Assembly (NCBI GenBank): GCA_030867685.1
Contig: JAQOWU010000007.1
Location: 2,046,001-2,110,000, forward strand
Reading direction: 5' to 3'
DNA: 64,000 nucleotides
Origin: Wickerhamiella versatilis
Taxonomy: Eukaryota
Shown: one piece after another, positions 1 to 64,000 of the stretch
How positions within the stretch are numbered: position 1 is the stretch's first letter
Layout: every line of letters starts with the position of its first letter
Made by a program: the position numbers and the translations under genes
The notes under the pieces: generated by a model
Seen by the model: only the letters and a program-made list of their open reading frames with translations
Databases searched by the model: none
Told to the model about the DNA's origin: nothing

Positions 1-1
1 C

Positions 2-184
2 AAGCACTTCCTTGACCCCTCAGCCTTCGTCAAGGCTAAGCTCAACAACCAGGGCATTGCAACTTTGGGATACTCTCATGCTCTTCGTCCAGGTGTCACC
101 CTTGGCGTTGGTCTCCTTGCTGACATCCAGCGTCTTGATGAGAGTGCACACAAGGTTGGTCTATCTCTGAAGTTCAGTGCCTAA
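2..184 (+). CDS. POR1: Mitochondrial porin/VDAC, 3' end (partial, runs off window start)
   Basis: Manual translation of frame +2 gives KHFLDPSAFVKAKLNNQGIATLGYSHALRPGVTLGVGLLADIQRLDESAHKVGLSLKFSA*, which matches the VDAC C-terminal beta strands (VKAKxNN, LRPGVTLG, HKVGL). Confidence 0.93.
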   Translation, partial: KHFLDPSAFVKAKLNNQGIATLGYSHALRPGVTLGVGLLADIQRLDESAHKVGLSLKFSA

Positions 185-266
185 GCTTGTGCTGACCAGA
201 GGGATAGAACATATCTTTTTTTTGGCTAATCGTCAGTATCGTAAACTTAAGTCCGTCTATAAGTTT

Positions 267-884
267 CTATCGTAAAAGAAGATAAATCGCGCTTCCACCA
301 ATCATTGCCATTCCAGCAGCCTTCAGTGCTAACTTGGTGCCAGAGGTCGGCATTGGTGGCTCTTTCTTCGCCTTTGGCGCATGATCCCTATTGGAACCTT
401 TTCTATGAGCATCATAACGTTGTTGGTTTCGTAAGTGGCTTTCGTAGTCAAAATGGGAGGCATCATTGACTGTATGATCACGATAGCGTGGCCTCAGCGG
501 GTCTAAGTGAGCACTATGTCGTGCACGATGTTGGCGTCCATAATAGGGCCGTGCTTGAAACCTGTGCCCGGAAGCTGCCCGTGGAGTTCCTTGCCACGAA
601 CCTTGGTTAGTGGGCCTCCGGTATCCACCAGGACGACGCACTGCTGCCCCGAGACTCATGTCAAAGTCATGTCGTGCCTTCTTGTTTGAAAGCACGGCAT
701 AAGCAGCAGTAATCTGCTGGTACTTTTCTTGACCTGCCTCCTTGTTACGGTCCGGATGGTAATGGCGTGAGAGCTCGTAAAATCTCCGCTTTATCTCCTT
801 GGCAGAAGCTCCCACCGACACTCCCAAAATATCATAGTGATTTTGACGAATTCGCGGCACCGGTGATGTGCTGAAGAGCCGCAT
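267..884 (-). CDS. J-domain (DnaJ) co-chaperone, probably mitochondrial, with C-terminal membrane anchor
   Basis: NHYDILGV...IKRRFYELSRHYHPDRN J-domain with HPD motif; Arg/Ser-rich N-terminus; hydrophobic C-terminal tail. Confidence 0.85.
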   Translation of the reverse strand: MRLFSTSPVPRIRQNHYDILGVSVGASAKEIKRRFYELSRHYHPDRNKEAGQEKYQQITAAYAVLSNKKARHDFDMSLGAAVRRPGGYRRPTNQGSWQGTPRAASGHRFQARPYYGRQHRARHSAHLDPLRPRYRDHTVNDASHFDYESHLRNQQRYDAHRKGSNRDHAPKAKKEPPMPTSGTKLALKAAGMAMIGGSAIYLLLR

Positions 885-1350
885 TACAACGAATTATATT
901 GGAAAAAACCTACTCCTATACTTGTTATTCACCGCCATCTAATGCATTATTAATAGAACATTAAGGTAGAGTGGTGCTTCGTTGCATTCAATATTCATAT
1001 ACATTAGGCCATAAAATTTCAGAGATTCTTGATTATTTGTGAGTATTTACAAGCACATTTAGCGTTATTTTCAGTTTGAGACCATGAATTACCCTTTGTT
1101 GCGTAGAATGGGAGACCTAGTGTAGGAAGTAAGCGCCGACTAGCTACAAATGTACCGTTTTGCTGTTTTATAATCACAATCTAGTCAACCCTGGTTCATT
1201 AATGACTGAAATTGAGATCTGAAACTCGCAAAATACAATGTGAATGTAATATCTGAACTTGCAAGAGTCCAGTAGGTTAGGCTTTGAGTGCAATAAGCTC
1301 AGACCCTTTATAAAGTATTCTAGCGCGCTCTTCAGAGAAACTTTCACACA

Positions 1351-3882
1351 ATGGGAAAGGCGGATGATAATTATAGCTCATCAGCCACGGACTCTTTTCC
1401 AAGCACTTCCAAGACCAATTTGGGGGTATTGCACCAAATTGAGTCCTTAAACGACGGGAGCTTTTCCGAGCAAGACTTAGAAACTATTGCATACCACCTT
1501 GACGACTATACAGTTGATGATGCGTACGACATTGTTCGAAATGCTATCACAGAGCACGAGAATGATCCATGTCTTCCAGAATCAACATGGACAAGAATCA
1601 ATCATTTAGTTGATGATTCGGATTCCAAAGCGACCGATAAGTCTATGTGGGAAATTAACTTGAAGTTTGAAGCCTTTTTGATTCACCAATGGTCAATATA
1701 TCCGGAAGTTCGCTCAGTCACCAAGCCGATAGATGAGTCTGATCCCGAGGGTTATGAAAATCTACGCGTCTATGTCATTGCTATTCTATGGAGCTGTGCC
1801 GGCTCATGCCTTGCCACGTTTTTTGCTGTACGCTATCCAGCCATATCTCTAGGCTCGGTAGCTCTGCAGATTTTGATTGCATACACCGGACACCTGTGGG
1901 CTCTAGTGATGCCTTCAATCGTAAATAGAGGCCCATGGACATTCAAAGAGCAGATGCTTGCCACATTGATGATGTCTGCATCTTCTTCCAGCCCGTATTC
2001 CCAGGATGCTATCATAACACAGTCCAACGACTATTTTTACGGATTCCCTCAGGCCAAGAGCTTTGGCTATGTGATAATGTTGACTTTAAGCTCTCAATTT
2101 ATGGGATTTGGCATTGCTGGGATTCTTCGCAACTTCTTGGTTTATCCAGTGCGCTGCGTATGGTATGGGGTCTTGCCCAGTATTGCAATCTCCCGTACAC
2201 TTACAACGAAGGACAGTCGTGAGAATATCAATGGTTGGAGGATGCGCCGGTATGAATTTTTCTGGCTTTTCGTGCTCCTATTTTTTGGCTGGTATTGGGT
2301 AACCACATTCCTATTCTCAGCTCTTGGATATTTTGACTGGATCGCATGGATCGCGCCCAACAACGTCAAGTTGCAGGCAATTACTGGATGTATGAGCGGT
2401 CTTGCACTAAACCCAATTTCCTCCTTTGATCCGTCAATTTTTGGTGTAGGGTCGATGATCACGCCATGGGAGGCAACTCTGGTCAGTTTCATTGGCACCA
2501 TCATATCGTTCTTTGCCATCGTCATAATATGGTTCACAAATGTTCGCTGGACAGGCTATCTACCCATAAATACGAATGGGATATTCGCAAATGACGGTTC
2601 TCGCTACCAAATACGCAAGGTGCTCAATTCGAGAAACCTGCTGGATATCGAGAAATACCAGCAGTACTCACTGCCATTTTGGTCTGCTGGTAATATTGTG
2701 GTGTACGGTTCATTTTTCATGCTCTATCCGGCAATGATAGTCTACGCGGCTCTCAATTACGGAAAGATTATTATTAGTAGCGTCTCATTGTTTTTTAAGA
2801 GCCTGATGACCCCATCTGAAAAGGCATTGGAAAGGCATAATGACCGGTTTTCGCGTACCCAGCAGCGCTATGCTGAAGTTCCTGAATTGTGGTTCCTTGG
2901 GGTCCTCCTATCTTCGATTGGACTTGCCATTGCTACGGTAGAATACTACAACTTCACCACAACGCCCGTATGGACGATATTTTTCGGGGTCGGCCTGTCA
3001 TTGATCTTCATGATACCTACTGGGTATTTATTTGCCACCACAAATGTAACTTTTTTCATCTCCGTGCTATTTGAGCTAATAATTGGATATGCATTGCCTG
3101 GAAACGGCAATGCTCTAATGGTATCGAAGGTCTATGGTGCCAATTTCATGTCACAAACGGATAATTATATCACGAATCAGGTGCAAGGTCACTATTGTGG
3201 TATAGCACCCCGCTCGCTCTTTCGAGGACAGATGATTGCTACTTTAGCCAATACCTTCGTCCAAGCAGGCTTGATGTACTGGCAGAGTTATGGAGGAATA
3301 CCGGATATGTGCAACCCCAAAAATAAGGATAGGATGACGTGTTTATCGCAGCAAACCTACTTCAGCGCAGCAGTGCAGTGGGGTACTATCGGCCCAAAAC
3401 GGGTATTTAAAGGACTCTACCCTACAATGAAGTACTGTTTTCTGATAGGTGCTATCTATCCAATTCCTTTCTGGCTAGCACGTACCCTGGCGAAACGATA
3501 CAGACGGTGGAATTTGCTGAAGAAACTTTTGAGTTTTAATGAAATGGTTTGCTTGGTGGGAGCCATATCCTGGGCTCCACAAAATTTTATGTATACAATT
3601 CCTCCAGTTATTATAGGGTTTTGCTTTAACCACGTTATCAAAAGTAAGTATCCTCGTTGGTGGGCGAAGTACAACTATATTCTTTATGCGGCCATAAATG
3701 TTGCAATAGGATATGCAGCACTTATTGAATTCTTTGCCACAGAATATACTCACCCGGTTGAAATTGATTGGTGGGGGAATAATGTATACACCAATACTCT
3801 TGACGGCCAACAGAGTGCAGCCAGAATAGCGGTATCACCTGCCCGCGGCTACTTTGGGCCCGAAAAAGGCAGTTTTCCCTGA
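1351..3882 (+). CDS. OPT-family oligopeptide transporter
   Basis: SIYPEVRSVT (SPYxEVR motif), GPWTFKEQML, WWAKYNYIL and WWGN motifs; many TM segments; TATA-like TTTATAAA at about 1307. Confidence 0.95.
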   Translation: MGKADDNYSSSATDSFPSTSKTNLGVLHQIESLNDGSFSEQDLETIAYHLDDYTVDDAYDIVRNAITEHENDPCLPESTWTRINHLVDDSDSKATDKSMWEINLKFEAFLIHQWSIYPEVRSVTKPIDESDPEGYENLRVYVIAILWSCAGSCLATFFAVRYPAISLGSVALQILIAYTGHLWALVMPSIVNRGPWTFKEQMLATLMMSASSSSPYSQDAIITQSNDYFYGFPQAKSFGYVIMLTLSSQFMGFGIAGILRNFLVYPVRCVWYGVLPSIAISRTLTTKDSRENINGWRMRRYEFFWLFVLLFFGWYWVTTFLFSALGYFDWIAWIAPNNVKLQAITGCMSGLALNPISSFDPSIFGVGSMITPWEATLVSFIGTIISFFAIVIIWFTNVRWTGYLPINTNGIFANDGSRYQIRKVLNSRNLLDIEKYQQYSLPFWSAGNIVVYGSFFMLYPAMIVYAALNYGKIIISSVSLFFKSLMTPSEKALERHNDRFSRTQQRYAEVPELWFLGVLLSSIGLAIATVEYYNFTTTPVWTIFFGVGLSLIFMIPTGYLFATTNVTFFISVLFELIIGYALPGNGNALMVSKVYGANFMSQTDNYITNQVQGHYCGIAPRSLFRGQMIATLANTFVQAGLMYWQSYGGIPDMCNPKNKDRMTCLSQQTYFSAAVQWGTIGPKRVFKGLYPTMKYCFLIGAIYPIPFWLARTLAKRYRRWNLLKKLLSFNEMVCLVGAISWAPQNFMYTIPPVIIGFCFNHVIKSKYPRWWAKYNYILYAAINVAIGYAALIEFFATEYTHPVEIDWWGNNVYTNTLDGQQSAARIAVSPARGYFGPEKGSFP

Positions 3883-3963
3883 ACTTTTATTATTGCCATT
3901 TTATTTCCAGAAATGCTATGTTGGTCTCTATATATACTACTACTACCTAACCGTTAACAATTT

Positions 3964-4401
3964 TTAGAATTGACTTGACGTGCCCAAGCAAGCCTTGAGC
4001 TGGTCCATATACCATTGGCAAACCCTGATGTCGCCATTGTTCTGGTCCATACATTGGGTGAAAGAGCGGGCATCCGTCTCACAACGGCCCTCAGCAGAGC
4101 TTTCCTGGGCATACTGCATAGGCTGCTGCTGCTCAACAGGGGCACTGGATGAACCGCCACCAAAGATAGACGAGACACCGTTTGCAATAGTGTGGCCAGC
4201 TGCACTACCCACAGCTACACCGGCTGCTGTGGATGCCATTTGGGAAAAGAGTCCAGGCTGGCGCTGTCCTTGAACCGGAGCGTGCTGAGCAGGAGCCGGC
4301 GCAGGAGCACGGGCCTGTGTGTGGCTAGGAGCAGCCATTGTGCTGGCACTGCGGGATGGTGCCGAGCGAGCTGGAGCAGATCGACCACGTGAACGAGGCA
4401 T
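3964..4401 (-). CDS. MIX17: Mitochondrial twin-CX9C protein Mix17 (CHCHD2/10 family)
   Basis: PGLFSQMASTAAGVAVGS central motif and C-terminal CX9C-CX9C. Confidence 0.93.
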   Translation of the reverse strand: MPRSRGRSAPARSAPSRSASTMAAPSHTQARAPAPAPAQHAPVQGQRQPGLFSQMASTAAGVAVGSAAGHTIANGVSSIFGGGSSSAPVEQQQPMQYAQESSAEGRCETDARSFTQCMDQNNGDIRVCQWYMDQLKACLGTSSQF

Positions 4402-4798
4402 GATATATATTTGTTAGCTAAGTGGCGTACCCAGGTATTTATATGATTCTGTTAGTAATCCCTCCGATTTCCCGGGCCAACGTTCTATTGCTTCTATGCT
4501 GAGAGCATCTAAAACAATATATATCGCTGAAAGTGCATTGAGTTAGAAGACAGACAGAGAGAGAGAATTATACTTTAATATTGTTTCGTTGACATTGGTG
4601 CATTTGTCTCTTAATTAAATAATAACTGGGCTGGAAGAATAATATACAAAAAAACTATATCCTATGTGCAATAATTTACGACAGTAAAATCTCGAGGAAA
4701 TGGCTTCCTATGTCCCTAGATCGTGTTTGGTCATTGGCACTACTGAGCCAATAGCAGTGCATCCAATATTCTGACATAATCAAACTGAAGGACGAAGG

Positions 4799-6154
4799 AT
4801 GCTTAGGGTGATCCCTCGAATTTCAGCTCGAGTAGGATTCCCGCGTGCCGTCAGATGGCAGAGTAAGTATGCACAGCAGGTTCCTAATGTTCCCAACCCA
4901 ATAGGACAGCCTCTCGACCCAGATTTTGGCAAGACCACTGTAACTGAAGACTTGTCGATACCGGAAGAAAAGAGTCCTAAGGAGAACAAAATCCGCCACT
5001 TCACGGTTAACTTCGGCCCGCAACATCCTGCCTGTCACGGTGTGTTGCGGTTGGTTCTCGAGCTTAGTGGAGAGGAGATAATTCGGGCGGACCCGCACAT
5101 CGGTCTTTTGCACCGTGGTACAGAAAAACTGTGTGAATACAAAACCTATGCTCAAGCCCTACCTTATTTTGATCGACTGGACTACTGCTCTATGATGGTT
5201 AATGAGTCTGTGTTCAGCTTGGCAACCGAGAAGCTTCTCAACATTGACATCCCACTCCGTGCCAAGTACATCCGTACGTTATTTGGTGAAATTACGCGTT
5301 GTATCAATCACCTAATGCAAGTTCTATCGCAGGCTATGGATGTTGGTGCACTGACGCCTTTCCTCTGGGGTCTGGAGGAGCGAGAAAAACTTATGGAATT
5401 CTACGAGCGTGTGAGCGGTGCTCGCATGCACTCTGCATATGTTCGACCGGGAGGTGTTGCCCATGACCTACCAGATGGTCTTCTAGATGATATTTTTATG
5501 TGGGCCACTCAGTTTGGTGACCGTCTCGATGAAGTGGAAGAACTTCTTACTGATAATCGAATCTGGAAGCTCCGTACCATCGACGTTGGTGTCATTTCTG
5601 CCGAGGACGCGTTGAGCTATGGTCTTAGTGGTGTAATGCTTCGTGGTTCCGGTATTCCCTTCGATATCCGTAAGTCACAGCCGTACGATGCCTACGACAA
5701 GGTTGACTTCGACGTACCTGTTGGTGTTAAGGGTGATTGCTATGATAGATATCTCTGCCGTATGTCTGAATTCCGCCAGAGTCTTCGTATCATCGAACAG
5801 TGCTGCAACCAGATGCCCAGTGGACCCCATAAGGTCGAGGACTGGAAGATCACCCCACCGCCCCGTAGCGCTATGAAGGAAGATATGGAGGCCTTGATCC
5901 ACCACTTCCTGCTCTACACTAAGGGTGTGGCAGTTCCACCCGGGGAGACTTATGTAGCAGTTGAGGCCCCGAAGGGTGGTATGGGTGTCTTCCTTGTGTC
6001 TGATGGTACCGAAAGGCCTTACCGAGTGCGTATCCGTGCGCCAGGCTTTGCCAGTCTTGGTGCCATGGATCACATTGCACGCAGCCATTTCTTACCCGAT
6101 CTGGTCACCATTATTGGAACACTGGACCTGGTGTTTGGTGAAGTGGACCGTTAA
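4799..6154 (+). CDS. NADH:ubiquinone oxidoreductase (complex I) 49-kDa subunit (NDUFS2/NUCM)
   Basis: NFGPQHPxxHGVLRL, [22 protein letters not shown], terminal DLVFGEVDR; mitochondrial presequence. Confidence 0.97.
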
Positions 6155-6309
6155 ATGAAGCTTATACTATATTAACGCTGGTAAGATTTGATACTATTTT
6201 CTACTTATCTACTAAATAGGATATGCAAAGCTTAAAAAAGTGGACGATTATTGTCGGTAGGACTTTTTCACGCATGTATGTATGCTGCTGATATGCACGG
6301 GGGCGGTGG

Positions 6310-6876
6310 TCACTGGGTTCGAATAAGTTCCTCAAGATACTGGCTCGGTGGTCGGAGGCGCGGCTTAGGTTCTCGGGAAGTTGTTGTGGGCGGATTATTT
6401 ACTTGTTGAATGCTTCGGCGACTTGAGGTGCCTTCGTGCACAAAACTGGGAGGCCGAGCCCGCGCAGCGGCATTGTTCTGAATATTGTAATAGCCTGCTG
6501 GCAAATGGCCATCTACGGTCCCTATCGGCGCGTTCATAGACCCATGCACCATTGCCTCATGCGTGGGACTGAAAAAGCTGAACGTTGGTGTGGTGTGGCG
6601 ATTAGGTTTGGCTTTCTTAGCGGTTGATTCATTGGAAGCGTAAGAAGCAACGGTAGCAGGATCTTTCTCCTCCGAAATGCCACTGTCCGATAGGTTTGCT
6701 GCTCGCCGTCCTTGCCAAATACTCACCACGCGCCACACAAGAACAACCACGGCCAGCCCACCAAGGATAGATCCAAATACAATAAATAAAGTACCCTCGG
6801 GATAGATGGTGGTGGCAATGAATGGATTATTCGACTGATCAGGTATTCCTGGGGTGAATGAGTCGTCCTCCGCCAT
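6310..6876 (-). CDS. Single-pass membrane protein resembling the Csi2 family
   Basis: NNPFI...PEGTLFIVFGSILGG followed by one TM helix and a Ser/Pro-rich cytosolic tail (RARPPS, RPPSQYL). Family call is from memory. Confidence 0.6.
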   Translation of the reverse strand: MAEDDSFTPGIPDQSNNPFIATTIYPEGTLFIVFGSILGGLAVVVLVWRVVSIWQGRRAANLSDSGISEEKDPATVASYASNESTAKKAKPNRHTTPTFSFFSPTHEAMVHGSMNAPIGTVDGHLPAGYYNIQNNAAARARPPSFVHEGTSSRRSIQQVNNPPTTTSREPKPRLRPPSQYLEELIRTQ

Positions 6877-7004
6877 GGTAAATATTCCTTAAATTAGATC
6901 CGATGCGTCAGCGGAGCTGATGCCTGGATTATGGCCACGTTGCGCACACACACCTCATGACTGTAGAAATATTTAGAAATATATAGTTATAACTTATTTG
7001 CGAA

Positions 7005-7418
7005 TTAGAATTTTGGTGCATGTGCCACGAGTTTTATCAACTTCGAGTTGGGGGCCTCGCCCTTATATTTGAATGCTGGCCACGCCTCGCGAATGAAACG
7101 TTTGTCAATTTGCCGATGAACCTTCACGAATTTTTTCATTTTTTGCTCAGGAAGTAGTCTCATCAAGATCTGATTGCGTGGATATTTAGAAGCCCTACTG
7201 TCCGAGTTCATATGCGTCATAAGTGCAGTGATAGTCTTGGCAAATGGTCCATATTCAGCTCGATAGTCTTCAATGCTTTGTATCTGAAGAAATGCTAAAA
7301 GGTGCTGCCGGGTTTCAGTATCTGTGCGCATTGAAACTAGTGCGCTGGCCAGATCCTGACAAGTGTTTGATGATGCTCGTGGAAGAAGACGGGAGGCTGG
7401 TGCTTTGATTGGTAGCAT
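7005..7418 (-). CDS. Hypothetical basic protein, possibly mitochondrial
   Basis: First ATG at 7418 (MLPIKAPASRLLPRASS) resembles a presequence; no family recognised. Confidence 0.5.
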   Translation of the reverse strand: MLPIKAPASRLLPRASSNTCQDLASALVSMRTDTETRQHLLAFLQIQSIEDYRAEYGPFAKTITALMTHMNSDSRASKYPRNQILMRLLPEQKMKKFVKVHRQIDKRFIREAWPAFKYKGEAPNSKLIKLVAHAPKF

Positions 7419-8032
7419 TGTTAGTGCCACACAGGCCAAGCCCAGCACCACCTTAAATACTTTTGAAGTAGCTGGTGGGTTACAACTGAGGGCTAGGGCA
7501 AAGCACCACTGAATATCACAGAAGTCGACATATAAGTATTAGAAGCCCGTAATTTGGAGATATTTATTTAACTTAGAACATATAAATAGCTATATATGAC
7601 TGAAAGTACATATAGAGCCCACAGCATGCTCGTTTGATTCGGCCTGCATGTGCCCCAATCGGGTAGAGGGTGTCCACTACTATGTAATCGAAGCCCTGGT
7701 ACGAACAGCTAGCTGGCTACAATCTTTAAAAGGACGAAGCCGTCCGAATGAATCTAGTGGTACCGCCCGTGTAAACTTGTACAATGCTGGTGATCCTAGT
7801 AGGGTGCGATTAAATTAAAGACTTTTTACTTTCCTTTTTCAACGGCTCTGAATACGAGAATACGTGCTCACAAGGGCACTAAGCAGCTGGCTTGGTGCTA
7901 AACCGCCAGAGATACTTAAGTGTTGACGAAGTATCCAGTCATCTGAGTTAAATTAAACAGGGTTGGGGCGCTCCACGAACCCACTCTTGATTACGTAGCG
8001 AAGTTTTTCACTCTTCTAAGCACAGTACTCAG

Positions 8033-8914
8033 ATGAGCTTTGCCAACTCGTTTAGCGTGCTTGGAGACGGAGCTTCGGGCGCGAAGCTCGAACATCAGCC
8101 GCCTGTTGCTCAGTCTACAAGCTCAAAGAAGGGTGATCACGAGAACCCGAAGGCCGATCCGGCGCGGGCCCGCCCTAAGAAGCAGGATCCTAATGGCAAC
8201 AACGCTGCTTTTAAGAACAAGAATGCGGGACGTTCTGCCAACCGCAAGGTTGAGGCCCCGACCACCACTAATAACCACCGCTCTGCCCGTCACGAGCGCA
8301 CCGACCGCCAGAACAAGAGTGGTAAGACCGACACCGCCAAGCGTGTGAAGGCTGGCTGGGGTGACGACAACAAGGTACCTGAGGACGAGGAAGCTGGTGA
8401 AGAGATCGCCCATGCCGATGAGGCGGCCGACCAGGCTGAGGATGAAGCTCTCGAGACCCCGAAGCAGCAGACCCTTGAGGAGTACCTTGCTGAGCAGAAG
8501 GCCGATGGACTCAACGTCAACCGTGGTCCTCGTAAAGCTAACGAGGGTGACAACGCTCTTGCTAATGCTAAGTTGTTGGTCAAGGAGGAGCAGGAACAGG
8601 AAGTTGCTCCTCGCAAGCAGCCAACAAAGCAGAAGACTCAAAAGAAGCAAGTCATGACTCTTGACCCTGTTCCCTCTGCCATGCCCCCGCTCATTCAGCG
8701 CGGCGACGACCGTCGTGGTGGCCGTGGCGGCGCTCGTGGTGATTCCCGTAGCGGTCCTCGTGGCGGCCGTGGTGGTGGCCGCGGTGGTGCTCGTGGTGGT
8801 AGCCGTGGCGGCCGCTCTGGTCGTTCCGACTCGCGCCCATCCTCGAAGCCCAAATCGGATGCGCCTAAGGTTAACCTCGCGGCACTCCCCCGTTTGCCAG
8901 GCCAGACTGCCTAA
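8033..8914 (+). CDS. STM1: Ribosome-binding/preservation factor Stm1 (SERBP1/HABP4 family)
   Basis: N-terminal NSFSVLG, TDRQNKSGKTDT..K.GWG, TLEEYL, RGG-rich tail; strong codon bias. Confidence 0.9.
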   Translation: MSFANSFSVLGDGASGAKLEHQPPVAQSTSSKKGDHENPKADPARARPKKQDPNGNNAAFKNKNAGRSANRKVEAPTTTNNHRSARHERTDRQNKSGKTDTAKRVKAGWGDDNKVPEDEEAGEEIAHADEAADQAEDEALETPKQQTLEEYLAEQKADGLNVNRGPRKANEGDNALANAKLLVKEEQEQEVAPRKQPTKQKTQKKQVMTLDPVPSAMPPLIQRGDDRRGGRGGARGDSRSGPRGGRGGGRGGARGGSRGGRSGRSDSRPSSKPKSDAPKVNLAALPRLPGQTA

Positions 8915-9154
8915 AGGTTTAGTGGGCTATTTGCCGGCAAACCGCTTTCAGAATTCCAATGACCTGAACTTAAATCACATACCAGTCTAGGCCATTATGT
9001 CGACAGGGTTTCGACATGGATAACATTTAACACTGATACGTATGCTTAAACTAAACAAACATGCACGCAAGAGCATCACAGGAGACTCATTTGACTTACT
9101 AGTACAACTGGTTATATCTAAACCTAGAGCCGGTAAAACAGACTATTAAAAAAA

Positions 9155-9838
9155 TTATAGAGCAACGCCAGTTGCTGCCCTCAGTTTAACAAGGGCAGCC
9201 ACTGCGTCTTGTTCCCGAGGAGTGGTATCCCGTAATGATTCGGGGCCAAGGGATGCCCAGTCTTCTTCATCAGTATGTTCACCGATCGTAGGCTCCTCTA
9301 GGTTATCACTGTCATCGTCATCACTAATAATGGCGGACTCCTCTGGTGATGAAGAAAGAGTCGGAATAGGCGGTCTGGATGTTGTTGAAACGCGTCGGTC
9401 TGCCTCAAGCAGAAGCTTGGCACCGTCCATAGATACAGAACGGGTATTCTGAAGCTTCTGATCAACAGCCCAGCGGCCCCATCCGACCTTGCTGAACTTA
9501 ATTCCCGATTTTGAATCACCAGAATCTAGTACCCCGACAATTACACGCCGCTGCTTCGACAGTGACAACCCACCAAATCCAGGTATGGTCTGGGCGAGAT
9601 GGGCTGTGATATGCCGAATAGCCAATGGTCCTTGAGAATGAAGCAGAGCAGCTATCTTAGCTGGAGTTACCGCGGCAGCAGCGGCAAGTGCCACAGGACT
9701 GTGAGTGTTCAATGGCTTATCTAGTGCGGACGAGGAGTGTCGTCGCCTTTGGTTGAGAATCTTTTGATGAGATTGAGTGCTCGTAGCAGACTGTGACTGT
9801 GCACGACCCTTATTCAAGGTTCGGCCGTCGCCTTCCAT
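9155..9838 (-). CDS. STB3: Sin3-binding/RRPE-binding protein Stb3
   Basis: VTPAKIAALLHSQGPLAIRHIT...IPGFGGLSLSKQRRVI...FSKVGWGRW domain; HTDEEDWASLG motif. Confidence 0.88.
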   Translation of the reverse strand: MEGDGRTLNKGRAQSQSATSTQSHQKILNQRRRHSSSALDKPLNTHSPVALAAAAAVTPAKIAALLHSQGPLAIRHITAHLAQTIPGFGGLSLSKQRRVIVGVLDSGDSKSGIKFSKVGWGRWAVDQKLQNTRSVSMDGAKLLLEADRRVSTTSRPPIPTLSSSPEESAIISDDDDSDNLEEPTIGEHTDEEDWASLGPESLRDTTPREQDAVAALVKLRAATGVAL

Positions 9839-10012
9839 CCCTGAACTGACCTGAATAGGAACAACTCGTGGAATGTCAAACTAGGATGAGTCAGCCCCTC
9901 GGAGCTGACGAAATGTATCTGAATCATACCTTAAGCGCACTTTATTTATTTCCTGACCGACTAAACTTCGGAACGGGTTAAAATTAGAGTACCATAACCA
10001 CTGGCCTGGTTC

Positions 10013-10612
10013 TTAATAGCCAAGAGCAGCAAGCTTCTCCGAAACCTCGGCAGGAACCTGAGCCTTAGCACTAGCGATCTTACGCTGCAGAGCGGACTTA
10101 CGCTCATGGTAAGCTGCGCTCTTCGCCTTACGGCGCTCCTCGAGACGAGCGACGACGTCCTGGTATTGCCAGCCGACCTCATGCGAGAGACGGCCAACAG
10201 TGGTGTACTTGCGGCCCGGCTGGAGACGCAAGACCCGGAGGGCCTGGGGCACAACGACACGCTTCTTCTTGTCGTATGGTGGTGGGACACCCTCGAAGAC
10301 ACTCAGGCGCTCGAGAGCGGCCTTGCCTCGCGGTGTCTTGTGACGGATCATACCACGGACGGCCTTATAGAAAACGCGTGACGGGGCTCTGAAGTGGAAA
10401 GGGCCCTTAGTGGGGTTGTAACGAGTAGATTTACGCAAATAAGCGTGGAACTTCAACTTGTTGCGGAAGAACTCACCAGAGATGTTGAGCTCCTCGGCGC
10501 GCACCACGACGACGCGCTGACCATTCAACAGCTGCTTGGCGACAGTCGATGCGAGACGGCCGAGAAGGTGGTCCTTACCATCGATCACAACGACCCCCTG
10601 GAAACTCGACAT
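10013..10612 (-). CDS. RPL16: 60S ribosomal protein L16 (uL13)
   Basis: [36 protein letters not shown]; no intron in the CDS. Confidence 0.98.
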
Positions 10613-11300
10613 TTGCAGATAAGCTGTGGCTAACCTGTGTGTATACTCTCAGAGTATAGAGGTGAGTCGGAGAGAAACTGGGCAGAAGCCCCGAGCCCCA
10701 ATATCACGTAATAAAAATGTAATCCTTTAGTTATTTTCAGCTTTGTGGCGTGCGTCGAACACGTTTATGACAATTTTATTGCTACCGCGATAGCTACCAT
10801 GATAGAGAGTGAAAATAGGGAGTTGCTTTAAGAAGTATACCTGGTGACTGTGAGTACTCAATCGGGTGATTTTTCTTCTGGCATCGACTGCTTATATCAG
10901 CCATGTGATACTAATTCTGTGTATCATGTGCCATGTGCCATGAGTCATGCAGCAATCCGAAGGTGGAAGGAACGCCAGGCGACGTTTATCAGAAAATTAT
11001 TTGAAAACACAACATTAGTTTGCTATAAATTAAGCGTTTAAAAAAATCCCAGTCCGCTGATCATTATAGCTAAACGGGTAGGAGTGCGTCAAGGAGCAGG
11101 TCAGGTCTTTAAATCAATCTTGATCTAGCACGGTAGATTGCATAATGCTCCGGTGTTTTAAACAGGAGCTACTCAGATATATTATAAGATAATTTGAAGT
11201 GTTCCAAAAATTTATAAGGGTATCAGGCAGACCCACATCCTGGATGGCCCCCGTTGGCTATCTTGCATTTTCCAACCAGCCTTAGACAGTGAAGTGGACT

Positions 11301-12908
11301 TCACGACTTGTTGGTGCCAGGTACAGGGGGGCTCGATTTCGTGGGGGAGCCCGAGTTCGCATTTTGGATTGTGCTATGCTCCTGTTGAGTTGGTGTTGAT
11401 GAGAGCTGCATAAAACGAAGCCAATTTGGAGAGCTTGTTGGGTTATTGTTAGCTGCAGGTGGTCCTAAAGAAGGTGTCGCATTTTCATTAATTCCTGTGG
11501 CAAACCTCAATCCCTTTTCTGGTGTGAAAGCTTCTACAGAACGGACTGGGGTCTCCAATGGAGCCTCCGTAAGATCTGGAAAATCCTTCTCTGCATCTGG
11601 TTGCGCAGGTTCGGTCTCAGGTTCTCCACTCACGGTAAGTGACGGCATAGGGGCGCCATTACTGGTTGTATGCGAAGCTTCAGCCGTCGCCGCGGGGACA
11701 GTGAGATCAGTAGGACTTGATGCTTGTTGTTTGATATGGGCTTGGGGTACTTCTGGTGGATGCTCTGAATTACTGCGCTCTAAATGACGAGGGTTTGCGG
11801 TTGCGGTTGGAGTCGCAGATAATTTTAACGCATCTTCATCGGGGGTCCAGGGTTCTTGCTTTGCCAGCCGTCGTTTCACCGTACGCCTATAAGGCTTCCC
11901 TTGCTGGGCTTTTAGCATGAACTCCTCCTTAAAGCTCTCAACAATCTGCCATTTGGATCCTTTTCCCGGTTCGTTTTCTCGGCGTGGGACCTTTTCAAAC
12001 GCCTTGTTAAGACTAAGGTTGTGTCGAATGGAATTTTGCCACCCTGGCTTGGAAAACCGATAGAAGGCATAATGGGCACTTATCCAAGTATATATATCGG
12101 CCAGAGACATCATTTGCTCTGGAACACTCAAAATTGCTTGGGAAATCATTGTGGCATAGCTGTAGGGTGGCTTAATATCCTTGCACTCGTCCGCGCTCAA
12201 GTCCTGATCAAATATTCCTCCGAGTGATTGCGCAACCTGGGGCCGGGATACAATTGCCACCGGTCGGGGATACGCCGGTTCTTTCTGGGGTGGCTTTGCC
12301 ACAGGGCTAGATGCTTCTGCGGAAGTGGGCTCAGGTATGACTGGTGGGGGATGCAATACATGTGGAGATATACAGGGCGTTGCATCTGGCAGAACAAACA
12401 TCATCTGTACGCCACCAACATCCAATACATTGCCACTACCTAAAGGCAGGGTACCCGACCGATGATATGTCCTGTCTATGCGTACACCATTGCGGCCCAG
12501 AACCGTGAGTTCCCATCTTCGCAGATGAAGATTATAGCTTATCATCGCATGTTTTCGTGATACGACCTTGGACGGGGACAGATCAATGTCGACGAAATCG
12601 TCATGGTCGGCTGTAGTTCGTCCGAGTGTCACTTGGAGTTTTTGGACGTAATAGGTCCAGGACCTACCACTTAGCTTTGCGTAGGCCTGAACCTGTGCTT
12701 CAGCGGTACGAATATTAGCCCAGTCGGTCGCTACCTTCACATTCGGGTCTGGTAACGCGAGTGAGCATATCACCGAGTCAATGTCAACATCCGTTGAAGG
12801 AGTTTGAAGCGGGACGCGCGGTCCCATTACCATTCCATTAGATGGACGAGCTTTCTTTGAATCGTGCGCACCAGTGTCAACCTCCGCCGCGCGCTTCTGC
12901 GGTGACAT
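11301..12908 (-). CDS. Forkhead transcription factor with FHA domain (Fkh1/Fkh2 type)
   Basis: FHA domain (AYAKLSGRSWTYYV, VSRKHA, GRNG) plus forkhead domain (KPPYSYATMI, GWQNSIRHNLSLNKAF). First ATG is at 12908; the track start is a TTG. Confidence 0.94.
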   Translation of the reverse strand: MSPQKRAAEVDTGAHDSKKARPSNGMVMGPRVPLQTPSTDVDIDSVICSLALPDPNVKVATDWANIRTAEAQVQAYAKLSGRSWTYYVQKLQVTLGRTTADHDDFVDIDLSPSKVVSRKHAMISYNLHLRRWELTVLGRNGVRIDRTYHRSGTLPLGSGNVLDVGGVQMMFVLPDATPCISPHVLHPPPVIPEPTSAEASSPVAKPPQKEPAYPRPVAIVSRPQVAQSLGGIFDQDLSADECKDIKPPYSYATMISQAILSVPEQMMSLADIYTWISAHYAFYRFSKPGWQNSIRHNLSLNKAFEKVPRRENEPGKGSKWQIVESFKEEFMLKAQQGKPYRRTVKRRLAKQEPWTPDEDALKLSATPTATANPRHLERSNSEHPPEVPQAHIKQQASSPTDLTVPAATAEASHTTSNGAPMPSLTVSGEPETEPAQPDAEKDFPDLTEAPLETPVRSVEAFTPEKGLRFATGINENATPSLGPPAANNNPTSSPNWLRFMQLSSTPTQQEHSTIQNANSGSPTKSSPPVPGTNKS

Positions 12909-13624
12909 CCGGTCCTCCGCACTCAGTGTAAACAAACGTTCAATAAAGGGGCAATACGCTGATTAATCAGCGTCATCCAAATGTACGTATACCTGGATAG
13001 TTTTACGACAATTTGAATGGCTATTAGGCTTAAACTCCTCGATTGCAAAGATTGTGGAATTGAATATTATAAGATTCGTGAAGATATTGGACCTACTATT
13101 GTTAGTAACAGCACTAGCATGATGACCGCTTAGTTTGTATGAAACCCTAGCCTTGGTGATAATTTGTCTTCCAACAGGTGGCATTTATGGTCAATGGAAA
13201 AAATGAGAATCTACGTGGATAAACCTTCTTGAGGGCTCTTTTATATTTATTGCCCCAGGTAATATGTGCAAATTATGAGCCTCAGCCACTCAACACCTAT
13301 CTTAAGGTGAACTTTCTTTGTCATCATGATTTGCTGTTGAGCGTTGGAGACATCTTATTTAGCCAGCACGAAGAGTGAGGTCCCAAATTTGTTGTCTTTT
13401 ATAGAGTTTAATATATAGCATACTAATCTATACTAGAGAAAGCACATTACACTGCTGAGATAGCTGCAATTACGTAGAAAAAAACTTAAGTGAACCCCAA
13501 CCCAACCACGCCCGTAGTAGCAAATTTTTCAGCACGGTAATATATGAGTAACCAAGCGCAAGCCTGGTATATATTTGCTAAGTCCCACTCGAGATAATTT
13601 TACTTACGTACCTCTCGATTGCAA

Positions 13625-15181
13625 ATGGTAAGTGTCTACGACAGGTAAAGGCGCATGGGATGCTTGAAAGGGCATCTTAAGGATAACACAGTTAATACGG
13701 ACCGGTTCTCTTCATTTGTGGGCCGGTTTTCGCTGTGGACGTCTTGGTGAAAACTTTTTCATCTGCGCCTCCACCTTCGAAAGTCAACGCAGAAACTAAC
13801 ATAACAGGGTAAAGAGAAGACTCACATTAATCTCGTCGTTATTGGCCACGTCGATGCTGGCAAGTCGACCACCACTGGTCACCTGATCTATAAGTGTGGT
13901 GGTATTGACAAGCGTGTCATCGAGAAGTTCGAGAAGGAAGCCGAGGAGCTTGGTAAGGGCTCCTTCAAGTACGCCTGGGTACTTGACAAGTTGAAGGCCG
14001 AGCGTGAGCGTGGTATCACCATCGATATCGCTCTCTGGAAGTTCGAGACCCCTAAGTACTACGTCACCGTTATTGACGCCCCTGGCCACCGTGATTTCAT
14101 CAAGAACATGATCACTGGTACCTCGCAGGCCGACTGCGCTATCATGGTCATTGCCGCTGGTGTCGGTGAGTTCGAGGCTGGTATCTCTAAGGACGGTCAG
14201 ACCCGTGAGCACGCCCTTCTTTCATTCACCCTGGGTGTGCGCCAGTTGATTGTCGCCATCAACAAGATGGACGCCGTCAAGTGGAGCGAGGACCGTTACA
14301 ACGAGATTGTCAAGGAGACCTCCAACTTCATCAAGAAGGTCGGTTACAACCCCAAGGAGGTTCCTTTCGTCCCCATCTCTGGTTGGAACGGTGACAACAT
14401 GCTTGAGCCTGGTACCAACAGCCCCTGGTACAAGGGCTGGACCAAGGAGACCAAGCAGGGCTCTTACAAGGGTAAGACTCTCCTTGAGGCCATTGACGCC
14501 ATTGAGCCTCCTGTCCGTCCTACTGACAAGCCTCTTCGTCTTCCTCTTCAGGATGTTTACAAGATCGGTGGTATCGGAACTGTCCCTGTCGGCCGTGTCG
14601 AGACCGGTGTCATCAAGCCTGGTATGGTCGTCACTTTCGCCCCTGCCGGTGTGACCACTGAAGTTAAGTCCGTCGAGATGCACCACGAGTCGATCCCTGA
14701 GGGTCAGCCTGGTGACAACGTCGGCTTCAACGTCAAGAACGTCTCCGTCAAGGACATCCGTCGTGGTAACGTCTGCGGTGACTCCAAGAACGACCCCCCT
14801 CAGGAGTGCGCCAGCTTCACTGCCCAGGTGATTATCTTCAACCACCCTGGCCAGATCTCTGCTGGTTACTCTCCCGTTCTTGACTGCCACACCGCTCACA
14901 TTGCCTGCCGCTTCGGTGAGCTCCAGCAGAAGATCGACCGTCGTACTGGTAAGACCGTTGAAGAGAACCCCAAGTTCATCAAGGCTGGTGACGCCGCCAT
15001 CGTCAAGATGGTCCCCACCAAGCCTATGTGCGTTGAGACCTTCACCCAGTACCCCCCTCTTGGCCGTTTCGCCGTCCGTGACATGCGTGTCACTGTCGCC
15101 GTTGGTGTCATCAAGGGTGTCGACAAGACCTCTGGCTCTGCCAAGGTCACCAAGTCTGCTGCCAAGGCCTCCAAGAAATAA
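13625..15181 (+). CDS. TEF1: Translation elongation factor 1-alpha; exons 13625-13627 and 13808-15181
   Basis: Splicing ATG to GGT AAA GAG AAG ACT CAC restores [25 protein letters not shown]; the rest is canonical eEF1A. Confidence 0.98.
13628..13807 (+). other. Spliceosomal intron of TEF1 (180 nt), highly structured
   Basis: GTAAGT donor directly after the ATG, ACTAAC branch point at 13795-13800, CAG acceptor at 13805-13807; splicing restores the frame. Confidence 0.95.
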
Positions 15182-15272
15182 GCTAGTTAGTTCGTAGTTC
15201 TATATACATACAGCTTGCTTTTTTCGTAGTTATCGATGGATCCTTGTACCTGCATGTGCAGGATATGAGCAA

Positions 15273-15503
15273 TCAATCAGGGTCAAGGACCCTGCGCTTT
15301 TTTGCAGGGGTGGATGAACAGGGGGTATTATTACTGGATGGGTTGGGTTTTGTGGCTCTTGCAATTGACTCCAAAATTAGACCTCGAGTTGGTATTGAAG
15401 ATGAGGTCTCCCTAGCTCTATCTCTATCCAGCTTAGTGCGGTGAGTTTCTTTTTTTTTAAGCGGTATGTCATCCGGCCACTGCAGCATGTAATATTCTGT
15501 CAT
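15273..15503 (-). CDS. Possible small hypothetical protein (76 aa)
   Basis: ATG-started ORF convergent with TEF1, with NLS-like PAKKRR; no family recognised. Confidence 0.3.
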   Translation of the reverse strand: MTEYYMLQWPDDIPLKKKETHRTKLDRDRARETSSSIPTRGLILESIARATKPNPSSNNTPCSSTPAKKRRVLDPD

Positions 15504-15951
15504 TCTTTGTAATCAAGCTGCTTAATTCGCCATAGAGGATTTTTGTGGCCCCGTGATATAATCGAGGCAGCATATAGTGTAAATCTTCAAAAATGTTTTG
15601 ATATGTTCTTACTTGTATCCGGAGCTTTTACCCCGTCTTCCCCGGTGCCTTGTATAAACCGTACCCTTAACATGTCATCCACAAGAAATCCCAAACCTCG
15701 CAGATTTATACTAGCCACTCATATCGGTAGTCGCCAAGCTTTTGCGTCTCTTAGAAGTTAGCTGGGATTTGATACTAGAATATAAGTATTCCCGAAACCT
15801 TAAATATGTATATTCATACCGGATGTCGCATGTATAGTATCAATGAGATCCTCATCAATGAAAACCAAACCCGTGCGCATTCTGTGCGTATTTTATATCT
15901 CGATTGGATTTGCTTCTTTATGTAATTCAGATTTCGCTCGGCAAACCGTTC

Positions 15952-16830
15952 ATGCCATTCTGTAAATCTTTCACTGAGGGACAAGCACAGGAAGAGGTAG
16001 TGTCTATGAAGCTCGTTTCGGAGAGTAACGTCAGGTGTGAATGGGCAGGGTGTAAGTTTATTGGCAGTGGGAGCATGATCTACGACCATCTCGTTGAAGC
16101 GCACGTTACACGATGCACAGATAAGAAGGATAGATCCAGGAAGTTGTTTTGTAGATATGGCGATTGCAACGTTTGTGTGACGAAGCGCGATCATTTGACT
16201 TCGCATCTACGAATACATGTTGACTTTCGTCCCCATGCTTGTGGTATTTGCAAGCGTCGTTTCAAAAGGAAGCAGGATGTTCGCAAACACAGCAGGATAC
16301 ATGAGAAAGGATTGACGGAGAAAAGCTCTCGTGAATCGTCTCGTCCAATCGTTGCAAGCGACAACCTTCCCAAGGGCTCATTACTCAACTCAAAAATCAA
16401 TTACGATACGTACAGCAATAGTCTCCTCACTCCTCCAGAAAACTATGCAGGCATATATGGAACCCTGGTCGTTGATTCAGTTGATCTGCCTTCTCCACTG
16501 AACATTAAACTACCGGAAAATTCCCCAGTGTCACCCGGTGCATACAGTGCTCCCGTAGAGGACGCGGTTTCCCGCGGGGTGGGCTCTGTGAGTAAGGTTG
16601 ACTCTAATATAATTTACGAAACTAATGACGTCAAGAGTGGACCGATCGTACAGTTCGACACGTTTTTAAGTAGTGTGTCAAATATGTCAGAGATGGAGCA
16701 AGATATAGCATTGGAAGCCGAGCTTTACACACCCTATATGCTAGATACAATGTCGTACCTACCAATGACATACTCTTCACAGGAGAGAAGCCTGAATGAG
16801 GCGGTAGACTTCAACTTTCCATGGATGTAA
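15952..16830 (+). CDS. Three-finger C2H2 transcription factor, Rim101/PacC-like (short, divergent)
   Basis: CEWAGC...YDHLVEAHV, CRYGDC...KRDHLTSHLRIH, CGICKRRFKRKQDVRKH follow the PacC/Rim101 finger pattern. Start uncertain (first ATG 15952). Confidence 0.8.
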   Translation: MPFCKSFTEGQAQEEVVSMKLVSESNVRCEWAGCKFIGSGSMIYDHLVEAHVTRCTDKKDRSRKLFCRYGDCNVCVTKRDHLTSHLRIHVDFRPHACGICKRRFKRKQDVRKHSRIHEKGLTEKSSRESSRPIVASDNLPKGSLLNSKINYDTYSNSLLTPPENYAGIYGTLVVDSVDLPSPLNIKLPENSPVSPGAYSAPVEDAVSRGVGSVSKVDSNIIYETNDVKSGPIVQFDTFLSSVSNMSEMEQDIALEAELYTPYMLDTMSYLPMTYSSQERSLNEAVDFNFPWM

Positions 16831-17236
16831 TGCGTCAGACTCACTTTCGAGTTCTTTTTTGCATCAGGGAGAATATTTATACAGAAAGATTTTTCGTCAT
16901 TTCGCTAAGGCCTTGTCGACGCAGTATTATCTAGGGAAGTCGGATTGAAGGGTGGCTATCAAACGAAATCGAAATGATAAAAATTCTGAAAAAAATATCT
17001 CAAACACAAGCAAGGCGCTGTGCACAAGGAATTGCTTACTAACAATGAAGCACCCACCAATATGATAATAAGAATAGTAATAGAAGGCATATTCCTAATA
17101 GCATATATTGAGATGTTGTATATTATTTTTTTGAAAGAAAAACGGAGGAAATGGCAAGTTGTCCATATATTATCGACCTACCACGTCTTCTGCCACTGAT
17201 AGGCCAAGCCAGATCTTATCACATAATCAGTGCACT

Positions 17237-18394
17237 ATGGAAGTGGCTGAAGCGAGGAAGCTTGTGACAGGAAACAGAGTTAATGCACTCTTAGTGTTTG
17301 TTCCGCTAGGCGTACTTGTGGGCTACCTCGATCTAGGCTCGACTGTGGTCTTCACTGTAAACTTTCTGGCTATCATTCCACTAGCAGCGCTTCTCAGCGA
17401 TACAACGGAAGTCCTGGCTCAAAGTGTTGGCCCAACACTTGGTGGTTTGCTTAATGCGACTTTCGGAAATGTGGTGGAGCTAATTGTAGCTGTGGTGGCC
17501 CTGGTGCAGGGTGAGATCCGCATCGTCCAAACTTCTATGCTGGGCTCGATTTTTTCGAACCTGTTGCTTGTTTTGGGCTGCTCCTTCATCGCTGGAGGGA
17601 TAAACAGACTTCAACAAACTTTCAGTCAAACAGCAGCTCAGACAATGAGCAGTATGATGGTTGTTTCATGTATTTCAATGCTCATCCCAGCTGCTTTCAA
17701 CCTTTCAGTACCACCTGAGGATCACGAGAAAATCATCAGTGTAAGCCGCTGTACTTCAGTGCTTTTACTTGTGATATACGGACTTTTCCTGGTCTTCCAG
17801 CTTAAGACACATAGGGTATTTTTTGAAGGAGCGGAAGGTGAAGCAGACGAAGAAGAAGATTTGCCCAAAATTGGTCGTGAGACGTGTCTCGGTATTCTTG
17901 TAATCGTTACTTTGTGCGTATCTGCCTGCGCAGAGTACCTTGTGGACTCTATTGAAGGCGTAGTGAATTCAACAGGCTTGAGCAAGACGTTCATCGGGTT
18001 GATTGTGTTACCTATTGTGGGTAATGCCGCAGAGCACGTAACTGCTGTAATGATGGCCTTGAAGAACAAGCTTGATCTAACAATGAGTGTTGCTATTGGC
18101 TCATCCCTTCAGATTGCGCTATTCCTCACTCCATTCTTAGTGGTGCTGGGTTGGTTCATAGATCAGCCTATGTCGTTGTTCTTCCATACTTTTGAGACAG
18201 TGAGTCTTTTCTTGGCCGTTTTCCTTTCCAGTACCATCCTCCAGGATGGTGAGTCTAACTGGCTGGAGGGTGTAATGCTTGTAGGTCTCTATTTGATCAT
18301 TGCCATTGCATTCATCTATTTCCCGGATTCTGCCGAGAGCATGGGCAATTTTGCTGTGAAATCCAATCTCCAGAATGTTCTAGCAACGGCCTGA
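17237..18394 (+). CDS. VCX1: Vacuolar Ca2+/H+ exchanger
   Basis: GGLLNATFGNVVELI and LPIVGNAAEH alpha repeats, acidic loop, DGESNWLEG. The start could lie further upstream (see findings). Confidence 0.95.
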   Translation: MEVAEARKLVTGNRVNALLVFVPLGVLVGYLDLGSTVVFTVNFLAIIPLAALLSDTTEVLAQSVGPTLGGLLNATFGNVVELIVAVVALVQGEIRIVQTSMLGSIFSNLLLVLGCSFIAGGINRLQQTFSQTAAQTMSSMMVVSCISMLIPAAFNLSVPPEDHEKIISVSRCTSVLLLVIYGLFLVFQLKTHRVFFEGAEGEADEEEDLPKIGRETCLGILVIVTLCVSACAEYLVDSIEGVVNSTGLSKTFIGLIVLPIVGNAAEHVTAVMMALKNKLDLTMSVAIGSSLQIALFLTPFLVVLGWFIDQPMSLFFHTFETVSLFLAVFLSSTILQDGESNWLEGVMLVGLYLIIAIAFIYFPDSAESMGNFAVKSNLQNVLATA

Positions 18395-18490
18395 ATTATC
18401 TCTAGAGACACTATGAATCGTAGTAGTGGGAGACCACATTCTATTTTAAATGTACATTACATAACATTTTTTTCTTATACACCAGCCGAT

Positions 18491-18799
18491 ATGGGCCGAG
18501 TTAATGTGAGTGGGAAGCCTTGGAAGGGAGAGAAAACACCCATTCCTCCCCCTGTACATACTTCTTGGGAGCGTAAGCAGCGTGAGCGTCAGGCCCTTGA
18601 GCTCGTGAAGGCCAAAGAACGTGAAATGAAGGGTGAGAAAGAAGCTGCACGCCAACAAAAGATTGACCGCATTAAGCAACGTCGTGAGGCCCAAGCGGAG
18701 AAGGAACGCTACGAGAAAATGGCAGAGAAAATGCATCGCAAACGTGTGGAGCGGGTCAAGAGGCGGGAGAAGCGTAATAAGTTGTTGAAGGAGCGCTAG
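18491..18799 (+). CDS. CGR1: rRNA-processing protein Cgr1
   Basis: VSGKPWK, TSWE, EKERYEKMAEKMHRKRVER.KRREKRNKLLKER. Confidence 0.92.
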   Translation: MGRVNVSGKPWKGEKTPIPPPVHTSWERKQRERQALELVKAKEREMKGEKEAARQQKIDRIKQRREAQAEKERYEKMAEKMHRKRVERVKRREKRNKLLKER

Positions 18800-19055
18800 A
18801 ACACTGGGTGGTTAAAGAACTATTTATTGCGAGCTTGTTTTTTTGAACCTTTTAAAGCAGCTGAATATAATTTAAATAAACCACATTCATGCTATATCTA
18901 TCTATCTATATTGAGTCTCGGATCCCCATCAGAGCAAGCACCCTAGCGCTTCTGATGTGGTTGATTTAGGTACCATAAATTAGCCACTATTAGATAGAGT
19001 ACATGCAATTAAAGCAGCTCAATTAGTTATTCACGGTGAAGACAGTCAAATTTCA

Positions 19056-19715
19056 TTAATCAATGTTCCACCAAGCACATATAGCACAACACCATCCTTT
19101 CAGGAACATATAAGTTATTCGTGTACATCCCAAGCAACCAAGCTGCTCTATATTAGACGTACGTGGTAAATAAAGACAGACTCCAGCCATCTCATTTTCC
19201 TTGGCTTTTTGCAGGAAGCTGCTTGTAGCAGGGATGCATTTTTCTACGTCAAATATCTTGGAGGCTTTGTATGACGGTCCTCCCCACTCAGGGCTTGCAA
19301 AGAGCAAGGTACTCTTTGGCTCTAAGCACACAGCAGAATAGTCGATGGCAAGTGCATCACCTAGCTCAAACCAAATATCGCTTGAGCAATCATAAATACT
19401 AGCGTTAATCTGGGCACACTCAAAATTGTCCTCATTAATGTCCACATACATAGTGTGATACCCCGCAAGAGCAAAAGCTATAGTATTACCGCCAGCCCCA
19501 CCACACGCATCTATTACCGTGGTTACATCAGGAAAATATCTAGCTACAAGATTTGCCGTTTTCCTTGCAACTTTTTCTGGCGTCACACTATAAAGCATTT
19601 CATCTGACAGGCGGCATCCCCTGTCATACTTAGAGAATAGTTGTGTGCTTTTGCGTATCCATTTCCTCCGTTCCTTTTCGGAAAGATGTCCTCCTTGTTC
19701 AGCTAGAGGCGGCAT
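19056..19715 (-). CDS. TGS1: Trimethylguanosine synthase
   Basis: YSVTPEKVA, DACGGAGGNTIAFA (SAM binding), SPEWGGPSY, YLPRTSN. Confidence 0.92.
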   Translation of the reverse strand: MPPLAEQGGHLSEKERRKWIRKSTQLFSKYDRGCRLSDEMLYSVTPEKVARKTANLVARYFPDVTTVIDACGGAGGNTIAFALAGYHTMYVDINEDNFECAQINASIYDCSSDIWFELGDALAIDYSAVCLEPKSTLLFASPEWGGPSYKASKIFDVEKCIPATSSFLQKAKENEMAGVCLYLPRTSNIEQLGCLGCTRITYMFLKGWCCAICAWWNID

Positions 19716-19754
19716 ATACCTCAGAATTGAGGATGATGGACATTGACCTAACCC

Positions 19755-20045
19755 ATGCGGGCTGTGGAGCCGGATTGGACCTATGTCCGGCTGGAGGCCG
19801 CATCAGAGGCTCCGGATGCTATCACTTGGAGACTCGTCATCAATAATTTGTTGCAAAGATTTGCCGGTATCCATGGTGCGGCTTTGCAGACCGACCTGAT
19901 CGTATGGTCTTCGAACGACGCAGTTCTACGCTGCCCATATCCAGATTTATCTGTGGTGATGGGTGCTCTTAATGGCGAGGTAAATGGAACAGAGATAAGA
20001 GCAGTTGAATGCTCCCCTTTTCTGATGAATCTTTCTCGGCCGTAA
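19755..20045 (+). CDS. POP8: RNase P/MRP subunit Pop8-like
   Basis: 96 aa; DAITWRLVINNLLQRFAGIHG..D, VLRCPYPD, SPFLMNL follow the fungal Pop8 pattern. Confidence 0.7.
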   Translation: MRAVEPDWTYVRLEAASEAPDAITWRLVINNLLQRFAGIHGAALQTDLIVWSSNDAVLRCPYPDLSVVMGALNGEVNGTEIRAVECSPFLMNLSRP

Positions 20046-20350
20046 TATGACGATCAGAATACGGAGAAAAATTGGTTCTTTATTAGCAAGCTTATGGACT
20101 CTAATTAGTTGGCTTAAGAGAAATAGTGCACAATGATATTTTTTTGAATCAAGAAGACATTTCGATAACAGTATTGTTTGCAATTAAGATTTGTCTCTCC
20201 CATGGAGGAAGAAATAAAATAAATTAAATTGACTAGATAAACAATAGCATGGAAACACCAAGTGTTTATACTGACCACAAGAATTGAGGCTCATAAAATC
20301 ATTTTCCAAACATAGATCATTTTCATCGTAGGAGGCGCTTGACAAGATTG

Positions 20351-20833
20351 TCAAGACTTACAATGTGGCAGATTCCCATTAGTACTGCTGCGCGCCGCTG
20401 CGGTCTTTAAATCGCGTTTTTTCCTATTTCGATGCTTAGAGACCTTCTGGCTTGACATAACTGCCATCATTGGATCCTGAGAGCTCTTCAGCTTGTCATC
20501 CCTGGCTCGCCGTTCGCTTTTACGCACCTCTATATTCGCCTTGAGTTTCTCAGGCGTGACCGGCTTCTGTCCACTCAAATATACATCTTTTTCTGCTGAA
20601 CTAGGTTTCACATTTTTAGAGTCTCGATACATCCAGCCTAATTTCGAGTGTGGGTTCTCGGGTTGCTGAAGTCTACGGAGGTCATCAAGTTCTTTTTCTG
20701 CACGAATTTCGCGCTGGCGCTCTGCTATACGAAGCCGTTCTTCTATTTCATTCTTTTCGAGTTGACTAACTTTGGCTTGATTCCTTAAAGCACCCGGATG
20801 CCAGCTCTTCTTAGCATTGAGGTCTGAGGGCAT
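20351..20833 (-). CDS. CWC25: Pre-mRNA splicing factor Cwc25
   Basis: DLNAKKSWHP N-terminus, LGWMY, DPM. Confidence 0.9.
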   Translation of the reverse strand: MPSDLNAKKSWHPGALRNQAKVSQLEKNEIEERLRIAERQREIRAEKELDDLRRLQQPENPHSKLGWMYRDSKNVKPSSAEKDVYLSGQKPVTPEKLKANIEVRKSERRARDDKLKSSQDPMMAVMSSQKVSKHRNRKKRDLKTAAARSSTNGNLPHCKS

Positions 20834-20870
20834 GCTGCAGGACAGGATTATCTAAGCAAATTTCTGGTAG

Positions 20871-23249
20871 ATGTGGTGGATTGGTATATTATCATTCTTC
20901 ATAGCGGTGCACGCCGCAACTAACGCATACAGTCAGGAAAAAGACATCATTTATGGGGAGGATGTGAGCACAATACAAGGACTGTCGCCTAGGGTGGATG
21001 CTGGTACAACCACTCATTTACCAGGTAAACTCAGAAACTATCTGTATTTGAGGTCACCCACTGAAGATGAAACCATACTGGCCTGGACTATACGAGGGTC
21101 AATCTGGGTGTCGCATGACCAAGGTGGTCAGTGGGAACAAGTGCTACCCGATGAAGATGCTGTACTGGTCGAAACATCTTTTTATCATCCGGATATGGTT
21201 TGGGTTGCGACTGAATCTGGTAAGCTCTTTGTTAGTGAGGACCGTGCGCATCACTTCTATGACAGCAATGCGCCACCTCCCAACATGCTCATGCCGACAG
21301 CTCTTAGCATTGATCGATCGAATGCGAAACGTGTTCTTCTTCACGCTCAGGATAACTGTGATGATGTTTTTGGTGACTGTCGTACTGATCTATGGTATAC
21401 AGAGGATTTAAGACAATGGAGACTTATTAAAAGGGATGTTACAAAATGCATGTGGGCGGGACTTGAGACAGCCCCAGAGTCTCTAATATACTGTCAAATA
21501 CCAGCGGGGGATGGCAATCATGCACTTGTGGCTTCAGAGGATTTTTTTAGAAGCAAGGAGGTGGAATTGATGCCAAAGCTTTATGCTGTAGCACTGGAGG
21601 ACCCATTTCTAGTAGCGGCAGTCCCTGGATCACACGGCACCGTCATGCTTCAGGTTTCGCAAGATGGGTATAACTTTTTCCCAGCAGTATATCCTGATGG
21701 ATTAGGAATTAATGAGCGCGTAGGATATACTGTGTTGAACAGTGAGACAAGGTCACTTCTGTTGTTCGCGACGGTTTCTTCTCATGCTGGCCAGGAGTTT
21801 GGTCCTATCTTGAAATCCAATTCTAATGGTACTCATTTGAGCCTGAGTTTGGAAAATGTGAATCGTGATAACTTCGGTTTTGTTGACTTTGAAAGAATAA
21901 AGTCAACAGAGGGCGCAGCTCTAGCTAATGTGATAGCGAATGCAGACGATGCAAAGCGTGGTGCACGAAAGAGAATACAGACTCGTATAACCCATTCAGA
22001 TGGTGCGTTTTGGGATCCTCTTCCTTCTCCTGATGATGGCGGTGAACCTTTGCAGCTACATGGGTATACAGAACGTAAAGATTTTCGTGATGAATCCTCT
22101 TCGGAGTCGGCCGTGGCGCTTATAATAGGATTGGGGAATACCGGTGAAGAACTGGGAGAAATAAGAAATGCTTCAACATATCTCTCATCTGATGCTGGCA
22201 TTACATGGCAAGAAGTTGCACCATTCCCAGCTCAGTGGGAAATCGGGGACAGTGGAGCCCTTCTTGTCTTGGTTGATACGTCGCAACCTACGAAAGAGCT
22301 TAGATATTCTTCAGACTTTGGAAAAACTTGGGATACTATGGAATTCAGCGACGAGTTTGTGGAGGTCATTGATATCAGCAGCATCCCTAGTGATGAGTCT
22401 CGTAAGTTTGTGATTTGGGCAATACCGCCTCCAGTGCGAGGTGATCAAACGGCAGTGATACAGGTTGATTTGAGCTCCCTTGCGCCTAAGAAATGCAAAG
22501 ATAGTGATTTTTATTTGTGGACTCCAGAACATCCCCGAAAGAATTCTAAATGTCTTTTTGGCCATGAAGCTAATTACCGTCGACGTAAGCCTGAAGCCAA
22601 ATGCTATATTGGAAAACATCCCCCTGAAAGTTTTAAGACTCTTCGTGATTGTAAATGTACTCGTGAGGACTTTGAGTGTGACATTGGATATGCCCTTGGT
22701 TCAGATGGGGCTTGCGTTCTTCAGGGTGAGGTGCCAACAAAAGAAATACAATGCGATCTTCCTGGTGCGATAGCTTGGCATGAAGTAACAGGATACCGGA
22801 AGGTACCAATTTCTACATGCGAAGGTGGCGAGCAGCTAGACAAACCAATGATATTTCCATGCCCTGGACGAGAGGAAGAATTTGAGAAGTTATTTGGCCG
22901 GCCTCCAATTGGACGCGGATTTGGTTCTTTCCTTTCAATACTCCTTTTCTTGCTCATTTTAGGTGCTGTAGGTGTCTGGATTATTATTGTATTTTTGCGT
23001 AAAGCACCTGGTGGTATTGTTCTGGGCGGTGGTGAAGAACCAGACCTTCCACCCTGGCTTGATCGCATTGCAAGTTTTGGAGCAAATGCTTGGTCTAGTA
23101 TTAGCTCCCTGCTGCCAGGCAGACAGTCACATCACTTGTATGAGCGCTTGGATGATGAAGAAAGATATCGGATACTTGAAGAAGAATATACCGAAGATCC
23201 TGATCTTGAACCAGAGCTTGAGGATGCAGAGGAGCTTGATGTAAATTAG
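20871..23249 (+). CDS. VPS10: Vps10/sortilin-family sorting receptor (single Vps10 domain)
   Basis: Signal peptide, Asp-box repeats (SHDQGGQW, SSDAGITW, SSDFGKTW), ILKSNSNGT, VDFERI, 10CC module (CLFGH, CKCTREDFECD, YRKVPISTCEGG), TM helix, acidic tail with YERL. Confidence 0.92.
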   Translation: MWWIGILSFFIAVHAATNAYSQEKDIIYGEDVSTIQGLSPRVDAGTTTHLPGKLRNYLYLRSPTEDETILAWTIRGSIWVSHDQGGQWEQVLPDEDAVLVETSFYHPDMVWVATESGKLFVSEDRAHHFYDSNAPPPNMLMPTALSIDRSNAKRVLLHAQDNCDDVFGDCRTDLWYTEDLRQWRLIKRDVTKCMWAGLETAPESLIYCQIPAGDGNHALVASEDFFRSKEVELMPKLYAVALEDPFLVAAVPGSHGTVMLQVSQDGYNFFPAVYPDGLGINERVGYTVLNSETRSLLLFATVSSHAGQEFGPILKSNSNGTHLSLSLENVNRDNFGFVDFERIKSTEGAALANVIANADDAKRGARKRIQTRITHSDGAFWDPLPSPDDGGEPLQLHGYTERKDFRDESSSESAVALIIGLGNTGEELGEIRNASTYLSSDAGITWQEVAPFPAQWEIGDSGALLVLVDTSQPTKELRYSSDFGKTWDTMEFSDEFVEVIDISSIPSDESRKFVIWAIPPPVRGDQTAVIQVDLSSLAPKKCKDSDFYLWTPEHPRKNSKCLFGHEANYRRRKPEAKCYIGKHPPESFKTLRDCKCTREDFECDIGYALGSDGACVLQGEVPTKEIQCDLPGAIAWHEVTGYRKVPISTCEGGEQLDKPMIFPCPGREEEFEKLFGRPPIGRGFGSFLSILLFLLILGAVGVWIIIVFLRKAPGGIVLGGGEEPDLPPWLDRIASFGANAWSSISSLLPGRQSHHLYERLDDEERYRILEEEYTEDPDLEPELEDAEELDVN

Positions 23250-23403
23250 TTTACTTGTATGCCAATTTTTATAAGAGTCAAACCACGATCAGTGGGTACT
23301 TAAATAACTATCGTGATCTAGCTGGAAGAACATCATGACTGAGCAGGCTGTGGGGACCACGTTGAACGTGTTATATCAATGTGAAATAATATTAAAAAAA
23401 TAA

Positions 23404-23423
23404 TAACTAACTAACTAACTAAC
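23404..23423. repeat. (TAAC)5 microsatellite
   Basis: taactaactaactaactaac read directly. Confidence 0.85.
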
Positions 23424-24174
23424 TCAACAATGCTATGACGTTATGCATTATGCAACTATTATTGTCCATTTCATGTAGCTCACCAGATAGAGTTGGTCTC
23501 TAACCGTACACCTTGAAATCCCACATGCCATTATCTGAGTGATACCATTAACAATTGACTCACCCTGAGCCGCTTCCCCGCTTTCTTTTTTTTTGCCCGC
23601 TATTTGGCTATTGCACCACCTGGGAGGAGGTATGCCGGCGATGAAGGCTTAAGGTGAGCTCCTCCTGTGTCACTCTTCATTCCATATTGTTGCTATTAGC
23701 GCAGCCTCCTCTTCCCATTTTTAGTGCGGTCACCTTCTTAACCTCCACAGTCCATCACTTCCTTATGCTTCTGCCTCGGTTTCCTCGCTGCCTTTGAGCA
23801 ACTCAACAAGCATCAAAGAGTCATCTATTGAATACCGCTATACGGCTGCTTGCAAAGTTGTGATAAGTGGCTTTGAGAAATCAAAATGAGGAGAGAAGCT
23901 GGAAGAGTGCACATTAGGTGGTAGAGAAGTTACCCGCGGGGGGAAGAGTCATGCTGCAGGGTGCAACGTGGAAATCCAAAATGACTCAATTGGAGCTCCT
24001 ATATACAATTTTTTTTTCGCCGGCACACCTGTAGAGTTCAGGTGGCATGTACAATATAGTTGTCAAATAGTCAAGCTTTCTTTTTTTTTCTTTTTTTTTG
24101 CGGGGAAAATATAAAAATTCTCGGCTTTTCTGGGTGGTTGAATTGTCAATTGTTAGAATATGGTGTTACACCAC

Positions 24175-25866
24175 TCAGGTCAATGCACTGGCAAAGAAAT
24201 AGTGGTCGGAAACATTCCAAGGTACGATTACTTGCTGGCCATCTCGAGTATATTCGATGGCAGACCGTGTGAAATTGCCGAGCTTTGGGGGGCCACTTTT
24301 AAAAGTGACATTATCGGCAGGTTGCGTAACATTCCACTTGATTTGGTCGAGCTTACAAGTTTGTTCCTGTGCATCAGACTGAAACAACGATGCTGGTAGC
24401 GTTGTCTTCTTGAATATTTCTGCACGTGGAACTGGACTAGTTGTGTTATTGAAGTTGCTGATCGCTTGAAGGATGAGTAGCAAAGAAAGGAGAATGATGA
24501 GGAGGTCTTTCATTGAGAAGCTCCATTTTGGCTTCTTATTAGATTCATCCGTGCCTGGATTCTCGGTATTTTTCAGGCTACGGATCTCCTCTTTAATATT
24601 CGCCAGCGATCGCATAACGTGTTCTGCAGCACCGAATTCACCTTCATAGCAGAAGACAGTAATTTTGTTGTTGAGTTCTTGTTCTTGCTGCTCCAATTCA
24701 CGTAGATATGATGAAGATGAATAGTAGACGTTGTTGTCGGTGGTGCTTAGCATTTGTGCAAGATTGTTACGTCCTTCGTAGATTGATTGCTTGATCCAGG
24801 AGCTGATGTTGCGAGCCAACGAGGTAACCGACGTGTAGAGAGCGGTTGCCGTTGTCTTCAAAGCAATGTAGGGCAGCACTATAAGCAGCAGTATAAGATT
24901 TCTTGTGAGCCTCATCAGCCTAAATGCAATAACTGATGGAATGGCTAACAGACACTGGATCATAAATGAACAGACAGTAACAATGGTGCACTTGATTGAG
25001 CTGATAGTAGTGCCGGTTATTCGAATTGTCCGGCTAACAGCGATACAAAGTGACTCATAAAGAGTATTCAAGCCGCGATAAAGCATAGGGGGCAGAATGA
25101 AGCCAAGGAAATATGCTACGGCGTATATTAACCAGAAGGCACCAATTGCAAGATCGATGTAGCCCTGTGTGATAGGTATGTCACGTATCGCGATCATTGC
25201 CATAGATGCAAAGCAATGTAATTCTTCGAGCAATACTTGACTCACTGATTTGACTACACCAAACATGATAATGAACTTGCAACGGGCCACGAGGAAAGCG
25301 CATTTCAGCTTTCCCATCAATGACAGAGAGGACGATAAGACAAAACCAATTGTGGTTTTGACTACAAAGCGGATAAACAGGAAAGCGAGGAATCCCATAA
25401 CTAGAAACGACTGATAGACCCATGTTATATTACCGATAAACCTTTGCTTGCGATACAATGCCCAGCGCGTGGCATTCTTGCCGATGCGTCGCTTGGTTTT
25501 CGCAATACGTTTATCCATCATCGGGGCGCCATGTTTCAAGAAGTAGTCCACTTGGTGTGTTGCAAATACCCAGAGAAATGCGCCGATAGCCAATGGTCCA
25601 GAATTGAGCATAGACCATCTGAATACCGGTTGCATGATTAACCAGTATGCACATTCGTGCTGGAGAATGACTGCGAGCATGAAGAGACCGAAGGGAATCA
25701 TTTTAGTTCCAGTTCGGGGGTGGACGTAAAGATGGAAGAATTGGGATGAATTGCGGTTATTTATGCCTTTTTTCCAATGTTCGCGCCGGGTTGAGGGCAG
25801 GGTTCGGGTTTGGTCCCAGAAGGGTAAATCTTGTACACTTTGAATATTTTTGTCTAAAAAGGGCAT
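24175..25866 (-). CDS. Orphan multi-pass membrane protein (563 aa)
   Basis: Uninterrupted 1.7-kb ORF with several hydrophobic segments, a coiled coil, a final TM helix and a sequon-rich C-terminus; no family recognised. Confidence 0.75.
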   Translation of the reverse strand: MPFLDKNIQSVQDLPFWDQTRTLPSTRREHWKKGINNRNSSQFFHLYVHPRTGTKMIPFGLFMLAVILQHECAYWLIMQPVFRWSMLNSGPLAIGAFLWVFATHQVDYFLKHGAPMMDKRIAKTKRRIGKNATRWALYRKQRFIGNITWVYQSFLVMGFLAFLFIRFVVKTTIGFVLSSSLSLMGKLKCAFLVARCKFIIMFGVVKSVSQVLLEELHCFASMAMIAIRDIPITQGYIDLAIGAFWLIYAVAYFLGFILPPMLYRGLNTLYESLCIAVSRTIRITGTTISSIKCTIVTVCSFMIQCLLAIPSVIAFRLMRLTRNLILLLIVLPYIALKTTATALYTSVTSLARNISSWIKQSIYEGRNNLAQMLSTTDNNVYYSSSSYLRELEQQEQELNNKITVFCYEGEFGAAEHVMRSLANIKEEIRSLKNTENPGTDESNKKPKWSFSMKDLLIILLSLLLILQAISNFNNTTSPVPRAEIFKKTTLPASLFQSDAQEQTCKLDQIKWNVTQPADNVTFKSGPPKLGNFTRSAIEYTRDGQQVIVPWNVSDHYFFASALT

Positions 25867-26444
25867 TACAACAACCAGAAAGGGTAAATTGATAGAAATT
25901 CAATACTTTATTAGGTTATGGACCCATCCTTAAACTTGAGGGACAATGGTTAAATCCCACAATTCAAAGCCTTTCGAACCACAATAGTACGCAATGAGCT
26001 CTCTAGCTTAAAGCGGATCAGCAACTTATATTGATAACTGGCAAAAAATTGTAATGGCACTCTCACTTCATATGAAGATATCGCGAATAGTTTCCCAAGA
26101 CCTGAATGTCAAATTCTCTCCAGTATTTCTCATACTATATGACTGGCCTACTGGATTATAATTAATCTCTATCAGACCTCTAGTCTAGTACAGGATCAAA
26201 AAATAGTTTGTAAAGTTCTAGATCGAGGCCAGCTTTATCTACTTTTATGCCAATTGATTTCTGAGGACGGAGCTATACGTGAGTCGAAGTGTATACGTAC
26301 GTACAGTGAAAACATTATCGAAATATATCGTAGCCTGGCAAATTATAGGAGGCTAAAATTAATTGATATTCATAAACGATCATTCAAAGTGGATTTCACG
26401 GAAAAAGCAGCAAACAAAGAGTTGACTGCGTTCTTGAGATAGAA

Positions 26445-26894
26445 TCATTTTTTTGGTCTGCGCTTGATTTGTGCCTGGTTGTATACCCAATCGGCCTTGG
26501 CAGGGCCTATATTCTCCGTGAGGATATCAAGTGATGGAAAAATGCCTTTGACCGTAGCTACTACGGATACATCTGCCCCTAGTACCACGCTCAAACGCTG
26601 TGATGCTCCTTTTGGCAAAGCGACAAGACGTACCTTCAAAGCAGCACTTGCTATACCAAGTGGTTGCGCAAGTTGTGCAGGGATGTCACTTCTGCAAACA
26701 AAGATTGCGAAGATGTTTTCACGATTCTCTAGAGCCTCCATGACTGAATTAAATCCAACATAAACAGGGAGTCCAAGATCCCCTCCGCGAACACGAATAA
26801 GAAGGGTCTCTAGTTCACTAGTTATAGATCCCCCTATTTCGCCATTTATCTCTGGCCAGACGGGCTTGGCCAGAGGATCCGCTAGAGCACTCAT
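26445..26894 (-). CDS. POP3: RNase P/MRP subunit Pop3 (L7Ae-like)
   Basis: VGFNSVMEALE, IFVCRSD, RLVALPKGASQRLS. Confidence 0.82.
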   Translation of the reverse strand: MSALADPLAKPVWPEINGEIGGSITSELETLLIRVRGGDLGLPVYVGFNSVMEALENRENIFAIFVCRSDIPAQLAQPLGIASAALKVRLVALPKGASQRLSVVLGADVSVVATVKGIFPSLDILTENIGPAKADWVYNQAQIKRRPKK

Positions 26895-26930
26895 ACCAGG
26901 GTTTGGGTAACAAAGGCCCTTCTCGCTGGG

Positions 26931-26960
26931 AACACGCGCCCGACATTAAGTCGCGTCACG
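26931..26960. promoter_or_regulatory. MCB-like (ACGCG) elements in the POP3/SMC1 bidirectional promoter
   Basis: ACGCG at 26934-26938 and TCGCGT at 26951-26956; consistent with G1/S control of cohesin genes (inference). Confidence 0.4.
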
Positions 26961-26978
26961 TAAGACCCCCCAGAAATA

Positions 26979-29900
26979 ATGTCGCGTCTTCAGAGCTTGA
27001 CGCTTCACAATTTCAAAAGCTTTGCGGGAACCACGCGGGTTGATCTGCGTGCACGTAGTGAGGGAGAATTTACCTCAATAATGGGTCCTAATGGCAGCGG
27101 TAAAAGTAATCTCATGGACGCGCTTGCATTCGTCATTGGTACGCCTGTGGGTGATTTACGCTGCCATTCATCGCAGGATCTATGTTTTGATGGTACAACA
27201 GCGGCTTGGGTTGAAGCTTCGCTTAATATTGATGGTAGTTTGAAGATATTTCGACGCAAAGTTCTTGGTGGTTACGAAATCGATGGCTCTGAGACCACAG
27301 AAAGCATGTATCGCTCTGAATGGACGAAAATCGGGGTATCTTCGCAGGCTCTGGTGTATCAAGGTGATGTCGAAAGGTTGGCGACAATGTCACCGAAGGA
27401 ATTGACTGCGCTGATGGAAGAAAGCAACCATTCTAGGTACGACGAGCTTTCAGAAGAGCGCGATGATGTATCCAAGGAGCTAAGCTTAATAGAGAGTGAG
27501 CGCAGACTGGCTAGTGATGATGTTGAGGAGTGCAGCCAAGTAGTAGCGACGAATGAGACTGCATCAGGACTTAAGCTACAGCTGCAGAAGAGTGTAAAGC
27601 GTTATTATGACTTGAGTTTCAAGGCCCAGGAGTGTCGAAGGAATGAAATCAAATCCGAACTACGTGTTTCTAAGGATCGAGCGCGTCGGGCGAGGGAAGC
27701 ACGGGAACTCGCAGATGCAGATCGACGAAGAGCACAGCGAGCGTTCGCAGAGGTTAGAAGGCAGCTGGAGCGTGCAAGACGAGCAGAGGCGGAGGCTGCT
27801 TCTGAAATCGCTGACGCACAGAGAGGAGGCGCACCTGCGGCGCGTAAGGCGGCATTGGCCCGTGAGGAGAGTGAAGCGCTTTCTTCCATGATAAGCATAG
27901 CTCATAATGAAGTCGAGACTGCGGAAAAAGAATTATTGCATTCGCAAGAGTTAAGCCGCAATGTGTCCCGAGCAGCCGCGCAAATACCGGCAGCTTTGCG
28001 CCAACTGCACGCAGATCTACAGGCAAAATGGATGGCCGAACATGCAGAAGAAGCCACCAGAGCTGCATCAGTCAAGCTTTCGGTGATAAATGCTCGTCAG
28101 ACGTCGTCAGCAGCTTCGGCAGACCTAGTAGAGGCTCGGCGACATCGGGATGAACTTGATGATAGACGGAAGCTGGTTGAGCAGAAACTCAAGGCTCGGG
28201 AGGAACAACGGGATGATACAACGCAGCGTCTTCATGAGATTCGCGAAGAGTTGAAGGAGATTGCCACAGCGGGTCAAGATTTAGCTCAGAAGAAACAAGA
28301 ATTAGGGTCAAAACTGAAGGAAGCACAAGAGAATCAGCGCGTTGTGGATGAAGGTCGACAGGACAGAGAGAGACAAACCAAAATGCTTACGACTCTTGAC
28401 TTTTTGAGGCAACAGTGCCCAGGTGTTCGTGATACTGTTGGTGGTCTTTTGACTCCCCAAAATCGGAGCGATGCACCTGGACTCGACCGTCTACTGGGTC
28501 GCCACTTTGATTCCATAGTAGTGGATACCCGTGAGACTGCGCTTGCTTGTGTCGAGCTTCTAAAATCAGAGCAGCGTGGTCAATTCACTTTTCTCGCCCT
28601 GGACAGGTTGAAAGTACCTCATATTGATGCATCTCTCAGGCGACGCGCTGATGTGCGCTTGGCGTTAGATTCTGTTTCTGGTTCTGCGACTAATCCTACT
28701 GTTCGCCTAGTTGGTGCATATGTTCTTAGAGATGCTTGTTTTGTGGAGAGCGTATCTATGGCCATGAATCTTCGCCGTGAAGACTCTAGTCTCCGTGGTA
28801 TTCGGATGGCAACACCCGAAGGTGCTCTGGTAAGTGGATCAGGGCTTGTGAGTGGTGGCGAACCAAATCGCCGATTTGGCTCACGAAATGCAGCCAGTGC
28901 CCAGCGTAAGGTCAGGAACTTGGGTCAGCAGCTCCAGCAAGTCATTGATACCATTGAAGGGTGCGGGGATCGTGAAGAGACTGCCAATGGCGATATTGCG
29001 CGCCTGACGCGATTGGAGGAAAGCCTTGGATCTGAGATTGAAACTCTACAGGCTAATTTATCGTCTCTCACTAAAGATCTTGAGTATTATGTACAAAAGA
29101 CTTCCACGTCCGAAGAGCGTGCAACAGCATTACTTGAAAATTTACAGAAGGCTGAGAACGAGCTTAAGACTTTGAGTGATTCTAGGGAAAAGTTCTTCAC
29201 TCCTTTTACCAGGGAAGCCAAATGTAACTTGTCAGATTATGAGAAGATTGAGTCTAGTGGCGAACTGGCTCGACATCAACGTCGTGTTGAGGATGCCGTG
29301 CAGCAGGCTCAAGACAAGTTAGATGGTGCAAAAGGCCGTCTTGACTCACTTGAAAAATCACGGTCAGCTCTTGAATCGGCAGCGGAGAGGTATGAATCCG
29401 AAGCTGCGGAGACAGATCCTCAGGTTGCTCTAAACAGGCGTCGTGCAGCCCAGACCCGCATGTCACAGTTGCGCGAACTTTTAGAAGAACGGCATGATGA
29501 GCTGCGATCATTCGAGGAGGCTGCAGAATCCCTTGGAGAGCCTGTAACCAGAGCAGAGCATGATGTTGATCGCTTCAACGAGCTCCTCCGTAAATGCCGC
29601 GATGAATATAGGAAGCTAGCCAAACATGCTAACTCCGATGGTGCTTATGTGCCCCCGTTTGACCGTGATGCGGAGTCCCAAGAGCAAGGAGACTCTGATG
29701 AAAGCGAAAGCGAAGAGTCTGATGCTGAATACGAAGAACCCATGGATGAAGATGAAGATGAGGATGAAGATGTCGAGGAAAGAATGGAGCAAGATAACCC
29801 TACGACAGCATCTCTTAGTGACCTTGAAAAAAGAGCTCAGGTTGAGAAAGATCAAATGGGAGAGATCAGCTCCAAACTTGCAGCTCTGGCGACCTCGCGT

Positions 29901-30488
29901 CAAGCTGAATCTCAGTTGAGCCAGGCCTCTAAACGGCTTGCTTCGGGTGAGGCTAAGTTACGAGAGCTACGGGATCGCTTGTCATCTATAGAATTGGAAC
30001 TATCCCAGGCCCGTTCTGAAAGAGCAAACAAACTAAATACCACTATCAACAAGGTATCAGAGGCTGTGTCAGAAGTCTATCGTAAGCTCACCAGGGATGG
30101 GCTTGGTGAAGCGTCAATTACTGCTGTTAATAGCGACGAGCCATGGTCTGATGGCGTGGTTTTCAGTGTGATGCCGCCCCGGAAGCCCAGTGGTCCTTTA
30201 TCACGCCTAAGTGGAGGCGAGCGCGCTGTAGCGAGTCTGGCTTTGCTACTTGCACTTCATCGCATACAACCATCACCATTTTTGGCGCTTGACGAGGTGG
30301 ATGCAGCACTTGACTTTGACAATGTCGCTATGGTAGGCCAGCATCTCGCAAAATGCTGCCCTAACGTCCAGTTATTAGTGATATCACACTCCCCAAGAAC
30401 TTTCCGGCAAGCGGACAGCTTGGTAGGTGTATATCAAACCCCGCTTAAGGCAGGTTCAAGAATCCTTACATGGGCGATCACTGCATAA
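26979..30488 (+). CDS. SMC1: Cohesin SMC subunit, Smc1-type, highly divergent
   Basis: NFKSF, Walker A GPNGSGKSNLMDA, YQGDVE, hinge (LGRHFDSIVVD, GLVSGG), LSGGE signature, QPSPFLALDEVDAALD, ADSLVGVY. Confidence 0.88.
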   Translation: MSRLQSLTLHNFKSFAGTTRVDLRARSEGEFTSIMGPNGSGKSNLMDALAFVIGTPVGDLRCHSSQDLCFDGTTAAWVEASLNIDGSLKIFRRKVLGGYEIDGSETTESMYRSEWTKIGVSSQALVYQGDVERLATMSPKELTALMEESNHSRYDELSEERDDVSKELSLIESERRLASDDVEECSQVVATNETASGLKLQLQKSVKRYYDLSFKAQECRRNEIKSELRVSKDRARRAREARELADADRRRAQRAFAEVRRQLERARRAEAEAASEIADAQRGGAPAARKAALAREESEALSSMISIAHNEVETAEKELLHSQELSRNVSRAAAQIPAALRQLHADLQAKWMAEHAEEATRAASVKLSVINARQTSSAASADLVEARRHRDELDDRRKLVEQKLKAREEQRDDTTQRLHEIREELKEIATAGQDLAQKKQELGSKLKEAQENQRVVDEGRQDRERQTKMLTTLDFLRQQCPGVRDTVGGLLTPQNRSDAPGLDRLLGRHFDSIVVDTRETALACVELLKSEQRGQFTFLALDRLKVPHIDASLRRRADVRLALDSVSGSATNPTVRLVGAYVLRDACFVESVSMAMNLRREDSSLRGIRMATPEGALVSGSGLVSGGEPNRRFGSRNAASAQRKVRNLGQQLQQVIDTIEGCGDREETANGDIARLTRLEESLGSEIETLQANLSSLTKDLEYYVQKTSTSEERATALLENLQKAENELKTLSDSREKFFTPFTREAKCNLSDYEKIESSGELARHQRRVEDAVQQAQDKLDGAKGRLDSLEKSRSALESAAERYESEAAETDPQVALNRRRAAQTRMSQLRELLEERHDELRSFEEAAESLGEPVTRAEHDVDRFNELLRKCRDEYRKLAKHANSDGAYVPPFDRDAESQEQGDSDESESEESDAEYEEPMDEDEDEDEDVEERMEQDNPTTASLSDLEKRAQVEKDQMGEISSKLAALATSRQAESQLSQASKRLASGEAKLRELRDRLSSIELELSQARSERANKLNTTINKVSEAVSEVYRKLTRDGLGEASITAVNSDEPWSDGVVFSVMPPRKPSGPLSRLSGGERAVASLALLLALHRIQPSPFLALDEVDAALDFDNVAMVGQHLAKCCPNVQLLVISHSPRTFRQADSLVGVYQTPLKAGSRILTWAITA

Positions 30489-30786
30489 TTTAAACACATA
30501 ATTTTTGGATTAACATCATATGAAACTGAATCATAACTTATTAACAATATACATCGTACTATCTGAGAACGCCAAATTGATTATCATAAGAATTTTTAGG
30601 ACAACCTAGCAGATAAGGGAATATTTTTTCTTGAGGCTACGCATTGTTATAAAGTTTTTGAATCCTGAATGCAAGTCCAAGTCTGTAATCTTCTCTTTCC
30701 CTAAGACATATATACTGCCGAGATATCTACCCTAACATCTGGTGGAACAGCTATGCTTTGTGTGAAGGGGTTTTTTCTTCCTAATT

Positions 30787-32667
30787 ATGCTCGACAGATA
30801 TTCAGGTATACCCACTCAATTCATTTGTCTCCGTGCACGATTGAGCCAGGCCTGGCTTTCTCCTACTCTTTTAGTGCTCATTGGATACATACTGAAGCTG
30901 GTTCTTCTCAAAAAATTCCTTATGGCTAGTCTCGATATGGCTTTTCTCATGGCAAAGGAGAGCTGTAATGCGGTAAATGAGGCCTCGAAGGCAGCTGCGC
31001 AAACTCACCAAGAACTGGCTAATGTTGCGAATGAACTTGTGTCTAGTAGTGTCCAACATACTCTTAATGGGATTAAGGACGGACTAGGACTTATGGTTAC
31101 GGTTGTAGAGCAACTGATACTGTTTGCTGTGGAATTGACGTTAGGAACTTATGCATGCTTGACAGTTTCTCTCGTAGACATAGCTGCGTCTGAAGCTCTC
31201 AATGCTACCAAATCCGTCATTCACGTGGCAAACAACACGGTACAGGATTCTGTACACGTACTTAATGAAGGTATAGGATCACTCACAAACCTTATCAACG
31301 GAGCTATAGGGCTAATTGACGATGTGACAGACTTTGTATCTGGTGGGGAGTCGGATATCAAAAAGGTCAACCTTACTATCGATGACTTGCGCAAATTCAG
31401 TATCTCACCCAGTATTGATACAAAAATTGACAAGATGAGGTCTGATATACCAACTTATGATGAAACTAAGGCTGCTATGAAGTCTTTTCTCAGAAAACCT
31501 TTCGAGGAAATTCGAGAAGGAATAACTGCCCAGAACATTAGCTTTAATGCGAAGCCTATTAGGGCTCATAACAAGGGAAACGGCACGCAAGGATGTAATT
31601 TACGCAATTTTGAAGTTGCGAGAGACAAGATACGACACGATCTTAATATATTTTTTATTATCCTTGTCATTGCCCTTTGCCTAGCACTAATTTTCACGAT
31701 TCTATGGTCACTTTGGGCATCTAAGAGGCAATGGGAACATCTAGAGGAGGCTGCTATAGATAGCACTATTACTGAAACATCAATGGTGGCCCATAATCGG
31801 ATTAATCTTGCTAATGCGAACTGGCCTCAGCGATTTGCGCTAAAGAAGCTAAGTGGATACCCTATTATGTGGCAATGGTATGTTAATTATATATGCCAAG
31901 TACCGGCACTGGTGCTACTTGGAATCGGAATTGCAGGGGCAGTCATTACTATTCTTGAATTTATTGCTTTGGAAGTTTTCCGTAGGGCAGCCAAGACTCT
32001 AGGCCATGAGGCTAACAGCTTAGCGGGTGCATTGAACCGAGCGACCTCCAATGAGTTAAATCAATGGTATAATTCTACAAATATGGCAATTGCAAGTACG
32101 GAGAATCAGATAAATGATGAATTATTGGGGTGGGTGCGTAAAGGTTCAAGCACGGTCAATTCGTCGCTATCACACTTTATGACTACCATAAATAAAGAGA
32201 TTGACGATGTATTTGGCAACACACCATTTCAAAAACCAGTGAAAGCTGTAGCCAACTGTTTAATAGGGGAGAAAGTAGAAACTGTTGATCGAGGGCTGAC
32301 TTGGATTCACTCGAAAGCCCACGTCAATATGGCACGACTACCCCAAAATATTATCAGTACTATTAACAATTCCTCCTCAACGAAGGCTTTGAAAAACGAT
32401 GTGGTAGCTTCAGGTCTCAAAAGTGCAGAGAACACAGTGAAATATCAGTTGATTGTGCAGGGCGCAGCTTCTGCCTCCTTAGTGGGGGTATGGATTATAT
32501 TCGCAGTAGGCGCACTATTTTATATTCGACACTTCTCCCAAAAACTCAAAGATAATTCTGATCCTTTCGACGATAGTAAGACTATCACAGAGAAACCTCC
32601 TCTAAGCGCCAGAGTGAGTCGGTTTTTGCCCGGGCCTGCAAAAAGACCGGTTTTTAATCATATCTAG
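30787..32667 (+). CDS. PRM1: Plasma-membrane fusion protein Prm1
   Basis: LRARLSQAWL, GTYACL, INDELLGWV, F.NTPF..PV..V..CLIG.KV..V..GLTWIH; multi-TM with large glycosylated loops. Confidence 0.92.
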   Translation: MLDRYSGIPTQFICLRARLSQAWLSPTLLVLIGYILKLVLLKKFLMASLDMAFLMAKESCNAVNEASKAAAQTHQELANVANELVSSSVQHTLNGIKDGLGLMVTVVEQLILFAVELTLGTYACLTVSLVDIAASEALNATKSVIHVANNTVQDSVHVLNEGIGSLTNLINGAIGLIDDVTDFVSGGESDIKKVNLTIDDLRKFSISPSIDTKIDKMRSDIPTYDETKAAMKSFLRKPFEEIREGITAQNISFNAKPIRAHNKGNGTQGCNLRNFEVARDKIRHDLNIFFIILVIALCLALIFTILWSLWASKRQWEHLEEAAIDSTITETSMVAHNRINLANANWPQRFALKKLSGYPIMWQWYVNYICQVPALVLLGIGIAGAVITILEFIALEVFRRAAKTLGHEANSLAGALNRATSNELNQWYNSTNMAIASTENQINDELLGWVRKGSSTVNSSLSHFMTTINKEIDDVFGNTPFQKPVKAVANCLIGEKVETVDRGLTWIHSKAHVNMARLPQNIISTINNSSSTKALKNDVVASGLKSAENTVKYQLIVQGAASASLVGVWIIFAVGALFYIRHFSQKLKDNSDPFDDSKTITEKPPLSARVSRFLPGPAKRPVFNHI

Positions 32668-33168
32668 AGTCCAAAGGTATATCCCCACCGTTATGCTCCC
32701 ATATAATGGTAGGTGAGTATGCTGAATTTGACCATAAGACTTAGTTGCATTATAATATAGTACAGAGTTCCGCCCGCTCTTTGCGAAATAGGGAATTAGC
32801 TTTATCTGGTAGACTTGTGTTATGAATCTAACCAACTCGTTAAGTTTATACGTCTTTTCTAGCTCGAAGTACATGAACAGAAGGCTCTAAAATATCGTGA
32901 AATATCCGCATTAAATATTTTAGCAGATATGTTCTGTCCAGCCTATTTCCTTGTCTATATAGCATATGATGTTTAAGATGGATTATTTCTTAAATTATTT
33001 ACAATGCCATATTATTTCAAAATAAATGGAGGTCCCCTTTTTGCTCTCTCCCGGGTGGTCGGATAACCTCGAGATTAATAACCCTTACCCTTGACTGCAG
33101 CATACTAACATAACCTTAAAAATAAGTAAATATACCGACAGCGCCCCAGTAGAATAGAACAATTAGGT

Positions 33169-33678
33169 ATGAAATACCTTCAAGCATTGTGGACAATTCC
33201 ATTGGTACTATCGGCTCCCTTGTTCGAACAGAACATGAAGGCACCGTCTAGCCAAGATCGATGGATAGTGGGAACGTATAACTTTCACGCCATACAGGCA
33301 AATTCCAAACTTGTTCATCACCGCCCTTTGGTTACAGACAAGAATGCTATTTTCGTCGATGTAAATCCAAGGTCAAACAGCACTGGTCTGGATTTTCAAT
33401 TGTGGATTGATGGCAGTGCGGTGGAGCTTCAGTCGCAGAGGCTTCTATCTAAGAACAACACTGAACTCAGCCTCAACGGAGATGCAACAAATACCTCGAA
33501 TACACCTGGTTGGGGTGTCATGAATGGACATCTGACGTATGCTGATAACAACGGTCAACCAGATGATTTCTTTGTTACTTGTCCTGATGAAAATTACCGT
33601 GTGTACTCAGTGGTTGATGGTGGGTTTTGGTGCCATAACGCAATTCCGATCGCAATTCACGCGTCGAAAATAGAGTAA
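33169..33678 (+). CDS. Secreted/cell-wall protein (Cwp1/PhiA-like)
   Basis: Signal peptide, N-glycosylation sequons, C-terminal GW...GHL...FVTCP...YRVY...C...IAIHA pattern. Confidence 0.65.
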   Translation: MKYLQALWTIPLVLSAPLFEQNMKAPSSQDRWIVGTYNFHAIQANSKLVHHRPLVTDKNAIFVDVNPRSNSTGLDFQLWIDGSAVELQSQRLLSKNNTELSLNGDATNTSNTPGWGVMNGHLTYADNNGQPDDFFVTCPDENYRVYSVVDGGFWCHNAIPIAIHASKIE

Positions 33679-33690
33679 TTTTTATCTGCA

Positions 33691-34962
33691 TTAATTCATA
33701 ATAGTAGCATAGCGACACACACTTGTACACTGCTTTATGCCATCATAAATCAATTCGCCGCATAATGGGGTATATTGAGCCATTAGAACTTTAGTGGCCT
33801 CTTGTGCGCCAATGCCGCCAATAAGAGATGCTACCGAATAAATCTCAGCCCCCGTCCCAATAAATGGCATTCCAGGGAAAGAGAAGTATTTACCTCTGGA
33901 AGGATTTGCAATCACTTCGTCTAAGATTTTCGAAAGCCCTTCTGTTGAAATCTGGGATTCAGGATCTTCAGGTAGGATTAAACGGAGCGTTCTAGCATTT
34001 TGACAATACTTTCGCGCCACATCAGAATCTATTCCTCCCAAAACAGCAACCTCTTCTGCATCCTTAGATGCTTTTCTTCTATATATATCAAGAACTTCTA
34101 GATAACGCTGGGTCGAAGCTCGCATGTCAGGGAGATTGCCATTGAGGGGAAGCATTCCATGAAGGTCTATAAATCGCCTTATTCCTCTTATAGCTCTCAC
34201 GAACTCACTATCATCCTTTGTATTAGCTGCCCAATCCATAAGCTTGACTAAACCATCTGGAATTTCGTCACCTTTAAGAGCCCTCCAAGCGGATGCTGCT
34301 GCTTCCTCAATGTTCTCAGACGAAGTGCTGAGAGCCTGCTTGTGCACATATTTGCTGAATTCACCCCTATTCAACTCACCCTTGTATGCATTCCTACATT
34401 TTGCCAGTATAACACACCAGGGAGTCTCAGCATCAAGAGGGCATTTGGAAACATAATCTGCATATTCCGGCCATAAATTCAAAAATCTTATATCCCATTG
34501 AGTGTTACCGTGGGTTTCCACAATAGCCAAGGGATCTCTAAGCCATAGATGAAAGCGAGCATAAAATCCAACGGCGTCAATCTGTAACACCGGCGATTGA
34601 AATTGATAAACAAGCCCAATAACATTTTTCGTAGGAGATGAAGTTGTTATAACCAGATCAGGGCTATTCACCTCGCCCACCTGAAGAATCACATCGGGAT
34701 TCAATGTGCTGAGTGATTCTGTGATAGCAAGGTCAAAAGATTTAAAGAGATCATTCTCCGAAAGAAAGAAATTCGTGGCCACCATATCTTCGGTTATAGG
34801 CAATGGCGCACTCCATGTGACATGCCCTACACCTGCTAATACCAGACTTTTAACCACTTCAGTGGCTGCAGTACTCGCTCCGAAAACTTGCACATGTGAT
34901 GAATTGAGTCTCTGCTGGCCTGAACCCGACCAAAGTCTCCGCTGCCGGTCATATCTATCCAT
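33691..34962 (-). CDS. ULA1: NEDD8/Rub1-activating enzyme regulatory subunit
   Basis: RYDRQRRLW..GQ, LVLAGVG, LPLNGNLPDM.AST..Y, IGGIGAQEATK...QYTP. First ATG at 34962. Confidence 0.9.
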   Translation of the reverse strand: MDRYDRQRRLWSGSGQQRLNSSHVQVFGASTAATEVVKSLVLAGVGHVTWSAPLPITEDMVATNFFLSENDLFKSFDLAITESLSTLNPDVILQVGEVNSPDLVITTSSPTKNVIGLVYQFQSPVLQIDAVGFYARFHLWLRDPLAIVETHGNTQWDIRFLNLWPEYADYVSKCPLDAETPWCVILAKCRNAYKGELNRGEFSKYVHKQALSTSSENIEEAAASAWRALKGDEIPDGLVKLMDWAANTKDDSEFVRAIRGIRRFIDLHGMLPLNGNLPDMRASTQRYLEVLDIYRRKASKDAEEVAVLGGIDSDVARKYCQNARTLRLILPEDPESQISTEGLSKILDEVIANPSRGKYFSFPGMPFIGTGAEIYSVASLIGGIGAQEATKVLMAQYTPLCGELIYDGIKQCTSVCRYATIMN

Positions 34963-35052
34963 ATGGGAGCTATATGCACCTGATCTCAAACAATGGAAGA
35001 GAGGTGGGTCCTGGTTAGCTAACTAATCTTGTCAAGCGGGACTTCGTGGGCT

Positions 35053-36789
35053 ATGCGCCGCCTACTTGGGCGCGTCGGCCTAGCGACCAAGTCAATAATA
35101 TCCAAACCTCTTTCAGAACAACTTATTCTCCGTCCGTATCAACGCGAATGCATATCTTCTATTCTGAAAGCATTCGAAGAAAATAGACGTGCTGCAGTTT
35201 CTTTACCAACTGGAAGTGGTAAAACAGTCATATTTTGCGAATTAATTCGCTCTGTTCTAAAACCAGGGAAGCGAGCCCTTGTAATTGTTAATAGGAGGGA
35301 GATTGCCAAGCAGGTGCGAGATACCTTGGTGAGGTCCGGAATGACGGCAGGAATCGACTCGGGTACAGAAGGATATTCTGATGAAACAAAAGTTCTGGTG
35401 GGAACTATACAAACCTTGATGAGGCCAGCACGGCTGGAAAAATACGATCCAACGGATTTTGGATTGATTGTTATCGACGAAGCTCATCATTCTGCCGCGA
35501 GCTCATATTTTGAAGTTTTAAGCCACTTCGGTGCGTTGGAGAGTTCCTCAAAGCTGAAAGTATTGGGAGTATCAGCTACATTCTGGCGACATGATGATAA
35601 AGCTCTGGGTTCCATTTTCGATGATATTGTTTATCACCAGCCACTACAGGCTATGATGGAAGAGGGTTATCTTTGCAAAGCAAAACTAACAAGAATTCAT
35701 GTAGAAAGAGAGAAGTATATGGAAAGGGCTCAAGCTTTTCTTTCGAATGACGGACTTAATCTTGTAGTGAATTCCTGGAAACAAACCCAGCCATACTACG
35801 ACTCCACTGTTATATTTACCATAGATACCAAACATATTGATCTTCTTGTGACGAGATTTCGCTCGAATGGTATCGATGCGCGTGCTTTGCATGGCCGCTT
35901 GACTAGCCGTCAGCGTGACCAAATTTTATCCGATTTTCGGGACAAAAAATTCCCTGTTTTAGTTAACTGTGGTGTACTTACAGAGGGAACAGATATTCCC
36001 TCGATTGATCAGATAATTCTTGCTCGTCCCTTGAAAAGTATATCATTGACACTCCAAATGGTTGGTCGTGGGCTGCGCAAATGGCCTGGGAAGGAACATT
36101 GCAATATTATACAATTTCCAGAGCTTATGGATTCTGAATTAGTATCCAAATCTATTGAGCCTTCACTGAAGGCTCTGGGAATGTCTCTTTTTGTTGAAGA
36201 CTCTGCAAATACTGAAGAAAAGCACGGAACGAGAGAGCGACCACAATATACAGAAGACAGCACTCTCGGTGAAAACTTTTTTCTCAAAGAAACTGAATTT
36301 AACGTCTTAGATCTATTCAAAACGGCACAAACTAAAGGTTATGCATGGGTTTGGTACTCAGGCAAATTCTTTCTCTTTTTGGGTCGAGGAAGTCTTGGGT
36401 ATTTTCGAGTATCGCGGGTAAAGAACTCAGGAGATTGGGTTGCGGAGGCAAAGTTTTTTCGAAAAGGCAGAAATTACTGCCCGAAGCCTATTGAGATTAC
36501 CGTGGACTCAAACCTTAGTCGAGTTAAGCTTGCTGCAGAAGTTGCTGCGGAGCAGCAGGCTGGCTATCGGTCACGCTTTCTCAAATCAGAAGCTGAATGG
36601 CGTAAGAAAGAGCTTACTAGCGGCCAGCTTCGCTTCTTTGAAAAGTTGAATATTCCTCCTGAAAGCATGCCCTCATCTGCTGGCGAAGCTTCCGACGTAA
36701 TTAGCCTCATTAGAGTTGGATACAAACCCACAGAAAGCCTTTTCAATAAAACAGTCACGAATTTGAACTCTGCGAGGGCTAAAGATTGA
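35053..36789 (+). CDS. IRC3: Mitochondrial SF2 DEAH helicase Irc3
   Basis: LRPYQRECI, SLPTGSGKT, DEAHH, SAT, VLVNCGVLTEGTDIP, QMVGRGLR; presequence MRRLLGRVG. Confidence 0.9.
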   Translation: MRRLLGRVGLATKSIISKPLSEQLILRPYQRECISSILKAFEENRRAAVSLPTGSGKTVIFCELIRSVLKPGKRALVIVNRREIAKQVRDTLVRSGMTAGIDSGTEGYSDETKVLVGTIQTLMRPARLEKYDPTDFGLIVIDEAHHSAASSYFEVLSHFGALESSSKLKVLGVSATFWRHDDKALGSIFDDIVYHQPLQAMMEEGYLCKAKLTRIHVEREKYMERAQAFLSNDGLNLVVNSWKQTQPYYDSTVIFTIDTKHIDLLVTRFRSNGIDARALHGRLTSRQRDQILSDFRDKKFPVLVNCGVLTEGTDIPSIDQIILARPLKSISLTLQMVGRGLRKWPGKEHCNIIQFPELMDSELVSKSIEPSLKALGMSLFVEDSANTEEKHGTRERPQYTEDSTLGENFFLKETEFNVLDLFKTAQTKGYAWVWYSGKFFLFLGRGSLGYFRVSRVKNSGDWVAEAKFFRKGRNYCPKPIEITVDSNLSRVKLAAEVAAEQQAGYRSRFLKSEAEWRKKELTSGQLRFFEKLNIPPESMPSSAGEASDVISLIRVGYKPTESLFNKTVTNLNSARAKD

Positions 36790-36796
36790 TGCGTTA

Positions 36797-38080
36797 ATGT
36801 CGACGAAATGCATTGCTAGCCAGCAAGATCCAAGTAGAGCTTGCGCAACCGTTTTATTTCCAAGCAGCGAAAGTGCTGAAGTAACAATTATCGACTATTC
36901 ATCCCTTTATGTTCGAAAAAAGTCTATAAAATTTCCGGAGGAGCCGCTTGCCCCTAGCCTTTCAAGAAAACCCTCCTCTGGGTTACGCTGGATTGTTGTC
37001 AATGGAATGTCGTTGCATGCTTTGACAGAGATAATGAGACACCACAGTATCGATGAAATTTCTGCGGATGAGCTGATAACTAGACCTCAACGAACCAAGA
37101 TGGAATCTTTTTCCTCTCACACATTTTGCTACTTTCCCTTGCATTACTTTCATGAACAGGAAGTAACACCTTCCTCTTCTTTTCTGCAAAAACTTCCCGA
37201 TTTTTGGTGTTCAAGATCTAGATTCGATGCACCAGAACGACTGATTTTCCGAAGAAACTTGAATGCCGAATCAAAAAGAGTTACCACGAGTAAATCCCAG
37301 CTTTCTCGTCCCAAGGAGATTGCGATTGAACATGTTAGTTTGATATTTGGAAGTGATGTTGTGATTACGGTTTTTGAGTCTGCAGCCGAGTCACTTCTAA
37401 ACCCCATCCTCAATCGTCTCCAGAGCCCATCTACTTTGATACGGCAAGAATCGACCTCATTATCTCTTGTTCAGTCTATTTTGGACGCCTCTGTAGACTT
37501 GATTGGAATAGTTGCTGCAGAATACCGCCGACGTCTTACAGAATTACAGTATCAAGCTTCAAATCATCCAACAACCCGTCAAACTTACCATCTATATCGC
37601 GTCACTTCGGATATCCGTATATTGAGAGAAAGCACATTCTCAATACGGAGTTTAATATCAAAAATTTATCATCGTACTCGATATTTGCCTGATTCTACTT
37701 CAGAATATCTCTTAGCCGTTGTTGATCACGCGCAGTGCCATCTTGACGAATTTAACTTGTTGGACTCTTACGCGGGTTCTTTATCGTCACTAGTGTTCAG
37801 AACTATGGAAATACATGCTAGTAACTCGATGTTGATGCTTTCAGTCGTTTCAGTAGTTTTTATGCCCCTGACGTTTCTGGCAGGGTACTTTGGAATGAAC
37901 TTCAAGACATTCGACGTCCTCAAGAATAATCCGTCCTACTTTTGGATGATTGCATCACCAGCAGCAGCAGCACTGTTTGCTCTATTGATGTACCCTATTG
38001 CTTGGGATTTGATTGTGACAGGTCGACGATGGCTTTCCGATGAGAAAAAGAAGTTATTCGAATTTGAGAAACAGCTATAG
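36797..38080 (+). CDS. CorA-family Mg2+/metal transporter
   Basis: QRTKME, IEHVSL, FMPLTFLAGYFGMNF (GMN signature) and two C-terminal TM helices. Confidence 0.92.
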   Translation: MSTKCIASQQDPSRACATVLFPSSESAEVTIIDYSSLYVRKKSIKFPEEPLAPSLSRKPSSGLRWIVVNGMSLHALTEIMRHHSIDEISADELITRPQRTKMESFSSHTFCYFPLHYFHEQEVTPSSSFLQKLPDFWCSRSRFDAPERLIFRRNLNAESKRVTTSKSQLSRPKEIAIEHVSLIFGSDVVITVFESAAESLLNPILNRLQSPSTLIRQESTSLSLVQSILDASVDLIGIVAAEYRRRLTELQYQASNHPTTRQTYHLYRVTSDIRILRESTFSIRSLISKIYHRTRYLPDSTSEYLLAVVDHAQCHLDEFNLLDSYAGSLSSLVFRTMEIHASNSMLMLSVVSVVFMPLTFLAGYFGMNFKTFDVLKNNPSYFWMIASPAAAALFALLMYPIAWDLIVTGRRWLSDEKKKLFEFEKQL

Positions 38081-38209
38081 GAGAACGGTTGACTAAATTA
38101 TTTCAGTATTAGATTTATGTGTGTGGCTTGAAGCAGTCAATTATTATCAGACAATCTAGATACTGACAGAGTTAAATGATAGAAGACAGGAACAAATATT
38201 TACTGGTCA

Positions 38210-39850
38210 TTAAACCTGCTCTAAGCAAGCCCTAGGGCAGATACCTTGGCGTACCTTCCCGTTATCATCAACAACACCTACACACCAACCGTCATCAAAG
38301 ACTTGGTAAACCTTGATTATACTGTTGGGATGTAATTCAAGCTCATCACTTAGTTGAGGGCGATAAGGAAAAATTACTCGGTGCAAAGCACCACTTAAAT
38401 TCCTCAGGACTCCATGTTCCAGTCCTTGAGGTGTTGTTAAGGGTGAGGACGTAGCACCAGGCTTAGGTGATGGCGTCAACGGTAAAGGCTTGTTGACCTG
38501 CATGGGCATCGTCGACCCAAACTTACTATATGCAGGGCTATATGCTTCAGCTGAAAGCCGCTTGAATCGGGTGGAGTTCGCATTATTCGCATTGCTTGCT
38601 CCTCCTGAAGCATTCCTAGTACTACCTCCTTGAGTTGCCATAGCAGTGCCATACGAGCTTGTAAAAGATGAAGATCGACTACTAGAGCTCCGATTACTGA
38701 AAATACCCGATTTTTCCATGCCAGATGATGTAGCAAGACCAAGTGTGTTGTTATTAGACTTCTTTTCTGTAGGCGTGGGTAAGATGGAAGGAATAGACCC
38801 GTCACCGGATTCTCTCACAACCTTTAACTGCCCATTGCTTCTTGTGTGGCTGGATACAACAGAGCCAGCATAAGAAGCTATAGAAGTATGGCCTTTATGC
38901 GTTTGAGAAGACTTTGGACCTGGCGCCTCACGCAAATCACCCTCATGGCGAAGCATATCATATAACCTAACACGCTCGGACTCCGTACCAGAGTCATTTA
39001 TATTCCCCTGATACTTAGATTGTGACGTGGCTGGCAATTGATTCTGTGGACCAACTGTAGTAGAGGCTAATGATGGATTTTGTGGAGCAGCTGTGGAAGG
39101 GGCCGGTAATTGATTCCGCGGAGCAGCTGCATAAGGGGCAGTCACATTAGAAGAACTCTGGGCTCCCTTCATCGTCGGTGCTAGACTAAATCTCCAATTA
39201 TTTTCATCCACGGCAACATTAGGTGGGGTCCTTGATAAACCCTCCAACGATACCCTAGCAAGCGACTTGGGGGGTGGTGATGGATAGGAAGTGGGGGGCT
39301 GACCAGGGATTCCTTTCGAGGCATTGATCTTCCCATTAGAGGGTACCTTTGAAGGTGGAGCTTGAGGGTTAGATCCTAAAGGAGAACCTAGCGACTTAGA
39401 ACCTTCAAATGTACTATTTTGTGTCTTGGGATTTGGACTAGATGCTTGGTTGGTTGATTGCGATTGTAATTTATTCTGCGCCTCAGCATTACTGTCTTCA
39501 TTGTTGGCAGCCGACATCATAGTGGATGGTGCCATTGCCCTTATATGACGAAAAGAGCGCCGGTCGGAATGGACAGCTGGCATCGGAGGAGGTGATATAT
39601 TATCTGAGTCGTCATCAACGGCAATCCTCTTTTTTTTATTGTCTCGTGGGAGGGTGGTGTCTTTCTCGGGTGATCTAAATCTTTCTTCATTCATACGACG
39701 AATTACACTTTTTTCTCGAGATGCGACGCACATTGCTCTAAGTGCTACAAATACCAATCCAAGTATAGCAATAAGCAGAGCAGCACCTAGAGGTATTGCA
39801 ACAGCAAGAAGAGTACCAAGGCTGAAGCTTTGCTGTACCCTAAGAGCCAT
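38210..39850 (-). CDS. Single-pass membrane protein with C-terminal SH3 domain, Fus1-like
   Basis: N-terminal TM, long Ser/Pro/Thr-rich linker containing KPLPLTP, SH3 domain (YRPQLSDELEL, DDGWC, GICPRACL); Ste12 sites upstream. Confidence 0.75.
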   Translation of the reverse strand: MALRVQQSFSLGTLLAVAIPLGAALLIAILGLVFVALRAMCVASREKSVIRRMNEERFRSPEKDTTLPRDNKKKRIAVDDDSDNISPPPMPAVHSDRRSFRHIRAMAPSTMMSAANNEDSNAEAQNKLQSQSTNQASSPNPKTQNSTFEGSKSLGSPLGSNPQAPPSKVPSNGKINASKGIPGQPPTSYPSPPPKSLARVSLEGLSRTPPNVAVDENNWRFSLAPTMKGAQSSSNVTAPYAAAPRNQLPAPSTAAPQNPSLASTTVGPQNQLPATSQSKYQGNINDSGTESERVRLYDMLRHEGDLREAPGPKSSQTHKGHTSIASYAGSVVSSHTRSNGQLKVVRESGDGSIPSILPTPTEKKSNNNTLGLATSSGMEKSGIFSNRSSSSRSSSFTSSYGTAMATQGGSTRNASGGASNANNANSTRFKRLSAEAYSPAYSKFGSTMPMQVNKPLPLTPSPKPGATSSPLTTPQGLEHGVLRNLSGALHRVIFPYRPQLSDELELHPNSIIKVYQVFDDGWCVGVVDDNGKVRQGICPRACLEQV

Positions 39851-39936
39851 CTGGCAAAACTGCTATGTTTGGTCGAATTGAGGTTGCATTTGCCTCCCTG
39901 CAAATATGGAAATTTTATTGTAGCATGCAGATCACC

Positions 39937-39943
39937 TGAAACA
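39937..39943. promoter_or_regulatory. Pheromone response element (Ste12 site) TGAAACA
   Basis: Exact consensus 87 bp upstream of the FUS1-like ATG; a second copy (TGTTTCA) lies at 40087-40093. Confidence 0.55.
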
Positions 39944-39951
39944 CGCAGAGC

Positions 39952-40543
39952 TTATCTAGCGACGTAAGAGCGAAATACAGAAGTTGCTTGCGAGAGCGCA
40001 CGAGATGCAGCGGTAAGTGCTGCCTCGTTGCCAAGATTTCCTTGACGATTTGCATCGTCTACAGCAGCAACGATTTTCGCCACATTTGTTTCAAGTACCA
40101 GCCCACCTTGAACTATCTCTTCCAGTACCGTTTCAAGCACTTCCCAACCGAAAACAAGATCTAATTCACAAACATTGCCAAAGCATCGGTCAAGCGCCTC
40201 AACAAACACCTGTATTAGGTCCAAGATGCCAAGTTCTGATTCTTGGCGGTCGACAATAAAAACAAAGTTCAGCGTTGCATACTGTCGATATATCACACGA
40301 ACCGCATCCTCAGCACCTTCTCGCGTTTCAAGCAAAAGCTGTGGTGGCGTTAAGAAATTGCATTGTTTTACTGAGCGCTGTAGCAGGATCGCATAGACCT
40401 GTTTGACAAGTTCTTGCTGAGCTGCTATAGGCAGAGGAGTATAGAATTTAACCAAACGTGGTTGTCCATTATTATTCACTGCGTTAGCACTGCCAGTGAC
40501 ACTAGCGAGTAGAGAACATACCTATAACTACCGAATGTATCAT
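39952..40543 (-). CDS. APS3: AP-3 adaptor sigma subunit; exons 40543-40522 and 40478-39952
   Basis: Splicing gives MIHSVVIVNNNGQPRLVKFY; YRQYATL, ESELGILDLIQVFVEALDRCFGNVCELDL. Confidence 0.95.
40479..40521 (-). other. Spliceosomal intron of APS3 (43 nt)
   Basis: GTATGT donor, GCTAAC branch point, then G and CAG acceptor; splicing restores the conserved N-terminus. Confidence 0.92.
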
Positions 40544-41003
40544 AGCACGGCATGCTGACTGTGCAACAGCTTCGACTAACTATAGGCATTTCGAAAAAAA
40601 GCCCACTTCTAATTGATACTGCTAATTTTAAACCATTGTGCGCGAAAAAAAGGCAGTAGTGTTGGATACACTGATCCTGAGCCCACCAAGAAAACCCATC
40701 GTCATGACAAAGATAGGCGTGTCAGACGTGCTTCTTCGCACTGATATCAAAACTGCCTGAAAGCAGATGAGGGCATGATACTATAGGTGAATGCTTTTTG
40801 ATACACGATGTGCTATATCGTTTTATATACATACATACATATATTATACTTTCTATGACATTCTTGTGTAATTTAAACGTGTACCAGTTTATATTCTGCT
40901 CAAGATAAAAGCTCATAATAATTTTTGCGAGGCTAGCTCCTAGTCATTCATAGATTCATATTGAATACTGATTGCTACCCATTGAGTACCGTTAACTATT
41001 GCC

Positions 41004-41066
41004 CATGGGTCATGGGTTATGGGTCATTGGTCATTGGTCACTGGCTACTGACCACTGACCACCAAT
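41004..41066. repeat. Degenerate 7-bp tandem array with internal inverted repeat
   Basis: catgggt catgggt tatgggt cattggt cattggt cactggc tactgac cactgac caccaat. Confidence 0.8.
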
Positions 41067-41221
41067 CAATTATAAGTTATCCATCGCATTAAAGCTCGCT
41101 ATATTGCCTTTCATATGTCATATAGAATATTTCTCTGGAGAAAAAACAATTCAATCAGTCACCTTATCGCTTTCAAGTGATCTTAAGGCCATCAGCCCCC
41201 CGGTGATCTACTATTCCAATA

Positions 41222-41444
41222 TGACTCAGCGGCGTTGCTCGGCCGGACTCGGCCGAGCAGCATTGCTGTCAACACGAGTCTGGGGATTCAATAAAGGGTA
41301 AATATGACAATAAACATTCGCAACTGAAATTTACCTCCATTATGCGCCACAATCACTGCACATTTTTGTGGGTTCAAGGGGGTTACGAAATTGTGGGGTA
41401 GGGCTAGGGCTAAGCCGAACATGACCGGCCGGTCACCTTATAAA
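41222..41444 (+). promoter_or_regulatory. MLS1 promoter elements
   Basis: TGACTCA 41222-41228; CGG/CCG inverted repeat 41236-41259; AT-flanked GTGGGG (Mig1/CreA-like) 41393-41398; palindrome 41422-41435; TATAAA 41439-41444. Confidence 0.55.
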
Positions 41445-41486
41445 GAGGCCAGCATCGAATCTTAACACGTCACTTTCAAGTTTAAG

Positions 41487-43127
41487 ATGGTTGCTCCTAT
41501 TGAAAGCCAAGTTGCCGGCATCGCACATGTGCCAGTTTCAAGCGAAGTATCGCGAAAGATATTCACCAAAGAAGCACTAGCGTTTGTGGCTACATTACAT
41601 CGTCAATTCAATGGCCGTCGTAAGGAGCTTCTAGCAGCAAGAGAAGCTCGACAAGGGCGTATTGATGCTGGCGAGTTTCCAGATTTCTTGCCAGAGACAA
41701 AAAAGATTCGTGAGGACCCTACATGGCAAGGCCCTAAGCCAGGCCCAGGGCTTGAGGACCGCCGGGTTGAGATTACCGGACCCACTGATCGAAAGATGGT
41801 AATCAATGCTCTGAATTCTAACGTATATGTGTATATGGCCGACTTCGAGGATTCTCAAACCCCAACGTGGAGTAATGGTACCGAGGGACAGGTCAATCTT
41901 TATGATGCTGCGCGGGGTGACATTACATTGCAGCAAGGGCCGAAGTCTTATGCACTGGTCAAGGATCGTTCTCAGTATGAAAAGAAGACCCCTGTGACTC
42001 TTATGGTGCGTGCACGGGGCTGGCATCTTGATGAGAATAACTTCCTAGTCGATGGTGAGCCTGTGAGTGGTGGTATTTTCGACTTTGCTCTTTTCTTCTT
42101 CCACAACGCCCGCAAGCTTATTGAGGCTGGCCATGGTCCCTATTTCTACCTTCCTAAGATGGAATCCCACCTAGAGGCCCGTCTTTGGAATGATATCTTC
42201 AATTCCGCGCAAGACTACATTGGCATCCCCAGAGGAACAATTCGGGCCACGGTGCTTATAGAGACGATTTTGGCCGTTTTTGAAATGGACGAGATCATCT
42301 ATGAGCTGCGAGACCATAGTGCAGGCTTGAACTGCGGCAGATGGGACTACATTTTCTCGTTTGCTAAGAAGTTCAGAGCTCATCCAGGTTATGTTTTGCC
42401 AGACCGTGATGATGTTACTATGACTGTTCCCTTCATGAACGCCTATGTTCGTCTCTTGATCCAGACTTGCCACAAGAGAGGAGTCCATGCCATGGGTGGT
42501 ATGGCAGCCCAGATCCCTATCAAGAATGATGTTGAGGCAAATAAGAAGGCGATGGGAGGTGTTTATGCAGACAAATTGCGCGAGGCTACAGCAGGTCATG
42601 ATGGTACTTGGGTGGCCCATCCCGCGTTGGCAACTATTGCATTGGAGGTTTTCAACAAGCATATGCCTGGACCTAATCAGATCTTCAAGAGGTTCCCACT
42701 CACAAAGGTAACTGCCCAAGAGCTGATAAATCCAACTGTAACTGGTGGTAGCGTCACAGAGGCTGGCATTAGAAAGTCTCTCTACATTGCCCTGGGATAT
42801 ATGGAGGCCTGGCTGCGGGGTGTTGGTTGTGTTCCTATCAACTTCCTTATGGAGGATGCAGCCACGGCAGAGGTTTCCCGTGCCCTTTTGAACAGCTGGG
42901 TAAAGCATGGTATCAAATCTGCAGAAGGCAAAAAGGTCACCAAGGACTATGTGCTCTCACTTCTCAAGGATGAGGTTAACAAGATCAAGGAGACTCAAGG
43001 TGCTGGTAAGTTCGATGAGGCAGCAGCCTACCTAGCTCCAGAAATTTCCAACGAGAAGTTCAGTGATTTCCTGACCACTTTGTTATATCCAGCCGTCCTC
43101 ACGGCTACTCCCAGCGAAAAGCTTTGA
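41487..43127 (+). CDS. MLS1: Malate synthase (glyoxylate cycle)
   Basis: [58 protein letters not shown]; ends in EKL (PTS1-like). Confidence 0.97.
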
Positions 43128-43853
43128 AAGTAGCAGCTTAACGAGTGATCTAGATAACCTAGCTTATCTATCTATGAATTGATTTTAAACCTGTTTATGA
43201 TGATGACTCGCGACAGGAATCTAGATGATTATACGTTATCTTATAGGTACCTTTCCCCTTCCGTTGGCAAGTTTGGTATCAAAGACTAGCTGGACCGCTA
43301 GGTTCAATTGTTATGGAGACTCCACTATTTGGATATGGCTTCCTCAATCAAAGGCAAATGACGATGAAGATTGTCACCAACTTCCTGCTGGGTGAGTTAA
43401 TGCTGTCTTCAGGATAATCTGAGTTGCACCGGAAGAATGTGCTGACCAAAAGTTGAAGTTTGAGAAATAGAGCATGGTTTGTCTGTGAATTGAACGAGTT
43501 CGGGGTGAGCCTTACAAGTTCGTTAACTATATTTTGTAGTTGCCCATTGTTCAAGGTAAAGCTATCACGCCCAAGTATATATATCGACCTAAGATTTATG
43601 TTTCGTTTGATAAAACTTTTGATAATATTCGCTTTTCTATCTGTGATGAAAGCTTTAAAACAATGTCTATATGTGCATATATATATAAGCAGGGTAGCGA
43701 GCACACATATATATACAATGCGTATCAACCATGGACGAGTGTGGATCAAATAAATTTACCTGTAATACGCTATAAGAGATTTCCAGGGATGAATTGTCGA
43801 GGAAAAGACTGCATTACTCACCTTCACCCCCCTCCTACCCGCAGACCCACAAG

Positions 43854-44078
43854 ATGGCCCTGGAATCCCCAACCGCGCAATTGGCACCAGAGATGGAAAT
43901 GAGAAAAAAGCTGATTGAGGAGACGACTGCACAGCTTGTAGCTGATATGCAAGAACAAGGAGAGTTGCTAAAAGCAAGGGCTCGAGTAACAATTCGAAGG
44001 CTTCGTGATGAGAATCTTTGCGAACAACCTACCCACGCAGCACTGAATAGTAGCTTTATTTCGCGATATCAGTCTTAA
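43854..44078 (+). CDS. Small coiled-coil hypothetical protein (weakly Nbl1/borealin-like)
   Basis: 74-aa helical ORF directly upstream of HUB1; the family assignment is a guess. Confidence 0.4.
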   Translation: MALESPTAQLAPEMEMRKKLIEETTAQLVADMQEQGELLKARARVTIRRLRDENLCEQPTHAALNSSFISRYQS

Positions 44079-44172
44079 ATTTAACCTTTGTTTCTATTAG
44101 GTCCATCACTTGTATACGATCTTTTTCATCTGGCACTAGGTAAAACTTTGTTTACGTACGCATAACGCCTAT

Positions 44173-44394
44173 ATGCTCGAGGTAATATGCAATGACCGTC
44201 TTGGCCGCCGAGTTCGCGTTAAATGTTTGTCAGAGGATACCATTGGAGACTTTAAAAAGGTCTTAGGTGTCCAAATTGGTACCAACCCGGAGCGCATTGT
44301 GCTCAAGAAGGGCTATATGGTATTCAAGGACCACATAACTTTGGAGGACTATGAAGTTCATGATGGAAGTTCGCTGGAGCTTTACTATATCTAA
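44173..44394 (+). CDS. HUB1: Ubiquitin-like protein Hub1/UBL5
   Basis: [27 protein letters not shown]-terminal YY-x. Confidence 0.96.
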
Positions 44395-44807
44395 CCCCGT
44401 TCACTCCAGCCATTTTCACGCACCATTTCAGGAGACTCCTCAGTACCGTACTTCACAAACTCCATGGTTTTGTCCAGGTGTAATTTACCGTCCGTTGGTC
44501 CAGAGTAACCTTTGTAAGTATTCCGTATATTAGGCGTGGTGGGGCAGACAAGGGGCCGCAGATCGGTAGTCTCTACGCTGGAAGGAACGACGTACGTGCG
44601 AACCTTCTCCCAGTTGATCTGGTAGTTGCCTTTCCTAGTCCACCGTCCTACTCCTGTGGAACCAGTACCCTTGTAAAAGTTTTTATTTCCCTGCTTCGTC
44701 GAAAGGCTCCATCTTTTATTACCACTTTTTGTGTCACCATAGAACAAAGTGCCGTCCTTGTACTTTTTCCAAGGGCGAAGAAGGCTTCGCACTGCCGTTG
44801 GTCTCAT
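44391..44807 (-). CDS. MRPL27: Mitochondrial ribosomal protein mL41
   Basis: [38 protein letters not shown]. Confidence 0.92.
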
Positions 44808-45226
44808 GGTTAGTCAACAATGTGTAATCGTCTAGCGCTATAATTTTCTAGCCTCTGGTAGAAAAGCGTAATGTTTGGCAAAGCCAAATATAAGTCTTCA
44901 ATATATGATAGAAACTAACTCTGTTTGCCCTCAGGTATGTATGCTAGGACATCTCAAGCTCTATACCCCGGCAAACCCGTTCAAACAGGACATGGTCATC
45001 GGGATGATCAGAACCGGTTATTATACATTATGTGAATCCCTATAAATAAATACGCGTAACCAAATGAAAAAAAATTCTATGCTTTACAAGTATATTGCCA
45101 AAGGACTCTATTGTGGATTTTAGATCAATCCAAAAAAAGCTATTTCGTATGCGCAGCAGATCTTAGCTGTAAAGATCGATGTGGGTTAGGACTTAGCTCA
45201 GCTACGCGTTAGTGAGTAGAGTGGAT

Positions 45227-46306
45227 ATGCTCTCGCCTCGTGGCTCGCTTATGACCACGTTCGCTCTCTTGAACGTCTTCTTCCTTATAACGATGTGGAA
45301 AGGATTAAAGTACAAAATATCAACTGTACCTTATCCTAGGGAAAATGCCACTTTTGTGACGTTATGTCGTAACAGCGACCTATCGAGCCTTATGGGGACC
45401 ATACGTGGCATTGAGGACCGGTTCAATCATAATTATCATTATGACTGGGTGTTTCTCAATAATGAACCCTTTGATGATGAGTTCAAGCGGATCACCTCTG
45501 CGTTAATTAGTGGAACTGCCAGGTATGGAGAGATCCCAGAGGAGCACTGGTCAGTTCCAGAGTGGATTGATGAGGAGAAGGCTGCGGAAGGGAGAAAAAT
45601 TCTCGAAGACGAAGATGTGATATATGGGGACAGTGTGCCTTATCGTCACATGTGCAGGTTCGAATCAGGATTTTTCTTTCATCATCCTATAATGCAAGAG
45701 TACAAGTATTACTGGCGGGTAGAGCCCGATACTAATATATTTTGTGATATTTCTTATGACGTGTTCAAATTTATGCGAGAAGAGAAAAAGCGCTATGGGT
45801 TTGTAATTTCTCTCTATGAATATGAACTGACCATCAGATCATTGTGGTCCTCTACCTTGCATTTTCTCCAGGTATTTCCGCAGTATGTGAACCCAAATAA
45901 TCTTGCTGAATTCATCTCGGAAGATGGTATTTATTATAACATGTGCCATTTTTGGTCAAACTTTGAAATAGCTGATGCGGATTTCTGGAGGGAAGAGGCA
46001 TATTCCAATTATTTCCAATTTTTAGACCGAATGGGTGGCTTTTTTTATGAGAGATGGGGTGATGCTCCTGTACATTCGCTCGCTGCTTCATTATTTCTCG
46101 ATAAACATGAGATCCATTTCTTCGAGGACATTGGCTATTACCATCCACCATATTCCCATATACCTGAAAACTTTGTGGACCGCTCGATAAAGTGTTCTGC
46201 AAAACCTGATGATCTATTTGATTGGGATGGGTACAGCTGCCTACGCCAATACTATTATGCCCAGGGATTACAGCTGCCACCGAGTATGGATCCTGTTTTG
46301 TATTAA
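45227..46306 (+). CDS. GT15 alpha-1,2-mannosyltransferase (Kre2/Ktr family)
   Basis: Type II anchor, ENATFVTLCRN, YRHMCRFESGFF, YYWRVEP, CHFWSNFEI, YERWGDAPVHS. Confidence 0.95.
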   Translation: MLSPRGSLMTTFALLNVFFLITMWKGLKYKISTVPYPRENATFVTLCRNSDLSSLMGTIRGIEDRFNHNYHYDWVFLNNEPFDDEFKRITSALISGTARYGEIPEEHWSVPEWIDEEKAAEGRKILEDEDVIYGDSVPYRHMCRFESGFFFHHPIMQEYKYYWRVEPDTNIFCDISYDVFKFMREEKKRYGFVISLYEYELTIRSLWSSTLHFLQVFPQYVNPNNLAEFISEDGIYYNMCHFWSNFEIADADFWREEAYSNYFQFLDRMGGFFYERWGDAPVHSLAASLFLDKHEIHFFEDIGYYHPPYSHIPENFVDRSIKCSAKPDDLFDWDGYSCLRQYYYAQGLQLPPSMDPVLY

Positions 46307-46339
46307 TATCAGCCTTCTATATACATATATACATATACC

Positions 46340-46864
46340 TCAAGTCTCTGTAGGCTTCTTCACACCATATTTACTTCGGGAAGTTCTCCGATTGACTACC
46401 CCTGCCAGGTCAAGCGCACCTCTAACGCACTTGTACTTTACACCTGGAAGATCTGGTGTACGACCTCCCCGAACTAGAACAACAGAATGCTCTTGAGCAT
46501 TGTGACCCTCTCCTGGAATGAATGCAGTAATCGTTCGTCCAGTGGTGAGCCGTACCCGGCAAACTTTTCGATTTGAGGAGTTTGGCTTCTTCGGTTTCAT
46601 CGTCATCACTTTTACCACAACACCTCGACGCTGAGGGCAATTCTGAAGGGCAGGAGACTTGGATCTTTCGGCATTTTCTCTCTTCTTCATCGTTTTAAAA
46701 TTACCTCGACCAAGGATCTGGTTTACAGTAGCATATCCGCGGGCCGGCAAAAAACCTGGGGCCGGCAAAACTTTCAGCAGCGAAGGCCTTTGAGATATGC
46801 CTCCAGTCACTGATATTCTCTGTCTTAAAGGCAGGAAAGAGGTTCTGCCAAACACCCGGAGCAT
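46340..46864 (-). CDS. MRPS12: Mitochondrial ribosomal protein uS12m
   Basis: [43 protein letters not shown]; presequence starts at ATG 46864. Confidence 0.95.
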
Positions 46865-46980
46865 CAGGGACTTATGTAATATTCCACTGGTCACTCGACC
46901 TGCTTTCAGATGCAAATTTAACCTCGTATAGTCATTTACACATATATACTCTACTTCTAATAAAATAACAAAGAGAAACA

Positions 46981-48903
46981 CTATGTCACGCCTGCATGAC
47001 TTAGCTTTGAATATACACGAGCGACTGCCCTGGCTGCATTTTCCTCGAATTGCGTTGGCTCGGGTGATTCTGTGGATTGAGCTCTAAGCAGATCTTTTTG
47101 TGATATCACGCCAATAACTCTTTCCATATGTGTTATGTAGATCACTTGGGGGCCAAGTTCCACAAAATAGTCCCGTACAGTATTTAGGGGGGTTGTACGC
47201 TCCAAGAATAACGGAGCGCAGTCAATCTCACCCGTTCTTGTATCTAGAGACCCCGTCAAATATCCCTCCAGATCGGTGACTGGATAATTCTTGTGAGCAG
47301 GTGTGGCTCCTGGTGCTAAGGGGTGCGTTCCATTCATAATTGTGGATGCATCACCTTCAAATTCGTGATCAGGATTAATGTAAGGCAAGGCATTGGCCTC
47401 AATTGCCCTATCAGCAATACCGCCTCGACCGATATAGCCACTTATTAGACGAGTCACACCCACTGCTATCATGATAGGAACCACGTAATTCACAGCACCG
47501 GTTAATTCAAACATAACGATTACAACAGTGACAGTGATATGCATTACGCCGCACAGTAGTGCCCCAGCCCCTATAAGTGCGAACGTCCCCGGATCCACGC
47601 AGACTCCTGAGGTGCGCGAGCATTCGCTAAAAAGCCACATATCAGGCCACTTTTGCTGGATTCCACTCAAAACTGTACCAACGAATCGGCCAAATAGTGC
47701 ACCTATAGCAAGAGATGGCACAAAAATGCCTGCCGGAACTCGAGCACCATAACTTATTATTAAAAAAGCCGTTCGTAAAATAAATGCAACAGCGAGACTT
47801 AATAGTATCTCGCCTCTATAATTGGGGTCGCAAAGCTTAGTGTCAGTGCCACACTCCTTGAACAATAAATTCATACTGGCAGTCATATCCATGCGGAGAA
47901 AGAGGTTGAAGTAACACAGGCCTGCTGTGATTAAGACAAGGCACGCAATCTCAGGCAGAGCATAAGGCTTCCAAAATCTCTTACGCAACCCCTGAATTCT
48001 GAGATTCCATTTTATTATGAAGTGCCCCCAGAGACCACCAAATATACCAAGGAAGATAAAAGCAGGAAGTTCAAATATATGCCACTTACGGCCATACTGA
48101 ACAGAAAAGAGAACCATTTGCCCCGTTCTAAACGGGTTTAGAAGACTCAACACCGAGGTAGCAACCAAACAACAGAAATAGGTCTGCCAAATGGTGCTAA
48201 GGTCATGATGTGTGGGAAGTATTTCCTCCACAGCAAACATGACACCTCCTATTGGTGATCCAAACGCAACGGCTACGCCAGCTGCCGCTCCTGCCACGAC
48301 GAGGCTTCGGCGTCTAGTCGGAGAAAAGGGAAGCATATAATTCGCAAGAATGCTTCCAATGCAAGCGGCATAATGGACAGATGGGCCTTCCTTGCCGACA
48401 CTCAAACCAGAAGCTATGGTTAATGGAAGTGCAGTAGCCTTGGTGGCTAATGTCTTAAGATCGAGAAATCCAGGAAGATCGAAGCCTGAAACAATGCACT
48501 TGATTTCACTGATGCCACTACCTGTGGCTAGTGGCCCAATTTCCAGCACTAGAAGGCAAGCAGCAAGAATGAATCCTAGGCTGAAGAAAACATAAATGAG
48601 CCAGCTTAAGGGAGGAAAGCGGGACCAGGACGACCACATTCCACACGTTTCACCCTTCTCTCCCAAGCAGCAGAAGCTACGATTAAGGTAGGTTCCAGCC
48701 TTACAATACCCATCCCTGAGATCAACAAGTACACCCGTGGCAATACTGATGATCACGGCAAAAAGGCCAATTATGACCCCACTAAGGCCCAGAACCATCC
48801 AAGTCCTTGCCGCAGTGAATATTTGACGGTTCGACCCAAGACGGGCCCTATTGGCTAGTTCCCCCTCGCGTAGCCAATCTGTTGTGGTGAACTCGTTGGC
48901 CAT
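46981..48903 (-). CDS. GEF1: CLC chloride channel/antiporter
   Basis: [37 protein letters not shown] motifs. Confidence 0.92.
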
Positions 48904-49290
48904 AACCCTTTAGCGTAAGCGACTGAATCACCAAGTTTTAGAAAACATGGGGTCGAGGACGTGTATTTATTCCTAGTAACTCAATGCCGCGCTCTGGCCC
49001 AAATTATATCCTATATTTCTGCTAGATAGTAAGTTGTCCTGAAAAAAACAGTCAATGAGGTGCTATGGTCTTTAGTGGTGCCTTAGGGCATCACTAGAGG
49101 AGGCTAAGCAACAGAATATTTTTTCTTCTGTATTATTTAACAAAAAAGGAAAAACTTAAGCCGAGGAAGCCGAGCTTTGAGCGAAAACACGCTACACAAG
49201 ACTTTGCTAGGGTAAGGGTGAAAACGTTTGGTTAGCCAATCATCCGGGCTCGAAATGATTACATACATACCAAGTTAGCGTATCGGACAG

Positions 49291-49962
49291 ATGTTGAAGT
49301 CCTGCGTTAATGGCACTTCGCTTCGCTCAGCGCTGGGGCTGAAGCGTGTATCTGGTGGTATGTTTTCTCGCATGTATAGTGCCTACGATAAGCCTGTAGG
49401 TGGCGGCTCTGACTTCCAGGTGCCCGACTACAGTGCCGATCTGAAGCCGAATCGTAATTCAGATGGAAGCCGGAACTTCAGTTATTTTATGATTGGTACC
49501 TTCGGCCTTCTGACTGCAGTGACCGCAAGGAGCACCGTCCAGGACTTCTTGACAACCATGAGTGCATCTAAAGACGTTATGGCCATGGCTAAGGTTGAGT
49601 TTGATCTTGCCAATGTTCCTCTTGGAAAGAACGTGGTAATCAAGTGGCGTGGTAAGCCAGTATTCGTTCGCCACCGTACCCCAAATGAGATCAAGGAGGC
49701 GGAGAGTGTTGAAGTCTCTAGCTTGCGTGATCCCGAGACCGACGCGCAGCGAGTCAAGAACCCTGAGTGGCTTGTAATGGTTGGTATTTGCACACATCTT
49801 GGATGCGTACCTATTGGTGAGTCTGGTGACTATCATGGATGGTTCTGCCCATGCCATGGTAGCCATTATGACATCTCGGGCCGTATTCGCAAGGGACCTG
49901 CTCCTCTCAACTTGGAGATTCCAGAATACACCCTTGACGGTGCAAACCTTACCGTTGGCTAA
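49291..49962 (+). CDS. RIP1: Rieske iron-sulfur subunit of the cytochrome bc1 complex
   Basis: CTHLGC and CPCHGS Rieske boxes; GPAPLNLEIP. Confidence 0.98.
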   Translation: MLKSCVNGTSLRSALGLKRVSGGMFSRMYSAYDKPVGGGSDFQVPDYSADLKPNRNSDGSRNFSYFMIGTFGLLTAVTARSTVQDFLTTMSASKDVMAMAKVEFDLANVPLGKNVVIKWRGKPVFVRHRTPNEIKEAESVEVSSLRDPETDAQRVKNPEWLVMVGICTHLGCVPIGESGDYHGWFCPCHGSHYDISGRIRKGPAPLNLEIPEYTLDGANLTVG

Positions 49963-50012
49963 AACTAGAATTTAGAATAAAATAGTGTGGCTAAAGTCAT
50001 GCGTATTCGTAA

Positions 50013-51080
50013 TTATGCTGATGCCTCCAAAATCTCTTGACGTCCTTCCCGCCCAAGGGGAGGTACGCCACGCAGTGCTGATGGTACGAGGGGACTTGCA
50101 AGCCCTTTTCTAACCATAAGTTCTGAGCTTCGAGTGGCTCTAGGATCATCTACAAAGAACTCATCTCTGATGGGCTGTAGAAGAACCGTTTGTCCCTTCA
50201 AGGTTGCGATGGTATTGGTTGGAATAACTATCCAGTCAGATCTCTCAAATGTCAGAGGCTCAGAGGCAATCATTGCCACGGAATTAAGCCTATGACACCG
50301 TTCCATTTTATACTGACCAGGTGCATACTCGAAAAATCGGGTGCCTGTGGAATAATACAGAGAAGCGGCTTCTTGATCTTGCGAGGTAATGTAGCGCGTA
50401 ACCACAACTGTTGATCCATCAGTTACTGCAAAGTTAAGAAGGCTAGGCTCAGGATCTGTAATGTTATTTTCCTCCGCAGCCTCAAGCGACCAGTCGGTAA
50501 TTAGTCGTATCGTCTTTTCAAGGGCTTGTCGCATTAAATCTGATGGGAAATTACCATGTGGATTCGCTGGATCTACCCCTAGGCTTTCTAAACAGTCCAG
50601 GAATAGCGCAAAAGCATACTCTGAATCTGTCGAGCCAAGAATACCTACAAAATACTTTTCCGCGATGTGCAGGCACAGTCGGCGTTTTATATGCGGAAAC
50701 ATTGTGAGCCCGCCATTATGCATGAACATCAAAGAGTGATAGACGAAAGGATGACAATTAGTCTCAGAAAGAACTCCACTTGTGGATGCGCGGACATGTG
50801 CAAATACCATTTTTGAGCGAGTCTTACTAGCTAGACGATCCAGATTCAAATTGTTCCACGCAGGGGTAATGGCGCAATAGACACAAGGTCCTTGCTCTTC
50901 ATCTTGATCCATGTCATCTGGATAGTACCCGACTCCAAAACCATCGCCATTGATCGGACGTCGGGTATCAATGCGTAAACGACTATCAAAAGATTGGTTG
51001 ATGATGCTATGTGCAGGACGTGTTAGCAGATGCTCGAGTCTAATCGAAGCAGTGCTTTTGTAAATCATAAATCTGCACAT
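50013..51080 (-). CDS. DUG3: Glutamine amidotransferase class II, glutathione degradation
   Basis: N-terminal MCRF, HSIINQSFDSRLR, NGDGFG, FAHVRAST, GSTDSE, ASEPLT. Confidence 0.95.
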   Translation of the reverse strand: MCRFMIYKSTASIRLEHLLTRPAHSIINQSFDSRLRIDTRRPINGDGFGVGYYPDDMDQDEEQGPCVYCAITPAWNNLNLDRLASKTRSKMVFAHVRASTSGVLSETNCHPFVYHSLMFMHNGGLTMFPHIKRRLCLHIAEKYFVGILGSTDSEYAFALFLDCLESLGVDPANPHGNFPSDLMRQALEKTIRLITDWSLEAAEENNITDPEPSLLNFAVTDGSTVVVTRYITSQDQEAASLYYSTGTRFFEYAPGQYKMERCHRLNSVAMIASEPLTFERSDWIVIPTNTIATLKGQTVLLQPIRDEFFVDDPRATRSSELMVRKGLASPLVPSALRGVPPLGREGRQEILEASA

Positions 51081-51278
51081 CCTCGACTAGGTAGTAGCAG
51101 CACGACAGTCAGAGAGTTAGTCAAGAGCTGTTATTAATCACGTGAAGCGGTATTAAGTATTGATTTTATTCTTGATTTTAATAGAAAGTCAATGACCTGG
51201 TAAGAGGAGAGTTTAAGCAGATACGTACGTAAATAAAAAAAATACCCACGAAAAAAGTAATAATTTCAAAATTTCACT

Positions 51279-51304
51279 GTAATAACAATCGTAATAACAA
51301 TCGT
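51279..51304. repeat. 12-bp tandem duplication (GTAATAACAATC x2)
   Basis: gtaataacaatc gtaataacaatc gt between CYR1 and DUG3. Confidence 0.75.
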
Positions 51305-51354
51305 GACACTAAGCCAGCCAGCTGGCATAAAAAGAAGATAAAGGATAGAGGATG

Positions 51355-54300
51355 TTACATGTAGTTTGTCAAGGCGGCCACTGCATTTTCTATACGGGTA
51401 ACGTAAATTTCTTTTCGCAAAATAGGCTCATTACGTGCCTGCAATCTATAATTCTCAGGCGGTTCTCCAGAGACTTTCGCTGAGCATAGGGCTTCGAGTC
51501 TATGACAGTACTGCTGCAAAGCAGCTTCAGCAGCCAGTGATGGATACTCAGGTATGGCACGTACTGTCTCATCATCGGCCGGAAAGAAAATAGAACGCCC
51601 ACTGAGGCGCTCCGGATATAGTATGTGTATGTGCTCAACGTTCTCAATACCACGTAATTTCATCTCACCAAGCTCTTCGACAACATAAGGTTGGGTAGGA
51701 ACTTCGCCTTGCTGCTCGAGTTGGCGGATTACTGTGAGAAATTCTGCACTGACAGCTATTTGTCCCCCATTGGCAGTTCCGCTGATTCTCGCAGTTCGGT
51801 TCACCATGGGCCCGAAATAGTCCATACGTCTCGTTATGGGATCACGTTCGGAAACGGGAGTCCCATAATGAATTCCCATTCTCACACGAAGTCCTCGAAA
51901 TATCAAATCACTATCACCATTGTGAACCGGCAAACATTCCTCCGCCTCTAGAAGCTTTTGCGGCCACCGCGCCTTAAGAAGACTTGACTGCACTGTCAGA
52001 CACCAGCTCAAAGCTGCAACTGGTGAGTGAAAGCTTACAATGAAGGCATCTCCTTCTGTCTTGACCTCATATCCTTCAAGCAATCGGATAGTGCGACGCA
52101 TTATGGCATTGTGAACCTTAATGGCCTCACGCATAACGCCTGGCATGGTTTCCCAAAGCTGAGTAGAGCTACGAATGTCCGTAAACACCATAGTAACATC
52201 ACCTTGTGGTGGTGCTACTTCCATTCCGAGGCGTGCGAGGGCAGAGTCTTCAGGTAGCTCACGTCGAGAGGAACCTGCTCTGGAATTTTCTCTTGCTTTA
52301 TTACGTGGGCTCAAAACCATGACTAGAGCAGCATCATGGAGCCCGTATGCCAAGGCAAAGTCTCGCAACTTCAAAGCTGCGCGCATGGGATCGTGAGACT
52401 CAGAAAGAACCAAGTCTGCCATTGTTTCTGGCGAAATAAATTCCCAAAGTGCATCATTTGCCAAAACTACCACATCGTCCGGATCGAGTTCTGCTCTCAA
52501 AGTAAATGGCGCGGCGCTCAAAGTTTGAGGGTAGCATCCCAATGCATGATCCCATTTATACCGACCAAGAATAAGACCCTTTTCATCTACCCAAATTCTA
52601 GACGACGCCAGTGAAGTAACATCCAAAGATGGCTGATAAAGAATCTGAAACTCACCGCTTGCTTTGCAAACCACTACGTGCGTACCTCCGAGAGAGGCTA
52701 GCCACAATGTAGACCCCTGGACGTAGAGCACGGCAGCCCCGGTGCCCGAAAAGCAGTCCTCAGCGCTGAAACGCCCAACTGCTGGTGAGTGATGTCCCAA
52801 GTGAGTATGTGGAATTTCCTCCGGGCTCAACAAAACAGTATTTCCTATTTCCCGATGTACAGCAAGAAATGATCTTCTCAAAGCATCTTCAGGTGTCTCT
52901 TCCGGAGCAAGGCGGTCTAACTGCTGTTTAAACTCCGATACAAAGTTTTCCTGAACCAAATGGCTCATTTTATTACCTCCATGGTCTGGATTATGCCCGT
53001 GGCCATCGAACATGCCAATGAGAACTTCATCTTTTAAGCCACGGAAGCGATCTACAACAAGATCATTAATTTCTAGTGGCTTCTTGTAGAGTGTACCAGC
53101 CACCCCAAGTATACGACTACTCAACTCACTTCCGTATGTCCTGACACGGCAGTTTTCTGTTTGTTCAGGCACTCCAGAGACAGTGAGCGTAACATCTACC
53201 AAAGAAAGGAGATTAAGGTTGGGCAAGACAGAAAAGTCACATAATTCGGTTTCTCCACGAATCTCGAGACGACGATTTGACGCCAAGGAGAGCTGTCGAA
53301 GCTTCTTGTTAAAGCACCAGGACCAGTCAAATGGCCAGTTGGACACATTATACCTTAAGTTATTCGCACTGACATCCAATACTTCCAAATTAGAGGCCTT
53401 TGCAAGCTCTGCTGGTAATGTGTGCAAGTTGTTTCCAGATGCGTGTAAAACTTCTAAATTTTCAGCATGCTCAAAGTCCTCATGTGGCAATGTAGACAAG
53501 CGATTACCGGAAATATGCAGTTCCCGGAGTTTTGCAAGCCGCAAAAACGTATCTGGGGGCACTTCGGCGATTGAATTACAAGTCAAGTTGAGATATTCCA
53601 AGTTTGCAAGCATAGTGATATCATCAAAGCAGTCCTCAGCCAATCGGTTATCCGCGGCATATAGATATGTCAGTGCCATCCCGGCAGGTGGACCCGGGTG
53701 AGCGGGTAGCAACTGCAACAAGTTTGAGGATATATTGAGTTTACGCAGTTTGGGTAAACTCCAGATTTGTGGCAACTGCTTGATGTTGTTGCTGTGCACA
53801 TCTAGAATTTCAAGATTCCTTAACTCCAGTAACTCAAGAGGTAGTCCGACCAGAGAGTTACTGCTTAAGCCAAGTTCACGCAACTGCTCCAGTTTCGTGA
53901 TGCTCAAAGGCATACGTGTCAAGTTATTTCTATCCAGCCGGAGTGACTCTAGACATACCAAACCTGAAAAGTTTTGCTCAGAAGGTATTTTCACACCTGT
54001 TAAATCAAGTCTAGTAACCTGTCGCATGCTGTTATCATCGACGATTTCAAGATTCATGACATCTCTAAGCTCCACTGACCTCAGGCGCATTTCTTTGCTT
54101 GCTTTTTTCGTAGTGTTAAAGCCCAGAACCGGGCGCTTGTTGTTCGTTACTGAGACATTTCCCGTGGCACGTAATATAACTAGAGTGGGTAAGTTTGCGA
54201 CTGGTAAAAAGTCAGTTATTTGATTATACCTCACATCGAGCTCCAGTATGTGGGAAAAGCTTTCCATCACCGGTAATTGATTCATCTGGTTGTGAGATAG

Positions 54301-55617
54301 CCGAAGCACTTCTAACTTTGGAAGATTCACATCAGCCGCTTGTAATAAGTTGTAGCTCGCATCCAAATGCTTAAGATTTTTGTGCGAAAACACCAGCTTC
54401 TCTATGGCGTTACTTCCAATATAAAGGCTGCGAAGAGATTGTGGAAGACGAGAGGGTACTTGCTTAAGACTGTTAGCTCTGAGATCAAGAGTTTCCAAAT
54501 TCACAAAATTGGACAGATCAATATCCTCGTCGATATGATTGCTCTTCATGCTCAGGTGCTTGAGACTATGGGCAAAGTCCGAAAAGAACGGGGGTAACTC
54601 TGAACCTCGTAGTCTTTTTTGATCAATTTTCAATGTCGTTAGTCTCGTAAAATCCATAATACCGTATATTGCACTCCTGGAAAGATCTAGACTGGTGATA
54701 TTAGGGGCAAACCTGCTCAAATAGGCTGGGACGGGGCCATCATGATTCCGCAATGACAGACTGTCAAGAACATGTCCACTCTGTCGAGGTGGCCGCAAGG
54801 GATGCCGAGTCAAGACTATCCTGCAAAGGAAACTGACATCATCGCGACAAACATCAGTGATTTTGTCGCGATCAGTAAATCCGCAGCGAAAGAGCAATCG
54901 TCGCATCAAACTTACCGGTAAATCATCATCTGCGAGGTAGCGGATCCCTTGTGGAAACACTACAGCAAGATGACAGTTATCAGAATCCTCAATGAAAAAT
55001 TTACGAGCAGCAAGTTGTAGCAGGTCTTGCGTGGTTGACTGTGGAGTGCAAACTACCGTCCCAAAAGTCCCATTTTCCCGATACACTCTAAGGAAGAAGC
55101 GCTCTTTCACATCTGCAGGCTCAGATGTTACTGGCAGCTCTCGATGCCGCAAACCCGGATTCAGAGGGGGTGCAGCTGCAGGCAACATGGTCTGTTGTGT
55201 CCGGACTGAGTCTATTGAATCTCTTGACGAGGTTGCCTGACTTGGATGTCGAGATGTGTTATCGGTACCCTCAGTGCTAGATCGACCGTGCGATAGACTG
55301 CGCAAAGATTCAGTGATACTACGACTGCGACTACGACTGCGGTGGCGATTGTTGCGAGACATAGGGCGATTTCCAGGAACAGTCAAGTGATCATGAATCC
55401 CAGAGTTAGCTGTCACTCCTTGAGCTGCTCCCTTCAAGATATTGAAAAGTGATTTGAATGGCCTGCTCGAAGATTTGTGGTCCGACGAATCGATTGGGCC
55501 CCTGATACCTTCCATCGACCCTTTAGGTCTGATTCGAGGTGACGAATTAGCACTCCGGCTACGTTCCGGCTCGTCAAATGATATTCGAGGCTCCGAGGGC
55601 GGACGGTCCCTCTCCAT
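51355..55617 (-). CDS. CYR1: Adenylate cyclase
   Basis: Ras-association domain, long LRR array, PP2C-like domain (MFDGH), class III cyclase (VFTDIRSST, YEVKTEGDAF, RVRMGIH, MDYFGPMVNR). Confidence 0.97.
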   Translation of the reverse strand: MERDRPPSEPRISFDEPERSRSANSSPRIRPKGSMEGIRGPIDSSDHKSSSRPFKSLFNILKGAAQGVTANSGIHDHLTVPGNRPMSRNNRHRSRSRSRSITESLRSLSHGRSSTEGTDNTSRHPSQATSSRDSIDSVRTQQTMLPAAAPPLNPGLRHRELPVTSEPADVKERFFLRVYRENGTFGTVVCTPQSTTQDLLQLAARKFFIEDSDNCHLAVVFPQGIRYLADDDLPVSLMRRLLFRCGFTDRDKITDVCRDDVSFLCRIVLTRHPLRPPRQSGHVLDSLSLRNHDGPVPAYLSRFAPNITSLDLSRSAIYGIMDFTRLTTLKIDQKRLRGSELPPFFSDFAHSLKHLSMKSNHIDEDIDLSNFVNLETLDLRANSLKQVPSRLPQSLRSLYIGSNAIEKLVFSHKNLKHLDASYNLLQAADVNLPKLEVLRLSHNQMNQLPVMESFSHILELDVRYNQITDFLPVANLPTLVILRATGNVSVTNNKRPVLGFNTTKKASKEMRLRSVELRDVMNLEIVDDNSMRQVTRLDLTGVKIPSEQNFSGLVCLESLRLDRNNLTRMPLSITKLEQLRELGLSSNSLVGLPLELLELRNLEILDVHSNNIKQLPQIWSLPKLRKLNISSNLLQLLPAHPGPPAGMALTYLYAADNRLAEDCFDDITMLANLEYLNLTCNSIAEVPPDTFLRLAKLRELHISGNRLSTLPHEDFEHAENLEVLHASGNNLHTLPAELAKASNLEVLDVSANNLRYNVSNWPFDWSWCFNKKLRQLSLASNRRLEIRGETELCDFSVLPNLNLLSLVDVTLTVSGVPEQTENCRVRTYGSELSSRILGVAGTLYKKPLEINDLVVDRFRGLKDEVLIGMFDGHGHNPDHGGNKMSHLVQENFVSEFKQQLDRLAPEETPEDALRRSFLAVHREIGNTVLLSPEEIPHTHLGHHSPAVGRFSAEDCFSGTGAAVLYVQGSTLWLASLGGTHVVVCKASGEFQILYQPSLDVTSLASSRIWVDEKGLILGRYKWDHALGCYPQTLSAAPFTLRAELDPDDVVVLANDALWEFISPETMADLVLSESHDPMRAALKLRDFALAYGLHDAALVMVLSPRNKARENSRAGSSRRELPEDSALARLGMEVAPPQGDVTMVFTDIRSSTQLWETMPGVMREAIKVHNAIMRRTIRLLEGYEVKTEGDAFIVSFHSPVAALSWCLTVQSSLLKARWPQKLLEAEECLPVHNGDSDLIFRGLRVRMGIHYGTPVSERDPITRRMDYFGPMVNRTARISGTANGGQIAVSAEFLTVIRQLEQQGEVPTQPYVVEELGEMKLRGIENVEHIHILYPERLSGRSIFFPADDETVRAIPEYPSLAAEAALQQYCHRLEALCSAKVSGEPPENYRLQARNEPILRKEIYVTRIENAVAALTNYM

Positions 55618-56278
55618 CAAGCCCGCTTATACCTTATTAATAAGCGATGTACTTGATTACGGTTGTAAGGGGATGATGATTGCCGAGGGGTTGTGTCAGA
55701 AAGTAATTTAGAGCTAAATATGCTTTTTTTGAAAACAGGAGAAAAAAAAAGTAATTCGATCTTATCAATTTATCTATATCATATAACCATAGCCTTATCC
55801 TCATATCTCAATAAAATATTACATTACGATGAGATGATATACCGTAATTAGAATATCGGACCGAACGCTACCGGCTTATCATATATAATATTGGTAAGGA
55901 TACAGTTTTCTAAAAAACCAGTGAAACAAATTATTCTGAGTCTAGTCGTAAGTGCATTAAGTGAAGTGAAGAGAAAAAGCTCAAAAAGTGGTCTCTATGC
56001 AAAAAAGTTTTTGAGTAAGTCCTTTGATACAAAGCTTTACTGCTTATTTCTGTGGAGATGACTCAATAGGTTATTGTTCACTTTCGTGTATGATAATATA
56101 CAATGATCTAGGATGAGGTCTTCTATTTGATATTCTTTGCCTATTTGTAGTCACTGATTTCCGTTTATTTGGGCGGGCTGACTTGTAAGCTAATGTTTAT
56201 GCCAGGACCCGCTTTGTCATCTCAACCGAGAAGTAAATAATAATACTCACTTACTCGTTTGGAGAAGGAAAACAAACA

Positions 56279-56857
56279 ATGCTCCAAGCTAGTCTATCTT
56301 ACATTCATCCTGAGAAATACATTACACCGTTGAATCCAAAAACGGATATCCCGAATTTGTGCAAAATGAGTCTTCCCCAGACCCAAAGTCCTCTCAAACC
56401 CACATGGGAAGAGACTGATGGACTCTGCATTGTGGAAAGATCGGCAAGCTATGATCCAGTTCATTCAATGGCATCACTTGTACCAACTCATTCGCTTTTT
56501 GTACCTCCACAGACAAAAACTGCTCGGTTGGTGGAAACCCCCTTAAAGAGAGCGTCCGATAATACAAGCACCCCAGCCAAGCGGAAGAGAGTATCATTGG
56601 ATCCGGAGGAAACCACTGAATGTAGTTTCAGTGGTGCAGAGCATATTTTGCGTATGGTGGATGATTCGCTTGTTGATACTCCGGATAAACAGACCACGCC
56701 TCGTATCCAAAATGCGGCTCCCGTGCCATCTCCAGGACGGGCTGGTCCAACATACGCCTATGATACTCGCGAGTATACACAGATGTTTGGTGCTCTACCC
56801 CCTCGGCCAGCTTGGTTTCAACCGTGGTCACGCACTCTTTCACCTGTGAAGTGGTAA
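56279..56857 (+). CDS. Hypothetical disordered, S/T-P-rich protein
   Basis: 192-aa ORF with good start context (ACAATG), many SP/TP sites, NLS-like KRKR. Confidence 0.55.
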   Translation: MLQASLSYIHPEKYITPLNPKTDIPNLCKMSLPQTQSPLKPTWEETDGLCIVERSASYDPVHSMASLVPTHSLFVPPQTKTARLVETPLKRASDNTSTPAKRKRVSLDPEETTECSFSGAEHILRMVDDSLVDTPDKQTTPRIQNAAPVPSPGRAGPTYAYDTREYTQMFGALPPRPAWFQPWSRTLSPVKW

Positions 56858-56886
56858 TTTTGAGATCGACGAATAATAAATAACCC

Positions 56887-57258
56887 TCAGTCAATTTCCA
56901 GTCCAACTCTTCTTGCCGATTGCCTCACGCGCTCCTCTCCCTCCACTGGAATTCCCTGGTAACGCTCGAGCAACTCCTTATAAACTCGCTGGTTCTTCAA
57001 AAAGCAAATTACCTCGGTTATTTGAGACTCATTCACGGGGGGGAGGGACTTAACCAGGTGCCTTAACCCGCTAGTATTATAAGGATTGACTTTTGCAGGC
57101 GGCGGCGGTATGTTGTAAGACTTTCCACTCCGCTCAGCAAGTTTCTGGCGAGCGGCATACTGAAGTTGGGCAACATTGAGATGCTTCAAATGTGCAGCTT
57201 TGTGCTGTTTTGCAAGCTCCCTCAGCAGATGTCGGTACAGCTGTACTGATTGAGCCAT
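56887..57258 (-). CDS. FMC1: ATP synthase assembly factor Fmc1
   Basis: LYR motif (LYRHLLREL), FLKNQRVYKELLERY, EERVRQSARRVGL. Confidence 0.88.
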   Translation of the reverse strand: MAQSVQLYRHLLRELAKQHKAAHLKHLNVAQLQYAARQKLAERSGKSYNIPPPPAKVNPYNTSGLRHLVKSLPPVNESQITEVICFLKNQRVYKELLERYQGIPVEGEERVRQSARRVGLEID

Positions 57259-57661
57259 TTTCAGATATGATTACAAACAAGTCACATTCACGCTTGAACA
57301 AGCAACTTCAGGATACATTTGATAGTTTACAAAAAGGTGCGGAAATACCATATCACTATTGCACTGATTTATACCGTAAAATTGAGATATTATTCAAGCA
57401 TATTTTCTTTTTTCTAACAGAATTTTCGTAGTCCCGGCAACGCGTTGTTGATCTTGTGAAGTCACTGGTCGGCCGTAGACGGCGTACATCTCCTAAAATA
57501 CACAATATTATATATTCATCAGGCTTGATAAATGGGACCTTCTTTCTGGTTCACGACAAGAAATTCAAATATACTTGACAATACCCGGGTAAGGGCTTTT
57601 ATGAATCAGCAGCTATTTAAACCGAACCTTAGCCGAAAATCTTGTCATACAACGCATATTT

Positions 57662-57825
57662 TAACGGCCAGCATTAAAGTATTACTACGAGGGACCCTCC
57701 GGGTGTCCCCAGGAAATATGTAATTAAGCGGGCCGGAGATTAACCTGTTGATCTTGGGTGCAGCATCCTTAGGCCAGCCCTTCGTGGCTCCGATGGTGGG
57801 TGGTGCAAGGATCGACAGGACACTT
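57662..57825 (+). ncRNA. Box H/ACA snoRNA candidate
   Basis: Hairpin 1 closed by CGGCC/GGCCG (57665-57735); box H AGATTA 57737-57742; hairpin 2 with a 12-bp basal stem (57744-57755/57808-57819); ACA 57820-57822 followed by 3 nt. Confidence 0.72.
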
Positions 57826-58689
57826 TTAGGTCTTAGAATATTCTGTAGAGCACACCGGACAATGATTATCCTCAGGTGGTTCTTCCATAATGCAAAGGCA
57901 TACCGAACAGACATAGCCGATCTCTAGTACTTTTTTCGTCACAAAGCAGACGGCACTGAAGTCAACCTCTGGCGCTGTTGGTATATTCACGAACTTACGA
58001 GTAGCGGGATCAACCAGAAGGCCACCGGTAAAATATTGGACTAGACCCTTTGTAGACATAGGCTCCAAATAAGCCCCTCCGGTAAAATCGGCAGCTTGTT
58101 GCAAGAACGTCTTCGTACCGCCGATATTACACACATCAATAGGAACCTGCAACTTCTGGGCAGCAAAAATAGAGTTTATCGTTGGGATATATTTCGTAGA
58201 GACATCACCACTAGCGTTTACCACCAGGATCCGTCCGTCCAACCGACTCTCATTGGCATTCAGGATCTGGTTCATGTAGCACAACGCTAGAGAAAGAGGG
58301 CCAGCAACCGAGCATTTTGCATTCGGCGTCGGTGGCTCCATCATCTTGAAAAGTTCAGTGAGAACGGTTTCATCAACAGTCCGGAACTGACGGTACATTA
58401 TGCCAGCCAATTCATGATGCTCAGAAGATCCTGACGAGGGGTATAATAGTTTAGGCCCACGGCTGGACCAGCCTATCACAGCTACTTTATTGTTACTGTC
58501 CAAGGCCAAGTGTGCATTTAGTAGCACGAAAGTCGCTGCCAGAGCCTCGCGGAAGTTGATTTCAGGAGGGTGCGAGGCCCACCCATCTGAATTTGCATCA
58601 AATATCACAAGTAGCAATGATGCAAACTCATCAGATGCGGTTGCAGACACCCCTCCTAGTTGTGCAGAGGTGTCGTCAACCGCTTCCAT
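57826..58689 (-). CDS. TFB4: TFIIH subunit Tfb4 (p34)
   Basis: vWA-like domain (LLNAHLAL, LSLALCY, NSIFAAQK, FLQQAAD.TGG.Y) and C-terminal zinc finger (CSVCLC...CPVC). Confidence 0.94.
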   Translation of the reverse strand: MEAVDDTSAQLGGVSATASDEFASLLLVIFDANSDGWASHPPEINFREALAATFVLLNAHLALDSNNKVAVIGWSSRGPKLLYPSSGSSEHHELAGIMYRQFRTVDETVLTELFKMMEPPTPNAKCSVAGPLSLALCYMNQILNANESRLDGRILVVNASGDVSTKYIPTINSIFAAQKLQVPIDVCNIGGTKTFLQQAADFTGGAYLEPMSTKGLVQYFTGGLLVDPATRKFVNIPTAPEVDFSAVCFVTKKVLEIGYVCSVCLCIMEEPPEDNHCPVCSTEYSKT

Positions 58690-58728
58690 CGGTAGGTGTA
58701 CAGTCAGCCCTCCTCTGGCTGAACCGCC

Positions 58729-61257
58729 ATGGCGGATCCTGCAGTTATTCTTGAAGCAGTTGAGACTCAGTCCAGTGAAATTAGAATATTACTTGATGAG
58801 TTTTTACCGGAACCAACGCTGTTGGATCCAGTACTTCCTAAGTGTGTTGACCATATTGTATCGCGTCATTTAGAAAACCAGGAGCATCTAGAACTTCTCT
58901 ATGATTTTTGCAAGGTGAGAGGAGCAAAAATTATTGCACAACTACTACCAAGTAATGTGGAATTTTTACCAAGGGTGCTTGAATTGTGTGAAAATCCAGA
59001 TATAAATTGGCAAGAAAGATACGCACTTCTCGTTTGGCTTTCAATACTTGTACTGACACCTTTCCCTCTTAATATCGTGGGTGATGAAGTCGAGGAGCGA
59101 TTGTGGAATTTAGGAACTCGTTATATTTGTGTATCCAGTAAAGCGCGGGATGCTACGTCAGTATTTTTCTCTCGATTCATTGCACGACCGCCTAATGAAT
59201 TGCGTGTCGACAAGTTTGTCCAGTGGGCAGAGAGTATTTCGCGAAAGGGATGGGCGGAAATAGGAATCTTGGCTACTGCGGCTGGGCTCTGTAGGCTTGC
59301 ACCAAGCAAGTCGCTAATTTCACTAGTCAACGAGGAGGTATCAGGCATTTTAGCCAATAAACTTCGATTGAAATGCATTGGTAGGCTTGGCCTAGTCTTT
59401 CCAGAGCAAACGGAGTATGCGGTTGCTGAATGCTTTGAAGCACTGAATGACCAGGCGTCGACAGTCCGCTACACTGCAGCGAAATACCTCGCTAGACTTG
59501 CCGCTAAAGTAGGTAGTCCTCTGACTGAAGAAATTGATGCAGCTCTTTCTGAAATGTTTTGGGAAGACTTTACCCCATCAATGGCCAATGTTTCTACTGA
59601 CATGTGGCAAGGTATAATGTTGACTCTAGCGGAAATGATCCGCGTGGGTCATTGTCCACAGGATACTCTGAGAATGGTCCTGGCTGCTCTCAACCTTGTA
59701 CAGCGAAGGACCCGCTCTTCTGTCGGTGCCAATGTTAGGGATACAGCCTGCTATGTTTGCTGGTCCTTGTTTCGCAGTGGGAACGAAATGAATTTTAATG
59801 CTATATACCGGTCACTCTGCATACTGGCTTGTGTGGATCGTGAGTTAACAGTGAGACTTGCAGCTGCAGCTGCCCTACAGGAAGGTCTAGGTCGTCGTAA
59901 CGACTTTTCACCTGAGCGGACATTGGAACTTCTTGAGCTCGTAAATTTCTCCACGGTAAGGTCATTAGAGCGCTGCTATTTGGAGATTTCCCCTATAATA
60001 CCTGATCACCTGAGGCCAGGTATTCAAGAATTATTAGCGCATGGCATTGGCAGCAGCTTCCCAGAGCTACGAAGACTGTCACGACTTGCGTTCCCCCTTC
60101 TCCAATTGAGTTACCCATCGCTGATGGAGCTGGCAGATAAATCAGATCCTGATACCCACCATGGGGTTATGCTTTGTTTGAGTACCTGGGATAACCCCAC
60201 AGTGGACTCGAGTGGTTGGTTGTATGAGCGTGTGTCAACAGACCTAGAATGCGAGGGGCAGCTTCGTCTGTTAACTATTCTACCTGCAAAATACTTGTCC
60301 AAAATGAATGAATGTCTAAAGAGTGAAGAACCCTATGTAATTGATGCAGCAAGGGATCTTGTACGTCGCCGCAAATCTGAACTTCATGACTTAGGGCTCA
60401 GTGATTTTTGGTACTCGCATATTGACGAGAGCTTGGCATTTGTTGCATGCATCGCAGAGCAAGGTTTTAGTGATGATGTGTTAAAGGCAATTCCGAAATT
60501 AACGAACCCGTCTAGTCGTGCTTTAGCCATATCCGCTCTACGTGGCTATTCTAGAGATTCCGATGCTGTTTTAACTGATGCACTAAATGACTATCAATGG
60601 GATGCTAGAGGAGACGTGGGATCCTGGGTTCGTCTCGCTGCTGTTAACAAAGTTTACGAGTGGAAGCATGATGGGGCCGTCAAAACGCAAGAACGTCAGC
60701 TATGGCGGCTCGCTGGAGAGGCTTCAGCTAAAGTACGCGAGGAGAGCAGAAAAATTCTACGAGAAGAAGGATATAACATCAATAATGATGATAATATGTG
60801 CATTTTGAAGGAAGTGCCATCAGAGTTTGAAAATGATGTTCTTCTTGGCTTGTGTCGTGATTATGGCTCGCATCCCACGAAGCACCCATATGATCTCCTG
60901 GATTATGGCGACAAGCTTCTAGATTTGGACAGAAGCCCATCTGTGCTGCGTACAGTAACGAAGCTCGTGGAATTAGGTGCGCCCTTCTCTCAACGGATTA
61001 TAGCTGTGGCATATAACGCTACTTTAAAGAAAAGTTCAGTCCATGATGGCTTGCGTATGCTTTCCTGCCTACCTTTAAAACCTGAATCTATCTCCAGAAT
61101 GGTAAGACTGTGCGGCTATCCAAATGGAGCTGTGAGACAACGGGCGGCTGAGGCGCTTTTTGAACTCGGATTTGAGGATGAGATAATTGAGAAAACAAAT
61201 TGGGAACGTGGGAACTGGAAGGAAGCAGCTGATTTATTGCGAAAGATATATAATTAG
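58729..61257 (+). CDS. CIN1: Tubulin-folding cofactor D (Cin1/TBCD)
   Basis: PTLLDP, CKVRGAK, WQERYALLVWLS, VRYTAAK, GANVRDTACYVCW, AAAAALQEGLGR, DARGDVGSWVR; HEAT repeats. Confidence 0.9.
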   Translation: MADPAVILEAVETQSSEIRILLDEFLPEPTLLDPVLPKCVDHIVSRHLENQEHLELLYDFCKVRGAKIIAQLLPSNVEFLPRVLELCENPDINWQERYALLVWLSILVLTPFPLNIVGDEVEERLWNLGTRYICVSSKARDATSVFFSRFIARPPNELRVDKFVQWAESISRKGWAEIGILATAAGLCRLAPSKSLISLVNEEVSGILANKLRLKCIGRLGLVFPEQTEYAVAECFEALNDQASTVRYTAAKYLARLAAKVGSPLTEEIDAALSEMFWEDFTPSMANVSTDMWQGIMLTLAEMIRVGHCPQDTLRMVLAALNLVQRRTRSSVGANVRDTACYVCWSLFRSGNEMNFNAIYRSLCILACVDRELTVRLAAAAALQEGLGRRNDFSPERTLELLELVNFSTVRSLERCYLEISPIIPDHLRPGIQELLAHGIGSSFPELRRLSRLAFPLLQLSYPSLMELADKSDPDTHHGVMLCLSTWDNPTVDSSGWLYERVSTDLECEGQLRLLTILPAKYLSKMNECLKSEEPYVIDAARDLVRRRKSELHDLGLSDFWYSHIDESLAFVACIAEQGFSDDVLKAIPKLTNPSSRALAISALRGYSRDSDAVLTDALNDYQWDARGDVGSWVRLAAVNKVYEWKHDGAVKTQERQLWRLAGEASAKVREESRKILREEGYNINNDDNMCILKEVPSEFENDVLLGLCRDYGSHPTKHPYDLLDYGDKLLDLDRSPSVLRTVTKLVELGAPFSQRIIAVAYNATLKKSSVHDGLRMLSCLPLKPESISRMVRLCGYPNGAVRQRAAEALFELGFEDEIIEKTNWERGNWKEAADLLRKIYN

Positions 61258-61278
61258 TCCCTAATAATATGTTATCTG

Positions 61279-62289
61279 CTAGGAGCGGGGCAACTGGGAT
61301 GCCCATTGCGGGATTAGGTGACGAGGTAAACTTCTTCCATATGCGTAAAAATTATGCTGGCTAAGGTGTTCAACATGCATGCGGATTTCTGGACCATGGG
61401 TCAAGCAACTACTGACATAGTCCCGGAATGTTGGCGACACCCACTCAGGTGGAGTTGGTGGGGGATCATTTACAATTTGTTGCAACAAATCAAATATAGC
61501 AAATCCACCTCCACCACCTTCATCGGAATCACCAGCTTTGAATGGAAATTTTCCCTTTGCAAGTTCCACCAAAGTAAGTCCCAGACTCCATACATCGCTT
61601 GTTGCAGAATAAGTCATACCGGAGATGCGTTCAGGTGACATATATGTCGAGGTACCAACAAACGTTTCGGCAATGGAATTAATCAAAACACGACTCACCC
61701 CAAAGTCGCATATTTTGACATTCCCCTGGCTGTTTACAAGAATGTTTGAAGGTTTTATATCTCGGTGCGTAATGTTAAGCTGTTTGAGATATTGAAGGCC
61801 ATCAACGACTTCTGCGTTGATTCCAGCTATGATGTCCTCTGGTAACGGGCCGGTATGCTTCACAATTTTATCAAGGGATCCACGGTCCATAAACTCCATA
61901 CAGATGATAACAGCGTTTTCTTCCATAAATTGCCCATAATATTTCACAATGCGTTCGCTATCGCATATTTTGAGAGTGTCGAGCTCCTGCATTATTGAGC
62001 GGCGAATTTCAGGGCGCGCCTCCAGGTAAATGGTTTTCTTGGCCATTAGGAGCCCGGTAGTCGTATGACGCACCTTAGCAACTACCCCACCGTTGCCATG
62101 ACCCAGAACCTTGATATGTTCCAAATCCCTCCCTTGAACATGAAGATCCAACTCGCAACCTACTAAAAGATGCAAGTCGTCACTGGGAATACCACCACCC
62201 GCATTGCTCGAGGCTGATAAGCTCTCTGGGTTCAATTGAAGGTGTTTATGGTTTTTACGCTTCAGAGAGTGGGGTCCACTGAATACCAT
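61279..62289 (-). CDS. STE7: MAP kinase kinase of the pheromone pathway
   Basis: N-terminal docking motif LKRKNHKHLQL; HRDIKPSN; DFGVSRVLINSIAETFVGTSTYMSPERI. Confidence 0.9.
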   Translation of the reverse strand: MVFSGPHSLKRKNHKHLQLNPESLSASSNAGGGIPSDDLHLLVGCELDLHVQGRDLEHIKVLGHGNGGVVAKVRHTTTGLLMAKKTIYLEARPEIRRSIMQELDTLKICDSERIVKYYGQFMEENAVIICMEFMDRGSLDKIVKHTGPLPEDIIAGINAEVVDGLQYLKQLNITHRDIKPSNILVNSQGNVKICDFGVSRVLINSIAETFVGTSTYMSPERISGMTYSATSDVWSLGLTLVELAKGKFPFKAGDSDEGGGGGFAIFDLLQQIVNDPPPTPPEWVSPTFRDYVSSCLTHGPEIRMHVEHLSQHNFYAYGRSLPRHLIPQWASQLPRS

Positions 62290-62443
62290 CCCGCCACCTG
62301 GTCAGTGTGTCTTATGTCACTCCACCTGCATATAAGTAGAAATAGACCTAGATAAAATTCTCTGATAATTTTAAATATAGTTGTACACTAGTGGCTAAAT
62401 ATATGATTGATGCTTTATTTTATAATAAGAGAGAGAAAATGTC

Positions 62444-63061
62444 TCATTCCTCCTCGCTGGTAGGACCATCGTCATGTGCAGCATATCCAGAAGTACCTAA
62501 AACCACTGAATTTTGTCTTGAATTTTGAGGTTCATCATTAAGCTCATCAGCAATTGCTTCAGCTAATCCGTCAAAGTCATCGTCCTCTGCGGATGCCTGT
62601 GCTGGCGGCTTGGCTTCAGCCATAGACCGCTTTTCCACCTTTTGCCTCGTCTCAGACGAAGATGTCGGTGCTGGGTTCTTAGCAGGCAACTTAGGAGGTT
62701 TCTGTCGCATTTGGAGATGTTGCCTGGAGGGAGCGCGCAGAATATGCGATTTCGAAGGTTGCGCAGAGCTGGCACGCGAAGGTCGCTCACGCACGGGATT
62801 GGCAACCATATCGCAGCCCACTGTCTTTATTTCATAAGATTGTTCTTTATCGTTCCACAATAGTATGCAATCAACATCCCGTGCCCGTTCTGCATGGCCT
62901 CGGAAGGAAGCACCTCCCTTCATTTCCACAGCATGAGCGTTCCCATCCCGCCGAAGAGATAATGGTGAATCCGAAGGATTAGAGAGATACCTTAATGTAA
63001 ATCCCTCATCTTTTGGGACCTCCTGACGGAAGGAGCTGTCAACCTTGACTGGAAACGCCAT
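62444..63061 (-). CDS. ELL-associated factor (EAF)-domain protein
   Basis: FTLRY...P, FRG...DCILLWN..EQSYEI matches the EAF N-terminal pattern; acidic/Ser-rich C-terminus. Confidence 0.65.
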   Translation of the reverse strand: MAFPVKVDSSFRQEVPKDEGFTLRYLSNPSDSPLSLRRDGNAHAVEMKGGASFRGHAERARDVDCILLWNDKEQSYEIKTVGCDMVANPVRERPSRASSAQPSKSHILRAPSRQHLQMRQKPPKLPAKNPAPTSSSETRQKVEKRSMAEAKPPAQASAEDDDFDGLAEAIADELNDEPQNSRQNSVVLGTSGYAAHDDGPTSEEE

Positions 63062-63071
63062 GTGGGAAGGT

Positions 63072-64000
63072 ATGATTAAGAGTCAGCTTATACCTTTCTT
63101 AATGCTTCCTATAAAGTTAAAACTTGATGCAGCGGAGGAAAGTGTGAGAAGTGTTCTTTTGGGCGCGGCTCGCGATTTTTCTGCCAGAAATGGGAAGGCC
63201 GTTTGCCTGAGGTTCACCGGGGGCTGGGTCCGCGATAAGATTTTGCAGAAAACATCGCATGACATTGATGTTGCAATCGATACGGCGACTGGAGAAGAAT
63301 TTGCTTCCAGTGTACACGAATATCTTAAAAACACTGGAGCATTGCCATCATCATCAGTACATACAATCGCTCGCAATCCGGACAAGTCAAAACATCTCGA
63401 AACAGCCACCATGAAAATTGGCCCACTAGACGTTGATTTTGTAAATCTGAGGTCTGAGGACTATATTGGCGACTCTAGGGTACCTGTAATGAAGTTTGGC
63501 ACCCCGCAGGAGGATGCTTTGCGAAGAGATGCAACCTTGAACGCTCTATTTTACAACCTTGCTGACGACAAAGTTGAGGACTTCACTGGAAAAGGTATTG
63601 AGGACTTGCGTCATGGCATACTTAGAACTCCGCTTGACCCCAGCGTAACCTTTAGGGATGATCCATTGCGTATACTTCGTTTGCTACGCTTTGTAGCTCA
63701 GTATGACTTCACGCTTGCATCAGATGCTGCTGCTGCAATTTCAGACCCCATGATAGGTTGCAAAATAGCTCGCAAAGTGAGTAGGGAGCGTGTTGGCACG
63801 GAACTGGCGAAGCTGGTGGCAGCCCCGTATGCTCTTAAAGGGCTTTCTGAGATGGTGAATCTGGATGTGTTGCGATATGTATTCAGTATGCCACCAGGAT
63901 ATACATGTAATTCGAAGCCAGATACAGAATGGGTCAATCTTGCTGAGATCGAACAGGCTGCTTCGGTATTATCAAATTTGTCGTTCAAGATTGAAGACCT
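63072..64000 (+). CDS. CCA1: CCA tRNA nucleotidyltransferase, 5' part (runs off window end)
   Basis: Manual translation: LRFTGGWVRDKIL, DIDVA, NPDKSKHLETA, DFVNLRSE, EDALRRDATLNALFYN, DDPLRILR; in-frame ATGs at 63072 and 63102. Confidence 0.96.
   Translation, partial: MIKSQLIPFLMLPIKLKLDAAEESVRSVLLGAARDFSARNGKAVCLRFTGGWVRDKILQKTSHDIDVAIDTATGEEFASSVHEYLKNTGALPSSSVHTIARNPDKSKHLETATMKIGPLDVDFVNLRSEDYIGDSRVPVMKFGTPQEDALRRDATLNALFYNLADDKVEDFTGKGIEDLRHGILRTPLDPSVTFRDDPLRILRLLRFVAQYDFTLASDAAAAISDPMIGCKIARKVSRERVGTELAKLVAAPYALKGLSEMVNLDVLRYVFSMPPGYTCNSKPDTEWVNLAEIEQAASVLSNLSFKIED

Follow-up and report, generated by a model that had tools for sequence, protein, structure and literature searches.

The intron that directly follows the start codon of the eEF1A gene (TEF1) of Wickerhamiella versatilis harbors a 134-nt element that folds into a four-way junction, in which a closing stem and three arms meet with no base left unpaired. 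This fold, its stability beyond shuffled sequence, its robustness in a larger sequence context, and its bias toward the sense strand are computed in silico. The element is tentatively assigned as a zipper-type compaction domain, which would fold during transcription and, in a start-codon intron that is comparatively long, draw the 5′ splice site toward the branch point; the assignment may well be correct and is held with reserve. It is inferred that the element folds in vivo and may help splicing. The features are collected in Table 1, with positions given within the window, i.e., the whole stretch of DNA analyzed, 64,000 nt (64 kb) in length.

Table 1. The eEF1A (TEF1) gene, its intron, and the parts of the four-way-junction element (window positions).
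Feature	Position	Strand	Basis
Start codon ATG of eEF1A (TEF1), the coding part of exon 1	13625-13627	+	read from sequence (caaATG, then GTAAGT)
Intron, 180 nt, phase 0, directly 3′ of ATG	13628-13807	+	GTAAGT, ACTAAC, AG; recovered by splice-signal scans
5′ splice site GTAAGT	13628-13633	+	sequence
Four-way-junction RNA element, 134 nt	13643-13776	+	minimum-energy fold
Closing stem, 5′ strand (outer AGGT, AA loop, inner AGGCGCA)	13643-13655	+	fold; pair probabilities 0.77-1.00
Arm 1, 10-bp hairpin, GAAA tetraloop 13666-13669, 4 G-U pairs	13656-13679	+	fold; pair probabilities 0.76-1.00
Arm 2, 66-nt long hairpin with two internal loops	13680-13745	+	fold, pair list
Arm 3, 7-bp hairpin with 4-nt loop	13746-13763	+	fold; pair probabilities 0.72-1.00
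Closing stem, 3′ strand (TGCGCCT, CC loop, ACCT)	13764-13776	+	fold, inverted repeat, pair probabilities
Branch-point box ACTAAC; branch A 13799, 8 nt before the 3′ splice-site G 13807	13795-13800	+	sequence
3′ splice site AG	13806-13807	+	sequence
Exon 2 of eEF1A, 457 codons + stop	13808-15181	+	Pfam, PDB match

The host gene is identified by its second exon, which opens with GGT AAA GAG AAG ACT CAC ATT AAT. The translation of 13808-15178 harbors the Pfam domains GTP_EFTU (3.9e-59), D2, D3, and GTP-eEF1A_C and matches the solved yeast eEF1A 1f60_A with an E value of 3.2e-273, such that query residues 1-457 align with chain residues 2-458. Because the alignment begins at eEF1A residue 2, the upstream coding part consists of the Met codon only; together with the splice signals, this places the intron at 13628-13807, in phase 0 and right after the start codon. 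Contigs assembled from RNA-like runs have matches that end exactly at 13807, one of them (record 11 of X17) with 1 difference in 217 nt. This breakpoint agrees with the predicted acceptor, the joint 13627/13808 itself lying beyond the reach of the contigs, whose 5′ exon side is too short. As read from the sequence, retention of the intron leads to a stop after 7 codons. Upstream, the gene is neighbored by an FHA-forkhead gene on the opposite strand and, downstream, by a C2H2 zinc-finger-like ORF.

Splice-signal scans return only two credible introns in the 64-kb window. The second is 43 nt long, lies at 40479-40521 (−) in an AP-complex sigma-subunit gene, and has a path of 37 nt from its 5′ splice site to its branch point. 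It is the intron to which the initial annotation had likened the remainder of the TEF1 intron, and it is real; the length given there for that remainder, 46 nt (180 − 134), is also correct.

The minimum-energy fold recovers the closing stem and all three arms of the junction that the initial annotation had assembled by manual pairing at 13643-13776. The closing stem consists of an outer helix of 4 bp (13643-46/13773-76) and an inner helix of 7 bp (13649-55/13764-70), separated by an AA/CC 2 × 2 loop. It is also detected as an inverted repeat of 13 nt that is 85% complementary, with halves 108 nt apart. The apical stem of arm 2 is formed by GGACCGGTTC and GGGCCGGTTT, strands that also constitute a direct repeat; it comprises 9 continuous pairs in the computed fold rather than the 10 drawn by hand. 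Two copies of the motif GGRCCGGTTY are located at 13699-13708 and 13720-13729. The four helices do meet as proposed, but the geometry at their meeting point differs: position 13656, previously taken to be unpaired, pairs with 13679, arm 2 is paired one register off at its base, and no unpaired base is found at the junction of the minimum-energy fold.

The element has a folding energy of −55.8 kcal/mol, which is not reached by any of 200 dinucleotide shuffles (mean −35.97, sd 3.76; z −5.27); the comparison with shuffles suggested in the initial annotation is thus decided in favor of the fold. Its 51 pairs comprise 22 G-C, 18 A-U, and 11 G-U. The interval 13629-13808, one base off the whole intron, folds with −61.2 kcal/mol (z −5.05, 0/200 shuffles as good), and the whole intron, with the splice signals held fixed in the shuffles, gives a z of −4.1 (0/400 as good). 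Folded at 25, 30, and 37 °C within a context of 401 nt, the closing stems and arms 1 and 3 have pair probabilities of 0.72-1.00. In the fold of 13629-13808, the closing helix extends further outward, as 13632-37 and 13639-41 pair with 13777-90, a pairing that takes in +5 and +6 of the 5′ splice site. In silico, the 5′ splice site is partly paired, with unpaired probabilities of 0.13-0.54 at 37 °C, and the branch-point box is mostly unpaired (0.52-0.83 at 37 °C).

The sense strand is favored by its G-U pairs, as had been proposed from manual pairing. The antisense fold of 13643-13776 has an energy of −38.8 kcal/mol (z −3.74), which is 17 kcal/mol weaker than that of the sense strand. Against the 11 G-U pairs, there are 2 A-C oppositions (13647-48 vs 13771-72). 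If a DNA palindrome decays symmetrically, a split of at least 11/13 arises with a one-sided probability of ~0.011, as calculated by hand. Of the 7 most structured places compared, the element has the largest energy advantage of the sense strand and, with 11, the most G-U pairs. It is this strand bias that distinguishes the element from the other structured places in the comparison.

The position of the element among the structured places of the window is given by a scan over both strands with 8516 windows, each 134 nt long, from which the 15 distinct best places were refined with 100 shuffles each. The element ranks third among the refined places with a z of −5.41, following two places in coding sequence: 54841-54974 (−) of an adenylate-cyclase-like gene (z −5.85) and 58559-58692 (−) of a Tfb4 gene (z −5.83). 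The fold is far beyond chance relative to shuffles, yet not unique within this DNA, and strong local structure may be made by this genome for other reasons.

Zipper stems are the known class of intron structure to which the compaction reading refers. In excerpts of PMC12350175, they are defined by at least 6 bp and a helix confidence of 70% or higher derived from DMS probing in vivo, start 10 nt or more away from the 5′ splice site, end 20 nt or more short of the branch point, and leave a total linker of 42-85 nt, the 42-nt minimum having been modelled for Saccharomyces cerevisiae. According to the same excerpts, they occur in 32/88 probed S. cerevisiae introns, short introns (<200 nt) of this yeast are mostly without them, and a multiway junction is described within the RPL28 intron. 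As a class, zipper stems are reported there to be stabler than shuffled controls, as shown across many introns.

In the mechanism proposed for the TEF1 intron, arms 1-3, which are local hairpins, would fold in succession as the pre-mRNA emerges. The G/C-rich 7-bp stem and the weaker outer 4 bp would then seal the arms into a four-way junction without unpaired junction bases. Every helix but the closing one is a local hairpin, an arrangement that would suit folding during transcription. Closure of the element would bring the path that leads from the 5′ splice site to the branch point near the 37 nt of the window's other intron, such that an efficient bridge could form from U1 on the 5′ splice site to the factors of the branch point in a gene that would need a very high splicing flux. 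The folded arms may additionally shield the intron interior from pairing with other RNA.

The computed geometry fits this effective shortening of the intron, one of the roles put forward in the initial annotation. The first intron base and the branch A are separated by a graph distance of 171, which closing the element reduces to 39, or to 51 if the outer 4 bp stay open, as compared with 37 in the 43-nt intron, the single other intron on which the length comparison rests. For the energy test of the zipper stem, the published procedure was re-implemented independently of the authors' code, and the splice signals were kept in the shuffles. The trimmed stem at 13645/13774 has 9 pairs, linkers of 17 + 25 = 42 nt, and an energy of −12.3 kcal/mol, and it lies within the published position rules. 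The linker total equals 42 only after the two outermost pairs are trimmed and is ~37-39 nt with all 4 outer pairs in place. Full closure is thus tighter than the modelled minimum of 42 nt, and in the spliceosome the stem would need to be opened in part. The inner 7-bp stem has pair probabilities of 0.77-1.00, which are in silico values, whereas the 70% of the zipper definition refers to in vivo DMS.

The same tests limit what the geometry can show. A qualifying stem that is equally stable (−12.3 kcal/mol or lower) is found in 32/400 shuffled introns, so that the closing stem is not exceptional and differs from zipper stems as a class, which exceed their shuffled controls. The minimum-energy graph distance is 14 in the real intron and at or below 14 in 239/400 shuffles; this test does not discriminate, as folds of random sequence also bring the ends together. 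The shortening proposed initially fits in its geometry and is weakened by these shuffles. From both shuffle results, it follows that the three arms, and not the closure, carry the excess stability. Arms of this stability are more than a pure zipper needs, which counts against the compaction reading.

Searches for known RNA classes give no identity for the element. At gathering thresholds, Rfam has one match in the whole window, located elsewhere and not on the element. With E up to 10 over 13400-14000, four matches are obtained, all far below threshold: bantam (16.8 bits vs a threshold of 61), SNORD18 on the minus strand (15.3 vs 41), SNORA55 (13.5 vs 45), and atpB (11.3 vs 37.4). The Rfam comparison suggested in the initial annotation therefore yields no family near threshold in this region. 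An intronic snoRNA of either the C/D or the H/ACA type was considered and rejected, since neither RUGAUGA/CUGA boxes nor a properly placed ACA box is seen in the intron sequence and the covariance-model matches are far below threshold. For these reasons, the intron-encoded ncRNA suggested in the initial annotation finds no backing among known families.

A tRNA or tRNA-like identity was likewise rejected. ARAGORN finds 0 tRNA genes within the 64-kb window, and no tRNA or tRNA-like Rfam match is obtained at E up to 10 over 13400-14000. Binding of eEF1A-GTP requires a free, aminoacylatable 3′ end; the element is internal, with 31 nt of intron downstream, and has no such end. Since its arm lengths are also unlike those of tRNA, the eEF1A-sensing element of the initial annotation is not borne out.

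Repeats and relatives of the intron were sought in the window and in public sequence data. A blastn search of the intron against the 64-kb window returns only the intron itself, the next best match being 18 nt with an E value of 0.21, and no target-site duplication is visible at the flanks of the element. When metagenomes were scanned with the eEF1A protein, 589 stretches matched; 568 of them are relatives, with a best protein identity of 86%. The best 80 of the 568 are mostly mRNA-length contigs. The N-terminus is recognizable in 61 of these 80 loci, the other 19 being outside the N-terminus search pattern, and the ATG stands directly before codon 2 in 61/61. Of three genomic eEF1A contigs examined, two (L010 and L042) have no intron after the ATG, and the third (L080) has an intron inside codon 2. 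Two degenerate patterns that combine the intron end with the start of eEF1A exon 2 have 0 matches in genome contigs and 0 in viral contigs. The stretch itself is present in 20/24 listed sequencing runs, many of which are food-fermentation metagenomes. Among the contigs of 4 of these runs, two of low depth, which come from near relatives, span portions of the intron (record 2 of X15, 13550-13769; record 4 of X16, 13672-13835), with 6 differences each and ~97% identity.

The main rival of the compaction reading, although rather unlikely on the evidence at hand, is that the fold is a functionless by-product, left in intron DNA free of constraint by template-switch mutations or by inverted duplication of local sequence, and tolerated as harmless to splicing. 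The three places in 64 kb with z ≤ −5.4, two of them coding (adenylate cyclase and Tfb4), make strong hairpins appear common in this genome; the apical strands of arm 2 form a direct repeat, which duplication could produce; and the zipper stem is equalled in 8% of shuffles. However, 11 G-U pairs against 2 A-C oppositions and a sense-strand advantage of 17 kcal/mol are unexpected from neutral decay of a palindrome, four separate helices meet without an unpaired junction base, and the window has no second copy. Strand bias also speaks against an inserted, MITE-like mobile element with terminal inverted repeats, to which the 13-nt imperfect terminal repeat and the 46-nt intron left without the element, near the 43 nt of the other intron, would correspond; with no further copy in the 64-kb window and flanks that show no target-site duplication, such an insertion is very unlikely. 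Alternatively, the DNA itself could act, with promoter-proximal enhancer sites such as the two GGRCCGGTTY copies mediating intron-dependent enhancement and the fold being incidental. The repeated motif and the Yarrowia lipolytica TEF intron, which is located in the same place after the ATG and raises expression (excerpts of PMC13309789), are compatible with this function, yet it leaves the junction without an unpaired base, the G-U bias, and the inverted repeat with halves 108 nt apart unexplained and is very unlikely.

That the excess stability is found in the arms, and not in the closing stem, bears on the readings that attribute a function to the RNA itself. It would suit an excised intron, or its folded core, that persists as a stable ncRNA of an undescribed kind with a function of its own; TEF1 would provide very many copies, and the 8 nt that separate the branch point from the 3′ splice site recall the short distance that is necessary and sufficient for intron stabilization in S. 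cerevisiae, as stated in excerpts of bioRxiv 10.1101/426049. Such an RNA is nevertheless improbable: no Rfam family is near threshold and no snoRNA boxes are present, the stable introns of S. cerevisiae are described in those excerpts as sharing no common predicted structures, and the characteristic distance in Y. lipolytica is 1 nt (excerpts of PMC13309789), such that 8 nt would say little if Y. lipolytica is, as may be, a near relative and short distances are common in this group. Regulation through protein binding, in which eEF1A or another factor would bind the junction and alter splicing, has a precedent in ribosomal-protein genes that autoregulate via conserved intron structures (excerpts of PMC13232506 and of bioRxiv 10.1101/2025.03.14.643126). 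The outer helix extension over +5/+6 of the 5′ splice site could be inhibitory if stabilized, and a retained intron would run into the early stop. A regulatory module of this kind is quite improbable, as the lack of tRNA-likeness and of a free 3′ end leaves nothing in support of eEF1A sensing, and no title on autoregulation of eEF1A via an intron appears among the literature matches listed. A bolder proposal starts from the excess stability of the arms, for which a simple zipper has no need, and sees in it a dedicated RNA module. TEF1 would have been chosen as host for its top transcription rate, and the junction would serve either as a sensor that ties TEF1 splicing to how the translation machinery stands, through binding of eEF1A or another factor, or as a trans-acting stable intron RNA; this proposal is a long shot.

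Zipper stems have so far been mapped in S. cerevisiae and predicted in 20 further budding-yeast species (excerpts of PMC12350175). If the fold aids splicing, intron compaction by structure would operate outside Saccharomyces, in an intron-poor yeast of food fermentations and within a start-codon TEF intron, a position that already serves as an expression enhancer in Y. lipolytica engineering. The element is a compact, self-contained module of 134 nt whose deletion would leave a minimal intron of 46 nt, which makes it a clean test object for the relation of structure to splicing and to intron-mediated enhancement. If it is functionless, it is one more strong local RNA structure of this genome and ordinary.

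Among known systems, the tRNAs and viral tRNA-like structures bound by eEF1A resemble the element only in the number of four helices at the junction. The element has 134 nt as compared with ~76 nt in tRNA, its arms have 10, ~25, and 7 bp, no linker bases separate its helices, and no T-loop motif is seen. TEF1 of S. cerevisiae is not known to contain an intron. The TEF intron of Y. lipolytica (TEFin) is located in the same gene and at the same position directly after the start codon (excerpts of PMC13309789); the term “secondary structure” has 0 occurrences in the main text of that article. For Yarrowia, zipper stems have been raised merely as a possibility to study (PMC2911113).

The autoregulatory introns of the ribosomal-protein genes RPL7B, RPL18B, and RPS22B resemble the TEF1 intron in belonging to a gene of the translation machinery and in being a first intron with structure close to the 5′ splice site. 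In contrast, their structures are, in the excerpted reports, conserved between species and responsive to the gene's own protein. The stabilized excised linear introns of S. cerevisiae, which accumulate in saturated culture, share the short distance separating the branch point from the 3′ splice site (8 nt here, with 20-25 nt being sufficient there); unlike the element, this class is described without involvement of structure (both from excerpts of bioRxiv 10.1101/426049).

The literature matches listed contain no four-way junction in a spliceosomal intron and return papers on snRNA and group II introns instead. The zipper stems of S. cerevisiae (RPS17B, RPL7A, and RPS11A, and the junction of RPL28) differ from the element in several respects. 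They are typical of long introns, whereas the host intron here is short (180 nt), and their modelled 42-nt minimum is wider than the fully closed form of the element (both from excerpts of PMC12350175). Here, a four-way junction with three fully paired arms and no unpaired junction base is formed, and the stability beyond shuffles resides in the arms and not in the zipper stem. The likeness to these zipper stems, as excerpted from PMC12350175, is that the intron interior is held in extended helices and that the trimmed stem follows their position rules.

The most strongly structured 134-nt stretch in the window lies not in the TEF1 intron but on the sense strand of the coding sequence of an adenylate-cyclase-like gene, within the region encoding the RA domain. 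This stretch folds to -52.0 kcal/mol versus -37.8 kcal/mol for its opposite strand. It contains a GTAAGT, yet the reading frame runs uninterrupted across it. A pair of near-perfect hairpins, with a folding energy of -59.0 kcal/mol, is found on the sense strand close to the 5' end of the Tfb4 gene. Because both of these stretches are highly structured, strong local RNA structure is suggested to be common in the W. versatilis genome. Two further structured stretches are listed in the table, one of which harbors a perfect 12-bp G/C-rich hairpin approximately 200 nt upstream of the malate synthase ORF. The sole gathering-level Rfam match in the whole window, to the Aspergillus fumigatus sRNA family Afu_182, sits just outside the Tfb4 gene.

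Coordinates of structured stretches, genes, introns and repeats (window positions unless a contig is named; z from folding against shuffles)
Feature	Location	Strand	Details
Structured stretch, adenylate-cyclase-like gene	54841-54974	-	z -5.85
Adenylate-cyclase-like gene	51358-55626	-	RA, LRR, PP2C and cyclase domains
Two near-perfect hairpins, Tfb4	58559-58692	-	z -5.83
Tfb4 gene	57829-58788	-	
Afu_182 match	57645-57823	+	65.5 bits (threshold 65), E 2.1e-09
Structured stretch	9134-9267	+	z -4.5
Structured stretch with 12-bp hairpin	41155-41288	+	z -4.3
Malate synthase ORF	41466-43124	+	
43-nt intron	40479-40521	-	GTATGT ... GCTAAC ... CAG
Inverted repeat, arm in TEF1 5' UTR	13607-13619		13 nt
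Inverted repeat, arm in TEF1 exon 2	13919-13931		13 nt
First intron of a distant fungal eEF1A gene	L080 1417-1500		287-kb metagenome contig

Besides the TEF1 intron, splice-signal scans of the 64 kb gave a single credible intron, which interrupts an AP-complex sigma-subunit gene (Clat_adaptor_s, 3.6e-43) after codon 7; the genome therefore looks intron-poor. The TEF1 intron is itself flanked by an inverted repeat, the arms of which are 85% complementary and are paired in the 401-nt minimum-energy fold. This repeat may be a chance occurrence.

The TEF1 intron with its flanks (13560-13900) is present in full in public sequencing runs labelled as food fermentation, sediment and other metagenomes, as well as in one isolate-like run of approximately 10 million letters. 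Near relatives are represented by two short contigs, each with 6 differences from the window within the intron region. Among more distant eEF1A genes, reading of metagenome contigs L010 and L042 revealed no intron at the start-codon position. In the gene on contig L080, the first intron is located inside codon 2 (ATGGG/GTATGT...CTAG/T, slashes marking the splice sites), two bases beyond the position of the TEF1 intron.
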